A DNA stretch of 64,000 bases from Spirochaetia bacterium (lineage in GTDB: Bacteria > Spirochaetota > Spirochaetia > DSM-2461), in assembly GCA_963666985.2 (NCBI GenBank), contig CAXXIA010000002.1, positions 736,001 through 800,000 on the forward strand, read 5' to 3'. Below, one piece after another: positions 1 through 64,000 of this stretch. The first letter of the stretch is position 1. Each line of letters begins with the position of its first letter. Under the pieces are notes generated by a model. It was not told where the DNA came from. It made no database searches and saw nothing but the letters and a program-made list of their open reading frames with translations. The position numbers and the translations under genes were made by a program.

Positions 1-53
1 TGGTTCCCCAACTTGAACTGGACCACCTGCGCTCTGGAATCCCTCATATTCAG

Positions 54-1010
54 ATGTTTGAAACCTATTATGAATACCCCTCTCCAGCAGAAATCAGCTG
101 GCCCGAGAAACTTAAAGAGCTAACGGCCGGATATAAAAAAATCGGAACTGATTTGTACACCCGCTCGGAAATCTTCAATGCACTTCAAGCCAACGCCCAG
201 GTTCACCCCTTCAACTGGGTCTACAACCGAAGATTTGTTAAATCCGAAGCCGAAATCCTTATACTAAAAGAAGCATCAAAGTACATTCGCTCCTCCATGC
301 TGGATTTCATCAAACACATCCGCCGGGGCGCAATAGTTATGGACACACTGAATCCGGCCAGAAAAACACAGAAGAAAGTCCTCATAGACAGGAAATTCAA
401 CGTCGATTTTCTGGCCTACAACTTTCTTTCCGCCGGGTGGCCCGGAGCCCAAAGCGCCGAACCCCACAGTATTCCGAACCCCACCACACAATTCACGGAC
501 GGTCCGAACGTAATGATTCTATCCTATAGGATCGATGGATATGCCGTAGAACTGGAACGAACATTCTTTACATCAGTCCCTTCAGAACTGGAAACAAAAC
601 GCTTTCAGGATATGCTCAATGCCCGTCAGATCGCCTTTGCCATGTGCAAACCCGGAGCAAAGACCCATGATATCGATAAGGCCGCCCGGGATTATCTTAT
701 CGCTCAAGGCTATGAAAAAAACATCATCCACCGCACCGGACACGGCATGGGCGTTTCCAACCATGAAGGCCCCTTCCTCGCCATCGGATCCGACACCATT
801 CTGGAACCGGGAATGGTTCTTACAATAGAACCGGGAATCTACTTCAAAGGCCACGGCGCCTACCGCCATTCAGATACCATTGTGATAACCGAAGACGGCT
901 ATGAAAACCTCACCGGCATCCCCACCGGATTGAACTTTCTCACCAGAACCCGCCCGGTCGGCCCGATTGACCGAATCAAGCGGATGGCAATCAATAGAAT
1001 CATCCGTTAG
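54..1010 (+). CDS. Xaa-Pro peptidase family protein (M24); the true start probably lies upstream of the window
   Basis: M24 motifs HRTGHGMG..HE, TIEPGIY, RHSDT; the reading frame is open back to the window edge. Confidence 0.85.
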   Translation: MFETYYEYPSPAEISWPEKLKELTAGYKKIGTDLYTRSEIFNALQANAQVHPFNWVYNRRFVKSEAEILILKEASKYIRSSMLDFIKHIRRGAIVMDTLNPARKTQKKVLIDRKFNVDFLAYNFLSAGWPGAQSAEPHSIPNPTTQFTDGPNVMILSYRIDGYAVELERTFFTSVPSELETKRFQDMLNARQIAFAMCKPGAKTHDIDKAARDYLIAQGYEKNIIHRTGHGMGVSNHEGPFLAIGSDTILEPGMVLTIEPGIYFKGHGAYRHSDTIVITEDGYENLTGIPTGLNFLTRTRPVGPIDRIKRMAINRIIR

Positions 1011-1056
1011 CTCTTCTTCCTTTGGGCAAATTTTCCCGACTTCTGCGGGAAAAACA

Positions 1057-1330
1057 CGCTTTGCGGGATTCCGTCCCGGCGGCTACGCCGCCGGATCGCA
1101 AAAAGGGTTGTACCGCAGACGCAAAGCGTCGAGGAACATAACAGCCGTGCACCACAGCGTAGCGAAGAGCATGGCGAGTCTCCCGACACTGCGGCGCCCC
1201 TCCTCTCCCTAACGCAGTCGAGGGTTGTGGCCAAGTTTAACTTGGACATAACCGAGACAAGGCAAGGGAAATGCATAGGCATTATCCCTAACGTTTTAGG
1301 GACGCACCGCTGTTAATGTTCTTCGCTTCG
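1057..1330 (+). repeat. Structured intergenic element, copy A (diverged inverted homolog at 12880-13173)
   Basis: Blocks CGCTTTGCGGGA (1057), GCAAAAAGGGTTGTACCGCAG (1098), CGAGGAAC (1130), GCGCCCCTC (1194), CGCAGTCGAG (1213) and AGGCAAGG (1260) recur in the same order on the minus strand at 13173-12974, with hairpins between blocks. Confidence 0.8.
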
Positions 1331-1335
1331 GCCGT

Positions 1336-1722
1336 CTATCCTTGAACATGTTCCCGGACATAAGCTTGAAGCCGATGACATGTTTGCAGCATAAACGGAA
1401 TATCGTCCCGAGAAATCGGATTGGAAGGTTCCGCTTCCAGAGAGCAGAATCCCGATTGATAATCATCAAGATCAATTAGATTCTTCATAAGACCATCCGG
1501 AAGCGGAGCAACTTTTTCAAGACCGCTCGCCAAATCCCGAAAGGTGTGCCCTTCGGGCAGAACCGATTCCCTGAGCAATAAAGCCATACTCATTTTCTCA
1601 ATGGAGAGAGCCACCAAATTGAATAAAGCATCGGGGTTGAACTTCCCGGGCCGTTCATAACCGCCGCAAGCCGTTTTAAAGAAACTTCCGCCCTGCTCCC
1701 AATACGATTGCCAGTCATTCAT
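1336..1722 (-). CDS. HEPN-like small helical protein
   Basis: GGAGG RBS before ATG at 1722; SIEKMSMALL...PEGHTFRDL resembles the HEPN AVEKALKA...THDL pattern. Confidence 0.5.
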   Translation of the reverse strand: MNDWQSYWEQGGSFFKTACGGYERPGKFNPDALFNLVALSIEKMSMALLLRESVLPEGHTFRDLASGLEKVAPLPDGLMKNLIDLDDYQSGFCSLEAEPSNPISRDDIPFMLQTCHRLQAYVREHVQG

Positions 1723-1904
1723 TCTTACACCTCCCGGAAGCCTTTGCAAAAAGAAAGCAAAATCCATTCCGGGCAAGGAACCGACCTCTTTTACAGTCTT
1801 TTCACGGATGAAGATGAGGGAAAGGCACCTCGGGGTATCCTTAAAAGGATGTTTTTACATTTTCGTGAGAAATAAGCGGAGTAAAAAAAGACGCCTCGCG
1901 GGGA

Positions 1905-2420
1905 TCAACTCTCCCCTTTCAACAGCTCCCGTTCCAGAAACCACCGGACGGAACCGAAAGCGAACATTTCCATCTTCACATCCCGGCGGCTCAAAAATAA
2001 AACCTCCGAGACTTCATCTTCCTGGAGGGAAAACGGTCCGGAAACACATTCGGCTCTAAAGAATAAATCACAGGTTTTATAAACAATGCCCTTATAGGGG
2101 TATGTATTCGGCCGACTGGCGGCGTATTCGAGGGAAGCAAGCTCAACACCCAGCTCTTCTCTCAGCTCCCGGCGGCACGCTTCCTCGGCGGACTCATCCG
2201 GATCCACGAACCCGCCCGGAAGATCGAGGAGCCCGAGCCCGGGCTCCTTGGCGCGGCGTAAGAAAACGAATCGGTCATCCCGCTTCAGCAGAATACCGAC
2301 GGCGGAAGCAACGTTGTGATAATACGTAAAACCGCATTCGGGACATACGATTTTCCGTTCGGCGGGAAACTCCGGGGCCGGACGGCGGCATTGGGGACAA
2401 TACTTGAACATGGAATTCAT
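1905..2420 (-). CDS. NUDIX hydrolase with N-terminal zinc ribbon
   Basis: CPQC...CPEC ribbon; Nudix box GGFVDPDESAEEACRRELREELG. Confidence 0.9.
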   Translation of the reverse strand: MNSMFKYCPQCRRPAPEFPAERKIVCPECGFTYYHNVASAVGILLKRDDRFVFLRRAKEPGLGLLDLPGGFVDPDESAEEACRRELREELGVELASLEYAASRPNTYPYKGIVYKTCDLFFRAECVSGPFSLQEDEVSEVLFLSRRDVKMEMFAFGSVRWFLERELLKGES

Positions 2421-2572
2421 TGTCTCTTGATTCGAAAGGACAAATCAAGGATGCGATCGGAAAAGATCGGTTTGAAATCCGCGCCCTTCTGGTTACACAC
2501 GGCGGCTTACACACGAAGCCGCGTCGAAGAAAAATCGAGGCGGCTCCGGCGTTTTTTCTCAAGGACGCACCG

Positions 2573-3553
2573 CTATAAGGCAAAAACCCCGGTTCGCAGC
2601 ATCTTCAGCATTTCCGTGGCGGAACCTGTTTCCGTTAAAGAATCCAAGGCTTCCCTGCCGATTTTTTCCACCAGCCGGGTATATAAATCCATGTAGAGGA
2701 TGCTCTCCCGAACGGCTTCGAACTGATCTTCCCGGAAAGGGAAAATGTCCACGGAAATCCATCCGCCGTATCCTCGCTTATCCAGGATATGAAACATCTC
2801 CAGGAACTCAGGCAAACGGACCGAACCGACAATCATGTCGTCGTCCCATGTTCCGTAGTTGTCGTTGGCGTGAACATTGAACAAACGGCCCGCTTTCAGC
2901 GCCATATCCAAATCCCGAGCCATGTTTCCGCCGGCCAAAAGCGTATGCCCCACATCCACGGTCAAACCGAGATTGGTCCGATTCGCTTCGGCGCAAATCA
3001 GAAGAGCCGTGGGCACGGTATCCACCAGAGAACGATTCCGAGGTTCCCGAAGCTTCGGTTCCAGGGTAATCTTCACATCGGGCGCGTAATCACAGAGCTC
3101 TGTGACGCTTTCCAGAAACGCATCCCACTGCCGGGCGTAATCGGTTTGGAAGGGGTAATCGAATCCGTCCTGACCGGTCCAAAGATTATATCCGCCCGCT
3201 CCGACCGACCGGGCGAAATCCAGCCCCCGTTTGGTATCGTCAACAGCGTTTTTCCGAACAGCCGCATCGGAGGCCGAAAGCGATCCGTACATCCATTTTT
3301 GTTCTCCGTATAAGGAAGAATTCACGAAAGACGCCTTCAGTCCCGCCTCGCCGAGGAGTTTTTTGACGGCGATCTCATCGGATTCAACGCCGCCTTCGGT
3401 GGAAAAGCTCAATTCCACGCCGTCAAGAACGCCGATGTTCACCAAGGCGTCGATAATTTCTTCATAGGCGTAGGGACGTTTATACCCGCAACTCATATAC
3501 CTGTCGCAGATGTTGTTCAAAGATCCGGTGATGGTGCTGTACTTGTATTTCAT
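2573..3553 (-). CDS. Xylose-isomerase-like TIM-barrel sugar isomerase
   Basis: WTGQDGFDY, EPKLREPR, DVGH, HANDN..DDD metal-binding motifs. Confidence 0.85.
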   Translation of the reverse strand: MKYKYSTITGSLNNICDRYMSCGYKRPYAYEEIIDALVNIGVLDGVELSFSTEGGVESDEIAVKKLLGEAGLKASFVNSSLYGEQKWMYGSLSASDAAVRKNAVDDTKRGLDFARSVGAGGYNLWTGQDGFDYPFQTDYARQWDAFLESVTELCDYAPDVKITLEPKLREPRNRSLVDTVPTALLICAEANRTNLGLTVDVGHTLLAGGNMARDLDMALKAGRLFNVHANDNYGTWDDDMIVGSVRLPEFLEMFHILDKRGYGGWISVDIFPFREDQFEAVRESILYMDLYTRLVEKIGREALDSLTETGSATEMLKMLRTGVFAL

Positions 3554-3657
3554 TTAAATTCCTTTCGGTGGCGTCTTTCGAGAACCGCCCTTATGAAAAG
3601 TCGCATAAGATTCCGGGATTCACTCACCCCGGATTGAACGGGCGGTTCCGTTTGTTC

Positions 3658-4524
3658 CTATTCGCTCATCAGCCCCCGAACGAAGGCAACCGATTTCTTA
3701 AGATTTTCATCCATCAAGGAAGGATTCATAAGAGGACGATATAAGCTTACGGCGGAGCCGACTTCGCCTCCGGGCTTCACGAAAGGTTCCATGGTAATGG
3801 GCCCCCGGTAGTCCGCGCCTTTGAGCGCCGAGAAAATATCCTTCCACGGCATGGTTCCCAAACCGGGGAATTTTCGGTTGTTTTCACCGATATGGAAATA
3901 GCCGAGGCGTTTCCCGGCCGTGAGAATGGCATCAACCTGGGAATCTTCTTCGATATTCATATGGAACGTATCCAAATGAATACCGATTTGAGGCGAACCG
4001 ACCTCATCAATATATTGAATCGCCTCGGCGCAGCTGTTGACCAGGAAATTCTCGAAACGATTCACCACCTCGACATTGAACTTCACGCCATGATCGGCGA
4101 AAGCCTTGGAGGCTTCCTTCATGCTCTTCACGCTGATATTCCAGCGTTCGCTCTTTTCTTTATAATCCTGAATCCGCCCGTTCCAAGCTCCGTGAACAAT
4201 GCCGCTGCATGAGGGAGCTCCCACCTTTTCCATGGCGGCGGCCAGTTTGATCAGGAAATCCAGACCGGCCTTCCGAACGGAGGAATCGGCGGAACTCACA
4301 TCCAGTTCCACGGGGAGTCCCAAACTCATCGCCAATAAAACGCCGTTGTCTTCCGCCATGGCCTTGAATTCGGCGATGGCCGCATCATCCATTTCCACAA
4401 GCCATGCGGCGCCGAACTCCAAGAGATCGAAACCCAGGGCTTTAGCCTTCGGAATCAAATCTTGTTGATTTTCCATCCAGTCGGTTACGAAACAGCCGTA
4501 ATGGATACCCAGAGGATTATTCAT
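3658..4524 (-). CDS. D-psicose/D-tagatose 3-epimerase family ketose epimerase
   Basis: EVVNRFE, HLDTFHMNIEE, HIGENNRKFPG, TMEPF motifs. Confidence 0.88.
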   Translation of the reverse strand: MNNPLGIHYGCFVTDWMENQQDLIPKAKALGFDLLEFGAAWLVEMDDAAIAEFKAMAEDNGVLLAMSLGLPVELDVSSADSSVRKAGLDFLIKLAAAMEKVGAPSCSGIVHGAWNGRIQDYKEKSERWNISVKSMKEASKAFADHGVKFNVEVVNRFENFLVNSCAEAIQYIDEVGSPQIGIHLDTFHMNIEEDSQVDAILTAGKRLGYFHIGENNRKFPGLGTMPWKDIFSALKGADYRGPITMEPFVKPGGEVGSAVSLYRPLMNPSLMDENLKKSVAFVRGLMSE

Positions 4525-4628
4525 TGCTCGATTCTCCTTTTCTTCTCTCATTTCTCATTTGCGTGTATCGAAAGGCGGCGATGCCGGCGGAGTCCTGGGA
4601 CGAACAAAACGCCCCGAGAGGAATGCCG

Positions 4629-5852
4629 TCAGATCTTCCGCCAATCCTCGACGGCCAAATCCGGATTACCGGCGCCGAAATGTTTCAGAATAACCAGATC
4701 GTCACAGGGCGAATTGTTTGTAATTTCAACACCTTCTTTAGCGGCCTGCTCGCCGACGAAATATTCATCAAGAGTCAGCTGACCGAATCTGATCAACGCC
4801 GGTGTTTCCACCGGATGTCCGCCGAAGGAACCATGTCCCTGAACCACGTACATTCCGTAAGCCGCCGCATCTTTAATAACGACGCTGCGGCCGGGTTCGA
4901 CGGTCAGCTCTTTGGCGCTGATGGCCTCGCTCTTATAGCAGATCCAATTTTCGCGGTATCCGTCCATCTCTTCGGAAGCTTTTACCGGTTTCGGAGCCAT
5001 GAAGTTATGCTCGTGAAAAAGAGGATCCACATTGAGTTCCCAATCGATTACTTCAACGAGGTAGTCGAAGTTTCCCATTTTATCTTCGGGAGTATTCTTC
5101 CACAGAAGCGAGGAATCGATAATCTGATGATTCACCAAAGACTGGTACATGGCATAAACATCGGAAGCCATTTGAGGCTCGTAAGTACACAGACTTCCCG
5201 GCGCGTGAAGCACTCCGGGATGAACGTTCCAGCCGGTTCCCGGAACAAGACGATACGCCGGGGCCAAATCGGTAATATGATTATCCCCTTTGGTGAAGTC
5301 CATTAAAGCCTTCTTCACCTCTTCCCTGGTGGTTTCGGGATTCAGACCGAAGAACGTATACGGGAAATCTCCGCCGTGATTGTTCAGTTGGGGCGGAAAA
5401 TAATAAGCCTCGGGCTTTCCCATCTCGCCGACCAGAGCGGCATGCTCATCTCCATGATGAATATGATGCGGCAGCGGCCCTTTATTATCGAAGAATTTGG
5501 AAAACATCGGCCATTTGCCGTAGGTGTTCCACAGACGATCGCCGATAAGAGCGCCCTTCAGTTCATCCACCGCATCCCTGAGAAGGAACTGCTCCGTTTT
5601 GCCGCCGTCTTCGAAAACAACGAAACTCAAACCTTCATTTTCACCGGTTTCCGGACCGTTGTCCGCCGGAGTCGTGGAGGAAAACCACCTTTCGTCGATT
5701 CCGCCCCGGTTTCCGCCGAGAGCATAGTAATCATCCGGATGGAGCTTGATACGCCGGCCGGGGATACAGAAGGAACGAGGAACCCAGTTGGGAACCAGCC
5801 TGAAGATGCCCCGCCCGGCATCGAATGCGTTGTGAATCGTATTTTTAGACAT
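4629..5852 (-). CDS. Cupin protein, class I phosphomannose-isomerase-like
   Basis: PHHIH, GKPEAYY and PGVLHAPG cupin metal motifs; sugar operon context. Confidence 0.7.
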   Translation of the reverse strand: MSKNTIHNAFDAGRGIFRLVPNWVPRSFCIPGRRIKLHPDDYYALGGNRGGIDERWFSSTTPADNGPETGENEGLSFVVFEDGGKTEQFLLRDAVDELKGALIGDRLWNTYGKWPMFSKFFDNKGPLPHHIHHGDEHAALVGEMGKPEAYYFPPQLNNHGGDFPYTFFGLNPETTREEVKKALMDFTKGDNHITDLAPAYRLVPGTGWNVHPGVLHAPGSLCTYEPQMASDVYAMYQSLVNHQIIDSSLLWKNTPEDKMGNFDYLVEVIDWELNVDPLFHEHNFMAPKPVKASEEMDGYRENWICYKSEAISAKELTVEPGRSVVIKDAAAYGMYVVQGHGSFGGHPVETPALIRFGQLTLDEYFVGEQAAKEGVEITNNSPCDDLVILKHFGAGNPDLAVEDWRKI

Positions 5853-5921
5853 ATGCCTACTCCTTAGAAATCCGTTGTAAGTATCATGGAACGCGAGAGA
5901 TTCCGCCTCTCACGATTCGTT

Positions 5922-6854
5922 TCAATCCCGGAGCCGGTCCAGAAGAACGGCACCGATTATAATCAATCCCTTCACGACCAGCTGAAAATAAGCCGAAATC
6001 CCCAGAAGATTCATACCGTTGTTAATCACGCCGATCAGCAGGGCGCCGACAAAGGTTCCCCAAATGGTGCCGCGGCCGCCCATCAGGCTCGTTCCGCCGA
6101 TAACCACCGCCGCGATAACGTCCATTTCATATCCGTTACCGGCGATCGGTTCCGCGGAATTAAGCCTTGAGGTAAGAATGAGGGAACTGATGCCGGCGGT
6201 CAGACCGGAGATTCCGTAAATAATCGTCTTGAAGAAAGGCGCATTAATCCCCGAGAGACGAACGGTTTCCTCGTTGCCGCCGATGGCGTAGGTGTAGCGT
6301 CCCAAACGGGTCTGATTCAGAATAAGCCAGGCCAATACCACCGATACGAAGAAAAGAATGATGGGAATGGGGATTCCCAGAACATAACCTCCGCCGAGCT
6401 TCCGGAATCCCTCGCTGAATCCCGATATGGGATACCCGTTGGTATAAATCATCGTCAAACCCCGGGCGATGCTCATCATTCCCAGAGTCACCACGAAGGG
6501 CGTAATCTTTCCCAGATTGATAATCAGCCCGTTCACCAGGCCGAAGAGGGTGCCCACCAACAAAGTACCGATGAAAACGGGAAGAGGACTCCATCCGGCT
6601 TTAAGCATTCCGGCGCAGGCAACGCCGGAGATGGCCACCAAAGACCCGACCGAAAGGTCGATACCGCCCGTGAGAATCACAAACGTCATTCCTACCGCCA
6701 TAATTCCGTAAATGGACGACTGCCTGACGACATTGATGATGTTCATTCCGGTAAGAAACACAGGAGAGAGAATGGAAAGGATGATGCACAGAACGAAGAA
6801 CGCGATCACGATCCCGTAGTTCTTCATGATGTACTTGATATCGGGCGCTTTCAT
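5922..6854 (-). CDS. Monosaccharide ABC transporter permease (RbsC-like)
   Basis: GGIDLSVG, AIGGNEE and IAAVVIGG motifs; multiple TM segments. Confidence 0.93.
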   Translation of the reverse strand: MKAPDIKYIMKNYGIVIAFFVLCIILSILSPVFLTGMNIINVVRQSSIYGIMAVGMTFVILTGGIDLSVGSLVAISGVACAGMLKAGWSPLPVFIGTLLVGTLFGLVNGLIINLGKITPFVVTLGMMSIARGLTMIYTNGYPISGFSEGFRKLGGGYVLGIPIPIILFFVSVVLAWLILNQTRLGRYTYAIGGNEETVRLSGINAPFFKTIIYGISGLTAGISSLILTSRLNSAEPIAGNGYEMDVIAAVVIGGTSLMGGRGTIWGTFVGALLIGVINNGMNLLGISAYFQLVVKGLIIIGAVLLDRLRD

Positions 6855-8356
6855 GCGGTCGCTCCTTTTTCATGGAGGCCGAGGGAATATTCCATCACCT
6901 CTTCCTCACTTGCTTCGCCCTTGGCGAATTCCTTGACGATGCGACCGTCGTAGACGACTTCGATCCGATCGCTCATATTCATAATTTCCGTAAGCTCCGA
7001 GGACACCATGATGATTCCGGCACCGGCGGCGGCAAGATTCTGCATCAATTTGTAGATTTCCAGCTTGGCGCCCACATCGATGCCCCGTGTCGGTTCGTCA
7101 AAAATGTAAAGGTCGCAATCCCGAATAAACCACTTGGAAAGAACCACCTTCTGCTGATTGCCGCCCGAGAGGTTCTGAGCCTGCTGCTTGGTGGAAGGTG
7201 TTTTGATTGCGATGTCCCGAATAATCTTCTTAACCTTGCCGGTGATGATGCGGCGCTGGAGAAACCCGAACCGGGAATACTTATCAAGAACGGTGATGGC
7301 CGAATTGTCGAATAAGGACATTCCGAGAATCAGTCCCTGCTTCTTTCTCTCTTCAGGAATAAGACCGATACCCTGACGAACAGCGTCCCGCGGCTTCTTA
7401 ATCTTTATTTCCCGCCCCTTCATGAAGATTCTGCCCGCATCCTTTTTCCGATGGCCGTAGATCAGTTCCATAATCTCCGTCCTGCCGGCACCCACGAGAC
7501 CGGTGAATCCGACGATTTCACCGCTTTGCACGGTGAAATTCACGTTACGGCAGACTCCTTCTTTGGATAATCCTTCCACGCGCAGCATTTCGCCTTTGGG
7601 AACGTAGGAAGATTGGGGATACTGCTCGGTAAGCTGCCGTCCGACCATGTGTTTGATAATCTCATCGACGGTTAGTTCACCATACGGTTTCGTAATAATG
7701 CACTCGCCGTCCCGAAGAACGGTTACCCGATCGGCGACATGGCTGAGTTCTTCCAATCGATGGGAAATATATATAATCGAAACGCCTTTGGCCTTCAGGC
7801 CGGCGATAATTTCAAAGAGACGATCAACCTCGTTTCCGGTGAGCGGCGCGGTGGGCTCGTCCATCACCAAAATGTCCGATTTCAAAGAAATGGCTTTGAG
7901 GATTTCCACAACCTGCTGGAAGGCCGGACTGATGGTATACACCTTGGCCCGAGCATCCAGCTCAATATGGAACGACGCCATCAGTTCTTCCACATTGCCG
8001 TACATGGCTTTCCAATCGATAAGCCCGCTTGGATGGCGGGGTTCCCTGCCGAGGAAAATATTTTCGGCGATGGAAAGGTTGTTTACCAGGTTCAGCTCCT
8101 GATAGATCACGCTGATTCCGGAGGCCAGCATGTTTTTAAGGCCGCTGTTGGTTACATCCCGGCCTCTGAGTTCAATCCGTCCTTCGTCCGACCTGTACAC
8201 ACCCGAGAGTATCTTCATCAGTGTGGATTTTCCGGCGCCGTTCTCTCCCACCAAGGCATGGACTTCACCGGTATCGAGGTCGAAATTCACATTTTTAAGG
8301 GCTTTGACTCCGGGAAACGATTTCGTGATTCCCGTCATTTTCAGCAATGTCGACAT
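6851..8356 (-). CDS. Monosaccharide ABC transporter ATP-binding protein (RbsA-like)
   Basis: GENGAGKST Walker A, LSGGNQQKV, DEPTRGIDVGAK; tandem ABC domains. Confidence 0.95.
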   Translation of the reverse strand: MSTLLKMTGITKSFPGVKALKNVNFDLDTGEVHALVGENGAGKSTLMKILSGVYRSDEGRIELRGRDVTNSGLKNMLASGISVIYQELNLVNNLSIAENIFLGREPRHPSGLIDWKAMYGNVEELMASFHIELDARAKVYTISPAFQQVVEILKAISLKSDILVMDEPTAPLTGNEVDRLFEIIAGLKAKGVSIIYISHRLEELSHVADRVTVLRDGECIITKPYGELTVDEIIKHMVGRQLTEQYPQSSYVPKGEMLRVEGLSKEGVCRNVNFTVQSGEIVGFTGLVGAGRTEIMELIYGHRKKDAGRIFMKGREIKIKKPRDAVRQGIGLIPEERKKQGLILGMSLFDNSAITVLDKYSRFGFLQRRIITGKVKKIIRDIAIKTPSTKQQAQNLSGGNQQKVVLSKWFIRDCDLYIFDEPTRGIDVGAKLEIYKLMQNLAAAGAGIIMVSSELTEIMNMSDRIEVVYDGRIVKEFAKGEASEEEVMEYSLGLHEKGATA

Positions 8357-8380
8357 GGCATTCCTATTTTAACGGACATC

Positions 8381-8408
8381 AGGGACCGGTGAATCAATTC
8401 CCGGTCCC
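8381..8408 (-). other. Intercistronic hairpin after the substrate-binding protein gene
   Basis: GGGACCGG...CCGGTCCC inverted repeat between the SBP and ATPase genes. Confidence 0.5.
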
Positions 8409-8441
8409 CGACGTCATTTCATTTTTCTATCTACTCCGGTT

Positions 8442-9353
8442 TTACGGCATCGGCTTCGGGCTGATGTAAATCACATCCTTGGCGGGCTTTTCTCCCGCAG
8501 TGATGTTTTTATAGAGAACTTCCAGCGCCGTTCCGGCCTGCTGTCCGGGGAACTGGTCGACGGTCACGTCCAGTTTGCCTTCGTCGATATAAGCAAAGGC
8601 ATCGGGAGTGGCGTCGAAACCGACGGTAACGATACCGGAAGGATCGATGCCCGAAGCGGCCATGGCCTCGATGGCGCCGATGATCATTTCGTCGTTGGCA
8701 CCGAAGACGGCGTCGAAATCAGGATGAGCCTGAATCAGATTTTCCATAACGCTCTGACCTTTGGATCGGGAGAAGTCCGCGCTCTGGCTGGCCAGAATTT
8801 TCACTCCGGAACCGGCCATGACTTCATCGAAACCGGCTTTCCGGTCTATGGCCGCCGAAGCGCCCGGTGTGCCTTCCAGCTCAATAACCTTACCTTTTCC
8901 GCCGAGTGCATCAATGATGAACCGCGCCGCGGACCGTCCGCCTTCGACATTGTCGGCACCGACATGAATCAGAACTTTGTCGGTATTCGCCTTCCTGTCC
9001 ACGGTGGCCACGGGGATACCGGCGGCCACGGCGGCCTCGATGGCCGGAACTTGGGAATCGGTCGTAATGGGGGAAATCAAAATGCCGTCGACCTTCTGAG
9101 CGATGAAGTTTTCAATGGCGGCCATCTGATTGGACGATTGATTCTGAGAATCATGAATAATCAGCTTCACACCGAGCTCATCGGCCTTCTTCTGCGCTTC
9201 GTCTCCCATAATGACGAAAAACGGGAACTGCATTCCCGGTACGGTCATCCCGATGGTAATTACACCTTCGTCGCCCGCATCGGCACCGCCGCCGGCAAAG
9301 GCCATGGGAACGGCCAAAGCGATCAGACAGAGAACCGCGAGATACTTTTTCAT
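8442..9353 (-). CDS. Sugar ABC transporter substrate-binding protein (RbsB-like)
   Basis: Signal peptide ending AFAGG; GADNVEGG, ANDEM and VGFD motifs; GGAG RBS. Confidence 0.92.
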   Translation of the reverse strand: MKKYLAVLCLIALAVPMAFAGGGADAGDEGVITIGMTVPGMQFPFFVIMGDEAQKKADELGVKLIIHDSQNQSSNQMAAIENFIAQKVDGILISPITTDSQVPAIEAAVAAGIPVATVDRKANTDKVLIHVGADNVEGGRSAARFIIDALGGKGKVIELEGTPGASAAIDRKAGFDEVMAGSGVKILASQSADFSRSKGQSVMENLIQAHPDFDAVFGANDEMIIGAIEAMAASGIDPSGIVTVGFDATPDAFAYIDEGKLDVTVDQFPGQQAGTALEVLYKNITAGEKPAKDVIYISPKPMP

Positions 9354-9387
9354 GTCATTTCTCCTTTTTGGAATTGGTATTGGCCTC

Positions 9388-9417
9388 ATTATCAGGGGCT
9401 GAATTCACACTTGTCAA
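9388..9417 (-). promoter_or_regulatory. Sigma70-type promoter for the sugar ABC operon
   Basis: Minus strand TTGACA-18 bp-GATAAT, about 35 bp upstream of the SBP start. Confidence 0.55.
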
Positions 9418-9425
9418 GGAAAATA

Positions 9426-9629
9426 TGGCATCGTTTGCAATATCGTTTTCAGGATCATTTTTTCTGCATCCGAAATCAAGTTTCCTAAAATTAAATCGAT
9501 TCCATTTCCTTTTCTTATAAGTTTTTATCATTTATCAAGCGTAAATCATCAAAACATTGTTCATTGACAACGGCAAATCGTCATGATAACGTTTTTGCAA
9601 TCGTTTTCTTAACAATGGTAACGATATCC
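9426..9629. promoter_or_regulatory. LacI-family operator-like sites and lacI promoter
   Basis: CG-centred pseudo-palindromes TGGCATCGTTTGCA (9426), TGATAACGTTTTTG (9584), TGCAATCGTTTTCT (9596), TGGTAACGATATCC (9616); TTGACA (9564)-17 bp-TAACGT with TG extension. Confidence 0.6.
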
Positions 9630-9671
9630 CGCATTAGGGTAAGATACATCAACGGAAGGAGATCGTTTGCA

Positions 9672-10673
9672 GTGGCATCCATGAAAGACGTCGCCAAAAT
9701 GGCCGATGTTTCGATATCCACGGTCTCCCGAGTTATAAGCGGCACTACTCCCGTAGATCCCAAAACCCGCAAACGGGTGGAACAAGCCGTACAGGCAACC
9801 GGATTTAAGCCGAATCTTATCGCTCGCGGACTCCGTGTAAAAAGCGCATCACTGGTGGGAATGCTGGTTCCGGAAATCCGGACGACGAGTTTTTCCATTC
9901 TTATCGAGCACGTGGAAACGGCCGTCGAAGCCTTGGGCTACAACCTGATATTGGGAGGAACCGGAGGTGATCCGGACCGTGAAGAGCGGTTTTTTGAGAA
10001 TCTGGTCCGGCGTCATATCGACGGCGTGATTGTTTCCTTGGTGTCCGATCACAGCCACCTTATGCACCTGATCGAGCGTACCGACGTACCGGTGGTTATC
10101 ATCGATCGGCCGCTGAAACACTATGCGTTTCCCACGGTGGTTATGGATAACCGCCTTGCCGGAAAAATGGCCGCGGAACACCTGCTCTCCCTCGGACACA
10201 AGAAATTCGCCTGCATTACGGGAGGATCCGACATCGGCATCTCCAGAGACCGGCTGGACGGATTTCGGGACGCGCTCGCCGATGCGGGGATTCTCCTTGA
10301 AAGCAAAGCGGTTGTCGACGGGAATTTCCAGTATGAATCCGGATATCGCTGCATAGACGCTTTATTGTCAAACGGCGCGGCCTTTACGGCACTTTGGGCG
10401 CAAAACGACATTATGGCCATCGGCGCTCTGAACCGGCTCAGAGAACACGGGATTTCCGTTCCCGGAGACGTTTCCATAATGGGCGTCGACAACGTGGATG
10501 ACGCCTGGATGGCGCGGCCCGCGATAACCACCATCGCCCAGCCGTACAAAGAGATTGCGCAAGTCGCGGCCCGTCTGCTTCACAGCATAAATCGGGGTGA
10601 AACTCTGGAAGAAAAATGGCTGACGCTTGCTCCCGAATTGGTCGTGAGGGAATCAACCGGAATCGCATCTTAA
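9672..10673 (+). CDS. LacI-family transcriptional regulator
   Basis: HTH MKDVAKMADVSISTVSRV plus sugar-binding domain; likely GTG start at 9672. Confidence 0.93.
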   Translation: MASMKDVAKMADVSISTVSRVISGTTPVDPKTRKRVEQAVQATGFKPNLIARGLRVKSASLVGMLVPEIRTTSFSILIEHVETAVEALGYNLILGGTGGDPDREERFFENLVRRHIDGVIVSLVSDHSHLMHLIERTDVPVVIIDRPLKHYAFPTVVMDNRLAGKMAAEHLLSLGHKKFACITGGSDIGISRDRLDGFRDALADAGILLESKAVVDGNFQYESGYRCIDALLSNGAAFTALWAQNDIMAIGALNRLREHGISVPGDVSIMGVDNVDDAWMARPAITTIAQPYKEIAQVAARLLHSINRGETLEEKWLTLAPELVVRESTGIAS

Positions 10674-10706
10674 GAAAAAGGCCGCTTGGGCCGGGATAAG
10701 GAAACC

Positions 10707-11102
10707 ATGAAGAAAACCACGTTACTGAACGCACCGCTCTCCGGACTCATCGCGTCTTTGGGACATACGGATACCGTATGCCTCGCCGATGCCGGGCTGC
10801 CCGTTCCTCCGGGCCCCGCACGCATCGATCTTGCCGTCCGTCCCGGACTTCCCGATTTCAAAGCCGTTCTGGAAACCATACTTGAAGAGATGGAAGTGGA
10901 AGAAGTGATTCTTGCGGAAGAAATTCGGGAGAAAAATCCCGAGATTCATCAAGTACTGACTCAAAAGCTCAGAGGGATTCCCTTTACTTATGTTCCGCAT
11001 GAGGAATTCAAACGCTTAAGCGCGGGAACGAAAGCCGTCGTCAGAACCGGAGAATGCACGCCGTATTCGAACGTTATCCTCCGTTCCGGAGTTGTTTTCT
11101 AA
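10707..11102 (+). CDS. rbsD: D-ribose pyranase
   Basis: GHTD..LADAGLP, HEEFK, RTGECTPYSN motifs. Confidence 0.95.
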   Translation: MKKTTLLNAPLSGLIASLGHTDTVCLADAGLPVPPGPARIDLAVRPGLPDFKAVLETILEEMEVEEVILAEEIREKNPEIHQVLTQKLRGIPFTYVPHEEFKRLSAGTKAVVRTGECTPYSNVILRSGVVF

Positions 11103-11185
11103 AAACAACCCGGCTCGATAAAAACAACCCGATTCCCCATGCCTCCGTTCCGCGATAAGCGGTTTTCAGCCGCTTTACCGAATTC

Positions 11186-12793
11186 TCAGGACTTTCTTTT
11201 CAACAGAGAGGCCCATTGAAATTTCTTTACCTGAAACCTGCCGAAAGAAGAAACTAAATAATAGAATAAAAAGAACGTCGTATAACCTTCCCACAGTAAA
11301 TTCATCAAGGCGTTTCTCATATCATACTTAATCGCAGTCAAGAACGTCTGAAGCATTAAGACTGAAAGAAAACCGTAATATAGAATAGGAATTAAGTTTA
11401 TACTCAGATTCTCCTTATGATTATTATATTCCGACAGGTTTAAGGCATTTGAGATGATTTTGGAATATACATTAATCAAGAAAATTAGAATTACAAAAGA
11501 AACAATCCTGAAACTTTGCACATTGTAATTGGAAATCAAGAAGAAATCATACACTCCGTGTAAAATCATTGCCGCGAGGAAGGTCGGTATAACATACAGC
11601 CCGATTCCTTTATATTTTTTCACAAACAAACCATAAACGGACAAAGAAGTGAGTGCCATGTGCAGAACGACGGCGCTTAACGCTCTGGAATTGATATTGG
11701 ACAGACCCAACTCGTTAAAATAATGCATATTTTCTATTGTCGCGAAGCCCAAAGCACCGAGAGAAGCATAGATTATGAAATCCACGGATTCATTCATTTC
11801 TTTTAAGGCAAATAAAACAACTAAAAATGGAATCAATTTCACCAATTCTTCAATAAACCCAATGCAAAACACGGAATAAATCAAATCATTCACTAAAGAT
11901 CCGGAAAGATGAAACTTAAAATAGATATGCCAGATATCATAGAGAATACTGGAGAGGAACGCGGAAATTATTCCCAATAGAAAAGTGAAGATGAGAATGG
12001 ATATCCGATCTTTCTCAAACACATCAATTTTATGGAAGAAGAAGATCCATACGGCTGAAATGAGTATACCGGCGATAAAACCTTCCGGGATAATGTTCCT
12101 AAAAAAATCAAGAAATCTCTCGGCTAAATAACTGAAATATTTTTTCTGAATCAGCGTATATCGTATAAGGATATTTGACGAAATGTATTTAAGGGATTCT
12201 TTGTTTGACAACAACTTGTCCAGCTCGGCGTATTGTTTCGTGGAAAACAGAAGTTTCGACAAATTGGAATATGCTCCGCTCACATTTCCGCGAATTTCAA
12301 TCTCCTTATAAAAATATTTCTTGGCGGCATCGGCTTGATCCGTTTGGAGATAGATGTAACCAATTGAATTATTAACATAAGGAATCTTTTCATCGTTTAT
12401 TTGAAGATAAAAAGACAATGCGCTCTCAAAATCATAGATTTTGACATAATAAAACCCGATGCAGTAGAGAATAATATCTCTATATTCGGGTTTTGTAATA
12501 AGATAATCCTGATATTCCTTCAGAATATCTTTATCGCTTCTGCTGCTATACTTTGATTTCGACGAGAGAATACTGAAATAATTATTAATATAACCTCGAT
12601 GCAATTCCACATTGCCGAAATCATCGGCTAATAATCTTTTGTATTCTTTTTCCGCAATGAAATATCTTTTGGTTGCAACGGCATTTTTAATGATTTCTTC
12701 AGACGATTCGGAATGAGAAAAACGGTCGACCAGCAGGATTAAAACCAACGTAACCAATAATGCCGAAACGGTAACAAAAAAATACTTTCTCAT
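11186..12793 (-). CDS. PrsW-family intramembrane glutamic protease with N-terminal TPR-like region; AT-rich
   Basis: EELVK, GFATIEN, LHM and LHGVYD motifs; TPR-like YIYLQ..AAKKYF; about 30-38% GC in two sampled lines. Confidence 0.85.
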   Translation of the reverse strand: MRKYFFVTVSALLVTLVLILLVDRFSHSESSEEIIKNAVATKRYFIAEKEYKRLLADDFGNVELHRGYINNYFSILSSKSKYSSRSDKDILKEYQDYLITKPEYRDIILYCIGFYYVKIYDFESALSFYLQINDEKIPYVNNSIGYIYLQTDQADAAKKYFYKEIEIRGNVSGAYSNLSKLLFSTKQYAELDKLLSNKESLKYISSNILIRYTLIQKKYFSYLAERFLDFFRNIIPEGFIAGILISAVWIFFFHKIDVFEKDRISILIFTFLLGIISAFLSSILYDIWHIYFKFHLSGSLVNDLIYSVFCIGFIEELVKLIPFLVVLFALKEMNESVDFIIYASLGALGFATIENMHYFNELGLSNINSRALSAVVLHMALTSLSVYGLFVKKYKGIGLYVIPTFLAAMILHGVYDFFLISNYNVQSFRIVSFVILIFLINVYSKIISNALNLSEYNNHKENLSINLIPILYYGFLSVLMLQTFLTAIKYDMRNALMNLLWEGYTTFFLFYYLVSSFGRFQVKKFQWASLLKRKS

Positions 12794-12879
12794 GGAAACA
12801 TTATGAATAAAGTCTCTGGAAATGTTTATTACTTTTTCCGGTTCGGCTGCGGCTCTCACTTCGCGGAAGCGAGACCTGA

Positions 12880-13173
12880 GGTTGTTCTTCCGCTCGTTCG
12901 GCATCAGCCAAAACATCCCGCTTTGGCTGATGATCTCGGCTGCGAAAGCGATAACTCTTTCGGAGTACCGCGTCCTTGCCTCGGCACTATCCGATAAAGC
13001 TCCGCTTTATCATCTGCTGATCTCGGCTGCGAAAGCGATAAGAGGGGCGCGGCGGCTGTGTCCGTTCGGCGGAGCCGAACCGGACTACCGGAATCGTTCC
13101 TCGGGCGTTTCCCTGCGGTACGACCCTTTTTGCCGTATGCGCAAAAAAGCGCATATGGAACTCCCGCAAAGCG
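12880..13173 (-). repeat. Structured intergenic element, copy B, with an internal 24-bp direct repeat
   Basis: Same six blocks as copy A in reverse complement; TGATCTCGGCTGCGAAAGCGATAA at 12931 and 13018; hairpins at 12902-12932, 12993-13011, 13064-13080 and 13136-13155. Confidence 0.8.
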
Positions 13174-13239
13174 CGGCGCTCCGGCTTCGAGCCGAAACGG
13201 CCCGCGAAGCCGGAACAATCGTCCCTAAAAAACGATCAG

Positions 13240-14703
13240 CTACCTGAAACTCTCCACCCGCTTATTGAACTCAACGATCATTTCATCGATGGCTCCGGCG
13301 GCTCCGAAAATTTCATTCCAATAATCCCGATCGTACCACTGAGCGTTGATTTCCTCGTAGGTTTTTCCCTGCTGTTCAACCCAGGTGTAGTACTTCAGAT
13401 TATGGATGCGCTTGCGGTCGGTATAGCGCAGTTCGGCCATGTTGTCCGTACCGATACCCATCAGCATTTCATAATCGGCAACGGCGTTATCCCGCGTATA
13501 CGCACCCCGCTCCTCGGTGAGCTCTTTCAGACGGCTGGTATACATGGCTTCCGAATCGGTGAAACAGGTAAAGATGATATCGTCTTCGGTAAACTCGTAA
13601 TACTTGGCCATTTTCACGGCGGTAAGCATGTTGCAGATGGAGCTGATTCCCAGCAGATTCATATTCTCAACCACGCCGCCCGCGGCGCCCTTGGAGATTA
13701 AATACTCCTTGCCGGCCGACTCGTTAAAGAGACGCAGCATCCTCATGGTGGGCTCGTCGTCGATGGCGGCCACCATATCGGTGTCCTTCAGGTTATGAAC
13801 CCACGGAACATGCTTGTCGCCGATCCCCTCGATGCGGTGGGCGCCGAAACCGTTGGCCAGAAGCGTGGGGCACTGCAAGGCCTCGGAAACCGCCAGCTTG
13901 GCGCCGGGGAACTTCTTCTTGATATACGTCCCCGATCCCAAAGTTCCGCCGGAACCCGAAGAGAGGGTGCAGCCGGCCAGACGGCTCCTCTCTCCGGCCA
14001 CAATTCCGAAAACCTCTTCAAAAGCCCGCCCGGTCACCTCATGATGCCAGAGGGTGTTGGGCATCTGGTCGAACTGATTAAAAATAAAGACGCCCGCGCC
14101 GTGCTCGGCTTCAATCTCATGACACTTGTCGAAAATCTCTTTCACGTTGCTCTCGGAACCCGGCGTGGCGATGGTCTGGTCGGCCATGTTCTTCAGCCAG
14201 TTAAACCTCTCCTGACTCATCTCCTCGGGAAGAATGGCGATGGACTTACAGGCCAAAAGCCGGGAGATATACGCGCCGCCGCGGCAGTAGTTTCCGGTGG
14301 ACGGCCAGACGGCCATGTTTTTCTCCGGATCAAACTGACCGGTGATAAGCGTGGGGGCCAAGCAGCTGTAGGCCGCTCCCACCTTGTGCGCGCCGGTGGG
14401 GAAGTATTTGCCCACCAGTCCGATAATCCGGGCCCGCACTCCGCTGATTTCGGAGGGGATTTCCACGTAATTAACGCCGCCGAAGCCGCCGCCTTTCCGC
14501 ACGGGCTCATTCTTCCACGTTACGCGGAACAGGTTGCGGGAATGCACCTCGTCCCTGTCGATGCCCTTCAATTCCTCCACGATGGAATCGGGAACCAGGG
14601 TTGGGTCGGCCATTTGGGCGTACGTAGGGAGGATAATATCCTGCTCGGCGCAAATCTTCGCATTTCTATCGATTTGGGCCTCATTTTTCGTTAGATCGAT
14701 CAT
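13240..14703 (-). CDS. Fold-type II PLP-dependent enzyme (tryptophan synthase beta superfamily)
   Basis: PTGAHKV PLP-lysine motif, STGNY, SGSGGT phosphate loop, HRIEGIG; GAGGAG RBS before ATG 14703. Confidence 0.8.
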   Translation of the reverse strand: MIDLTKNEAQIDRNAKICAEQDIILPTYAQMADPTLVPDSIVEELKGIDRDEVHSRNLFRVTWKNEPVRKGGGFGGVNYVEIPSEISGVRARIIGLVGKYFPTGAHKVGAAYSCLAPTLITGQFDPEKNMAVWPSTGNYCRGGAYISRLLACKSIAILPEEMSQERFNWLKNMADQTIATPGSESNVKEIFDKCHEIEAEHGAGVFIFNQFDQMPNTLWHHEVTGRAFEEVFGIVAGERSRLAGCTLSSGSGGTLGSGTYIKKKFPGAKLAVSEALQCPTLLANGFGAHRIEGIGDKHVPWVHNLKDTDMVAAIDDEPTMRMLRLFNESAGKEYLISKGAAGGVVENMNLLGISSICNMLTAVKMAKYYEFTEDDIIFTCFTDSEAMYTSRLKELTEERGAYTRDNAVADYEMLMGIGTDNMAELRYTDRKRIHNLKYYTWVEQQGKTYEEINAQWYDRDYWNEIFGAAGAIDEMIVEFNKRVESFR

Positions 14704-14898
14704 TATAAAGTTCTCCTCAATTAAATTCCGGTGTATTTCACTGCCGAAACGCGGCTTGCGGTTTTCGATGACAGCGAAGCCGACGGCCGTTTGCCTCGGC
14801 AATCGGTGAGCTTATAAATCAAGACACGCCGGGCCCGTTTTTCACATGATGCGAACCCTCAGTGTTCCGATACGACAGCTCATCGCTTCCATATCATT

Positions 14899-15858
14899 TT
14901 AACACTCCTCATTTCCCTTCAAATACGCGGCGAAGCGGCCGAAGGCCTCTCCGGCAAGATTCAGCGCCACGGTTTTTCTGTATTTGGCCGTGGAGCGCTG
15001 GTCGTCTATAGGTTTAATAAGGGGTTTGATGACCCCCGAAGCCCGGCGGATCATTCCATCCGTATCCCGTAAGATTTCCCCCGCCGAGTGCCCTAAAAAC
15101 ACGGCTTCGGCCTCAAGAGGCCGAACCACGGTGGGTCCCACGGCGCCGAAGGCCATGGCGAACGACCCCACACGCCCGTCCGCCATCCTTGCGAAGGCGG
15201 CCAGCGACACCTTGGTCAGAGCGTTGGCGCGGCGGGTTCCAACCTTGCGCCAATAGTGCCAGGAAGAGTCCTTTTCGTCCATCTCATTCCCGGCCGCAGG
15301 AACACGGAAAGCCGTGATGATTTCATCGGCGGCCAGAGCGGTGCGCCCCGGTCCGGAAACGAACTCGCCGATAAGAACTTCGCGTTTTCCTCTTACCGAG
15401 GTCAGAATCACCCGGGCATCCAGAGCATAGAGGGCGCAGAGTCCGTCCCCGGCGGGTGAGGCGTTGGCGGTATTGCCGCCCAATGTCGCCCTGTTGCGAA
15501 GCGCCGGAGCCCCGAGCGAAAAGGCCGCCGCCGAAAGAAGGGAGGGAACGGCCGCCAGAGCATCGGCGCAGGCGGCGCCTGATTCGGCATAGGCCGCCCT
15601 CGCCCCCGGATCGTCCGCCAGTACGGCCATGGGCACGGCCGCCCCGATTTCCACCGTTCCGTCATCGGTTAAACGAACACCGCGAAGCTCCGGGAGGGCA
15701 TTCACGAACATCACGGAGGCGGGCATTTTCGGTCCCAGGCCGTTCTTGGCCCGGTAGCGCACCATCAGGTCGGTGCCGCCTGAAAAAGGCATGGCGGCTT
15801 CCTTCTCCCTGATGTCCAGAGCCTCCGTTAATGTCTTGGGAGAAAAAACCTTCACCAC
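14899..15858 (-). CDS. Xanthine dehydrogenase family FAD-binding subunit
   Basis: GGTDL, RNRATLGGN..NASPAGD, PIDDQRST motifs. Confidence 0.9.
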   Translation of the reverse strand: MVKVFSPKTLTEALDIREKEAAMPFSGGTDLMVRYRAKNGLGPKMPASVMFVNALPELRGVRLTDDGTVEIGAAVPMAVLADDPGARAAYAESGAACADALAAVPSLLSAAAFSLGAPALRNRATLGGNTANASPAGDGLCALYALDARVILTSVRGKREVLIGEFVSGPGRTALAADEIITAFRVPAAGNEMDEKDSSWHYWRKVGTRRANALTKVSLAAFARMADGRVGSFAMAFGAVGPTVVRPLEAEAVFLGHSAGEILRDTDGMIRRASGVIKPLIKPIDDQRSTAKYRKTVALNLAGEAFGRFAAYLKGNEEC

Positions 15859-16331
15859 AAGCCCCTCCCCTTCTCGGCGGCCATCTGCACCGCGTTGATA
15901 ATGGCATCATACCCGGTACACCGGCAGATATTCCCGGCAAGTCCCTCACGGATTTCCTGTTCGGACGGTTTGGGATTTTTTTTCAGCAGAGCATAAGAGG
16001 CCATCATCATGCCGGGTGTGCAGAAACCGCACTGGGCTCCGTGACATTCGGTAAAACATTCGGCCAAAAGCCGGCCGGCTTCACTCTTGCGCAAACCTTC
16101 GAGGGTTAAAACTTCCGATCCCGAGGCCTGCGCGACGGGCACCAGGCAGCTGTTCACCAGCCGGCCGTTCAGCAAGACCGAACAGGCGCCGCATTCTCCC
16201 TCACCGCAGCCTTCTTTGGTTCCGGTAAGGCCCAAATCGTCGCGAAGAACATCCAAAAGGCGCCGCATCCCGCTTTCGGGACGGACCGTTTTCTCTTCAC
16301 CATTGACGAAAAGCGTTACTGTTTCGCTCAC
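15852..16331 (-). CDS. Xanthine dehydrogenase family [2Fe-2S] subunit
   Basis: GTKEGCGEGECGAC, QCGFCTPG, NICRCTGY. Confidence 0.95.
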   Translation of the reverse strand: MSETVTLFVNGEEKTVRPESGMRRLLDVLRDDLGLTGTKEGCGEGECGACSVLLNGRLVNSCLVPVAQASGSEVLTLEGLRKSEAGRLLAECFTECHGAQCGFCTPGMMMASYALLKKNPKPSEQEIREGLAGNICRCTGYDAIINAVQMAAEKGRGLW

Positions 16332-18682
16332 GCTCCGGCCTCCTTTTCGTCCATCAGTTCCATTAAGGTTTCGGGCACAATGGGGATTCGGCGGCAGGAA
16401 CGGCCCACAGCCTGTTCCACCGCGGCGGCGAAGGCCGCATGTCCCGCGTCGTGAACCATTTCTCCCATGCCCTTGGCACCGTAGGCACCGTAGGGATAGG
16501 GATTATCCACCGTGGCCGCTCCGGTCCGGGGAAAGTCCAAAGAAGTGGGAACCATATAATCCGCCATGGCCACCTGACGGAAACGGCCCTTCTCGTCCAC
16601 TTCCAGTTTCTCCATCGCGCCGTAGCCCAGTGCTTGGCTCATGCCGCCCTGGATTTGCCCTTCGACGACTCTCTCGTCGATGGCCCGGCCCACATCGTAA
16701 ACGCCCCAGGCGCCCGTTATGCGGACTTCCCAGGTAACCGGATCCACTTCCACTTCGCAGGCGTTCACGCCCCAGCCATATGTTCCGTAGGAATCCCCGC
16801 TCAAGGTATTCTGATCCCATTGAATTCCCGGCGGAAGCTCGTACTTGCGCTCAACGCGCTGCCTCTCGCCGTCCTTCCAGATGTCCTTCAAGTCCTCGGC
16901 GGCTTTCTGCAGCAGAAAGCCGACAACCATCATGGTCCGGCTGGCCACGGTCGGTCCGGAATCGGGTGCTCTGCGGGTATCCGGATACGGGAAAAGAATC
17001 TCCTTGGGATGAATATCCAGAACCTTCCCCACCACTTTGCGGAATGTCGATTGGCAGCCTTGTCCCAAATCCACGGCGGCGCAGAGGATTTCAACCGTAC
17101 CGTTTTCATCCTTTTCCAGGGCCACCTCGCCCTTAATGATGGTCTGTTCGCCGTCGCCGGTGAATCCAGCGCCGTGAAGAAGGTAGGACATGCCGATGCC
17201 CCGCAAAAGACCGTCTTTCGGGGAGGAGGCCGAATAGGATTTCGAGCCGGCCTCGCCAAGAGTATCCGCGGCCGCATTCTCCGTGCCGGAAGCACCCGGC
17301 CGACCCGAGCACGCGCCGGCCTGTTTTCGAGCGGCCTCATAGAAGGCGCGCTTTCCGGAATAACCCGACATGTCCTCCAGCTTTTTCACCAGTTCGTCCA
17401 GAATAATCGGTTCCCGGAACATCCCTCCGGTTACCGTAGGATCGCCCTGCTTCAGAAGATGCCGGTTTTTAAAAGAAAGGGAGTCTTCCCCGACGATTCG
17501 GGCCAGCTCCTCCATATGCATTTCGATGCCGAAAAGAGTCTGAGGAGCGCCGAATCCGCGGAAAGCGCCCGAAGGGACGGTATTGGTGGCGATGCCCCGG
17601 CCGCGAATTCGGAACGTCGGAATATTGTAGGCTCCGAGGCAGTGAAACACCGCCCGCATGAGAACGATTCTGGTATAAGTTGTATAGGCGCCGCCGTCGA
17701 GATCAACCTTCACGTCCATGCCGAGAATACGGCCTTTGTTATCCAGCGCGGTCCTGTAAGTACAGCGGGACGGATGGCGCTTGCTGGTAAAAGAAAGATC
17801 CTCCACCCGGTCCATAATCATCCGTATGGGCCTTCCCGTTACCAATGCCGCCACCGCCATCGGCGCGCCCATGATTTCCGGATAGTCTTCCTTGCCGCCG
17901 AAAGCGCCGCCGACGGTGTCTTGAATCACCCGAACCTGATCGGCCTGCAGTCCCAGAACATGATGCACGGTATGGCTGACGTAATAGGGACACTGCATCG
18001 ATCCCCTGATGCCGACTCCGTCCTCTTCGGGCCAGGCGATGAGTCCCTGGCCTTCCATGTAGAACTGTTCCTGGAAACCCGTTTCGTAGGTGCCTTCAAC
18101 GATTTCGGCCGCGGCGGAAAAAGCCGCATCCAGATCGCCGTTATCCAAATCGACACGGCAGAAAACGTTGTTCTCGCCGTGAATAGGCCCGCCTTTCAGA
18201 GCCAAGCCGTCATCCATGTTCACGCAGAGAGGGAGGGGGTCAACCTCCATTTCAACGGCGTTCACCAGCCGGTCCACCTCGGCCGGATTCGGCCCGCAGA
18301 CCACCGCGACAATCTGACCGATGTAGCGAACCTCGCCGTCGGCGAAACAGGGCAGATCGAAAGCGCCGGCCATGGGAATTTCGTTTTTTCCGCCTTCCGG
18401 GATATCCGCGACCGTTACGATGCGGTAGCCCTCGGGGCAATCGGGCAGACGTAAGGCGGTGATGCGGCCCCGGGGATGCGGCGAGCGATAAAACCTGCCG
18501 TACAGCATGTCGGATCCCAGTCCGGCGTCGGCACCCAGAGGAACACATCCGGTGGAACTGTTCTCCGCGGGACCGAGGTCGTCAAACTTCAAATCCGCGA
18601 CATACAGCGCGGCCCCGCAGGCCTTGGCCATACCGTCAGGTTTGGGAATGGCGGTTGAAATGGATGCGTCGTATCGGCTCAT
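16328..18682 (-). CDS. Xanthine dehydrogenase family molybdopterin-binding subunit
   Basis: GGAFGGK, AFRGFG, GQIQGG, GAKGMGE with catalytic Glu. Confidence 0.92.
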   Translation of the reverse strand: MSRYDASISTAIPKPDGMAKACGAALYVADLKFDDLGPAENSSTGCVPLGADAGLGSDMLYGRFYRSPHPRGRITALRLPDCPEGYRIVTVADIPEGGKNEIPMAGAFDLPCFADGEVRYIGQIVAVVCGPNPAEVDRLVNAVEMEVDPLPLCVNMDDGLALKGGPIHGENNVFCRVDLDNGDLDAAFSAAAEIVEGTYETGFQEQFYMEGQGLIAWPEEDGVGIRGSMQCPYYVSHTVHHVLGLQADQVRVIQDTVGGAFGGKEDYPEIMGAPMAVAALVTGRPIRMIMDRVEDLSFTSKRHPSRCTYRTALDNKGRILGMDVKVDLDGGAYTTYTRIVLMRAVFHCLGAYNIPTFRIRGRGIATNTVPSGAFRGFGAPQTLFGIEMHMEELARIVGEDSLSFKNRHLLKQGDPTVTGGMFREPIILDELVKKLEDMSGYSGKRAFYEAARKQAGACSGRPGASGTENAAADTLGEAGSKSYSASSPKDGLLRGIGMSYLLHGAGFTGDGEQTIIKGEVALEKDENGTVEILCAAVDLGQGCQSTFRKVVGKVLDIHPKEILFPYPDTRRAPDSGPTVASRTMMVVGFLLQKAAEDLKDIWKDGERQRVERKYELPPGIQWDQNTLSGDSYGTYGWGVNACEVEVDPVTWEVRITGAWGVYDVGRAIDERVVEGQIQGGMSQALGYGAMEKLEVDEKGRFRQVAMADYMVPTSLDFPRTGAATVDNPYPYGAYGAKGMGEMVHDAGHAAFAAAVEQAVGRSCRRIPIVPETLMELMDEKEAGA

Positions 18683-20151
18683 GATTCGACTCCTTTCATG
18701 GCGGTGGCGATGTCTTTCAGTCCGTTGCCCGTGAGAAGCACCACCGCGCGGTCGCTTCGGCCGGGGCCGCGCCCGGCTTCAAGGTCCGCCAATAGGCCGG
18801 CGAAAGCCGCCGAGGCGGCCGGCTCGGCAAAAAGGCCGCTGGAGGAAGAAAGCCGTCTCTGGGCCGAAACGATGGCCTCGTCGGACACCAGAAGGCAGCG
18901 GCCGTTATGGCGGATGAGTCTCTGCAGGGCGTAATAGCCGCCGCGGGGCACATCGACCGAGATGGAATCGGCGACGGTCTTCGCCGAAAGAGGCGTTCCG
19001 AAGGCTCCTTCGAGATTCGCGAAATCATCGGCCGCCGAAGCGGGAGGCGCCGAGATGTTCGTTCCGTGCGTGAAGGGGGGAAGCTCACCGGAGTGCGCCG
19101 GGACGGCGGCGCCGATTGAAGCGCCGGATTTCAGAGTACCGGCTGAAGTTCGCGCGGAAGCGGCCGTTCGTGCCAAAGCCCGCGCCAGAGCGGCGCTGCC
19201 TACGGCCTGCACGCAGACCACCTCGGGCATTCGGTCCGTCAGGCCCAGCGTCATTAGGTCCTCAAAACCCTTATACACGCCGCTGAGAATCACACCGTCG
19301 CCGGTGGGAACATAAACAACATCCGGCACAGCGGCACCGAGCTGCCGAAAAATCTCCAGGGAGACGCTTTTCTTTCCTTCCACGGTCAGGGGGTTATGCG
19401 CGGTGTTCCGTGAAAGGCCGCCGTGCGCGGTGACATAGGCCAAAGAAGCATCGAAGGCATCATCGTAGGTGCCCTCGACTTTGATGACGTTCGCTCCGTA
19501 CTGCATGGCCTGGACGATCTTCGCCGGAGGCGCGGAAGAGGGAAGATAGAGACGGACGTTCAGACCCGCGGCCGCGGCCACTCCGGCCATGGAACTGCCC
19601 GCGTTTCCGGTGGAGGCCACAACGATGTCCGGCAGGCCGCGAGAAGCGGCAAAGGCGGCCACCAGATAGCTGGCCCGGTCTTTCAGGGAGCCGGTGGGAT
19701 TGGCCGTATCGTCTTTCAAAAAGAGACCCGATCGGTCCAATTCGGAGCGAAGCCGCTTCGGAGACCAGAGCGGCGTTTCCCCCACGGGAATGGACGGAAA
19801 GAACTCGGCGGGCACCGGCATGAGGGAACGGGAATCGGCGAAAGGTGAACGGGAAGGTCCTTTCCCCGAAAAAACCCGACCGTCTTCCGGCGCACCTGCC
19901 GGAGCGGCGGCGGCACTCTTCGCGGCGCTGTTGCCGGAACCAAGATCGCCGGCGGCTTGGGCCGCGGCCGAAGTGCCGCCCAGTCCGAGCGCCGCCCAGT
20001 CCTCCGGCGTCTGACCGGAGAGCCGTACTTCCAGCTGGCCGCGAAGCGGCTGGTCGGCCGTTTGATGCGCCGCGCAGTCATCACAGAGATAGCGGCCGGT
20101 TTCAATCGGATAGGTCCGGCCGCATTCGATGCATACATATTCAAAGTTCAT
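18679..20151 (-). CDS. Threonine-synthase-like PLP enzyme with N-terminal zinc ribbon
   Basis: CIEC..CDDC, NPTGSLKDR, ASTGNAG, VPTGDG, EPAAS, LTGNGLK. Confidence 0.85.
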   Translation of the reverse strand: MNFEYVCIECGRTYPIETGRYLCDDCAAHQTADQPLRGQLEVRLSGQTPEDWAALGLGGTSAAAQAAGDLGSGNSAAKSAAAAPAGAPEDGRVFSGKGPSRSPFADSRSLMPVPAEFFPSIPVGETPLWSPKRLRSELDRSGLFLKDDTANPTGSLKDRASYLVAAFAASRGLPDIVVASTGNAGSSMAGVAAAAGLNVRLYLPSSAPPAKIVQAMQYGANVIKVEGTYDDAFDASLAYVTAHGGLSRNTAHNPLTVEGKKSVSLEIFRQLGAAVPDVVYVPTGDGVILSGVYKGFEDLMTLGLTDRMPEVVCVQAVGSAALARALARTAASARTSAGTLKSGASIGAAVPAHSGELPPFTHGTNISAPPASAADDFANLEGAFGTPLSAKTVADSISVDVPRGGYYALQRLIRHNGRCLLVSDEAIVSAQRRLSSSSGLFAEPAASAAFAGLLADLEAGRGPGRSDRAVVLLTGNGLKDIATAMKGVES

Positions 20152-20370
20152 GACCGCTTCCTCCATCGTCGCGGATAAAACAGGCCGGATATCGGCCGAT
20201 ACTTAAAGCCGGTCGTCGGCTTCGGAACCGAACGGGTATCGGCAACAAGAACCGTCGGCCGGCCGACATTCAGCCGGGCGGGAACGGCATGAAAGCCGCA
20301 TCCCCGGAACCGTCCGCTACCCGGCCAAGCGTCGGCTCCCCGGTCGTACGAAACGAACATTGCGCCCCCG

Positions 20371-20439
20371 AACGGCCGACTTGCCCGGCACATCAAGCCG
20401 GGCGGCGTCTCCGTAGGCAAAACGGCCGACTTGCCCGGC
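20371..20439. repeat. 19-bp direct repeat in a GC-rich spacer
   Basis: AACGGCCGACTTGCCCGGC at 20371 and 20421. Confidence 0.75.
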
Positions 20440-20554
20440 CGGCGCCCGGCGAGCACCCAAACCGGATAATCCCCCGAAGAACCGCCCGCTCAGCCGATCG
20501 GCAAACGGCCATTCTCCGGCTCGATAACCATTCGGGGATCACCCAAGCGGACCG

Positions 20555-21778
20555 CTAAACCTCCACGCCCTCCAAAGCATACACCAAGGACGCGTAGAAC
20601 GCCGAACAGATCACCAAATCCTCAACGCGGTTCACCTCGTTAGGAGCATGAGCCTGATTTTCATCGCCGGGACCGAAGCCGATGCCCGGGATGCCGTGGC
20701 GGCCGGAAACCGACACCAGGTTGGTGGAAAAGGTCCACTTGTCCACCACGGGTTTCTTGTCGTAAACCCCTTCGTACGCCCTCACGCCGGCCTGCACCAA
20801 AGGATGATCCGCGTCCGTCTTCCAGGTGGGGAAGTAGAGTTCCTGAGAATATTTGGTTCCCTTCCAGCCGGTCTTGCCGTAGTCGGGCATCACGCAGTCC
20901 ACTTCGGAGGCGCTTACGCCCAGGGCTTTGCCGATTTTTTCCTTCACCTGACCGATGGCCAAATCGGCATCTTCGCCCCAGGTAAGGCGGCGGTCCAGAT
21001 AAAGCCGGGCCTGGTCGGGTACGGCGCACTGGCTGGGACCGTGAACGTTGATCTGACTCACCACGACGGTTCCCTTGCCCAGGAAATTCTCCGCGTCGGG
21101 TTTGAGTTCTTCGTTGAGCTCTTCCATGGCCAGGGCGGCCCGGGCCGCTTTGTAGGCCGCCGAATCGCCGCGTTCGGGGGCCGAACCGTGAGCCGAAACG
21201 CCCTTGAGAGTCACTTCCATTTCCATGCGTCCCCGATGTCCCCGATACAGCCGGCAGCTGGTGGGTTCGGTGGAAACGGCGAAATCGGGCTTCAATCCCT
21301 CTTCCTCGATGATGTACTTCCAGCACATGCCGTCGCAGTCCTCTTCCATCACGGTGAAAGTGAACCAAATGGTCCAATCGCCGTTATACCCCAAGTCTTT
21401 GAGGATTTTCCCGGCGCTGATCATGGCGGCCGCTCCGCCTTTCTGATCGGTCGAGCCCCGGCCGTGCACCAGTCCGTTTTCGATATCGCCGCTGAAGGGA
21501 TCTTTTTTCCACTGCGCCAAATCCCCGGTTTCCACGGTGTCGATATGGGCATCGAAAACAAGAATCTTCGGGCCGCTGCCGATGCGGGCCAGAACGCTTC
21601 CCAGGGGGTCGATTTTGACTTCATCGAAGCCCATCTCTTCGCACACCTTCGCGATATGGCGGCAGACATTCTCTTCCTGACTGCTGTAGGATTTGATTTT
21701 GACCATTTCCGAAAGGATCTTCGCGGTTTGGTCTCGATAGGCCTCGGCCTTCGCTTTAACTTCTTTGGCTTTTGTCAT
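20555..21778 (-). CDS. ygeY: YgeY-family M20 metallohydrolase
   Basis: DAHIDTV, GRGSTDQKGG, EEDCDG, GHRGRME, WTFSTN, HAPNE; next to ssnA and ygfK. Confidence 0.9.
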   Translation of the reverse strand: MTKAKEVKAKAEAYRDQTAKILSEMVKIKSYSSQEENVCRHIAKVCEEMGFDEVKIDPLGSVLARIGSGPKILVFDAHIDTVETGDLAQWKKDPFSGDIENGLVHGRGSTDQKGGAAAMISAGKILKDLGYNGDWTIWFTFTVMEEDCDGMCWKYIIEEEGLKPDFAVSTEPTSCRLYRGHRGRMEMEVTLKGVSAHGSAPERGDSAAYKAARAALAMEELNEELKPDAENFLGKGTVVVSQINVHGPSQCAVPDQARLYLDRRLTWGEDADLAIGQVKEKIGKALGVSASEVDCVMPDYGKTGWKGTKYSQELYFPTWKTDADHPLVQAGVRAYEGVYDKKPVVDKWTFSTNLVSVSGRHGIPGIGFGPGDENQAHAPNEVNRVEDLVICSAFYASLVYALEGVEV

Positions 21779-21959
21779 TTTGGCTGATCTCCTTGGTATC
21801 GTTATCTTTTTCTTAACATGTTCTTTTTTTATGTTCCTGCCGTCTTCCTCGGGTTTTTAGAAGTCGGAAGGCAGAATACAGGAGTCGGAATACAGGCGGC
21901 GGGAGGTCTTGCGGCCGGTCTGGGAATGGCCTCGACACTCGGCACCTCCCGGCTCCTTT

Positions 21960-23297
21960 CTAACTCTCAATTTCCTCCATCCGCTTCCACATCTGTTTTG
22001 CCGCTTCCTCGGCGCCCGCGGCGATGGCCGCTTCATCGATTTCAACCGGGAATTTTCCGTCACGGAGCACGATTTTCCCGTCGATAATCACCGTTTCGGT
22101 GATGCCGGCGTTCCAGCCGAAAACAAAATGCCCCGCGATGTTCTCAGGCACCAGCGGCGTGGGAGCCGCGTAGCGGGCCACCACCACATCGGCTTTGTAT
22201 CCGCTCTCCAAGCGTCCGAAGGATTGACCGAAAAGCCTTTCCAGAATTCGATTGCCGGCCTGAAGGGCCTTCATAAAGTCTCCGGGCCACCACTTTCCGT
22301 GTTCATCCTTGTGCTTGAAATAGGCCGTCTGCATTTCGGTGTACATATCCGAGCCGATTCCGTCGGTTCCCAACGCCAGGTTATGCACTTTGGGCAGATT
22401 ATGGTTATAGCCCACGCCGTTGTTCATGTTGGAGCGGGCGTTATGAATCAGAAATCCGTCGCGGCCGTTGAGAATGTCCAGTTCGCCTTCGGAGAGATGA
22501 ACGCCGTGAACCAGAAGGGTTCGGCTGTCCAGAAGACCGTGGCGGTCCAGCCGGGCCACGATATCTTCGCCGTAAACGGCATGGGAATGGGAAACATCGT
22601 AGCGGTCTTCGGCCACATGGAGATGCAGTCCCCGGCCCGTTTCCCTGATAACATCGGCCATGCCTTCCAGAGCTTCTTCGGGAAGGGTGCAGGGGGCATG
22701 GCCGCCGATGCAGGCTTCCACGAGGTGCGGCCCCTCTCCCCGATCGGCGGCGGCTTGGGTGTCATGAGCGAAACGCCGATTCTCTTCGATACCGGCCAGC
22801 ATGTCCTGGCGGCCGTGGCGGTCGGTCACCTCATAACAGGTGGCGCCCCTCACGCCGAGAAGCTCCATGCCCTGTTTAATCACGTCCAGCGATCCCTCGA
22901 TAAACGCCGGGGAGGCGTGATGGTCGATGATGGAGGTTGTGCCGTTGCGGATCGCCTCCATGGAGGCGATAAGAGTGCTGAAATGCAGGGCATCTTCATC
23001 AATGGCCCGATCCAGCCGCCACCAGAGTTCCTTCAAAATGGAAACGAAATCCGGCGTAGGGCCGATGGGCGCCAGAACTCCCCGGCTCAATGCCGAGTAG
23101 ATATGATGATGCGAACAGACAATCCCGGGAAAAACGATGCGGCCCGAACCGTCGATGGTTTCATCGGCGGCGACTTTTCTGGCCGCCCCGGTTTTCACCG
23201 CGGCGATTTTATCATCCTCAATGACGATGTCGCAGTTCTCCCGAATACGGGGCGGATGGAATTCAACGGCTGTGACGTTTTTTATTACGATGATCAT
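21960..23297 (-). CDS. ssnA: SsnA-family amidohydrolase
   Basis: HHHIYS, WWRLDRA, DHHASP, HVAED, SNMNNGVG. Confidence 0.9.
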   Translation of the reverse strand: MIIVIKNVTAVEFHPPRIRENCDIVIEDDKIAAVKTGAARKVAADETIDGSGRIVFPGIVCSHHHIYSALSRGVLAPIGPTPDFVSILKELWWRLDRAIDEDALHFSTLIASMEAIRNGTTSIIDHHASPAFIEGSLDVIKQGMELLGVRGATCYEVTDRHGRQDMLAGIEENRRFAHDTQAAADRGEGPHLVEACIGGHAPCTLPEEALEGMADVIRETGRGLHLHVAEDRYDVSHSHAVYGEDIVARLDRHGLLDSRTLLVHGVHLSEGELDILNGRDGFLIHNARSNMNNGVGYNHNLPKVHNLALGTDGIGSDMYTEMQTAYFKHKDEHGKWWPGDFMKALQAGNRILERLFGQSFGRLESGYKADVVVARYAAPTPLVPENIAGHFVFGWNAGITETVIIDGKIVLRDGKFPVEIDEAAIAAGAEEAAKQMWKRMEEIES

Positions 23298-26200
23298 ACG
23301 GCGGCCTCCTCAGGCGTTTTCTCTTCTACCTTGCCGAAGAGCGAGGGCATGTCCCGAAGAACCAGTTCGAAAAGACGGAAGAATCGGCCGGCGTCCGGAG
23401 CGCCCGCTCCTTCGCCGCACTTCGCCGTTCCGGAATCTTTCACCGTTTCGGCACCCTTCACCCGTCCGTCCCGAACCGGCAGAGTTCCGCAGAAATCGCC
23501 GAGTCTCCAGGTTAGGATATCTTTGTGAAGGAACCATCCCGAGTTGGTACTGTCGCCGAAATCCTCGGCGCTGCTGAATACCGTGGGCTTATCCCGGTAG
23601 GGCACGCCGTTCGTCCAAGGACAGAAATGCCCGCAGTTTCCGCACTCGTTGCAGTACGCGTCGATATGGACAATCTGCGCGGAATCGGAAAAGAGCGGTT
23701 CGGCCTCGGTATCCACCGGAAAGGCCAGGTTCGCCCGGTTCGGACAGACATCGGCGCATTTGTCGCAGATATAGTTGCATTCCAGGCACCGCCGCGATTC
23801 GGCGGCCGCGAACGGCTCGGGATTCGCTCTGTCGAAGGGCCGCTTAAGAGAAGGCGTAATCGTTCCTTTTTTCACGCGGATCTCATCCCTCTGCGCTTCG
23901 GCGCTCCAGGAAGGCACGTTCTCTTGATAACGCCAATCGCCCTGCGGCCCATACATCGCTTCCATCACGGCATCGGCGGCCCTTCGGCCTTCGGCGATGC
24001 ATCTTACGATGGTGGAAGGACCGGTTCGCCCGTCGCCCGCCAAATACACGCCGTCCTGTTCGCTCATCTGATTCGCGTCGGTTACCATCCGTCCGCGCTC
24101 ATCGGCCGCCAGACCCAGAGCCGCATAGTTCGCCGAGTCCGGCCTGTCGCCGATGGCGTACAGAACCGTACCCACCTTCCAGGTTTCGGTGGAATCGGTC
24201 GCCACCGGACTCCGGCGGCCTGAGGAATCCTTCTCGCCGAGTTCCATCACACGAGCGGTCAAGGTTCCGTCGGCGTCAAACCGTTCGGGATTGCGCAGCC
24301 AGGCGAATTTCACTCCGTCGGCCAGAGCGTCTTTATATTCCTCCCGACTCGCGGGCATCTGTTCAAAGGAGCGGCGGTAGAGAATCCAGCTCTCCTTCAC
24401 GCCCGGAGATCGCAAGGCCGAGCGGGCCGCGTCCATGGACGTATCCCCGGCGCCGACGGTCACCACCGTTTCGCCCATGTTCTCAGGGAAAATCCCTTTG
24501 TTGAAATTATAGAGAAATTGAGCGGCGGGAATCACATTGGGATTCTCGCCCTCCACCGGCAGCTTCGGACTGTCCCAGGTTCCGATACCCAGAATCACCT
24601 TCTCAAAACCGGCCGCCTTTAATCCGGCAACCGTCACGTCCTTTTCTCCGAAACGGAACTCGGCGCCCATGGCTTTAATCACATCGATATCGCTGTCGAT
24701 AGCCTCCCGGCTAATCCGAAAATGCGGCACCACGTACCGAACCACCCCGCCCGCATCGTCTTCACGTTCAAACACCGTCACGGGAACTCCGCTTCGCGCC
24801 AGAAAATAGGCGGCGCTGAGTCCCGCCGGGCCGGCCCCGACAACCGCCACCTTCGGCCCGGAACGTTTATCAGGCGCGCTCCATCGCCGGCGCCATTCGT
24901 CCATTCCCTTTTCCACGGCCATCAGCTTAATTTCCCGGATGTTCACCGGCCCCTCGTAATCAAGGCGCGTACAGCGAATCTGGCACTGATGATCGCAAAT
25001 GGTCCCGGTGATGGAGGGCAGCGCGTTGCGTTCATAAATCAAATCCAGGGCGTCGGCATACCGGCCCTCGCCCACCAGCCGAACGTACTCGGGGATATGC
25101 TGACCGATGGCGCAGGCGGTGGTGCACGGCGCCACATAGCAGTTGGTCATCGGCAAAGAACCCGCGGTCCGCACCTCATCGGTGCCGCGGAACTCTTTCA
25201 AAACCGTCGGCTCGGTTCGTGCCGCTTCGGCCAGAACCGTCACGCCCGGCACATCGATGGAAGGCAAATCCCATCCGGAAGCGGCTTCCAGAGCCTCGGC
25301 GATCTGTTTCTGACGGCGGTAACCGCCGGGCTTGAGCATGTCGCTGCACAGCGTCAGAGGCCTGATTCCCGTGGCCAGCAGTCCCGGAGCGGTATGAATC
25401 GTTACGCCGCCGGAATAGGAAATGGGGATGCGTCCGTCGAAGGCTTCGGAAACAAGGGAGGCCACGGCCGAGGTAATAGGATACAGGGCGCGGCCGGACA
25501 TATACATTTCATCCCCGGGCAGTTCCTCCCGGTTGTTGATCGACGCCAGAGTGTTGGTAAGCTTCACGCCGAAACGCCGGCCCTTCCCGGCGGCAAAAGC
25601 CTCCAGACGGGCGAGCATGGCCTTGGCGTCGCTCCACTGCAAATCGTGCGTGAACGACTCTTCCTTCATGCCGACGTTTTGAAAGCCCAAACCGTCCAGA
25701 ATTCCCCTGACGGTTTCATACCCCAGAAGCGTCGGGTTGAGCTTCACGAACGTATCCAGCCCCTTTTCGCCCAGCATGTATCTGCAAATGGATTCAATCT
25801 CCGTCGGAGGACAGCCGTGCATCGTCGAAAGCGTTACGTTGCCGGCGATTTTCCCTGAGATTTTTTGGGGAAGACCCCCGAAGCCGTTTCGGCGATCTTC
25901 CAATCCCGTACCCTTCAGGAAGTCAGGGTCGTCCAAACGCTCATCAAGTTCGGCAATCCATCCTTGAAACCGCGCCTGGTCGCCGGAATCCTTCATCCTC
26001 TCGATATATTCATCCATCCGGGGATTCTTGATGCCTTCGAGGTTATAGCCCACCGAAATGTTGAACACGAAAGAACGTTCCAAGCCCGGCATTCCCAAAT
26101 CGAAAAGCTCTTCCAGGAAATGCAGAAGAATCCAGGCCTTGGCGTATTCCTCCCAGGCCTGCCCCAGAGTGAGTTCGGTCGACCACTCGGTGTTGAAGCC

Positions 26201-26509
26201 CTCATCGGTCATGTCGATGCAGGGCTTGGCGATTTCCAGAGCGTCGAGGATCTGAACGGTCTTCAGTTCGATGAACCGGCTTCCGGTCAGATACGAGGTG
26301 ATGATGTTCTGGGCGATTTGCGTCTGCGGACCGGCCGCCGGACCGAGCGGGACCGAAATCTTTCTGCCGAAAACCTCATACACACGGTCGTCCGACTTGC
26401 GGTAGAAATCCGCCTCAGGGATACCGAAGATGCTGCGGCCGTGCCGCCACTCATCCATCATCCTGTCGATGAGGCCGCCGAAGGGAATCATGCGCATTTT
26501 GTCACTCAT
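23294..26509 (-). CDS. ygfK: YgfK-family flavin/Fe-S oxidoreductase
   Basis: GPAAGP, ELKTVQ, STMHGCPP, KLNPTLLG, GVKLTNT, GAGPAG, ferredoxin CxxC motifs, CNECGNC. Confidence 0.92.
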   Translation of the reverse strand: MSDKMRMIPFGGLIDRMMDEWRHGRSIFGIPEADFYRKSDDRVYEVFGRKISVPLGPAAGPQTQIAQNIITSYLTGSRFIELKTVQILDALEIAKPCIDMTDEGFNTEWSTELTLGQAWEEYAKAWILLHFLEELFDLGMPGLERSFVFNISVGYNLEGIKNPRMDEYIERMKDSGDQARFQGWIAELDERLDDPDFLKGTGLEDRRNGFGGLPQKISGKIAGNVTLSTMHGCPPTEIESICRYMLGEKGLDTFVKLNPTLLGYETVRGILDGLGFQNVGMKEESFTHDLQWSDAKAMLARLEAFAAGKGRRFGVKLTNTLASINNREELPGDEMYMSGRALYPITSAVASLVSEAFDGRIPISYSGGVTIHTAPGLLATGIRPLTLCSDMLKPGGYRRQKQIAEALEAASGWDLPSIDVPGVTVLAEAARTEPTVLKEFRGTDEVRTAGSLPMTNCYVAPCTTACAIGQHIPEYVRLVGEGRYADALDLIYERNALPSITGTICDHQCQIRCTRLDYEGPVNIREIKLMAVEKGMDEWRRRWSAPDKRSGPKVAVVGAGPAGLSAAYFLARSGVPVTVFEREDDAGGVVRYVVPHFRISREAIDSDIDVIKAMGAEFRFGEKDVTVAGLKAAGFEKVILGIGTWDSPKLPVEGENPNVIPAAQFLYNFNKGIFPENMGETVVTVGAGDTSMDAARSALRSPGVKESWILYRRSFEQMPASREEYKDALADGVKFAWLRNPERFDADGTLTARVMELGEKDSSGRRSPVATDSTETWKVGTVLYAIGDRPDSANYAALGLAADERGRMVTDANQMSEQDGVYLAGDGRTGPSTIVRCIAEGRRAADAVMEAMYGPQGDWRYQENVPSWSAEAQRDEIRVKKGTITPSLKRPFDRANPEPFAAAESRRCLECNYICDKCADVCPNRANLAFPVDTEAEPLFSDSAQIVHIDAYCNECGNCGHFCPWTNGVPYRDKPTVFSSAEDFGDSTNSGWFLHKDILTWRLGDFCGTLPVRDGRVKGAETVKDSGTAKCGEGAGAPDAGRFFRLFELVLRDMPSLFGKVEEKTPEEAAV

Positions 26510-27051
26510 GGAGCGCTCCTGGTTCCGAATCGGGATTCATAAAGGCCCACACAGCGCCGGCGCGCTTTATGATAAGCATTCCGAATCGGAAAAACACTAT
26601 TAGGACGGCCGTACGGCCTGTCGAATTTGCATGGATTATTATTCAATCCCGAATCTTGAGGGTGCGAAGTTTCATTCCTGTTGCAAAATTGCGGCGGGAA
26701 GCCGGCCGAACGGGCATCGGGATATCCTGCGAGGCCGGCGCCGTTTTTTCGCGCTCCGCCCTTGCTCAATCCGAAAGATACGGACAGGATGAAAATCCCA
26801 TCGGGGAACATTTTGTTCCTGCCGACCAACATGCCCTCCTCTTCGCCGATACAGGCGTCGGACGGGCCCGGATAGCGATACGTCCACGGGTCCCGATTCT
26901 CGGGACTCGCCGTTCCGGCCCGCCGATCCTCTCTGTCCGCCGTTCTCATCCGAATTGGATTCGAACGGTCTTAACCCGCCGCCCATGACGGGGGCGGATT
27001 CAATCCTTTTTGGAGTTTACCTGAAAAAAAGGATAAGGAAAAAATCAGTAA

Positions 27052-27151
27052 AAGCAATTTCATCATTCATGAAATTGCTTGTTTCCGACGGCCGGAAGCC
27101 CTCCGGATTCGTATTAGAGGGGCCTCATTTCAAAAATCGTTGATTTTTGAA
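27052..27151. promoter_or_regulatory. Two perfect AT-rich palindromes (candidate operators) in the divergent ygfK/BMP spacer
   Basis: AAGCAATTTCAT-N5-ATGAAATTGCTT (27052-27080); TTCAAAAATC-N3-GATTTTTGAA (27129-27151). Confidence 0.5.
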
Positions 27152-27355
27152 TCGCCTCGGCAAACTTGCACGGATTCCCGGCAAGTCGAGCAAAAGAATA
27201 GGCGCGCTCCAACACGGTGTCAACGGTCCTTTGTGCATTTTCAAAGCTCCCTTCGGCAGACATTTACAAAACCTACGCTTTTGTAGGAAGACAGTCCGAT
27301 ATTAAACGAAAACTCAGGAATGGAACGATTCTCCATCAGAGTCCATGAGAAAATA

Positions 27356-27384
27356 TTGACAGGGCGGAAAACGGGGAATAGTGT
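27356..27384 (+). promoter_or_regulatory. Sigma70-type promoter for the BMP gene
   Basis: TTGACA-17 bp-TAGTGT upstream of AAGGAG RBS. Confidence 0.5.
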
Positions 27385-27420
27385 TTTCCAATCATTGAAT
27401 ATTAACAAAAGGAGAAATCA

Positions 27421-28605
27421 ATGAAAAAGACGTTGTTGATCCTGTTATCACTTGTTCTTGTTTCAACCGCCGCATTCGCCGGCGGCAGCGGAGAGGCCGC
27501 CTCCAAAGCATCGGGTGAAACAATAAAAGCCGGTCTGATCTACATCGGGCCCGCCGGAGACTTCGGCTGGACCTACGCTCACGAGATGGGCCGTGTGTAC
27601 GCGGAAGAAAAACTGCCCTGGCTCGAAACCATCATCGTGGAAAGCGTTCCCGAGGGCGATGCGGTGCGGTTCATCGACCGTCTGGTCCAGGAACAGCACG
27701 TCGATGTCGTGTTCACCACCAGCTTCGGCTACATGGAAGATACCGTTAAAGTCGCCGAAAAATATCCCGACGTTAAGTTCTTTCACTGCTCCGGCTACAT
27801 GAATGCTCCCAACATGGGCAACTACATGGCCGACATGTACCAAATCTATTATCTGAACGGTCTCATGGCCGGCGCCATTTCCAAATCCGATAAAATCGGT
27901 TACGTGGCGGCGTTTCCCATTCCCGAACTCTTCCGCCACATGAACGCTTTCGCCATCGGTGTGAAAGAGACAAATCCGGAAGCAACCATCAATGTGAAAT
28001 GGACCTTCGCCTGGTATGGTCCCGACAAAGCCCGCGAAGCCGCCGAAGCCCTTGTGGCCGAAGGCTGCGATGTTCTCGGCTTTACCGAGGATACTCCCAC
28101 GGTTATCGAAGTCGCCCAGTCCTATCAGAACAAAGGGAAAAAGATTTACGCGCTCTCTCACTACAGCCCGATGCAGGCTTATGGAAAAGACGCCGTCATC
28201 ACCGGCCAGCTCACCAACTGGGGCCCCCTGATGGTCCAAATGCTGGAAGATGTGAAAGCCGGCAAAGCGGAAGATCTTTCCAACTACGCTCTTCTGGATC
28301 TTCTGGATTCCGGTTCCGTTGAACTCGGCGCTTCCTGGGAAGAGAAAATCAATCCCGCGTACGTGGATACCTTCAAGGGCATCATGACCGACAACGCCGA
28401 CTTCGGCAAAATCAGCGTCTACGACCTGGTTATGAAGCGTTACGATCAGATGAAGAAAGGCCGGGATGTTTTCGATCCTTTCACGGGTCCTCTCTTTGAC
28501 ATGGACGGCAAACAGGTGGCCGCCGAGGGCGAAGTCCTCAGCATCGGACACCTCTTCGGCGAAATGAACTATCAGCTGGATAACTTCGTTACTCCGCTGC
28601 CGTAA
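27421..28605 (+). CDS. BMP-family ABC substrate-binding protein (purine/nucleoside-type)
   Basis: GDFGWTYAH, TSFGYM, HCSGY, FPIPE, WYGP motifs; AFAGG signal peptide. Confidence 0.9.
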   Translation: MKKTLLILLSLVLVSTAAFAGGSGEAASKASGETIKAGLIYIGPAGDFGWTYAHEMGRVYAEEKLPWLETIIVESVPEGDAVRFIDRLVQEQHVDVVFTTSFGYMEDTVKVAEKYPDVKFFHCSGYMNAPNMGNYMADMYQIYYLNGLMAGAISKSDKIGYVAAFPIPELFRHMNAFAIGVKETNPEATINVKWTFAWYGPDKAREAAEALVAEGCDVLGFTEDTPTVIEVAQSYQNKGKKIYALSHYSPMQAYGKDAVITGQLTNWGPLMVQMLEDVKAGKAEDLSNYALLDLLDSGSVELGASWEEKINPAYVDTFKGIMTDNADFGKISVYDLVMKRYDQMKKGRDVFDPFTGPLFDMDGKQVAAEGEVLSIGHLFGEMNYQLDNFVTPLP

Positions 28606-28622
28606 CACACGGAAAACTCGGC

Positions 28623-28660
28623 AAAAAAGGGGCTGTCTTCTCACGGACGGCCCTTTTTTT
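28623..28660 (+). terminator. Rho-independent terminator
   Basis: GGGCTGTC/GACGGCCC stem flanked by A and T runs. Confidence 0.8.
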
Positions 28661-28787
28661 ACGCCGGACTTCCTTTAACCCATAAGGAAGAAGAATTGCC
28701 TCCCGATATGATTTCCCGCAAATCTCCGCCCGAATGCCGTATACTGTTATCGGTTTCCCTTTACGCTGCTTTAAAGAGGTGAGTTCT

Positions 28788-29615
28788 ATGACACTTACAA
28801 TCCTCGCTGAAAATACACCGCATCCGTCAAATCCGGAATTAATCTCCAACCACGGATTTTCGATGCTCATCCAAACCGACGAAGAACATATTCTCTACGA
28901 TTTCGGTCCCGGGAATGGAACTCTTACCGAGAATGCACGAACCCTGGGAGTTCGTCTCTCAGGTGTTACCACGGCCGTACTCTCTCACGGCCACTACGAC
29001 CATTCCGGCGACATGGCGGCCTTTCTTAAGCTGAACAGCATCGCCACGGTTTATCACGGACGAGGCGCGTTCTTTCCGCGGTGGAGTATTTCCAAGGGTC
29101 CGGCAAGGGATATCGGCGTTCCCATCATCCCCACCGACGAGATCGTCAACCGCCTCTGTGTCGTCGACACTCTGAAGGAAATGGAAGAACTTATTATCCT
29201 GCCTGCGGCTCCGGGACATTGGCCGCGGCCGGCGGGAAACGCGAATCTTCTCTGCGGTGACGAAGGCGCCCGGCTTCCCGATGAATTTACCGACGAACTG
29301 AGCCTCATCCTCAAAGCGGGAAACGGAATCATTCTTATCTCCGGATGTTCGCACCGCGGCATACTGAACATCGTGGATCAAACGAAGACTTATTGCCCGA
29401 AATGTCCCATCCTCGCCATTATCGGAGGCTTTCACTTAACCGATTCCGAAACGGAAGAAACCCTTCGATTAATCGCGAAAGAACTCGCGGATAAGCTTCC
29501 GGAAACTCGAATCATTACCGGGCATTGCACGGGAGCGAAAGCAAAAAAGATCCTTTCGGAGCACCTGGGCGATTCTTTGGAAATCCTGCATGTCGGAAAG
29601 GTCTTTACTTTCTGA
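28788..29615 (+). CDS. MBL-fold metallo-hydrolase
   Basis: HGFS, SHGHYDHSG, SGCSHRG, GGFH, GHCTG. Confidence 0.9.
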   Translation: MTLTILAENTPHPSNPELISNHGFSMLIQTDEEHILYDFGPGNGTLTENARTLGVRLSGVTTAVLSHGHYDHSGDMAAFLKLNSIATVYHGRGAFFPRWSISKGPARDIGVPIIPTDEIVNRLCVVDTLKEMEELIILPAAPGHWPRPAGNANLLCGDEGARLPDEFTDELSLILKAGNGIILISGCSHRGILNIVDQTKTYCPKCPILAIIGGFHLTDSETEETLRLIAKELADKLPETRIITGHCTGAKAKKILSEHLGDSLEILHVGKVFTF

Positions 29616-31632
29616 GATACTGAGCCACTTTCCGCATTAATTCGGACTCATCAACGGGCTTGGGCACGATATCCTCAAAACCGCTGTTTAAGATTTCTTC
29701 TTTTCCCAACTGATTCGAATAGGCCGTAACGGCTATAATGGGAATATCCGGATGAGAGTCTTTTATTCGCGCGGCGGCTTCAAGTCCGCCCATCAGCGGC
29801 ATATTAACATCCATAAGGATTAAATCGCATTCGTGCTTTCCGGCCAGGTCCACCGCTTCGGAACCATTGGCGGCCTCATCCACGTTATACCCATCTTGCT
29901 CCAAGATAGCCCGCAGACATAACCGGCTCACGCTTTCATCTTCCACCACGAGGATTAAAGGGCTTTTCGGCGGATTCTCAATTTCATTATTCATATCCGT
30001 CTCAACCATCTGCGCGATTGCACGCTTCAAAGGCAGCGAAACCGTAAACCGGCTTCCTTCACCTTCGGCACTTTGCAGATCAATCCGTCCTCCCATCGCT
30101 TGAACCAGTTCCTTCACAATATACAGCCCGATACCCGTACCGCCGATGCTTGTTTTTTCATTCGCCTGATGGTAGATATTGAAAATCGATTCCCGATCCT
30201 CCGGGCGGATTCCCATCCCTGTGTCGGCGACTTCAATACGCAGCATACCGTCCTCTTCGGTGGCGCTCAGATGAACAAATCCCTTATTCGTGTATTTAAC
30301 GGCGTTCGAAACAAGATTGGTCAGAATCTGATTGATTCTCTCTCTATCGCCGAGAACCAGTTTTACCCCATCGTCGATAATCGTCTTCATCTCCAGCCCC
30401 TTTTCCCGGGCCATATAGCCGCTTGTCTCGACGATATGCCGGCAGAGTTCCCGAAAATCGAACATCTCCTCCTGGATGGTGATTTTGCCTGTTTTAAGTA
30501 ACGTCAGATGCGTAATATCGTTGACAAGCCGATCAATGGTTCTGGCCGAGAACATCATAATATTGACCTGTTCCCGCTGATCCTCATTTAATTCGGATTC
30601 GCTTAAAAGGCTGGCCATCATCATCACTCCGTTCAGCGGCGAGCGGATTTCATGCCCGATATGCATCAAAAAATTGCTTCGCTCCTCCGATTCTCTTTCC
30701 GCCTTTTCCCGTGCGGCCTCCAATTCGTAAAAGAAATGGTTGAACATCAGCGCGAGATTAAACACGTCAACGACTTTTTCAACATGATCCAAATTCCGGC
30801 GGCAATATTCCTGATTCAAATTGAAGAGAACAAGCTGACTTGGAGAACTGTCAATATCATTTTCTTGAGGGCTCCAAGTCGGTACTCGAAGGATTCCGGT
30901 GACTTCCGCGGTACCGGAATCTTTCAGGGGTATGGAAATCCGCTCATTCAGATAGAACGCGCCTTCTATGCGTCCGTTCCGGCGCTTTTTCATAAGCTTT
31001 TCATCTTCCAAAAACCGCTGAAAGTAATCGGGAAGAGAACAGTCCTTATACTTCGGATCGGATTTAATTTCATAAATAAGTTTTTTCCCGGGGCTGTTGA
31101 TTTCCATAAATCCGCAGGTACTCTTCGATAAAGAAAGAACGGATTTCAGCATGGCCGGAACAATTTCGTCCAGAGACATGGACGAGATAAGAATTTTTCT
31201 TATAACCAGTTCCATAACGGCATCCAGTTCCTGGAATTCAAGAAATCTCTGTTCGAACGGCTGGTAATGAGTTATGGAATTCATATAAATGAATGTCGCC
31301 GGCGCATTATCCCAATCCATTCGGCCGTAGCGTCCCCGAAAGTGAACGAGAGAGCCGTCGCCGCGCACCATTCCGACATTCAGCATCGGAAGAACATATT
31401 CGCCCCGTTCAAAATGATGCAATGCGGTTATAAACGCCTGGGTGCGGGAATCGTCGAAAAGCAGATCGGTAATATTCAAACCCGCCAGTTCCTGCCGGGA
31501 CCGGCCGATCAGAGAGGCAAACCGTTCATTCGCGAACACAATGCGATCATCGCGAATAATGATGAGATTGCTCTCAATGGCTTCGGCTATTTCCCGCAGG
31601 TAATAATTGCTTCCCTGTTTGTTCTCATTCAT
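29605..31632 (-). CDS. Hybrid sensor histidine kinase (PAS, HisKA, HATPase, receiver)
   Basis: HEIRSPLN, NLVSNAVKYT, DTGMG, GTGIGL, LMDVNMP; no obvious TM segment. Confidence 0.93.
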   Translation of the reverse strand: MNENKQGSNYYLREIAEAIESNLIIIRDDRIVFANERFASLIGRSRQELAGLNITDLLFDDSRTQAFITALHHFERGEYVLPMLNVGMVRGDGSLVHFRGRYGRMDWDNAPATFIYMNSITHYQPFEQRFLEFQELDAVMELVIRKILISSMSLDEIVPAMLKSVLSLSKSTCGFMEINSPGKKLIYEIKSDPKYKDCSLPDYFQRFLEDEKLMKKRRNGRIEGAFYLNERISIPLKDSGTAEVTGILRVPTWSPQENDIDSSPSQLVLFNLNQEYCRRNLDHVEKVVDVFNLALMFNHFFYELEAAREKAERESEERSNFLMHIGHEIRSPLNGVMMMASLLSESELNEDQREQVNIMMFSARTIDRLVNDITHLTLLKTGKITIQEEMFDFRELCRHIVETSGYMAREKGLEMKTIIDDGVKLVLGDRERINQILTNLVSNAVKYTNKGFVHLSATEEDGMLRIEVADTGMGIRPEDRESIFNIYHQANEKTSIGGTGIGLYIVKELVQAMGGRIDLQSAEGEGSRFTVSLPLKRAIAQMVETDMNNEIENPPKSPLILVVEDESVSRLCLRAILEQDGYNVDEAANGSEAVDLAGKHECDLILMDVNMPLMGGLEAAARIKDSHPDIPIIAVTAYSNQLGKEEILNSGFEDIVPKPVDESELMRKVAQYLRK

Positions 31633-31767
31633 ACGCGGCTCTCCGTGCATTCTACACTATACGTTTACTCTTGCCGCATCACATATAAAATCTTCTCGGT
31701 ATTCTTGCGCATCAGGTAAATTTTAAAGGATCTTGACCCTCCCTTGGCCATGTCCTAGGCTCATTCT

Positions 31768-33090
31768 ATGAACACTCCGGACATTCGTGAGCAAGTCGAT
31801 CTTATCCGAGAAGTTTTCGCTTATACCGAACAGTTTCGGGGATCCACCTTCGTTATAAAAATCACCAACGATATCATCGACCATCCCGATTTCCCGCAGC
31901 ATGCCCGGGATTTCGCTCTGCTCCACAAAGCCGGAATCCGCATCGTCATCGTACCCGGGGCCCGCCTGCGCATCGACGAAGTTCTGGATCGCTTCGACGT
32001 GGAACGGCGTTTTATCGACAACATCAGAGTCAGCACCCCGGAATCCATCGACCTGATAAAAATGGCGGCCTTCGATGTGGCGCATCGGGTTATGACCGCC
32101 CTGTCGGGTCATAAAATCACCGCCGTCATCGGCAATTGGGTTCGGGCGCGGTCGCGGGGCGTGGTTAACGGAATCGATTACGGCCGCACCGGACTGGTCG
32201 ATAGAATCCGCGTGGAAGCCGTATCGCGCTCTCTGGAGCAGGGCTATGTGCCCATTTTTCCCTGTATCGGCCATAACGAATCCGGAGATCCGTTCAACCT
32301 CTCATCCGACGAATTGGCAATCACCGTCGCAGGAACCCTCAACGCAAAAAAACTCTTCCTTCTCACCCCGGATCCGGTGATGTCCACACCGGAATGGCGA
32401 ATACCCGAAGGCGCGGATGTTCTGGAAGACGGCCGAATCTTTAGAATGACTCCCGCCGCCGTGGCGGACATCATGGCCCTCAATCCCGATAAAAACGACC
32501 TTACCTCTCTGGAAACCGCGGCCGCGGCATGCCGTTCGGGCGTCGATCGATGCCACATCCTCGACGGACGCAAGGGCGGCGTTCTGCTCAAGGAAATTTT
32601 CTCCAACCTCGGTGTCGGCACGATGGTCTTTTCCGATGCCTATGAACGGCTCAGACCCATGGAGAGTTCGGACGTTCCGGGGGTTCTGGAAATCATGCGT
32701 CCCCTCATCGCCGAAGGTATTCTGATTAACCGAACGGGAGAGGAATTGGACCGAAGAAGAGAAGATTACTGGGTTTATGCCATGGACGGCGTGGTCCACG
32801 GATGCGCGGCCCTTCATCCCCTGGGAGATTCCGCGGCGGAGATAGCCGGCGTGGCCGTCGATGCGCGCTACCTCCAGTTGGGAATCGGAGGGAAACTCAT
32901 CGAGAAGCTTTCGAGCAAAGCCATGGAAGACGGAATACGGAAACTGTTCGTCCTCACAACCAGAACAGCCGATTGGTTTCTGGCCATGGGATTCCGCGAA
33001 GGCACGGTGGCCGAACTCCCGCCTCAAAAACGATCGGATTATAACGAGGCGAGAAACTCCAAGGTTCTAGTGAAAGATTTAACAGGCTGA
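31768..33090 (+). CDS. argA: Amino-acid N-acetyltransferase (N-acetylglutamate synthase)
   Basis: AAK-like domain plus GNAT domain; LLKEIFSNLGVGTM, VLTTRTADWF, RNSKV. Confidence 0.88.
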   Translation: MNTPDIREQVDLIREVFAYTEQFRGSTFVIKITNDIIDHPDFPQHARDFALLHKAGIRIVIVPGARLRIDEVLDRFDVERRFIDNIRVSTPESIDLIKMAAFDVAHRVMTALSGHKITAVIGNWVRARSRGVVNGIDYGRTGLVDRIRVEAVSRSLEQGYVPIFPCIGHNESGDPFNLSSDELAITVAGTLNAKKLFLLTPDPVMSTPEWRIPEGADVLEDGRIFRMTPAAVADIMALNPDKNDLTSLETAAAACRSGVDRCHILDGRKGGVLLKEIFSNLGVGTMVFSDAYERLRPMESSDVPGVLEIMRPLIAEGILINRTGEELDRRREDYWVYAMDGVVHGCAALHPLGDSAAEIAGVAVDARYLQLGIGGKLIEKLSSKAMEDGIRKLFVLTTRTADWFLAMGFREGTVAELPPQKRSDYNEARNSKVLVKDLTG

Positions 33091-33186
33091 TTCCGTAAAA
33101 AACATTCCACCGCAACGAACAAATGAATATTATTCTTCAGTCCTTTCTTGTGAAATCCATCCGGCCGACTTACGCTTAATAGAACA

Positions 33187-34431
33187 ATGGAAGATACCAT
33201 ACTGATCGTCGACGACAGCCGAATGTATGGAAAGCACCTGAAACGAACCATAGAGGAAAACCTGGGATACAGGGCGCAGTGGTTTGAATCCTTCCGGGAA
33301 ACCGAACGGTATTTTAATGATGGTGGACATCCGGCGATTGCGCTGCTCGACTACACACTTCCCGACGCCATGGACGGTGAAATCATCGACCTCTGCCTCC
33401 GGTTCAACATTCCTTCGGTCGTTATCACATCCCGCTTTTCCGCGGACCATCAGGAATATCTCTGGTCGAAACAAATCGTCGACTATGTTATCAAAGAAGG
33501 TTCTCATACGGTCGGCTACCTTCTCAATCTCATCACCCGTTTTTTTAAAAATCCGGAAACCGGCATATTGATCGTCGACGATTCGAAAATGGCCCGCAAT
33601 CATCTGATCAATCTGCTTCATCCCTACCGTTTCCAGTTATTTGAGGCTGCCGAGGCTGAAGAAGCTCTGCAGATTCTGGAAACTCAAAAAGACATCAAAC
33701 TCGTTCTTGCCGACTATGCCATGCCGAAATGCGACGGTTTCGAACTGACGAAAAAAATCAGACAGCAATGGCCTGTGGAAAAACTCGCGGTTATCGGTTT
33801 ATCGGCCAAAGGGAGTCATCAGCTTGCCGTCAAATTCATTAAATACGGAGCCAATGATTTCCTCAGCAAGCCTTTTTTAAGTGAAATGCTCATGTGCCGA
33901 ATCAACCAAAACCTCACCCTGCTGGAACACTTCGACTCTCTCCATGAACTCTCAAACATCGATTATCTGACAGGCATTTACAACAGACGGTATCTCTTTG
34001 AACTCGGCGAGGTTATTTTCGCGCAGGCGCAGCGAACCGGTGACTATCCGGTCATCGCCATGATCGATATCGACCATTTCAAGCTTGTTAATGACAATTA
34101 CGGCCACATCATCGGCGACCGGGTTCTGGAACGGCTGGCGAAAACTCTCAAATTGAACATTCGGAAAGGCGACATCCTCGCCCGGTACGGAGGCGAAGAG
34201 TTCTGCCTTATATGCCTTAACATGGACGCTTCTCAAGTGGAAAAAATCTTTGAGAAATGGCGGCAAACCATCGCAGAACTCGGATTTCAAGCCGACGGAA
34301 AACTTTTCTCCGTTACCGTGAGCATAGGCATTTGTATGGAAAAGCGGGAATCCTTTCTTTCTATGGTGGAAATCGGCGATGAAAATCTCTACAAAGCCAA
34401 GGAAGCGGGCCGAAACTGCATCCGGTTCTAA
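33187..34431 (+). CDS. Diguanylate cyclase response regulator (REC-REC-GGDEF)
   Basis: Two receiver domains, DIDHFK, RKGD I-site, GGEEF. Confidence 0.93.
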   Translation: MEDTILIVDDSRMYGKHLKRTIEENLGYRAQWFESFRETERYFNDGGHPAIALLDYTLPDAMDGEIIDLCLRFNIPSVVITSRFSADHQEYLWSKQIVDYVIKEGSHTVGYLLNLITRFFKNPETGILIVDDSKMARNHLINLLHPYRFQLFEAAEAEEALQILETQKDIKLVLADYAMPKCDGFELTKKIRQQWPVEKLAVIGLSAKGSHQLAVKFIKYGANDFLSKPFLSEMLMCRINQNLTLLEHFDSLHELSNIDYLTGIYNRRYLFELGEVIFAQAQRTGDYPVIAMIDIDHFKLVNDNYGHIIGDRVLERLAKTLKLNIRKGDILARYGGEEFCLICLNMDASQVEKIFEKWRQTIAELGFQADGKLFSVTVSIGICMEKRESFLSMVEIGDENLYKAKEAGRNCIRF

Positions 34432-34565
34432 TCCCGGATTTCTCCGCTAAAAAAAATAATGAAAAAACTTTAAATTATGACTATTCGTAGAATTAAATAA
34501 CTATTGACACGTATTAACGATAAGAATTATACCTCGGTTGATTTCAACTTCAAGAGGTACCAATA

Positions 34566-35177
34566 ATGAAAAGAATTCTTATTCTCACGGTCGTCCTTAT
34601 CGCGGCGGCATCATCGCTGTCTGCTCTGGATTTCGTCGTCGGCCCGAAAATCGGCATCGCGGACTACAACTTTCACGGTGATTACGTTCCTTACGACAAC
34701 ATGATTTCGTTATCCCCGGAAGTCGGCGCGTTCGTTAATCTCCAGCTCACCTCCATGATCGGTCTGCAGATCGAAGCGATGTATACTTATCAAACCGTTC
34801 GTCTTGATTCCGGAAGCGGGGACTGGGGTCAATACATCATGAACGCCCTGAGTTTGCCGGTTTACGCCCGCTTCGATTTCGATCTGGCAGGCTTTGGAAT
34901 CTATGCCCTGGCGGGCGCTCAGTTCGATCTTCTTTTCGGAGATGCGAAAGGAAAGGATAGTGACGGCTCGACGGAAAATTATGGCAGCGTAAGCGATGTT
35001 TACGATAATGTCTTATTCATCAATGTTGCCGCCGGAGCGGGCGTGAGTCTGCCTTTCGGGCCGGGCGTTTTGGATGTCGGAGCCGGGATTAAATACGGCT
35101 TGACTCAATACCGAGATGGTTATGACTGGAAAGCCTGGGACATCGATATCCAGGCCGCCTACGGATTCTCCATCTAA
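34566..35177 (+). CDS. Outer-membrane beta-barrel (porin-family) protein
   Basis: Signal peptide, alternating amphipathic strands, C-terminal AYGFSI. Confidence 0.75.
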   Translation: MKRILILTVVLIAAASSLSALDFVVGPKIGIADYNFHGDYVPYDNMISLSPEVGAFVNLQLTSMIGLQIEAMYTYQTVRLDSGSGDWGQYIMNALSLPVYARFDFDLAGFGIYALAGAQFDLLFGDAKGKDSDGSTENYGSVSDVYDNVLFINVAAGAGVSLPFGPGVLDVGAGIKYGLTQYRDGYDWKAWDIDIQAAYGFSI

Positions 35178-35201
35178 TAAATAGTTCACGAGATATCATC
35201 G

Positions 35202-35227
35202 GAGCCGCCTTTCGAGGCGGCTTTTTT
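35202..35227 (+). terminator. Rho-independent terminator
   Basis: AGCCGCCT-TTCG-AGGCGGCT followed by a T run. Confidence 0.9.
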
Positions 35228-35289
35228 CATCGGGAAAGACTCAATTCGTCATTTCGGGATTCAGGCTCTTGTTGTCCGGAGCATGAACT

Positions 35290-36339
35290 TTACGGCTTTC
35301 GGGATTCGAAAAGTCCGTCGATGGCCTCTTTGGCTTCGATAAATCGGTTGTTGTAATCACCGCTGATGCTGACGAATTCGATGCCGTACCCGGCGAGCAT
35401 CTCTTTGAGGTACTTGTTGTTCTTCTCCCTCACTTCAGGGTCGCCCGCGAAGCGCACTCCATCGTCGATCCACTCCAAATCCGGTTCCAGATAAAGCCAG
35501 AGGTCGAACTCCTGCCGGGCGATAATCTCGTCGATTAAGGCGCTCCGTTCACCGAAATACATCTCCAGGTAATACTGAGTTACGACGGCCTCGCTGTCGA
35601 CAAGCAGGACGCGGTTGCAGGAGAGGGCTTTTTTCTCGGTCAGCAGGAAATGTTCCATGGCGAGTTCGTCAAAATGCTTCACCGTCAGCTGATCGCTGTA
35701 CCGAAGCGTGTAATCCCGTCCCACTTCATGAACATACGCGGTGTTGTAGAACTTGCCGAGCTTCTCGGCCAGAGTCGTTTTCCCGGTACTTTCGGTTCCC
35801 ACGAACGCGATGCGCTTTACGAAAAAACTCTGCACGGTATGGGGAAGCAAACTCCAGTAATCGTAGAGATTCCGTCTGATTTCTCCGGCGGAGCGGGCCG
35901 TTACGGTGGTTCTGCGGGCGTCAATCACAACATGCTCCGCTTCGGGATAATACTTATCGAAGAGCTCATCATACTCATGTTCCGAACTGAAAACATGGGT
36001 GATGGTTTTGCCGATGGCTTCCTTAACCGCCCGAGTACCGGCGTCCCAATGATCCGATTCCCCCCAAGTATCGTCCCGGATATGAAGAATGTGAATATTC
36101 TCCAGCTTGCTGATAGCCTCTCCGATCCAGCTCAGGCGAACTTCGGCCGGCATCGGTTTAATTCCGTCTGCCGCGCACACATCCCGATCTTTCTTCTCGC
36201 TGGAACTGAGTACCACATAAAGATTCTCCACATGATTGCTGGCCTCGATAATGGCGAAGATATGCCCCCGATGAAAAGGCAGAAAGCGTCCGCCGATAAA
36301 TCCGACGGTTCCCTTAATATGTTCCAGCGACTGTATCAT
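35290..36339 (-). CDS. nadR: NadR-like NMN adenylyltransferase / ribosylnicotinamide kinase lacking the HTH
   Basis: FLPFHRGH (HxGH), GTESTGKTT Walker A, EVGR, WIDDGVR. Confidence 0.85.
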   Translation of the reverse strand: MIQSLEHIKGTVGFIGGRFLPFHRGHIFAIIEASNHVENLYVVLSSSEKKDRDVCAADGIKPMPAEVRLSWIGEAISKLENIHILHIRDDTWGESDHWDAGTRAVKEAIGKTITHVFSSEHEYDELFDKYYPEAEHVVIDARRTTVTARSAGEIRRNLYDYWSLLPHTVQSFFVKRIAFVGTESTGKTTLAEKLGKFYNTAYVHEVGRDYTLRYSDQLTVKHFDELAMEHFLLTEKKALSCNRVLLVDSEAVVTQYYLEMYFGERSALIDEIIARQEFDLWLYLEPDLEWIDDGVRFAGDPEVREKNNKYLKEMLAGYGIEFVSISGDYNNRFIEAKEAIDGLFESRKP

Positions 36340-36478
36340 CCTCAGCTCCCAACCGGTAATAAGAACACAATACTAACCGAAAACCGCGCAGACTTATATC
36401 ATTCAACACGGCAAGAAATCGGAAGATCGGCCGGAAGAAGACTTGATACATGAACGTCAAAGCACGACTATTAACGGT

Positions 36479-37063
36479 ATGAAAAAAACGGTTCTCTTGT
36501 TCTTCCTGATTTTCTCCGCAATGCACGTTTTCGCCCTCTCCGATCGGCCGGTAACCTACGGGATTCATGTTATTGTCGGCGGACGCTACGATAATGTCCG
36601 AATGTGCGTCGCTTCCCCGGCCGGCGTGAAAGGCGGCCCGATTATGGACGTGTATTTCGATGTCCGCTTTCCTCTCGGAGAGGAGGGAACACTGGCCCTG
36701 AATATCCCCGTGATGCGCCCCATCCTTTTCGGGGCCTCCTTCGGCATGCTCCAGTTCGAACCCCAAGTTACCTATGAACACCGCTTCGGATCTCCGGGCG
36801 GTCCCAGGCCGGTACTGGGCGCGGGATTGGGCGTGGTGTTTCATTACGGCCCCGATTACCTCTCTTCAAAAACCAACAGAGGTGAAGATTTCTTCGCCGT
36901 CGGTCCCTTAATCAGCGGATCGTTCGGCATGGAATTCGAAGGGAAAAAAGGATACTGGACACCGGGGGTGAAAGTATTCTACTCACCGCTTTTTTCGCCC
37001 GACTACGACTCGGGACTGGTTCTCGGCGGAGCGGCCGAACTGCATTACTCGTTCAAACGCTGA
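36479..37063 (+). CDS. Exported hypothetical protein, probable beta-barrel
   Basis: Signal peptide, beta-strand pattern, aromatic C-terminus. Confidence 0.6.
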   Translation: MKKTVLLFFLIFSAMHVFALSDRPVTYGIHVIVGGRYDNVRMCVASPAGVKGGPIMDVYFDVRFPLGEEGTLALNIPVMRPILFGASFGMLQFEPQVTYEHRFGSPGGPRPVLGAGLGVVFHYGPDYLSSKTNRGEDFFAVGPLISGSFGMEFEGKKGYWTPGVKVFYSPLFSPDYDSGLVLGGAAELHYSFKR

Positions 37064-37122
37064 AAAGGTATGCATTCACCCCGCCGCCCATGATAGTTTT
37101 TCCATAAAAGGAGAAACCGATC

Positions 37123-38706
37123 ATGCCCGAAGAGAGGCTCGCGAAAACAGGAATCAAAACGAATTACACGGAAAAATCTTCTTACGATCTGGTCATTATC
37201 GGAGCCGGTGTCGCCGGACTCACGACCGGTCTTCTCTGGCTGAAAAACCGCCCGGAAGATTCGGTCCTCATCGTGGAAAAGGAACCGTATCCCGGCGGAT
37301 ACGTTACCGCGTATAAACGGGGCGGATTCGTCTTCGAAACGACACAGCTTTTTCCCGACGTCATCGATATCGTGGACTTTCTCGGGGTGGAAATCCCTCT
37401 AAAGCGTTATGAAGGGAATTTCATGCGGCGACTGGTTGTAGACGGTGATGATGTTAAGGAATACCACCTTCCTACCGGCGCCGAGAACTTAAAGAACCAC
37501 CTCTGCGGTCTTTTTCCCGAAGATGCGGGCAAGATCGGCAAACTCATGGATTATTCGGTAAACCTCTTCGCTCAGGTTCGAAAACTCAAAGCCATCTCCA
37601 CCGCCAAAGACAAATTGCTTACCCCCTTCGCGGCGCCGAAGGTTGTCGCGAATCTCAACACAACCCAAGCACAGCTTCTGGACCGATTCGGAATTACCAA
37701 CCCGAATCTTCGCGAAATCATGGAAACCTTTACGTCCTTCGCCGGTGTGTCTCCGGGTTATGCCTCATCCATTCTTACAACAGGCGCGATGCTCTCCTCC
37801 GTCAGCCGCTGCTATCGCCCCTATGGATATTTCGATGGATTCCCGGCGGCCATGGCCGAGCTTTTTCAGAAGAGAGGCGGTGAAATCCGCCTGAAAGCTC
37901 CCGTCGAAGCCATTCAAATCTCCGGCGGAAAAGCCGAAGGCATCCGAGTGGCAGGAGATTCCTTACCGATAAAGGCTGAACGCGTTGTTTCCACCGTGGA
38001 TCCCAATGTCCTTATCCACAACATGGTGGGAGATGAAAGGGTTCCCTCGTCCTACCTGGACAAATTGAACAATACCGTCATGTCGCCGTCCTCGCTGAAT
38101 ATCGCCCTGGGCCTTGACGACGGTATTGATATGTCCTCCATGGACCTGGATTATCCGTATAATCTCATTTCCACGGGGCTCGGTACCGCGGATAAGCTCT
38201 TCAACGCATTCCTGGAAAACCGCAATGCCTTCAGTGAAGAGTGCTTCCACATGGCCGTTATCTGTCCTTCACTGACTACGGGAGGAAAGACCACCGTAAC
38301 CCTCCGGGTTGTTCCCGTGGCTCCCGGGGACTGGCTCTCCTGGAAGCAAAACGATCCGGCACGGTATGCGGAAGAGAAGGAAAAATGGGGAGGATTCTTT
38401 GTCGGCCTGGCGGAGAAATATCTGATTCCGGGTTTAAGTTCGCATATCGAAGTGATGGACGTGGCCACACCGGCGACCTATGCCCGATACTCGGGCTCTC
38501 CGACAGGAAGCCTCTACGATATGGCTTCGCTGGTCACCCAATTCGGCCCCAAACGGCTGGGATTGAAAACACCGATTGAAAACCTCGTTCAACCGAAATT
38601 CTCTCACGGAATCTACGGCTCCATGATGGGCGCCGTTCAAGTGGTGGATCTGATGCTGGATCGAACTTTCAACGAAGGGAAATCGCTGTTCGCGCCGGGG
38701 AAATAA
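37123..38706 (+). CDS. Phytoene-desaturase-family FAD-dependent oxidoreductase
   Basis: GAGVAG, EK..PGG, ATPATYARY..GSLY, TPIENL. Confidence 0.85.
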   Translation: MPEERLAKTGIKTNYTEKSSYDLVIIGAGVAGLTTGLLWLKNRPEDSVLIVEKEPYPGGYVTAYKRGGFVFETTQLFPDVIDIVDFLGVEIPLKRYEGNFMRRLVVDGDDVKEYHLPTGAENLKNHLCGLFPEDAGKIGKLMDYSVNLFAQVRKLKAISTAKDKLLTPFAAPKVVANLNTTQAQLLDRFGITNPNLREIMETFTSFAGVSPGYASSILTTGAMLSSVSRCYRPYGYFDGFPAAMAELFQKRGGEIRLKAPVEAIQISGGKAEGIRVAGDSLPIKAERVVSTVDPNVLIHNMVGDERVPSSYLDKLNNTVMSPSSLNIALGLDDGIDMSSMDLDYPYNLISTGLGTADKLFNAFLENRNAFSEECFHMAVICPSLTTGGKTTVTLRVVPVAPGDWLSWKQNDPARYAEEKEKWGGFFVGLAEKYLIPGLSSHIEVMDVATPATYARYSGSPTGSLYDMASLVTQFGPKRLGLKTPIENLVQPKFSHGIYGSMMGAVQVVDLMLDRTFNEGKSLFAPGK

Positions 38707-38757
38707 TCGTTGCCGAATCCGCGGCTTTGGTAAAAACGGCCTCGATACCCGAGGCCG

Positions 38758-39381
38758 TTACGAAGGGGTATCGGCACTCCCGCCGGAGTCTTCCGGATTC
38801 TTTTCCGAAAAACGCCGCGAACGCCGGTCGCGGAAAATGGAGAAACCGGCCCAAAGCAGAATCGCGCCGCCGACAATCCCCAAAAAAATCTCCAAAGGCA
38901 GCTGCAGGGCCGCGGTAACCGAAGCGACTTCAACGGCCAGCGCCGGGATTTTCCCCAGAGTGCTGGCCGCCGCGAAATTCCGCATCCGCATTCGGCCGGC
39001 CGCCGCGCCGAGGGTAACGGCGCCGGAGGGTACATACGGAAGAAGCCGAAACGCCAAAACCAGAGCGAAGGCTCTTCCTTCGGGCGCCCCGGCAAGACGC
39101 CGCATTCTCTTTTCCAAACCTTTTGAAAAACGGCCGCGGCCTCCCGCAACCCGATTCAATCCTTTACGGTAGAGAGTAAAAGCAACCACGGCTCCCAGGG
39201 ATTCACCGGCAATGGACAGAGCTCCGCCCCACCAGAGACCGAATACCGCAATATTGGCCGCTGTAATAAAAAAGCTCGGTAAAAAACCCAGAACGGCTAT
39301 CACGATTTCCACCAATAAGCTCAGCGGTATCGCGACGGCATGATGAGAAGTCAGCAGTCCGGTGAGCCAAATCTCGTCCAT
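38758..39381 (-). CDS. TVP38/TMEM64 (VTT/DedA superfamily) membrane protein
   Basis: LPSFFIT, GESLGA, RLLPYVP, LGKIP. Confidence 0.85.
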   Translation of the reverse strand: MDEIWLTGLLTSHHAVAIPLSLLVEIVIAVLGFLPSFFITAANIAVFGLWWGGALSIAGESLGAVVAFTLYRKGLNRVAGGRGRFSKGLEKRMRRLAGAPEGRAFALVLAFRLLPYVPSGAVTLGAAAGRMRMRNFAAASTLGKIPALAVEVASVTAALQLPLEIFLGIVGGAILLWAGFSIFRDRRSRRFSEKNPEDSGGSADTPS

Positions 39382-39518
39382 GAGATAATTGTACTCCTTT
39401 TGCGGTATCAAAAGCGTGTATTCTCGGGCTTGTGGCGGACCGACAGGATTCTCCCTATTCTTCCATATATCTTCGATTCAATGTTAGACTTCGTATACTT
39501 TTTAAAAGGATCGAAACC

Positions 39519-40091
39519 ATGCCCAAAGCTCTGCTTATAAATTCCAGTCCTCGAAAAAACGGAAATACCGCGGCCATGCTGTCTGAGATTTCCGCCGTCT
39601 TGAAATCTTCCGATATTGATGTTGAGACTCTGCATATCGGAGGGAAACCCGTTCTGGGGTGCAGGGCCTGCGGCAAATGCGGGGAGAACAAGAATCTCCG
39701 CTGCGCCATCGACGATTCGTTATCCGATTCGATCGCAAAAGCGTTAACGGCCGATGCATTAATTGTCGGTACGCCCACTTACTTCTCCGATTTAACTCCG
39801 GAGGCCAAGGCTTTTATCGACAGGTGTGGATTTGCCGCCCGTTCCAATGATTTCGCTCTGGAGAAAAAAATCGGCGCGGCCGCGGTAGCCGTCCGACGAG
39901 CCGGTGCTGTCCATGCGATGGATTCCATCAACCATTTTTTTCTTATTAATAAAATGTTCGTAGCCGGTTCTTCGTATTGGAACCTCAGCATTGCACGCGA
40001 TATCGGTGACTATGCGAAAGACGAAGAAGGCGTGCAGACCATGAAAGATCTGGGCTCACTTATCGCCTGGTTCCTTAAAAAAACCGCCTGA
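39519..40091 (+). CDS. Iron-sulfur flavoprotein / NADPH-dependent FMN reductase family protein
   Basis: SPRKNGNT, CRACGKC...C, TPTY, RRAG, GSSYW. Confidence 0.9.
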   Translation: MPKALLINSSPRKNGNTAAMLSEISAVLKSSDIDVETLHIGGKPVLGCRACGKCGENKNLRCAIDDSLSDSIAKALTADALIVGTPTYFSDLTPEAKAFIDRCGFAARSNDFALEKKIGAAAVAVRRAGAVHAMDSINHFFLINKMFVAGSSYWNLSIARDIGDYAKDEEGVQTMKDLGSLIAWFLKKTA

Positions 40092-40288
40092 ATAACGGTT
40101 GCTTCAACAGTGCCTCAATCTTGAACTTATGAATCTCATAGCCGCCGGTCCGATATCGAAAAAAGCGAACTGCGGGATTTTCGCTCCCATAGACCGCGGC
40201 GCAGATAATTTTTCTCTTTGAGATAATGCCGATTCCGGCGGCTGTAATACCGGTAACACTCAGGAAGTTCCGCGGTGTTTCATATTCC

Positions 40289-40450
40289 ATGAAGCACTTC
40301 TTATCTCAGGCGGTTGTACCGCTGCTTGCCCTTATCGTGTTTCTCCTGTCGGCCGCACTGATTCAAGCGGAGGAACAATCGCCGTCCGAATCCGTTACCG
40401 CCTCCGAAAGTCACTCTCAAAAAGTACCGGCATCCATGGAGACCTGGTGA
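40289..40450 (+). CDS. Possible small exported peptide (53 aa)
   Basis: Signal-peptide-like hydrophobic N-terminus then Ser/Glu-rich tail; weak RBS. Confidence 0.3.
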   Translation: MKHFLSQAVVPLLALIVFLLSAALIQAEEQSPSESVTASESHSQKVPASMETW

Positions 40451-40510
40451 TATAAATCGGCCGAACGCCCGATTAGGCCGATCTCGAAGATTCCGGTAAC
40501 GGCGGATTCT

Positions 40511-41296
40511 TTACGCGATATGCATGCCCCCGTCTATGGAAAGGGCCTGTCCCGTAATAAATCCCGACGCATCGGAACAAAGCCACACAACCGACCGTGC
40601 CACATCCTCGACGGTCCCCATTCTTCCCATGGGAATAACATGTTCGGTTAACAGACTCTCTTCTTCCGGATTGGTGGAAAGGGTGTTGGACATTAAATTG
40701 GTGCCGGTTGTCGGTCCGGGGCAGATAACATTCACCCGTATTCCGTTTCTCGCGTTTTCAATAGCAGCCGTTCGGGTAATCGCGATAACGCCGGCCTTAC
40801 TGGGACCATAAGCACCGAAATTCGGAGCCATTTTCAATCCGCCGATGGAAGCGGTATTCACGATGGCCCCTTTTCCCTGTTTCTTCATCTGCTTCAATTC
40901 ATGCTTTAAGCAGAAAAAAACACCTTTAAGATTCGTATCAACGATTCTGTCCCAGGTTTCTTCGGTAACCTCTTCAAGAGGCAGATAGGGGATTCTAACC
41001 CCGTCGGGACCGATTCCCGCATTATTAAAGGCGAAGTCGACGCTCCCAAACAGATCCACCGTCTTTTCCATAAGATTCTTTACATCTTCTTCCAATCCGA
41101 CATTGCATTGGATAAAAACCGCTTCACCTCCGGCTTCTTTTACCAAACGAACGGTTTCTTCACCGCCTTGTATGTTGTTTGCCGTTGAGACAACGACTTT
41201 GGCACCGAGTTTCCCGAACTCCAGGGCGGCCGCCCGGCCCATGCCGGAAGCTCCGCCCGTAATAATAACCGTTTTACCCTGAATATCAGTAAACAT
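40511..41296 (-). CDS. Short-chain dehydrogenase/reductase
   Basis: TGGASGMG, NNAG, YGPSK. Confidence 0.92.
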   Translation of the reverse strand: MFTDIQGKTVIITGGASGMGRAAALEFGKLGAKVVVSTANNIQGGEETVRLVKEAGGEAVFIQCNVGLEEDVKNLMEKTVDLFGSVDFAFNNAGIGPDGVRIPYLPLEEVTEETWDRIVDTNLKGVFFCLKHELKQMKKQGKGAIVNTASIGGLKMAPNFGAYGPSKAGVIAITRTAAIENARNGIRVNVICPGPTTGTNLMSNTLSTNPEEESLLTEHVIPMGRMGTVEDVARSVVWLCSDASGFITGQALSIDGGMHIA

Positions 41297-41348
41297 ACTT
41301 TCTCCTTTGTTCAATAATCTTTCGCGGCATCCTTATTCCCGCGGCCTG

Positions 41349-43304
41349 TTAAATCCGCATGGCCGCATGATAGCCTTCCTGGTTGGCGTGATAAAACGTT
41401 CTTCCCTTGGCAACGCAGTCTCCGATCAGATGGACATCCGGTCCGTATTGGGAAAGAAGTTTTTTCCCCAATGTATTTTCAGGAACAACGCCCAGGGCGA
41501 TAACACAGGTATCGGCCTCCATAAGAATCCGATTTCCTTCTTTATCCTCGGTTTCGGCCCCGCTGTCGGTAAAAGACAGAATCTTCCTCTCACCAATAAG
41601 TTTGACGCCGAATTGATCCAAATGGTCAAATAGATCAGCTTTATTGAAAATCGGCATTTCCTTACAGAAAGCCCCGGCGGGAATCATGTCGATAACCGTA
41701 ACTTCCTTTCCTTCCATGCCCAGCGTTAAAGCGCATTCCAGACCGGTTAACCCGCCTCCGCAGACCAGAACGGTCTTTCCAACCTCAACACTCCGTGACT
41801 CAACATCCCGGACCGTTTTCACGATTTGGTTGCCGATACCGGGAATCGGAGGATGAAGATATTTCGATCCGGTGGCCACGATAACGGCATCCGGATTCTC
41901 TTTTGCTATGATCTCGGGCGTAACTTCGTTATTCAGCCTGATATCGGCACCGCAGCTCATGGTCGTCCGGATATCCCATTCCAGATAATTTCTCAAATAC
42001 TCCTTGAACGGTGCCGCGGTTGCATCCTTCAGGAGTCCTCCCAGAGAATCGCCTTTTTCAAAAAGCGTTACGCTGTGTCCTCTTTGCATCAGGGTTTGAG
42101 CGGCCATCATTCCGCCGGGGCCGCCGCCGATAACGACGACTTTCTTTCTCATTTTCTCTTCAGCAGCTTCAATATTCCCGGGAATCCCCATCCTCGGATT
42201 GACGGCGCAGTGCATCGAAGTTCCGTACATGTTGGCATTTCCGCACCAGTCGCAGCGGGTACAGGGCCGGATTTCATCCACTTTATCTTCCAGGGATTTA
42301 TGAATCAAATCCCCGTCCGCCATGTAGGATTTCGCCATGGCCACGATATCCGCTTTGCCCGAGGCGATAATGTCTTCGGCCTCGGCCAGAGACGTAATAT
42401 TCCCAACCACGGCCACCGGAATCCGCAGTCTCTTTTTCGCCTCCGCGGCAAAAGCGACATTCAATCGGCGTCCTTTGAAATACGTGGGAATAGTGTAAGT
42501 AGCTCCCATTGTGAAAATATTTCCCCGGGAAACATGGATAATATCCACATACTCTTGAGCTTCCGCCATGAAATCCAGAGACTCCTCCAGCTCCAGTCCT
42601 CCCGGAGTATCTTCCTGAGCGGAAACACGGGCCTCAATCACCATTCCCTCGCCGACGGCATCCCGTACGGCTTTCAGAACCTCAAGGGGCCAGCGGCGCC
42701 GATTTTCGGGGCTGCCGCCGTATTCATCTGTTCTGGCATTGCTGTGGGGCGAAAGAAACTGGGCGATTAAATTGTTATGGGCGCAATGAAGCATAACCAT
42801 CCGGAAACCCGCTTTCTTGCACCGGAGGGCGCAATCCGCATAACGTCCTTTCATATATTCCAAATCGTCCCGATCCATCTCTTTCAGATTGGTTTCATCG
42901 GGATTCAGAGGACGAGAGGCCGAAACAACCGGAATCGGAGGACCGCCGGGATATTGGCGCGATCCCCGGCCGGCATGGGCCAGTTCAACCGAGATTTCCG
43001 CTCCGTTATACCGTGCCGCTTCTACCAGCTGATTCATTCCGTGAATGTTTTCATCGGAATTCACGTTCATCTCGCACAGCCATGCCGAATCGTTCTCATG
43101 TGTTACGGGCGTATCTCCTATGGTGACATAGGCAACTCCGGATTGTGCCTGCCACTCCATGAAATCAAGCATTTCCTGAGTCATATCGCCATTCGGCGCG
43201 CATTTTAAAACAACGGTCGGGGCATACTGGAGTCTGTTTTTCAGTGTAAGACCTCGGATGGTCAGCGGTTCAAACACATGGGGAAAACGGTTAATTCCCT
43301 TCAT
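41349..43304 (-). CDS. Old-yellow-enzyme / NADH:flavin oxidoreductase with Fe-S and FAD domains (BaiCD/FadH architecture)
   Basis: HAGR, RTDEYGGS.ENR, CTRCDWC..C, GGGPGG, ATGS. Confidence 0.9.
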   Translation of the reverse strand: MKGINRFPHVFEPLTIRGLTLKNRLQYAPTVVLKCAPNGDMTQEMLDFMEWQAQSGVAYVTIGDTPVTHENDSAWLCEMNVNSDENIHGMNQLVEAARYNGAEISVELAHAGRGSRQYPGGPPIPVVSASRPLNPDETNLKEMDRDDLEYMKGRYADCALRCKKAGFRMVMLHCAHNNLIAQFLSPHSNARTDEYGGSPENRRRWPLEVLKAVRDAVGEGMVIEARVSAQEDTPGGLELEESLDFMAEAQEYVDIIHVSRGNIFTMGATYTIPTYFKGRRLNVAFAAEAKKRLRIPVAVVGNITSLAEAEDIIASGKADIVAMAKSYMADGDLIHKSLEDKVDEIRPCTRCDWCGNANMYGTSMHCAVNPRMGIPGNIEAAEEKMRKKVVVIGGGPGGMMAAQTLMQRGHSVTLFEKGDSLGGLLKDATAAPFKEYLRNYLEWDIRTTMSCGADIRLNNEVTPEIIAKENPDAVIVATGSKYLHPPIPGIGNQIVKTVRDVESRSVEVGKTVLVCGGGLTGLECALTLGMEGKEVTVIDMIPAGAFCKEMPIFNKADLFDHLDQFGVKLIGERKILSFTDSGAETEDKEGNRILMEADTCVIALGVVPENTLGKKLLSQYGPDVHLIGDCVAKGRTFYHANQEGYHAAMRI

Positions 43305-43455
43305 CTTTCCTCTTTTACGAGAGAGGTATTCAAACGAATAACAAACGCGATAAAAATAGAATTTATTCTATATAATATTGAATTAAGAGATATTAAGAAA
43401 GACTCGAGCCAATGCCGAAGCATCGGCTGAATCGTAATTTTCTCTTAGAATAAGC

Positions 43456-45210
43456 TCAAACTTCAACGGAAACGTATTCAAACCGGCTTACGTCGAAAAG
43501 TCCCTTAGCCGTCAGCTTCAGCTTCGGGATAACGGGCAGCGCCAGGAAACTCACGGACATGAAGGGATCCATCTCGGAACGAACATGCAGCCGCTCATGA
43601 GCGATGGCGATGAGATTTTCAAGAAGAGCGGCGGTTTTCTCTCCGTCCTCGTCGGTCATCAGTCCGCCCAGGGGCAGAGGGAGAGTCCCCAAAGATTCCC
43701 CACCGGCGGCGGCCAGAGAAATCCCGCCCCCCTCGGCAATCAGATTCCGAAGGACGGCCAAAATGGCCTCATCGTCATCGCCGACGGCGATCAGATTATG
43801 GGAATCGTGAGCAATGCTGCTCGCCACGGCACCGCCCTGAAGGCCGTAACCTTTGACAATCCCCAAACCGATCCGGCCGGTACCTTGATGCCGCTCAACC
43901 ACGACAAGCTTCAATAAATCATTGAAAATCCCCGGAATAAACTTACCGTTCCCGCCTATCGGCACGTCCGTAATCAGCTCTCCGGTAACAAGGCTGCCGC
44001 TCTCCATCGTGATAACCCTGGCACGGCCGGAACTCATCATCAAATCCAAATCTTCTTTGCTCAGCGGAGCCGGCCGAACCGTATCGCGAACGGCGGTATC
44101 GTCACTCAGGAGGGGCGCCCGGAGAAGCCGGCCGCCCTCGGCCACGAGAACCCCTTCGTGGTAAACCGACCCCACCCGGAAATCTTCCAGTTCTCCGTCA
44201 AGGACAACCAAATCCGCGCGGCGTCCCGGTGCAAGGGCGCCCCGATCGTCCAAACCATAGGCCTCGGCGGCATTCAGGGTGGCCAGACGCACCGCTTCAA
44301 CGGCATCCAGTCCCAGTCTTACGGCCTTCCGAATGTTGAAGTCGATATGCCCTTCCTTAAGAATATCGCCTCCCAGTTTATCGTCGGTACAGAAGGCGCA
44401 CCGCCGGGCGAAAGCCGGTTCAACGCCTTTGATAAGAGCCGCCAAATCCCTGGCGGCCGTTCCTTCCCTAATCAGAATCCGCATTCCAAGCCGAAGACGT
44501 TCCCGCATTTCCTCAAGAGTGCCGCACTCATGATCCGTCGTAATTCCCGATATCGCGTAGGCCGCCAGATCGGACCCGGTCATGCCGGGACTGTGACCGT
44601 CCAATTTCTTGGCGGAACGCCGAGCCATGGCGATTTTATCGACGATGCCGTTATCGGCGGCGGCAACGGCGGGGTAGTCCATAACCTCTCCCAGGCCGAG
44701 CACTCTCGGATGGCCGATCAGCTCCGATAGATCCGAGGCTTCAAGCACGGCGCCTGAATCCTCCTGAGGCATGGCGGGTACGCAGGAAGGAAGCATGACA
44801 AAAACGGACTGGGGAACGTTTTCCGAGGCGGCCAGCAGCCAGCGGATGCCGTCCATGCCGCGGACATTGGCGATTTCATGCGGATCGGCAATCACGGTGG
44901 TGGTTCCTTTGGGAACCGTCAGTCCCGCGAAACCGACGGGACCGTGCAGAGAACTTTCTATATGGACATGAGCGTCGATAAGTCCGGGTACAACGATCCG
45001 GCCTCCAAGATCCGTTTCTTTACGGCCTTGGTAAGTCCCGGGCTTCCCTACGGCGATGATGCGCCCGCCCTGAATCGCCATATCGCCGGTTATCATCTCA
45101 CCGGTAAACACATCGAGGAAGCGTCCGTTGCACAAAACTCCGTCGGCCGGAACTCTGCCGGATGCCGCTTCAATATCGGCCTTGATGTCGGTTTTCATGT
45201 CGCCCGTCAT
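43456..45210 (-). CDS. ade: Adenine deaminase
   Basis: HVHIESS, DPHEIANV, GLGEVMD, DHE, CTDD, AHDSHN, LALPVIP. Confidence 0.93.
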   Translation of the reverse strand: MTGDMKTDIKADIEAASGRVPADGVLCNGRFLDVFTGEMITGDMAIQGGRIIAVGKPGTYQGRKETDLGGRIVVPGLIDAHVHIESSLHGPVGFAGLTVPKGTTTVIADPHEIANVRGMDGIRWLLAASENVPQSVFVMLPSCVPAMPQEDSGAVLEASDLSELIGHPRVLGLGEVMDYPAVAAADNGIVDKIAMARRSAKKLDGHSPGMTGSDLAAYAISGITTDHECGTLEEMRERLRLGMRILIREGTAARDLAALIKGVEPAFARRCAFCTDDKLGGDILKEGHIDFNIRKAVRLGLDAVEAVRLATLNAAEAYGLDDRGALAPGRRADLVVLDGELEDFRVGSVYHEGVLVAEGGRLLRAPLLSDDTAVRDTVRPAPLSKEDLDLMMSSGRARVITMESGSLVTGELITDVPIGGNGKFIPGIFNDLLKLVVVERHQGTGRIGLGIVKGYGLQGGAVASSIAHDSHNLIAVGDDDEAILAVLRNLIAEGGGISLAAAGGESLGTLPLPLGGLMTDEDGEKTAALLENLIAIAHERLHVRSEMDPFMSVSFLALPVIPKLKLTAKGLFDVSRFEYVSVEV

Positions 45211-45361
45211 ACGTACCTCCAGCACCGCACACTGCAGATTATTAACGGTCAGTATAGCACAAATAGGAAAACCTAATGGACCTTTCCAACAGAGGAAAAC
45301 ACAGAAACGGACCTAGCCCGTAAAATCGACGGGAGAATACGAACGGAAATGAATGGAGTTT

Positions 45362-45958
45362 CTACTTCTCCGCAGCCAATCCTTTCAAAAAAGACTCGAT
45401 AACCGATATGGTTTGCTGAGGATCGGCGGACGTAAAAATCGCAACCTTGAAAAGAAAAGCCTGGATCAAATCCAGAATCTGCATCGCCGTGGCTTCAATC
45501 GGAATGGAACGGATTTCACCCGAACGAACCCCCTCGCGAAGCATGCGCCTCAGCAGAAGATCCAGTTTCACCGTTCGGCGCCGTATTATAATGGGAAAAT
45601 CCCGATCGTCCCGCCGCTTTTGAAAAATATAATCTCCCAGACTTGTGATGAAATCACGGTTATGCCAGCTTTTAAAAATGATATCCGCCACGATGCGGCG
45701 AATTTGAGGCAGCACCGGCCCCTCAACCGCGGCATTTTCCCTGTATCCGGAAAACATTTCGTCGGTATAGTATTTCACCGCGTAGTTGAAGATTTCTTCT
45801 TTATCCCGGAAATACAAATAAAGCGTCGGCCGGGATATTTCACAGGCTTCGGCGAGCTGAGAAAGACTCGTATTTTGATATCCGTCCCTGGCAAAAAGCT
45901 TAAACGCTTGCCGAAGGATGGCAATTTTCCGCTGTGTATGATCGATAATCTTCGGCAT
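45362..45958 (-). CDS. TetR/AcrR-family transcriptional regulator
   Basis: MPKIIDH...SRPTLYLYFRDKEEI HTH. Confidence 0.9.
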   Translation of the reverse strand: MPKIIDHTQRKIAILRQAFKLFARDGYQNTSLSQLAEACEISRPTLYLYFRDKEEIFNYAVKYYTDEMFSGYRENAAVEGPVLPQIRRIVADIIFKSWHNRDFITSLGDYIFQKRRDDRDFPIIIRRRTVKLDLLLRRMLREGVRSGEIRSIPIEATAMQILDLIQAFLFKVAIFTSADPQQTISVIESFLKGLAAEK

Positions 45959-46130
45959 ATCAATCCCAGTATATCCTTATTCGGCATAAAACTGCGACCG
46001 ATTTTTCTCTCAAGGCCTAAAAGAGAACAAAAGAACACCGATATCTCGGTTTTTCAAAACTCTTGAAAAACCATACGGTTCGCGGACAGAAGGCTCTTTT
46101 CGGACCGGCGCCTGTCCGTACGGGAGGGCC

Positions 46131-47303
46131 CTACCCCCGAGGGTCCACCTCGGCGGCATAATCAATTCCGTTCCAATCGAAACCGTGCAGCTTCAAGAAA
46201 TCGGAACGAAAGCCGGCGATATCCGTTAAGTTCTCCAGATTCTCGGTGGTAACATCCTTCCATTTGACGCTTACCGCACTCTGAACATCATCGCGCATTT
46301 CCCAGTCATCCATTCGCACCAGGCCGCTCTCGTCCCGAACGGTTCCCTCATTACCGTAGATTTTCTCGGCGAGCATTCGATACATCTGTTCAATGCAGCC
46401 TTCATGAAGATGTTTTTCCTTCATAACCTTGAACAGCAGGGAAATATAGAGCGGCACAACGGGGATAACCGAACTGGCCCTGGTAACCACGGCCTTGTTC
46501 ACCGAGACAAAGGCTTCGCCGCCGATACCCTGCAGAGCCGAATTGAGCTCTCCGGCGGTTTTCTCCAAATGTTCTTTCGCGGCACCGATGGTTCCGGCCC
46601 TATAGACGGCATGGGTAACCTCCGGACCGATGTAGGAATAGGCCATGGTTTTGGCCCCTTCGGCCAAAACACCGGCATCCAGAAGAGCTTGAATCCAAAG
46701 CCTCCAGTCTTCACCGCCCATAACCCGGACGGTATTCGCCGCTTCATCACCTTCAGCGGGGGCGACGCTCGCCTCCCCGACGGTTCCTTTCACGAAATCG
46801 ACGGACTTGGCCGTGTACGTTGTTCCCAAGGGTTTAAGAACCGATTTGTACTGTACTCCGGTATCCGGATCGATCCGGACGGGAGAGGCGATGGAATAAA
46901 CCACCAGATCCGCTTGACCGAAAAGATCCTTGATTCTGCTTATCACGGCGTTTCGGGTTTCATGGGAGAAGGCATCCGCATTCAGACTCTCCGCGGTCAA
47001 ACCGGCGGCCCGGGCGGCCTGGTCGAAATACTTATTGTTATACCATCCCGGACTGGCGGGTTTGCGATCCGTAGGCTCCCGTTCGAAAGACACGTTCAGC
47101 GTACCGGCACCGGCTCCGAACGCCGCGGCGATGCGGGTAGCCAGACCGTAGCCGGTGGATCCTCCGATAACCAGAACGCGTTTCGGCATGTTGATGGGCG
47201 GCTTTCCCTTAATGAAGGCAATCTGCTCTTCGAGTGACTTTTTCAAACCGTCGGGATGAGCGGTTAAACAAACCCCGCCGATGATTTTAGGTTCCAGTAC
47301 CAT
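46131..47303 (-). CDS. fabV: Enoyl-ACP / trans-2-enoyl-CoA reductase
   Basis: AHPDG, GGSTGYGLA, VMGGEDW, YSYIG, GTIGAAK, HEGCIEQ, DDWE. Confidence 0.93.
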   Translation of the reverse strand: MVLEPKIIGGVCLTAHPDGLKKSLEEQIAFIKGKPPINMPKRVLVIGGSTGYGLATRIAAAFGAGAGTLNVSFEREPTDRKPASPGWYNNKYFDQAARAAGLTAESLNADAFSHETRNAVISRIKDLFGQADLVVYSIASPVRIDPDTGVQYKSVLKPLGTTYTAKSVDFVKGTVGEASVAPAEGDEAANTVRVMGGEDWRLWIQALLDAGVLAEGAKTMAYSYIGPEVTHAVYRAGTIGAAKEHLEKTAGELNSALQGIGGEAFVSVNKAVVTRASSVIPVVPLYISLLFKVMKEKHLHEGCIEQMYRMLAEKIYGNEGTVRDESGLVRMDDWEMRDDVQSAVSVKWKDVTTENLENLTDIAGFRSDFLKLHGFDWNGIDYAAEVDPRG

Positions 47304-47461
47304 TATTGATGCCTCCATGCTGCTCGGCCGTGCTTTGCGTGCTTGCTTCGCATCGGCTTGGGATTTTCATATTTCGATTATTCTTTCCGATCTTCCGGTT
47401 CGCCGTCAAATACCGGCAAAACAAACCGGGAATCATTCACAGGCGTCTTTCCGGCAGGCTT

Positions 47462-47878
47462 CTAGGCATCGCCGAGAAGACAAAGCCAGGAGGCCTCGGC
47501 GGCCACTTGGTCGCCCACATAAGCCTTGCCCGACTGACGGATTCCGCGGGTGGAAACCTGAACATTCTCAATTTCGAACCGGACTTCATCACCCGGTACC
47601 ACCTGTTTGCGGAATTTGACTTTATCCACGGTGGCCAAAAAAAAGAGTTTCGCTTCCACAAGCCCCGCCTGCATGGCACCGGCACCGCCGCATTGAGCCA
47701 TGGACTCCACCAGAATAACTCCCGGAACCACGGGATATTGAGGAAAATGACCTTTAAAAAAGAAATCCTCTTCCGTAAATTTGCGCTTCCCTACAATTTT
47801 CTCTTTACCGGCTTCAATGAGTTCATCGACAAAGAGGAACGGCTTCCGATGCGGAAGAAGGTCCGTTATTTCTTTCAT
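47462..47878 (-). CDS. fabZ: 3-hydroxyacyl-ACP dehydratase
   Basis: LPHRKPFLFVD, FKGHFP, PGVILVESMAQ. Confidence 0.95.
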   Translation of the reverse strand: MKEITDLLPHRKPFLFVDELIEAGKEKIVGKRKFTEEDFFFKGHFPQYPVVPGVILVESMAQCGGAGAMQAGLVEAKLFFLATVDKVKFRKQVVPGDEVRFEIENVQVSTRGIRQSGKAYVGDQVAAEASWLCLLGDA

Positions 47879-47895
47879 TTTTATTCTCCTTTATA

Positions 47896-48060
47896 CAGCT
47901 GTTTCGCGAAGCGAAATAGCGAGCCAAGTAGCTGAATCGCGAAGCGATTTAGCGAACCCAGCAGCTGTTTCGCAAAGCGATTTAGCGAGCCCAGCAGTTG
48001 TTTCGCAAAGCGAAATAACGAGCCAAACAGCTGAATCGCAAAGCGATTTAGCGAGCTCAT
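47896..48060 (+). repeat. Tandem array of five 33-bp hairpin units (REP-like)
   Basis: Units start at 47896, 47929, 47962, 47995 and 48028; consensus cAGCTGwwTCGC-RAA-GCGAwwTAGCGAGCC. Confidence 0.92.
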
Positions 48061-48138
48061 TTTCAAGGCCGCTCCGAAAAAATCGGTCGGGAGCGGCACT
48101 TCACGGCCCGGCATTTCGCGGCCTCAGATTCTTGCGAA

Positions 48139-49383
48139 TCAGTCTTCGTACTTTCGGAACACCAATGCTCCGTTATGACCGCCGAATCCCAGATTATCCG
48201 ACAGAACCGTCCTTAATTCCGCCTTGCGGCCGACATGGGGCACATAGTCCAAATCGCACTGCTCATCAGGCTCGTCCAGATTAATTGTAGGCGGAATGAA
48301 TCCGTCGCGCATGGCCAGAATCGACACGATGGCTTCCATACCTCCGGCGCCCCCGACCATATGACCCGTCATGGATTTCGTGGACGAGATGGGAACTTTG
48401 TAAGCATGATCCCCGAAAGCATTTTTAATCGCAAGAGTTTCCAAGGGATCGTTTGTCGGCGTGGAGGTACCGTGTGCGTTGATGTAATCAATGTCGGTCG
48501 GCTGTACTCCCGCATCTTCCAAAGCCAGCTTAAAACAGCGTTCCAATCCCTTGCCCTCCGCGTCGGGACTCGTCAGATGGAAAGCGTCGCAGGTCATGCC
48601 GTAGCCAAGCACTTCTCCGTAGATTTTCGCACCTCGGTCCAGAGCATGCTGAAGTTCCTCAAGGATGAGGATGCCGGCGCCTTCGCTCATGATGAATCCG
48701 TCCCGATCTTTGTCAAAGGGTCGACTCGCGGCCTGCGGGTTGTCATTTCTGGAAGAAAGAGCCGTCAGCTTGATAAAACCGGCGATGCCGAACGGAGTGA
48801 TGGCCGCTTCCATCCCCCCGGAAATCACGATGTCGGTCCGGCCGTATCGAATGGACTCCAGAGCCGCTCCCATGGCGTCGGTAGCCGACGAACAGGCGGT
48901 TACCATGGCGTAGCACGGTCCGTGGGCGCCGAACTTTATCGCGATATTCGCCGGGCCCTCGTTATTGATAAGCTTGGGTACGGTCATGGGAGGTACGCCG
49001 CGGGGTCCTTTTTCATAAAGAAGGCGGATTCCCTCCTCGGTGACTTCATAGCCGCCGATACCGTTGCCGAGAATCACACCGGTGCGCTCGGGATTATACC
49101 CTCCCTCATCCAAACCGGCGTCTTTCATGGCCTCAATGGCGGCGACCATGCCCAATTGAGTAAATCGGGCGAGCTTCCTAGCCTCTTTCCGATCCATCCA
49201 ATTCGAAGGATCGAAGTTCTTCACCTCACCGGCGATTTTTACGGAATAATCTTCCGTATCGAATAACGTAATCCGGTCGATACCGCTTTTCCCCGCTTTC
49301 ACGGCGTTCCAGGTATCGGCGATATTGTCGGCCAAGGGATTGATGGTTCCCATGCCGGTAACGACGACGCGTCTGCGCTCCAT
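48139..49383 (-). CDS. fabF: Beta-ketoacyl-ACP synthase II
   Basis: TACSS, NAHGTST, KSMTGH, GFGGHN. Confidence 0.95.
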   Translation of the reverse strand: MERRRVVVTGMGTINPLADNIADTWNAVKAGKSGIDRITLFDTEDYSVKIAGEVKNFDPSNWMDRKEARKLARFTQLGMVAAIEAMKDAGLDEGGYNPERTGVILGNGIGGYEVTEEGIRLLYEKGPRGVPPMTVPKLINNEGPANIAIKFGAHGPCYAMVTACSSATDAMGAALESIRYGRTDIVISGGMEAAITPFGIAGFIKLTALSSRNDNPQAASRPFDKDRDGFIMSEGAGILILEELQHALDRGAKIYGEVLGYGMTCDAFHLTSPDAEGKGLERCFKLALEDAGVQPTDIDYINAHGTSTPTNDPLETLAIKNAFGDHAYKVPISSTKSMTGHMVGGAGGMEAIVSILAMRDGFIPPTINLDEPDEQCDLDYVPHVGRKAELRTVLSDNLGFGGHNGALVFRKYED

Positions 49384-49397
49384 AGAATCGATCTCCC

Positions 49398-50138
49398 TTA
49401 CATTACAAGTCCGCCGTCGACACGGATTACCTGTCCCGTGATATACGACGACAAATCGCTGGCCAGGAACAGAACCGTATTGGCGATATCCTCGGGGCTG
49501 CCCATTCGTCCGAGAGGAATGGCTTTGGCGTAATCGGCCTTCACATCGTCGGTCAGTTTCTCGGTCATGGCGGTTTCAATGAAGCCCGGAGCCACGGCGT
49601 TCACGCGGACGTTCCGCTTCGCGGTTTCCTTGGCCAGACTTTTGGTAAAGCCGATCAATCCCGCCTTGGAGGCCGAATAGTTGGTCTGTCCGGCGTTGCC
49701 CATTTGCCCCACAACGGAGGCCATGTTGATGATGCTTCCGGACTTCTGCTTCAAAGCCATGAAGGCCGAAGCCTCCCGGGACACCAGAAAAGCGCCGGTC
49801 AAATTCACCTTGATAACCGACTCCCACTGATCCAAAGGCATGCGGAACACCAAACCGTCCCGCGTAATCCCCGCGTTATTCACCACCACATCCAGCGGGC
49901 CCGCGTCGGTAATATCCTTAATAAGGGCTTTAACCTGTTCTTCATCGGTAATATTCGCCGAATGGAACGTTACGCCCGCACCGCCCTTGGCGGCGGCGTC
50001 CATGTCGCCCTTAAAAGGGCCTTCCTCAAAATCGCAGTAATGAACGGAAGCGCCTTCCGAAAGACACTTCATAATAATTTCCTTGCCGATACCCCGGGCT
50101 CCCCCGGTTACCAGGACGACTTTACCTTCCAGCAGCAT
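49398..50138 (-). CDS. fabG: 3-oxoacyl-ACP reductase
   Basis: TGGARGIG, NNAGITRD, GNAGQTNYSASK. Confidence 0.95.
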   Translation of the reverse strand: MLLEGKVVLVTGGARGIGKEIIMKCLSEGASVHYCDFEEGPFKGDMDAAAKGGAGVTFHSANITDEEQVKALIKDITDAGPLDVVVNNAGITRDGLVFRMPLDQWESVIKVNLTGAFLVSREASAFMALKQKSGSIINMASVVGQMGNAGQTNYSASKAGLIGFTKSLAKETAKRNVRVNAVAPGFIETAMTEKLTDDVKADYAKAIPLGRMGSPEDIANTVLFLASDLSSYITGQVIRVDGGLVM

Positions 50139-50274
50139 GTTTCGTTCTCCTCAAATTCGCGCTATCATCCGGCCGCGAAATAACGCGTTCCGGATCTCAT
50201 GACACCATGGACCGAACGTTTCTCGAACCTCCGGTTAAGGTACGGCTCCATCGGCGTACGGTTTACCTCTCAGG

Positions 50275-51216
50275 CTAAACCGGCACCCCTTCGGCGGCGT
50301 CAACGGCTTCGGCCGTACCCATGGGGATGCAGATTCCATCATGACCCGACTTGGCCCATAGGCCGGAAAGAACCTTTCCCGGCCCGACTTCATACAAAAC
50401 AGGCGGACGCATCGACGCTATCGATGCCGTTAAATCCACCCAGCGAACCGGATGAACGATTTGCTCCACCAAGAGATTCCTCGCTTCTTCACCATCGGTT
50501 ACGGGAGAGGCTTTCACGTTGGACCAGACCGGCTTCACGGGATTGGAAAATGGAATTCCCGTCAGGAATCCCTTCATTCGCTGCGCGGAACCGTCCATTA
50601 AAGGCGTATGAAAGGGACAGGAGACCTTCAGCGGAATAATGCGTTTGGCCCCGGCGGCCTTCAGGGCGTCGGCGGCGTTATCCATTCCGGCCATGGTTCC
50701 GCCGATGGCCACCTGAATCGGACTGTTCTCATTGGCGCTCCAGACATCTTCAAAATCCCGCAGAACCAAACGAACCGTCTCCGGATCGATTCCGATAACC
50801 GCGGCCATGCCGATATCACCTTTCTCGGCGATAATCTCGGCCCCGGCTTCGGCCATGAAGCGGCCTCTCGCCGCAACGGCCCGCAAGGCGTCCTCGGCGC
50901 CGAGCACGCCGGCATCAACCAGAGCCGAATACTCGCCGAGGCTGTGTCCGGCCGCGCCCGCGGATTCCATCCCCTCCTCGGCAAGAGCCGCCCGAGCCGC
51001 AAGACTCGCCAGAACAATGGCCGGCTGAGAATTCTCGGTGGCTTTGAGTTCCTCATCGGTCCCGCCGAAGAGTAACGCCTTCATGTCCCGTCCGCAGACA
51101 TCGGATGCCATGGCAAATAATTCTTTTACAGCGTCGTAACGCTGAAAAAAATCATGCGCCATGCCCGGTTCTTGACTTCCCTGACCGGGAAAGAGAAAGA
51201 CTGGTCCCGTTACCAT
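50275..51216 (-). CDS. fabD: Malonyl-CoA:ACP transacylase
   Basis: FPGQGSQ, GHSLGE, PFHT, EVGPG. Confidence 0.95.
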   Translation of the reverse strand: MVTGPVFLFPGQGSQEPGMAHDFFQRYDAVKELFAMASDVCGRDMKALLFGGTDEELKATENSQPAIVLASLAARAALAEEGMESAGAAGHSLGEYSALVDAGVLGAEDALRAVAARGRFMAEAGAEIIAEKGDIGMAAVIGIDPETVRLVLRDFEDVWSANENSPIQVAIGGTMAGMDNAADALKAAGAKRIIPLKVSCPFHTPLMDGSAQRMKGFLTGIPFSNPVKPVWSNVKASPVTDGEEARNLLVEQIVHPVRWVDLTASIASMRPPVLYEVGPGKVLSGLWAKSGHDGICIPMGTAEAVDAAEGVPV

Positions 51217-52190
51217 ATTATGTAGTTCCCTCCATAAGTCAGTCCGCCGCCGAAACCGACGGTGAGAATATTCATGCCCTTCTTCAGCAGCCCCTTGCCG
51301 TCCATTTCGGCCAGCGCCAAAGGAATGGACGCCGATGAGGTATTCGCGTATTCCTCGATATTGATGTAGTACTTTTCCAGAGGAATCTTCGCACGTTTGG
51401 CGGCGGCCGCGATGATGCGGTAATTGGCTTGATGCGGTATGATGTAATCCACGTCATCAACGCTTAGACCGTTCCGCTCCATGAGTTCGGTAACGATTTC
51501 CACGTTCACCCGAACGGCGAATTGGTACACCCGCTGCCCGTCCATCCGTATATACAGTTCTTCTTCCGTGGTTTTTCCCAAAACAAACGGAGTGGCCGAT
51601 CCTCCCGACGGCAAATACAGAGCCGTCGCGCCCGAACCTTCCGTTCGGAGAATGCTGTCGCGGATGCCCGCCTCTTTTTCGGTAGCCCGAATAATGGCCG
51701 CGCCGGCGCCGTCGCCGAAGAGAACGGCGGTTCCCCTGTCGTTCCAATTGGTAATGGAAGTCAGTTTTTCGGCACCGATCACCGCAACGGTTTTCGCGAT
51801 TCCGGTAAGAATCAAACCCCGGCCCATTTCAAGACCGTAGGCAAATCCCGTACAGGCCGCTTTAAGATCCACCGAACCGATGTTCCCAACCCCCAGAGCG
51901 TCCTGAACCAGATTGGCCGTTGCGGGGAATCCCCGGTAATCGGGTGTAACGGTCGAGACGATAATGAAATCCAAGTCTTTCGCCGACAGGCCCCCGCGCT
52001 TCAAAGCCGTTTTGACGGCCTCCGTAGACATAAAAGAACACGTTTCTTCATCCGAAGCGATATGACGATTCCCGATTCCCGTATGTGACCTGATCCATTC
52101 ATCGGACGTGTCGATACTTTGAGCAAGCTCATCGTTGCTGACTCGGCGAGAGGGAATGTAAGATCCGACGGAAACGATTTCTGCAGTCAT
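51210..52190 (-). CDS. fabH: Beta-ketoacyl-ACP synthase III
   Basis: AACTGF, LFGDGAGA, PHQAN, NTSSAS, GFGGGLT. Confidence 0.95.
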   Translation of the reverse strand: MTAEIVSVGSYIPSRRVSNDELAQSIDTSDEWIRSHTGIGNRHIASDEETCSFMSTEAVKTALKRGGLSAKDLDFIIVSTVTPDYRGFPATANLVQDALGVGNIGSVDLKAACTGFAYGLEMGRGLILTGIAKTVAVIGAEKLTSITNWNDRGTAVLFGDGAGAAIIRATEKEAGIRDSILRTEGSGATALYLPSGGSATPFVLGKTTEEELYIRMDGQRVYQFAVRVNVEIVTELMERNGLSVDDVDYIIPHQANYRIIAAAAKRAKIPLEKYYINIEEYANTSSASIPLALAEMDGKGLLKKGMNILTVGFGGGLTYGGNYIIW

Positions 52191-52218
52191 CAATCCTCCT
52201 GAACTCTTAACAACACGG

Positions 52219-52249
52219 ATTATTTACACTTTAGATAAAAGTGTCAATA
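52219..52249 (-). promoter_or_regulatory. fab operon promoter overlapped by a palindromic operator
   Basis: TATTTACACTTT-N5-AAAGTGTCAATA (11/12 inverted match); minus strand TTGACA-17 bp-AATAAT. Confidence 0.7.
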
Positions 52250-52372
52250 TTAACGGTGCGGTCATCCTTGCTGAGATCCTGCCGAAGCGGACCGCGCACG
52301 GCCGGGTGTCCGATACCCCGTCCGTTCTTTACAGATCTGCGGCAGAAGACTCTCTGTGCTAAAATAGAAGCG

Positions 52373-52939
52373 ATGATGCGGAGACGATTCGGAATAACGG
52401 CCGCCCTTGCCGGGGCTTTGATTCTCAGCTTTCTCGGAGGATGCGCGGACTCGGGAACCTATATCGTCGGCGATGTGAGCTTCCTGAATAATCCCGGAAG
52501 AGAGTTCCCGCCCGCGAACCATCCGAATTACGGAAGCGCCGATCTCAGCGACGAAGTCTGCTACGTCCGGCTCGTGGATGATGACGGAGCCGGAAGCGTT
52601 ATCTGGGAATCCGAAGCGTATCCGGTTACGTTTCTCGACGATTACATCTACGATCCGGACGATATCAATAATCAAACTCCGACGCCCGACGAAGGCGTTT
52701 TTATCGAATCCTTTGTTATCTCCCTAACCGATGCGCAGCTTTCCGGAGCGATCCAGCCGCTCCGATTGGAAGCCTATCTGTACGATGACGAGGTAACATC
52801 CCCCATCGATCCGGCGACGGATACCCAGCAGTATTCCTACACAGCCGAGAATCCGGATACATTCTGGTATCGAACCTTTACCGTTACCGAAAGCTCAACC
52901 GTTCGCGCATCGCTCTATATAACCGTACCGTTTTCTTAA
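52373..52939 (+). CDS. Acidic hypothetical lipoprotein
   Basis: Basic N-terminus, hydrophobic core, LGGC lipobox; Asp/Glu-rich mature part. Confidence 0.65.
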   Translation: MMRRRFGITAALAGALILSFLGGCADSGTYIVGDVSFLNNPGREFPPANHPNYGSADLSDEVCYVRLVDDDGAGSVIWESEAYPVTFLDDYIYDPDDINNQTPTPDEGVFIESFVISLTDAQLSGAIQPLRLEAYLYDDEVTSPIDPATDTQQYSYTAENPDTFWYRTFTVTESSTVRASLYITVPFS

Positions 52940-52976
52940 TTTCAGGCGGCGGAGTGCTCCGGAAGGAAACGCAAAA

Positions 52977-53189
52977 TGTGTCATTATTCCCCGGAACGTA
53001 TCAATATGACACACCTATATTGAATCGCCGACGATTTGCCCAAAAACGACACAGAAAAGCTGTTTCAGAGACCGCTTCGGGGATCACCTGAGATGAGAAA
53101 AACAGGCCGGCTCCTTCGTGTTAAATATTTATCTTATTGCATAATAAATAATTAGCCTAAAGGAAAAGATGATTGGCACGCCTTATGCT
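52977..53189 (+). promoter_or_regulatory. Sigma54 promoter of hsp20 with candidate upstream activator sites
   Basis: TGGCACGCCTTATGC (GG-N10-GC) at 53174-53188; TGTGTCA-N3-TGACACA-like sites at 52977, 52997 and 53037; AT-rich tract between. Confidence 0.7.
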
Positions 53190-53247
53190 TATATAGTTTG
53201 CGTCGACACGATCGACAAAATTGAAAATCAGCCTAAGGAGGCATGAG

Positions 53248-53682
53248 ATGAAATACTTAACCCAAACCTACCGACCGGTGAGCCTGGCAAACGATATGGA
53301 CCGGCTCTTCAGCCAATTTTTCGAGACCGCCGGAGTCCCTTCCTCCAGAAGTTTTCTTGTGGACATCTCCGAAGAAGCCGAGGGTTATCGGATCGATGCC
53401 GAACTTCCCGGATATGCCGCCCAGGATGTGGACATCCGCGTGGAAGACAATCTTTTGGTTATCGAGGCCAAGGCCTTGGAAAGCACCGAAGAGAAGAAGG
53501 ATGCCGAGCCGACTTGGCGTGTGAGGGAACGCCGTCAGGGCGACTTAAAAAGATCGTTCGTTCTTCCGGATGATGTTGAGAAACAAGCCGTGGAAGCGGA
53601 AATGAAGAACGGTGTTCTGTCGGTTTCTCTGAAAAAGAAGCCGGAGGCCAAGCCTTTCTCGGTGAAGATTCGGGAAAACTAG
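53248..53682 (+). CDS. Hsp20/alpha-crystallin small heat-shock protein
   Basis: AELPG, RER, RSFVLP, NGVLSV; GGAGG RBS. Confidence 0.93.
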   Translation: MKYLTQTYRPVSLANDMDRLFSQFFETAGVPSSRSFLVDISEEAEGYRIDAELPGYAAQDVDIRVEDNLLVIEAKALESTEEKKDAEPTWRVRERRQGDLKRSFVLPDDVEKQAVEAEMKNGVLSVSLKKKPEAKPFSVKIREN

Positions 53683-53813
53683 GGTTTAAACCGGAAATAC
53701 GGAACCGCCGGCCGGAATACCGGCCGGAAATCTTATTCCGGATTTAAAACGGACCGCCCTCCAAAAGGGGGCGGTTCCTTTGTCTTTGCCCCTTTTGTGA
53801 TATAATTTGAATC

Positions 53814-54704
53814 ATGAAAAAGCGAATATCTCTTCTTAGTTTCGTAATATTGCTCGGTTTCTTTATTACACTCCCCGTACTCGCCATCGACATCAGCGTT
53901 GAATTCCTCGAAGGACATTTGGAATATACCGAAGGGCGGGATGCCTGGCTGTCCGCGGAAATCGGTGACACGCTTCCGGAAAATTGTCAGATAAGACTCT
54001 CCGGACGCGGTTACGCGGAAATCTCTTCGGGAGCGCAAAAGGTCACCTTAACCAAAGACGGATTATACCAGACGGCGAATCTTTTCGCCGATGAGCCGGA
54101 GAAAGCCAATTTCCGGCAGATAGTCGGTTCCAAATTCACTTCCCTGCTCCGGCACAATGAAAGTAATTCGGGAATGACCGTAGCCGCCGTGCGCGGCGCG
54201 GAAGCGGAAGGCGACGACTTTATTTCCTGGGAAGATGAATCCACTGATTACCTGAACGACGGCAAGGCTCTTTTCGAAGAGGGGGACATCGCGGGAGCGA
54301 TGGAACTCTTCGACGAAGGCTCCCTATGGGAAACCGGAGCCGTTCAAAGAGAATGCGGATTCAGGCTGGGAGTTTGCCAGCAGATTATCGGCGATCCTCG
54401 AGCCGCAAGAAAAACCCTGACATCCCTGTCGCCGGAAAAGAACGATCCTTTTCTGGGGGAATACGCGGTAACGGTGGGCACGCTATACATCGAGAGCAGA
54501 GAATACGGGAACGCCGATAACGTTCTTTCGTTCTATTTAAGCGCGAATCCCAACGGCGACGCGGCGCAGGCCGCCTGGCTTCTCTCGGCTTTCAGCCGTG
54601 AAGGCCAGAACGACGATGCCGGACGCCGGGAGAGTCTGCGTAAAGCCGTGAATCTGGGTCCGAACACGGAAATCGGCCGGGCGGCTTCTTCAATGCTCCA
54701 GTAG
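53814..54704 (+). CDS. Exported protein with C-terminal TPR-like repeats
   Basis: Signal peptide; N-terminal beta region ending AAVRG (FecR-like); helical TPR-like C-terminus. Confidence 0.65.
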   Translation: MKKRISLLSFVILLGFFITLPVLAIDISVEFLEGHLEYTEGRDAWLSAEIGDTLPENCQIRLSGRGYAEISSGAQKVTLTKDGLYQTANLFADEPEKANFRQIVGSKFTSLLRHNESNSGMTVAAVRGAEAEGDDFISWEDESTDYLNDGKALFEEGDIAGAMELFDEGSLWETGAVQRECGFRLGVCQQIIGDPRAARKTLTSLSPEKNDPFLGEYAVTVGTLYIESREYGNADNVLSFYLSANPNGDAAQAAWLLSAFSREGQNDDAGRRESLRKAVNLGPNTEIGRAASSMLQ

Positions 54705-54736
54705 ATTCTCGGCGAACATCACAATAAGGTGTTGAT

Positions 54737-54782
54737 AAACACCCCGAGCCGGTCATCCGTCCTGCTCGGGGTGTTTTTTTTT
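54737..54782 (+). terminator. Rho-independent terminator
   Basis: AAACACCCCGAGC/GCTCGGGGTGTTT stem plus long T run. Confidence 0.85.
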
Positions 54783-54853
54783 AGACTCTTCCGTAAACCT
54801 CTCGGCTCTTGACCCTCTTCTCCGTCTCACCGACGATATCGGCGGAGGTCTTT

Positions 54854-55564
54854 ATGGATTCCAAACCTGTGGCTCTTATAACGGGAGCCAGCCGGGGAAT
54901 CGGCCGGGCTCTCGCCGTTACTTTTTCCAAGGCCGGTTTTGAATGCGCTCTTGCGGCCAGAAACGCCGAGAGACTCGCTGAAACAGCCGATTTCTGCGCG
55001 GGGCGCACGGAGATGTTCCCGACGGATCTGAGTGAAGCGGGTGCTCCCGAAAAACTGGCGGACGGCGTTCTTAAAGCCATGGGCCGAGTTGATGTTCTCA
55101 TCAACAATGCCGGTTCCGCCCTTTCCCGTCCTTTTACTGATACCGAAATTGCCGATTGGGACGCGCTGATGGCCTTGAACGCCAAGGCGCCTTTCTTTCT
55201 GACGCGCGCGCTTCTTCCCGCGCTGAAGCGCTCGAACGCAGCGGTTATCATCAACATAGGTTCGGTGGTTTCGTTTAAAGGATACGAACTTCAATCGGCA
55301 TACTCCGCGTCAAAGCACGCTCTGGCAGGCTGGACGAAGTCTCTGGCCCGGGAAGTCGCCTCCGACAACATCCGTGTTCATCTGATTGCGCCGGGCGGCG
55401 TAGCTACGGATCTGGTTCTCGGCGTAAGACCCGACATCAATCCGGCGGACCTGATTCGTCCCGAAGAGGTTGCCGAAACGGCGCTTTTTCTGGTTCAAAG
55501 CAGGGGAAACGCGGTTATCGACGTCGTGGAACTGCGCAGAAACGGCAAAACGCCGTTTGCCTGA
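54854..55564 (+). CDS. Short-chain dehydrogenase/reductase
   Basis: TGASRGIG, NNAG, YSASK. Confidence 0.92.
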   Translation: MDSKPVALITGASRGIGRALAVTFSKAGFECALAARNAERLAETADFCAGRTEMFPTDLSEAGAPEKLADGVLKAMGRVDVLINNAGSALSRPFTDTEIADWDALMALNAKAPFFLTRALLPALKRSNAAVIINIGSVVSFKGYELQSAYSASKHALAGWTKSLAREVASDNIRVHLIAPGGVATDLVLGVRPDINPADLIRPEEVAETALFLVQSRGNAVIDVVELRRNGKTPFA

Positions 55565-55642
55565 TTCGATGCCGGCCGGTTCGGTTCGGTTCGGTTCGGT
55601 TCGGAGGCAGAATCAGCTTAAAAAGACTGCGGCGGGATATGT

Positions 55643-57724
55643 TTATCGGTCCGCCGTTTTCTCCCGTGCCGGCGGGTGGACAATACCGGTTATCAGCCTT
55701 TCTCCGAGTGAGGTTTCAACCGTCTCGGCTTCTTCTCCGTTGATTAAGGCGGGCCGTTTCCCGTCATGGCGAATCCATATGCGAAAAGAACTGAAGACTT
55801 CGGGCCGAACGTTTACGTTCCAGCCCGATTCTTCCGCCGTTAAACCGGCGATTCCGGCCCCGGGGAAAATGTGACCGTCACAGCCGGCAAAAACGTCGTT
55901 GTTATCCAGCAGCATGTAATTTCCGGATTCACCGGGTTTGAGTGAATGTTTGCTCCCTCCGAAAAGATGAGAAGCCCGGCGTTCCAGACCGGGAGCGCCG
56001 AACCAAGTGCCCTCCGGAAGAGAGAAAGAACGAACCCGCTCCGAAAGATTGGAAACGGAGAGGTAGGATCTTCCTTGAGCGCGATAGCGTACGGTTACGG
56101 TTCTCCGGGATTCAACAACCTCTTCAATACGCGGCGCGATCTTCGGGAACAGCGACGCGAAAAGACGGAATTCATTTTCTTTATACGCTGAGATATCGTC
56201 GGAAGTGCAGAAGAATGTTCCGAAAAGAGCCTGCAGAAGAAACAGCGTATAACGCCTTTTCGGTTCCATGATTTTGCGTCTGCGGCTCAGGAAAAAAGCG
56301 CCGGGATCGACCGAGAAGAATCGTCCGTCGAGCTGGCGCCGCCCCACGGTCGACCGAAGGGCGTTAATGGTGGAAGCACGTTCCCGGCAGTGTATGTTCC
56401 GATGAAAAAAGTGTTCCCAGTACGGTGTGGTTTGGGCGGCAATGCGGCAGTATTCGGCCCGGCCGAAAGCTCCCGACAGCGGAACGCCGTTCAGCTGGTA
56501 AACGGCGCCGCCTTTGGCGGATGAAAGAATATCCATCGCAGCCACAAGTGCTTCGCCCCGGCTCATTCCATCGGGCGGGAATAAAACCGCGGCATAGAGA
56601 AGATCCATCTCGATAAGATCAAACCTCCACTCATCGCGGATTCTTTCTATCGCATGAACAACGTATTCCCTGACGGCGGGCAAAGATATATTCAGGGCGT
56701 AAAAAGACTCACCGAGACGCAGATGCCGACCCGCGGGCCGAATCCGGCCCCGCGAATCACGGGCAAGCCAGTCGTTATGGTTTTGGAATACGACGGAATC
56801 CATGCCGACAACGAACGGCGCCATCCAGATTCCCGGAGAATATCCGCTTCCTCTAATCTCGTCCGCCAGGCTTGCCATACCCGAAGAAAATCCGGCCGCC
56901 GGTTCACCCCAGTCTCCGAGATTCCGCTGCCATCCGCGGTCTATTTTGAAATAATCCAGCGGGATTTTCTTCTCCCGGCATTCATTCAGGACACGGCGAA
57001 TCGACTTTTCATCGGTGAATTTTCCAAAATCACCGCCGCTCCAGGCCACGGCCCTGGAACCGAAAGCCGCGCGGGGTTCCTCGGAGTGCCGGTCGAACCA
57101 CAGCCGGGAGTATCGGTCGAAAACCTCATCTTCGTCGCCCTCCAGAAGAACAAAATCAAACAGGATCCGTTTCCCGTCCAGACGCATTCCCGCGACATCC
57201 TTGGCGATGGTGAAAAGATCATGATGAATATCGGTTCCGATTACGGTGAACCCGGCACTCTCATCGAGGCTTCCGAGAAACACAAGACGATTCGGTTTCC
57301 GGATATACGCATACGTGTACCCGTGAAATCTTCCCTTTTTTTCCGAATACGGATAAAAACGCGCATCGCCCAGATTCTGGAAGGACAACAGCCGGCCCGG
57401 CCAGTCCAGAGAGGAGATTTTTTCCCCCGGATATCGTTCACGGCTTACCGTCCACGATTGGTAGCCGTTGACGAACACACTTCGAAGATCACCGAAGACC
57501 AAACTGCCGGTCAGTTCGAAACTCGCCGGCTCGACAAACCCAAGAGATTCCAGAGTCAGGACGTACCGATATCCTCCGGAAATCTCGATTTCATCAAAAT
57601 CAACCCGCAGACCTTCCAGGAATTTGGCTCCCCGGGGCAGCGGAAGGTTAAAGCGATAATCCTCGCCTTTATGGCGGTAATGGAGAGAAACCCAAATTTC
57701 AGATGTTTCTAATAGTGATGTCAT
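55643..57724 (-). CDS. GH36 alpha-galactosidase-like protein with a degenerate active site
   Basis: NGYQSW, IDRGWQ, PGIWMAPF, DP motifs; ATGA overlap with the upstream ORF stop. Confidence 0.75.
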   Translation of the reverse strand: MTSLLETSEIWVSLHYRHKGEDYRFNLPLPRGAKFLEGLRVDFDEIEISGGYRYVLTLESLGFVEPASFELTGSLVFGDLRSVFVNGYQSWTVSRERYPGEKISSLDWPGRLLSFQNLGDARFYPYSEKKGRFHGYTYAYIRKPNRLVFLGSLDESAGFTVIGTDIHHDLFTIAKDVAGMRLDGKRILFDFVLLEGDEDEVFDRYSRLWFDRHSEEPRAAFGSRAVAWSGGDFGKFTDEKSIRRVLNECREKKIPLDYFKIDRGWQRNLGDWGEPAAGFSSGMASLADEIRGSGYSPGIWMAPFVVGMDSVVFQNHNDWLARDSRGRIRPAGRHLRLGESFYALNISLPAVREYVVHAIERIRDEWRFDLIEMDLLYAAVLFPPDGMSRGEALVAAMDILSSAKGGAVYQLNGVPLSGAFGRAEYCRIAAQTTPYWEHFFHRNIHCRERASTINALRSTVGRRQLDGRFFSVDPGAFFLSRRRKIMEPKRRYTLFLLQALFGTFFCTSDDISAYKENEFRLFASLFPKIAPRIEEVVESRRTVTVRYRAQGRSYLSVSNLSERVRSFSLPEGTWFGAPGLERRASHLFGGSKHSLKPGESGNYMLLDNNDVFAGCDGHIFPGAGIAGLTAEESGWNVNVRPEVFSSFRIWIRHDGKRPALINGEEAETVETSLGERLITGIVHPPAREKTADR

Positions 57725-58071
57725 CCCATGCAGCGGCCGATGACATCGGCGCAAATCCAACCCGCGAGATAACTTTTTGCGGCCGCCGAACCGTCATTAT
57801 CATCAACACATTCAATCAGATCCCTCACGGCGTCCATAACCGTGTCGGCATCCGATAAAACGCCGGAAACGAGCCCCTGTTCAATCATGCCGAGACGCCG
57901 AGCATCACCATAGGGATCTTTCAGGGCCACGGCGGCTTCGACGATGCGTCCGTCTTTTTCGAGAATTCGGGCCGCCGCATGCCAGTATGGTTGTTTCCCC
58001 GATGCCAGCGGCGCCGATCGTTCGGCCGAACGGCCGTTATTCCCGCCGAGTACGTCGGTCCAATCACTCAT
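57721..58071 (-). CDS. Hypothetical protein
   Basis: GGAG RBS; stop overlaps the start of the GH36-like gene. Confidence 0.55.
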   Translation of the reverse strand: MSDWTDVLGGNNGRSAERSAPLASGKQPYWHAAARILEKDGRIVEAAVALKDPYGDARRLGMIEQGLVSGVLSDADTVMDAVRDLIECVDDNDGSAAAKSYLAGWICADVIGRCMG

Positions 58072-58126
58072 GCTGAACTCCGCTCAGTATTATCGCGCCG
58101 GTTAATGCCGCTGTCCATAAAGGAAC

Positions 58127-59047
58127 TCATGAGAAAAGTTCTCGGATTTCCGCTTCTTCAAAGAGATAAACCGAAGAACAATTCTGACAGGTTATCTTCA
58201 AAGGAAACGGTCCCTCTTCGCGAATCTGCTTTCTGTCTTCGGCGGACAGTCCTTTCAGATAACGTCTGAACAGATCGGCATCGCAGGGACAGAAGAACTC
58301 CACCCGTTTGGAATCCAAAAACCGCGGGGCCTGGGCGGCGAAAAGCTCCAGGATGAGCGATTCCGCGTCACGTCCCCGGCCGAAGGCGTCGCCGAGAGAA
58401 GGAAAGGATTCCAATGTGCTTTCAAGGCCGGCGATCACTTCCTCCGGCGCATCCGGAAGGGCCTGCAGAAAAAGTCCTCCGGCCCCCGTCGGCTCGCCGT
58501 TTTCATCAAAGGAGACACTCAAGGCCATGGCGGACGGAATCTGCTCGCTTTCAAGATGATAAGCCGTCAGATCCTGGGCGATACGTCCGTGACGCAGAGC
58601 CACCGTACTGCTTCGGGGTTCGGCCATCCCCTCGAAAAGACGGGTAACGGTAATAAATCCCGGACCGAATAAGTCGGGAAGCGATCCGTCGGGCTTTTCT
58701 TCCAGGATGATGGGAACGTTCTGCATATATCCCCGCACCGTTCCGTGGGAATCGGCTTCCACGCTGATGCCCCCGACAGGTCCCCCGCATTCCCATTGAA
58801 GCCGCAGCCGGCCGATATCCTTAAGATTCGCGGCCATCAGAAGAGCGCCAATCGATGCCTGGCCCAAAAGAAGCGTTTCCAGAGGACCCAGCTCATGATT
58901 GGCCTTCATCTCCCGAACCACCCGATCCGCCCGTACGAGGAATCCCCTGACGGTATCGCCCGCCATGAAAAATCGGTGGATGCGATCGATACCGTACTGA
59001 CGATGCGCGGTTTTCGGATCGTCACCGGCAAGTGGTTTTTTCTTCAT
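58127..59047 (-). CDS. hslO: Hsp33 redox-regulated chaperone
   Basis: SEQIPS, AGGLFLQALP, CPC...CQNC zinc motif. Confidence 0.92.
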   Translation of the reverse strand: MKKKPLAGDDPKTAHRQYGIDRIHRFFMAGDTVRGFLVRADRVVREMKANHELGPLETLLLGQASIGALLMAANLKDIGRLRLQWECGGPVGGISVEADSHGTVRGYMQNVPIILEEKPDGSLPDLFGPGFITVTRLFEGMAEPRSSTVALRHGRIAQDLTAYHLESEQIPSAMALSVSFDENGEPTGAGGLFLQALPDAPEEVIAGLESTLESFPSLGDAFGRGRDAESLILELFAAQAPRFLDSKRVEFFCPCDADLFRRYLKGLSAEDRKQIREEGPFPLKITCQNCSSVYLFEEAEIRELFS

Positions 59048-59190
59048 TCAGGCGGCTCCTCGCATCAATTCGATTCGCGTGTCAATTCGGCGTAGAACGG
59101 CTGCGGCATGCGCAGGCCGTTATTCGGCATGCACGGCATTCGGAAAACCGGGCTGCGTCACCCGGTCCCGGATTCCAACCATAGCCCGAA

Positions 59191-60345
59191 TCACTTGCGA
59201 TCGTCGAGACGAAGAGCCGATCCGAACACCGCCAGCAGAATCAAAGCGATCAGGGGAAAGAAGGCGGCGGCGGTAAACAAAACGGCGAACCCGGCATACT
59301 CCAGAATGAATCCGCCGAAAAAACTCACCACGAGCTGTGTCGCGTTGAACGTAAACGCCGTGAACATTCCCATTCCCAAGGCCCTCCGTCCTTCCGGAAT
59401 AACACGGTTTACCCAATCCACGCCGGCAATGAGGAAAAAACCATAGTTGAACGCATGTGTCAGCTGAGAAAGAACAACGGGAAGAGGCGAAGGGAAAACG
59501 GCCAGAACAATCATCCGCAAGAGTCCGGAAGCAAATGAAATCATCAGCATTCGGCGGTGGTTCAGCCCCCGCAAGATCCGGCCGCCGAAAATCATAACGG
59601 GAATCTCGCAGAAGGAAGCCAGGGCGAAAAGACCGCTGACGCGGGAAACACCGACAATCTCGGCGAAATAAAGAGATCCGAAAGCCTGGTAAACACCGAA
59701 ACTGATATGCCCTAAGAAACCGATGAGCAGAAAAAGAAAAAACTTCCGAGGCATTTTCGCATCAATCGAAGATGTTTCATCTCCGCCGGATTTTCTAACC
59801 TCGGGAAGAACGGGAACGGCCGCCAAAAGAACGGCAAACGCCAGAAAAAAGATGGAAAAGAGTCTCCTTGGTGAATCCGTATCCATCAGTGCCGTGAGCT
59901 GCAGAATAATGGAAACGACGATGAAACTCACCGTACCCCAGACTCGAACACGCCCATAGTTTCCCGAAGAATCTTTGAGGGATCTCCCGGTAAGGGCATC
60001 GGTCATGGGAACAATCGGCTTCATGGCCAGTCCATACAAAGCCGCCGCGGCCATAACGAGGGGAAAAACGGAAGATCGGTCCAGCAGAAAAAGGGCCGTC
60101 AGCGTCAACGCGACGAGAAGGGCTATCATTCCCCGATATCGCCCGAAACGGTCCGCGATATTCGAAACGAGAAACGGAGCGGCAACGCCGAATATTTCCA
60201 TGGCGCCCAAAATTAAACCGATTTTCGACGGAGTATACCCTCTGAGCTTCAGATAAATGGGCAAAAAGGGAATAATAACGGCGACCGTTGCGAAGATAAC
60301 GGCATAAAACACGCCGAATCGAATCAAACTCTTTTTATCGTCCAT
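59191..60345 (-). CDS. MFS transporter
   Basis: About 12 TM segments, ADRFGR, YGRVRVWGT, EIP, QLTHA. Confidence 0.88.
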   Translation of the reverse strand: MDDKKSLIRFGVFYAVIFATVAVIIPFLPIYLKLRGYTPSKIGLILGAMEIFGVAAPFLVSNIADRFGRYRGMIALLVALTLTALFLLDRSSVFPLVMAAAALYGLAMKPIVPMTDALTGRSLKDSSGNYGRVRVWGTVSFIVVSIILQLTALMDTDSPRRLFSIFFLAFAVLLAAVPVLPEVRKSGGDETSSIDAKMPRKFFLFLLIGFLGHISFGVYQAFGSLYFAEIVGVSRVSGLFALASFCEIPVMIFGGRILRGLNHRRMLMISFASGLLRMIVLAVFPSPLPVVLSQLTHAFNYGFFLIAGVDWVNRVIPEGRRALGMGMFTAFTFNATQLVVSFFGGFILEYAGFAVLFTAAAFFPLIALILLAVFGSALRLDDRK

Positions 60346-60354
60346 TTTCTTATC

Positions 60355-60972
60355 TCAATTCCAGGAGGCCAGATATTCGGCCAATTCAACCGTCCAGGAA
60401 GACGGATTCCGGTCTTTCGTATCAAACACATGCCCTCCCAAATCACCGAAGGCCGCAAGATTATATTCATTATCGTCGACAAGCAGGGTTTCCGAAGGCC
60501 GCAAATCAAGGTCGTTAAGGATTAATTGAAACGCCGAAAAAGAAGGCTTTCCTTCAAATCCCATACGGCGCAGATCCCAAATACGCGGAAACAAATCGGC
60601 AACACCCAAGGCGGAAAGAGTCCTTTGAGCATGCTCCAAAGGAGAATTGGTAAAAAGGACGTACTCGTTGGAAAGAGAGAGAAGAAACTTTCGAAGCTGA
60701 GGATCCGGAGAGACCATACGGTCCACGTCCTGCGGATGGACCGCCTTCAGATAGGATTCGGGATCTTGAAGCCCGTGAAAAGAGCGGAGCCATTCAAGCG
60801 TGGTGCCGAACTCACTTCCCCGTGCCTGTCTCATCGCATTCGCCGTCTCCAAATCCACGGAAAGAAGCTCGGAAACAAAAAGCGACATCCGCCGATTCAT
60901 CTCCTGCATCAGCCCGCTTTCCGCGGGATACAGGGTATTATCCAGATCAAAGAGAATAAACGGTAATGTCAT
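60355..60972 (-). CDS. HAD hydrolase, pyrimidine 5'-nucleotidase-like
   Basis: FDLDNTLY, FTN, KP, VDD motifs. Confidence 0.88.
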   Translation of the reverse strand: MTLPFILFDLDNTLYPAESGLMQEMNRRMSLFVSELLSVDLETANAMRQARGSEFGTTLEWLRSFHGLQDPESYLKAVHPQDVDRMVSPDPQLRKFLLSLSNEYVLFTNSPLEHAQRTLSALGVADLFPRIWDLRRMGFEGKPSFSAFQLILNDLDLRPSETLLVDDNEYNLAAFGDLGGHVFDTKDRNPSSWTVELAEYLASWN

Positions 60973-61144
60973 GATCCCGAACCTATCCCGAAGACGGGCC
61001 GGGAGTCCAGAGCCGCGTTTCCGGCTCCCCGGCGCCGGAACGTCTTAATCGCGGCAAATCGATCGTGAGGTCCGGAACCCAAGTATGTAATCACGACAAG
61101 TCGGACCGAATCACGGCGGATCGCGGAGAATCGGGCCGGCTCTC

Positions 61145-61333
61145 CCCGGCCCTCTCCATTCCGCGCAAGCCGCCGCGGATTAAAATCTCCCGGACCTCTC
61201 CATTCCGCGCAAGCCGCCGCGGATTAAAATCTCCCGGACCTCTCCATTCCGCGCAAGCCGCCGCGGATCAAAATCTCCCGGCCCGCCCTTACCGCGCAAG
61301 CCGCCGCGGATCAAAATCTCCCGGCCCGCCCTT
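61145..61333. repeat. Tandem repeat, about four copies of a 43-44 bp unit
   Basis: Core CCGCGCAAGCCGCCGCGGATYAAAATCTCCCGG at 61161, 61205, 61249 and 61292; no unique spacers. Confidence 0.92.
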
Positions 61334-61366
61334 GCTCAGTGAGCCGGGAGAAGGTATTGTCGGCAC

Positions 61367-62635
61367 ATGCCTCCCTGGTATCGTTTGGATAATGCCGGAA
61401 AACTCTATCCGTCCCTCAGCGATCGGAGAATGACGACGATCTTCCGGCTTTCGGCCGATTTAACCGCTCCGATACATGCCGGCCGGCTTCAAGAGGCTCT
61501 GAATAATCTGATGCCCCGCTTCCCGCATTTCGCCGTGCATCTGAAAAAGGGAGTCTTCTGGTATTCGCTGGAAGCCTCGGCCCATACTCCGACGATTCAA
61601 GCGGATTCCAAGTATCCCTGCATGCGCTATCCCCTGCTTCGCCGCGGCGTTTTCCCTTTTCGGGTTCGATGCTGGAAGAACAGAATCGCGGTGGAGTTTT
61701 CCCATGTTCTCTCGGACGGTATGGGAGCCTCCGTATTTCTGAAATCACTTCTTGCCGAATATCTTCACTTAAGCGGCGTTACGCGGCGAGATTGCGGATC
61801 ACTTCCGATTCCAGGAGAACAGCCGAGGCCCGGAGAAGATGAAGATGCCTTTCGGCGATTCGGAGATCCCTCTTTTCCCAGTCCGCCGAAACTGGAGAAA
61901 GCCTTCCGTCTTCCTCTGCCGCTGGAAAAGCCGGGTTATTATAAAGTCACCACGGGGCGCATGCCTCTGAACGCGCTGAAAGAAAAGGCCGAGGATTACG
62001 GGGTAAGCGTTACGGAAATTCTTATCGCGGTGATGCTTGATTCCTTCCGAGCCCTCGTTCTCGACATGCCCCCGAGTCTTCGGGATAAACTCATCGCTCC
62101 CATCCGCATCAACGTGCCTGTGAATCTCAGGCGATTCTGGGATACGGAGACTCAAAGAAATTTTTTCATCAGCGTCGAGCCGGAAATAGATCCCCGCCTG
62201 GGCGATTGGAGCTTCGAGGAAATCGTCGACAGAACCCGGACGCATATGCGATACGAGGCGGACACCCGCTATCTGGCCCGCAGAATGGCCAGAAACATCA
62301 GGGGAGAACTGAACACCGCCGCCAGACTCCTCCCGCTGATGGTGAAAGACATCCTTCTGCCGCCGATTTACTCTTCCATGGCCGCAAAGCAATATACAAG
62401 CGGTCTGAGTAATTTGGGACTGATCACCATGCCCGATTATTTGTCGGAATATATCGAACGCTTCGATTTCATTCCGCCGCCGGCCGTCGCGGAAAGGGTG
62501 AAAGCTTCGGTAATCGGCTGGAAAGATACGGTGAATATGAGCTTCGGCAGGCTGATTCGGCCTTCGGTGGCGGAACGATATGTCTTCAGACGCTTGATCC
62601 AAATGGGAATTCCGGTCAAGGTCGAAAGTAACTGA
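61367..62635 (+). CDS. Alcohol-acetyltransferase-like (CoA-dependent acyltransferase fold) protein
   Basis: WYRLDNA, HVLSDG (HxxxDG), PVNLR, RNF, SNLG. Confidence 0.8.
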   Translation: MPPWYRLDNAGKLYPSLSDRRMTTIFRLSADLTAPIHAGRLQEALNNLMPRFPHFAVHLKKGVFWYSLEASAHTPTIQADSKYPCMRYPLLRRGVFPFRVRCWKNRIAVEFSHVLSDGMGASVFLKSLLAEYLHLSGVTRRDCGSLPIPGEQPRPGEDEDAFRRFGDPSFPSPPKLEKAFRLPLPLEKPGYYKVTTGRMPLNALKEKAEDYGVSVTEILIAVMLDSFRALVLDMPPSLRDKLIAPIRINVPVNLRRFWDTETQRNFFISVEPEIDPRLGDWSFEEIVDRTRTHMRYEADTRYLARRMARNIRGELNTAARLLPLMVKDILLPPIYSSMAAKQYTSGLSNLGLITMPDYLSEYIERFDFIPPPAVAERVKASVIGWKDTVNMSFGRLIRPSVAERYVFRRLIQMGIPVKVESN

Positions 62636-62704
62636 TGAAATTCGCCGGGGAAGATGCGGCGGCGCCGGCGAGTTATCGCCTGATCGGCTAAAGGGGGAAA
62701 AGCA

Positions 62705-63415
62705 GTGCCTTACTGTTCCAGATGCGGTGTGGAAGTGGCCCCGGCGGCGGCGGTCTGTCCGCTGTGCGACGCCCCGATACAGAAACTTCCCAAGGACGAC
62801 GGATCCCCATGGCCCGAAGATGAATCACCCGCTCCGCCCCCGGCCCCGCTGAATTCGGCCGAACGCATGGCCCTTGCCCGAACCATTACCACGCTCGGAT
62901 TTCTCATACCGGTCTTAATCGTGCTGACGGTGGATTGGTTTGTCAGCCGCAAATTGGGATGGTCCCTCTATGTTCTGGTTTCCTTGGGAGCCGCATGGCT
63001 CTGGGCCATTATTCCGCTCATTTTCAATAAAAAAACATTCCTTCTTATTTTCGCCGAAACCGCCGTGGCGCTGGCGTTGGAAACCGCCGTGGCTCTGCTC
63101 GCCGGCGATACCGTATGGCTGCTCCCGATAGGGATTCCGATAGTATCCCTGGCCGGTTTACTGACGGCGGGAGTTGTTACGGCGGCCCGCCGGTTCCACA
63201 GACTCGGCGGGAATCTGGCCGGATTGATTCTGATAGCGGTAACGGCATTGTCCGTCGCCACCGATATTCTTGTGAACTCCTGGCTGGGAGGAGCTTTAAA
63301 GCCCGGCTGGTCCATAATCGTGGCGGCAACGACGGTACCCATCGCGATTCTTCTTCTCTATCTGCACAACAGGCCTTCGAAACAGACAAGACTGAGGCGC
63401 TACTTCCACGTTTGA
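62705..63415 (+). CDS. Zinc-ribbon membrane protein (DUF6320-like)
   Basis: CSRC...CPLC then about six TM helices, C-terminal RRYFHV. Confidence 0.75.
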   Translation: MPYCSRCGVEVAPAAAVCPLCDAPIQKLPKDDGSPWPEDESPAPPPAPLNSAERMALARTITTLGFLIPVLIVLTVDWFVSRKLGWSLYVLVSLGAAWLWAIIPLIFNKKTFLLIFAETAVALALETAVALLAGDTVWLLPIGIPIVSLAGLLTAGVVTAARRFHRLGGNLAGLILIAVTALSVATDILVNSWLGGALKPGWSIIVAATTVPIAILLLYLHNRPSKQTRLRRYFHV

Positions 63416-63499
63416 AGTAAACGGCCGATGAAATCCGGCGATCTTCCCTGCGGCGGCGGGGAAGATCGCGGTGCCCGGCCATGCCGCGTCAACAGTCCG

Positions 63500-63982
63500 T
63501 TACGATTCGGAAGAATCGTCTTCCGCCTGATTCTCGGGCAGTTCGGGCAAATTCTCCCGGCGTTTGTCCAAATCCTTTTCCAGTCCGGCCAAGTCTTTTT
63601 TAAGCTCTTTCAGTTCCGCCTGTTTCGCTTTGATATCGGCATCAAGACCCGCGGTTCTTTTGGCCACGGAATCTCTCTTGCTCAGAACTTCCAGGTACTC
63701 AAGATGACTCTCCAAACCTCTCTTTTCCTCAAGAAGTTTCTCTATGCCCGCTCCAATCGCCTCACTCTCCGCTTTCCTGGCCGCGACATCCCCGCCGGGG
63801 ATATCTTTCGGAAGATTCCCAAGCCATATCTCTCCCAAATCCCGAAACGTATCATCAAGCATAACCCTTTGAGTTTCCAGGGTATTCTCAATCCAAGCGG
63901 ATCGTTTCTTCACCCCGCCCTTTCCGGGCAGGCTCTCCAGGGTTTCATCAAGGGATTTTTCCTCATTCTCCATTGATTCCAT
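63500..63982 (-). CDS. Hypothetical coiled-coil protein
   Basis: Charged heptad-rich ORF at the window edge; start uncertain. Confidence 0.55.
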   Translation of the reverse strand: MESMENEEKSLDETLESLPGKGGVKKRSAWIENTLETQRVMLDDTFRDLGEIWLGNLPKDIPGGDVAARKAESEAIGAGIEKLLEEKRGLESHLEYLEVLSKRDSVAKRTAGLDADIKAKQAELKELKKDLAGLEKDLDKRRENLPELPENQAEDDSSES

Positions 63983-64000
63983 CCGAAGACGGATTTCTTC

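Follow-up and report, generated by a model that had tools for sequence, protein, structure and literature searches.

Among the dispersed hairpin repeats known in bacteria, the REP/BIME mosaics and the tRNA-linked repeats (TLR) of Escherichia coli are the closest to the elements described here, with which they share no sequence homology. According to PMC8266576, PMC3733652 and PMC3184786, REP/BIME are modular palindromes that lie behind stop codons, occur in tandem and in convergent gaps, and form strand-specific folds with mismatches. Our elements resemble them in all these respects, as well as in having CT or CA at many junctions and in being targets of insertion sequences; the cleavage of a CT dinucleotide by TnpA-REP is described in PMC8266576. 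Regarding the TLR (RtT, RF00391; RrA, RrB and RrF), the account in PMC8144298 places them in the sense orientation behind tRNA and rRNA genes, in one to five tandem copies that finish with a duplicate of the host RNA's 3' end, and reports small RNAs from the rrn members. Rickettsia palindromic elements, Correia/NIME, BOX and MITE-type repeats are also dispersed, structured and lineage-restricted (some of them are treated in PMC3184786). In a spirochaete, Treponema denticola, TD-1 and TD-2 are likewise multi-copy, covarying, modular hairpins, presented in PMC1950547 as A-U-rich, disjoint and confined to one species; the consensus given in that text contains neither the X nor the Y blocks defined below, and by their description they look unrelated to our modules. 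For mosaic hairpin repeats that have no known transposase, such as the TLR (on record since 1978) and the CGTC REPs, a mechanism of spread is lacking. Here we describe a real, selected and uncatalogued family of hairpin modules with exact junctions, empty and filled alleles, swaps at the strain level and a named candidate enzyme, so that the mechanism of spread can be put to the test with oligonucleotides and a single purified protein. On balance, we read the two composites of our locus as mosaic intergenic repeats of nested 40-90-nt hairpins, likely non-autonomous micro-elements that move as folded single-stranded DNA, probably by means of an HUH enzyme, with the IS91 type as a tentative candidate.

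The window analysed is a 64-kb stretch (C2:736001-800000) of a spirochaete genome of 4.86 Mb, hereafter G000. The original prediction had described in it two diverged, inverted copies (A and B) of one structured element made of six colinear blocks. We found the blocks at the claimed places, with gaps that we re-measured as 29/11/56/10/37 nt in A and 28/9/45/10/40 nt in B. The local alignment of both copies scored 64, in comparison with a mean of 24 and a maximum of 38 over 500 shuffles, and RNA folding gave z values of -3.7 and -3.8 against dinucleotide shuffles. The hairpins cited for the gaps are present in both copies, and each copy does begin just behind a stop codon in the sense direction (Table 1). 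The element had not been recognised as a known family, which agrees with our searches: Rfam 15 at the gathering threshold gave no match across the 64-kb window (the best over copy A having only E values of 1.6 and 7.8), and none was obtained for the modules in 17 and 9 further sources, where the positive controls RNAI and RtT were detected. RF00391 matched the E. coli copies and none of the spirochaete loci. Besides, searches of the open-access literature found no account of this repeat family.

Table 1. Layout of composites A and B and the stop codons that precede them (window positions)
Feature	Position	Strand	Remarks
Stop codon, upstream M24 (Xaa-Pro type) peptidase gene	1008..1010	+	Copy A begins 11 nt behind
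A, starts of blocks 1 to 6	1057, 1098, 1130, 1194, 1213, 1260	+	
A, backbone M, left part	1021..1099	- (predicted conserved pairing)	T-run, H1, block 1 core, H2
A, hairpin H1 of M	1031..1054		
A, block 1 core of M	1057..1076		
A, hairpin H2 of M	1076..1094		
A, module X	1100..1188	+	Blocks 2-3; within loop of M hairpin 3; stem covariation
A, module S, about 40 nt	1139..1179	+	Nested inside X; boundaries +/-2 nt; filled versus empty allele; more copies elsewhere
A, backbone M, right part	1189..1210	-	Block 4; ends in Y target site
A, left direct repeat of Y unit, TCCCTAACG	1206..1214	+	
A, module Y, 79 nt	1211..1289	+	Blocks 5-6; leader, core, anti-repeat, terminal hairpin
A, Y core stem-loop	1219..1256		Covarying; closed by tandem G.A
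A, Y anti-repeat AGGGA	1265..1269		
A, right direct repeat of Y unit, TCCCTAACG	1285..1293	+	M tail follows, to about 1305
Stop codon, PLP-dependent (PALP) enzyme gene, before copy B	13240..13242	-	
B, starts of blocks 1 to 6	13173, 13133, 13103, 13050, 13031, 12981	-	
B, backbone M, left part	13132..13232	+ (predicted conserved pairing, window plus strand)	T-run, H1, block 1, H2
B, block 1 of M	13173..13162		
B, hairpin H2 of M	13155..13136		
B, module X	13059..13131	-	Blocks 2-3; same M loop as in A; extra tail hairpin
B, backbone M, right part	13034..13058	+	Block 4; ends in Y target site
B, first Y unit, 87 nt	12947..13033	-	Scores 35 bits with the Y model, of which it was a member
B, second Y unit, 79 nt	12868..12946	-	Tandem
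B, putative remnant of a third Y	12838..12867	-	Core hairpin missing; read from the sequence

The count of two copies turned out to be too low, as the six blocks are split among three modules with their own copy numbers. A backbone formed by blocks 1 and 4 (M) is present nine times in the genome, as deduced from eight left-core and eleven right-core pattern matches, with one copy split by an IS1182 element. Blocks 2-3 (module X) have at least 14 copies (14 intergenic matches with E<=0.01), and blocks 5-6 (module Y) gave 39 genome matches. Empty sites, whose search the prediction had proposed, were found within this genome as empty and filled alleles. Three M copies contain neither X nor Y, and their alignment with A and B stays in register over the gap; an M copy at C2:463956 is free of Y, while a near-identical one at C1:756716 carries it; and an X copy at C2:1004969 has no S, in contrast to the one at C2:1505363, with a 40-nt S that is also found in copy A. 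A is thus M + X + S + Y, and B is M + X + Y + Y + a putative remnant. The bounds of X in the two copies are fixed by the boundaries of the X insertions in IS91-type genes described below, which end in the same tail (CCCGACA) as X in copy A. Two other M copies have X in a different loop and on the opposite strand. The M backbone of A looks chimeric, with a type-2 left core, a W-type right core and broken outer pairs, and A and B probably go back to a common M + X + Y ancestor that was later remodelled. Regarding their ends, M copies of the W type bear 16-nt terminal inverted repeats, which A and B lack and which are also missing from X and from a sister module, Q; GCGTC/GACGC occurs on some M ends, those of A and B excepted, and X and Y have no GTAG or CGTC tag. 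Like REP/BIME, the modules have many extragenic copies behind genes and form mosaic arrays, and differ from them in their longer rods with tandem G.A pairs, in being nested in each other's loops and in their link to IS91-type (Y2) genes.

The modules present covarying stems, in support of the claim that their structure is under selection with swapped stems. In the Y core, two helices form a stem that tandem G.A pairs close. Over 26 copies, 87% of the cells were paired, with 60 double changes and a covariation of 0.554 versus 0.247+/-0.020 in shuffled alignments; with 102 distinct copies from nine genomes, in an alignment fitted to the model, the values were 92%, 234 double changes and 0.589 versus 0.234. 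For the outer stem of X, covariation was 0.256 versus 0.108+/-0.021, over 22 rows chosen by pattern and by eye. The shuffles used for Y and X alike ignore relatedness. Pairing between blocks 1 and 4 of M is predicted for the strand opposite to that of X and Y, and the M stem shows two compensatory columns, with G-C/C-G swaps (14/5) and A-T/T-A swaps (11/4), together with near-invariant A.G pairs (20 rows, a few of them doubtful); in the full composites A and B, the predicted probability of this stem is zero on either strand. The helix that had been proposed between TGCGG of block 1 and CCGCA of block 2 is not supported: both sequences are complementary, yet their pairing probability stays at or below 0.04 for both copies, whether RNA or DNA parameters are used. 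Because the conserved pairing of blocks 1 and 4 is predicted on the strand opposite X and Y, and because the modules occur independently, one fold over six blocks is unsupported. Of the two readings offered originally, a folded non-coding RNA or a mobile element of single-stranded DNA, the second, in its non-autonomous form, is best supported, while a single RNA and a single six-block fold are not. One could still argue that A and B are a decayed chance duplication, or one six-block cis-regulatory RNA, given that both stand behind stop codons and fold well. The dozens of further copies, the independence of the modules, their covariation and allele polymorphism and the near-absent pairing of blocks 1 and 2 make both scarcely credible.

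The loops of Y bear on the choice between the two nucleic acids. Triloops of the form C-GNA-G were found 64 times on the folded strand and once on the opposite one (106 distinct Y loci, many of them paralogous), and UUCG loops were found in none of these 106 loci. GNA triloops closed by a C-G pair are very stable in DNA. Since these loops are DNA-stable, and since modules within one copy are predicted to fold on opposite strands, folding as DNA is favoured, and we consider it quite likely that the modules fold as DNA rather than as RNA.

X and Y are in the sense orientation relative to the upstream gene in ratios of 14:3 and 11:1 (p 0.013 and 0.006), and both avoid divergent gaps, where Y was found at 1 of 26 sites against a background of 27%; M lies mostly in convergent gaps (5/9). 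On the leading strand we counted 17/26 and 12/15 against a background of 62%, which amounts to no clear replichore bias and to none distinct from the gene-strand bias. The orientation of X and Y would also fit selection or an action at the RNA level, as in elements that are co-transcribed with the gene, tRNA or rRNA upstream, fold as RNA, are retained for their role in processing or stability, and spread via an RNA intermediate or by duplication of DNA. The rarity of Y in divergent gaps agrees with such a reading, and so do the arrays found behind tRNA genes or within 23S-5S spacers, the G.U pairs seen at one position of the Y stem in 39 of 102 rows and the precedent of the TLR as described in PMC8144298. 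Against it count the predicted folding of M and of X/Y on opposite strands of one copy, the DNA-type loops, the insertions of both orientations in IS91-type genes, and the sole reverse transcriptase match in G000, whose surroundings showed no link to the modules. We therefore regard an RNA-level element as unlikely and retain single-stranded DNA as the preferred reading. As a separate observation, X-like copies at C2:1370960 and C2:2648325 overlap or abut the 3' ends of called genes.

Y is a unit of 73-88 nt between direct repeats. In G000, repeats of at least 9 nt flank 15 of 34 anchored Y matches (6 of the 40 matches were dropped for having no anchor), in comparison with 2.5% of 1048 mismatched pairs. 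Among 107 Y matches examined, 48 of the 50 units with a repeat of at least 7 nt span 70-88 nt, and the other matches are arms inside larger elements. The targets have no relation to one another and include the M site, the 3' end of tRNA-Gly, the 23S-5S spacer and the ends of protein genes, with CT at the junction in six of eight target classes assessed by eye; behind tRNA-Gly the repeat copies the 3' end of the RNA gene (10-13 nt), whereas in A and B the target is the M backbone. Within each Y unit lies an arm that complements the unit's own repeat, in many cases apart from a single purine-purine mismatch, and this anti-repeat arm is predicted to be able to pair with the left or the right repeat copy. 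In the E. coli TLR copies that we examined, an internal arm likewise pairs with the tRNA-end repeat, and hairpins with GNA triloops abound. The two families differ in size, since PMC8144298 gives the TLR a spacing of 150-180 nt and a repeat of 18-19 bp, compared with 73-88 nt and 6-15 nt for Y, and Y, unlike the TLR, has further targets in the ends of genes, in other repeats and in transposase genes; the best TLR score with the Y model was 12 bits. Three rRNA operon ends in G000 (L021, L022 and L023) have differing Y and X units in their 23S-5S spacers, and arrays of Y and of a 187-nt unit lie behind tRNA-Gly and tRNA-Leu (L019, L020, L027 and L030), some of them broken by IS1182.

An internal arm complementary to the target is also a feature that Y has in common with IS200/IS605 and IS91/ISCR elements. 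By analogy with IS608, the anti-repeat might act as a target guide, which we hold to be possible and rather doubtful; if it did, Y would be part of a very small programmable system for the integration of single-stranded DNA. Even otherwise, the modules make up a repeat family, so far uncatalogued, that disrupts IS91-type genes and should not be annotated as regulatory RNA. For module Q, a test of guide-target pairing was negative (p 0.31 and 0.23). In copy A and in two further loci (L017 and L059), both direct repeats carry common private variants, so that local duplication or conversion fits better there than cut-and-join. Exact tandem arrays were also found, with periods of 48-51, 73-80 and 85-88 nt. 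We considered and rejected a leader-trailer pairing of Y specific to circles, because the same pairs form in linear Y and thus do not speak for circles; no circle or excision product of the modules was seen.

One X copy in G000 interrupts a remnant of an IS91-family transposase gene (family assigned by NF033538 above the cut-off) just before the HUH motif, and the same site holds X variants with other apical hairpins in G004 and G011. We aligned 111 of 115 IS91-type loci tried in this clade (92 kb) and found 53 clean insertions, 43 of them distinct, in both orientations and clustered at few sites. They are blunt, without a long target duplication, and 38 of the 53 measure 41-46 nt; across spirochaetes, clean module insertions range from 41 to 88 bases. 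X was found seven times at one site, with differing apical hairpins, Q at two sites (seven and five times) and a Y-like unit once. Insertion in coding DNA is shared with Rickettsia palindromic elements, Correia/NIME, BOX and MITE-type repeats. Our modules are much smaller than these and show no frame preference, as 20 of 53 lengths are multiples of three. In total, X, Y or Q lie inside 22 of 110 IS91-type loci, compared with 0/29 for IS1182 and 0/29 for IS481, controls that are younger (18 kb broken versus 48 kb) and come from other genomes, and with a Q profile that is circular in having been trained on IS91 inserts. The blunt insertion of X and Q without long duplication recalls IS200/IS605 and IS91/ISCR, to which the physical association with IS91-family genes adds. 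According to these results, the family is modular and polymorphic, with covarying stems, blunt insertion and a hot spot in IS91-type genes. That its modules are cleanly inserted into defunct transposase genes, after tRNA genes and within other repeats makes tiny mobile DNAs likely, rather than one RNA gene. G000 has two IS91-type remnants (L270 at C2:721746-721942 and L316 at C2:2746871-2747374), the second of which carries X and Q insertions.

The genomes with the most Y copies revealed no intact mobilising enzyme. Y2_Tnp had no match in G000 beyond these two remnants, and none in G006, a genome with 28 Y copies (90% complete, 270 contigs); its co-occurrence with Y is weak, at five of eight Y-bearing relatives versus nine of 32 others. 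Unlike IS91 and IS200 elements, the modules have no coding capacity. Their ends are unlike those of the associated IS91-type elements, including the oriIS-like end, oriIS and terIS ends were not found within them, and the module profiles matched three places near 30 Y2 loci, none of them at IS ends. Y1_Tnp was present in 0/1 and 1/5 genomes, its single match being an ordinary IS200-type gene, and the RAYT model matched in 0/5 genomes; a search for flanking RAYT genes in six genomes, four of them less than 90% complete or fragmented, found none. An integron integrase above the cut-off occurs in one of five Y-rich genomes (G006). These genome profile searches leave RAYT, IS200 and the integron integrase unsupported as mobilisers. 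Besides, G000 contains IS110, phage integrases and one reverse transcriptase, whose surroundings show no link to the modules, and the Y pattern was found in no viral contig. A 283-aa integrase-like ORF at C2:1777145-1777939, below the integron cut-off, stands at the edge of a low-GC, IS-rich region of G000, with two attC-like sites further on (C2:1827031 and C2:1917309).

Several facts thus count against the IS91-type enzyme: no intact gene was found in G000 or G006, co-occurrence is weak, the ends are unlike and the guide test of Q failed. Slippage, template switching at hairpins and gene conversion might suffice, with the IS91-type genes merely dead and often single-stranded. With this agree the absence of a mobiliser from the searches of G000 and G006, the private variants in both direct repeats, the exact tandem arrays and a core swap at an orthologous site. 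What such processes fail to explain is that 41-46-nt modules arrive de novo, with blunt junctions, at many coding positions unrelated to each other, since template switching copies local sequence and would not yield a dispersed family; we therefore judge that no dedicated enzyme is a distinctly improbable explanation. That an enzyme moves the modules, and not slippage only, is in our opinion probable, and an IS91-type transposase is a tentative candidate for it. Under the preferred reading, the modules would move as folded, non-autonomous single-stranded DNA, with cutting and joining of the HUH type placing them in folded DNA that lies exposed, be it other modules, the ends of RNA genes or the DNA of rolling-circle IS; tandem arrays and core swaps would arise by recombination between direct repeats and gene conversion. 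A bolder version, which we would rather doubt, takes X, Y, Q and S as the smallest known prokaryotic transposable units (41-88 nt), moved in trans by an IS91-type HUH enzyme and landing in one another, in the 3' ends of tRNA and rRNA and, as self-limiting parasites, in the gene of the transposase; Y would find its target through base pairing of the anti-repeat and hence be reprogrammable, the same scheme would explain the TLR and further mosaic repeats that have no transposase, and X would be a captured single-strand signal of a plasmid or phage.

Among relatives, Y was found in 8 of 40 genomes with 1-28 copies each, comprising 7 of 13 of the same genus and 0 of 16 of other families. At the position of copy A, the Y core of a close relative differs by 11 substitutions and one deletion, in contrast to adjoining coding DNA that is almost unchanged, and its compensatory pairs (1226/1250, 1229/1247 and 1233/1243) keep the pairing. 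On one contig of the close relative, 147 nt take the place of the 310 nt of B, a stretch 163 nt shorter. In 13 of 15 loci of the PLP gene examined (among 31 relatives with a match), an amidohydrolase gene follows, with no module, whereas in G000 these genes are 27.7 kb apart, and this insert is flanked by B on one side and by an IS91-type remnant (L270) on the other. Although the 8.8-kb sugar cluster between A and B is missing from the close relative, we rejected A and B as the arms of a mobile island or the borders of a cassette: low-GC neighbours are not enriched (M 1/10, X 4/15 and Y 4/26, against 252/1270), and the far border of the 27.7-kb insert showed no module. This 8.8-kb sugar isomerase/ABC/LacI/RbsD cluster of the window (2403-11210) is absent from its site in the close relative and replaced there by 100 other bases (one contig), and a PrsW-family gene of 35% G+C (11186-12781) adjoins copy B and is about 80% alike in the close relative, with flanks at about 98%. 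A 128-aa ORF (1336-1722) without Pfam or NCBIfam match occurs in four of 40 relatives, none of the same genus.

Finally, we looked at X outside this genome. The exact pattern was found in at least 124 stretches; among the 80 matches listed, 39 are spirochaetal, and at least 20 come from one genome with 48-51-nt tandem arrays. In one spirochaete genome, OZ246985.1 (L122, L123, L142 and L200), many X arrays have periods of 48-51 and 85-88 nt within an inverted-repeat frame. Outside the spirochaetes, we chose 28 loci by eye; several have plasmid rep genes as neighbours, or parM/methylase, TraU or inovirus-like secretin genes, with the X core nested in the same frame beside rep, parM and secretin genes, and many others beside defence or ordinary genes. 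ColE1 contains the X core a single time, some 120 nt downstream of its origin (2/200 shuffles), and has no match to Y or M; an X-containing version matches 346 plasmid records. The position in ColE1 is probably that of the primosome assembly site ssiA (n'-pas). The internal loop of X is thus found near the ColE1 origin as well as in plasmid and inovirus-like intergenic DNA, a likeness of sequence that we regard as a lead, not a function. Sites of the ssi kind are treated in PMC3167613, PMC5935869, PMC5778457, PMC6854812 and PMC2831885.

Such signals would fit modules that are minimal attC-like or primosome-signal-like sites of single-stranded DNA, of plasmid, phage or integron origin and handled by a tyrosine recombinase (the integron integrase) or by PriA of the host. 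In favour of this origin are the ColE1, plasmid and inovirus-like matches, the integron integrase of G006, and attC-like hairpins before 11 of 110 IS91-type loci, one of them with an X-like insert. The module junctions nevertheless lack the GTT crossover and the RYYYAAC...GTTRRRY ends of attC, the integrase exceeds the cut-off in one of five Y-rich genomes, and the plasmid argument leans on a presumed identity with ssiA and on loci chosen by eye, which leaves this origin highly improbable beside the HUH-type reading. The IS91-type loci with an attC-like hairpin before the transposase gene include L301, L302, L331, L332, L335, L336, L340, L353, L368 and L402, and an oriIS-like end follows the gene. 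In two loci (L114 at about 1500 and L118 at about 310), X immediately follows the stop codon that ends an inovirus-like secretin gene, a place at which filamentous phages keep origin signals; the inovirus-like X region gave no match to annotated phages. An X-containing repeat is also conserved in several actinobacteria (L121, L125, L132, L137-L139, L154, L161 and L199), often beside defence-type genes such as Mrr, Shedu, AlbA_2 and NucS.
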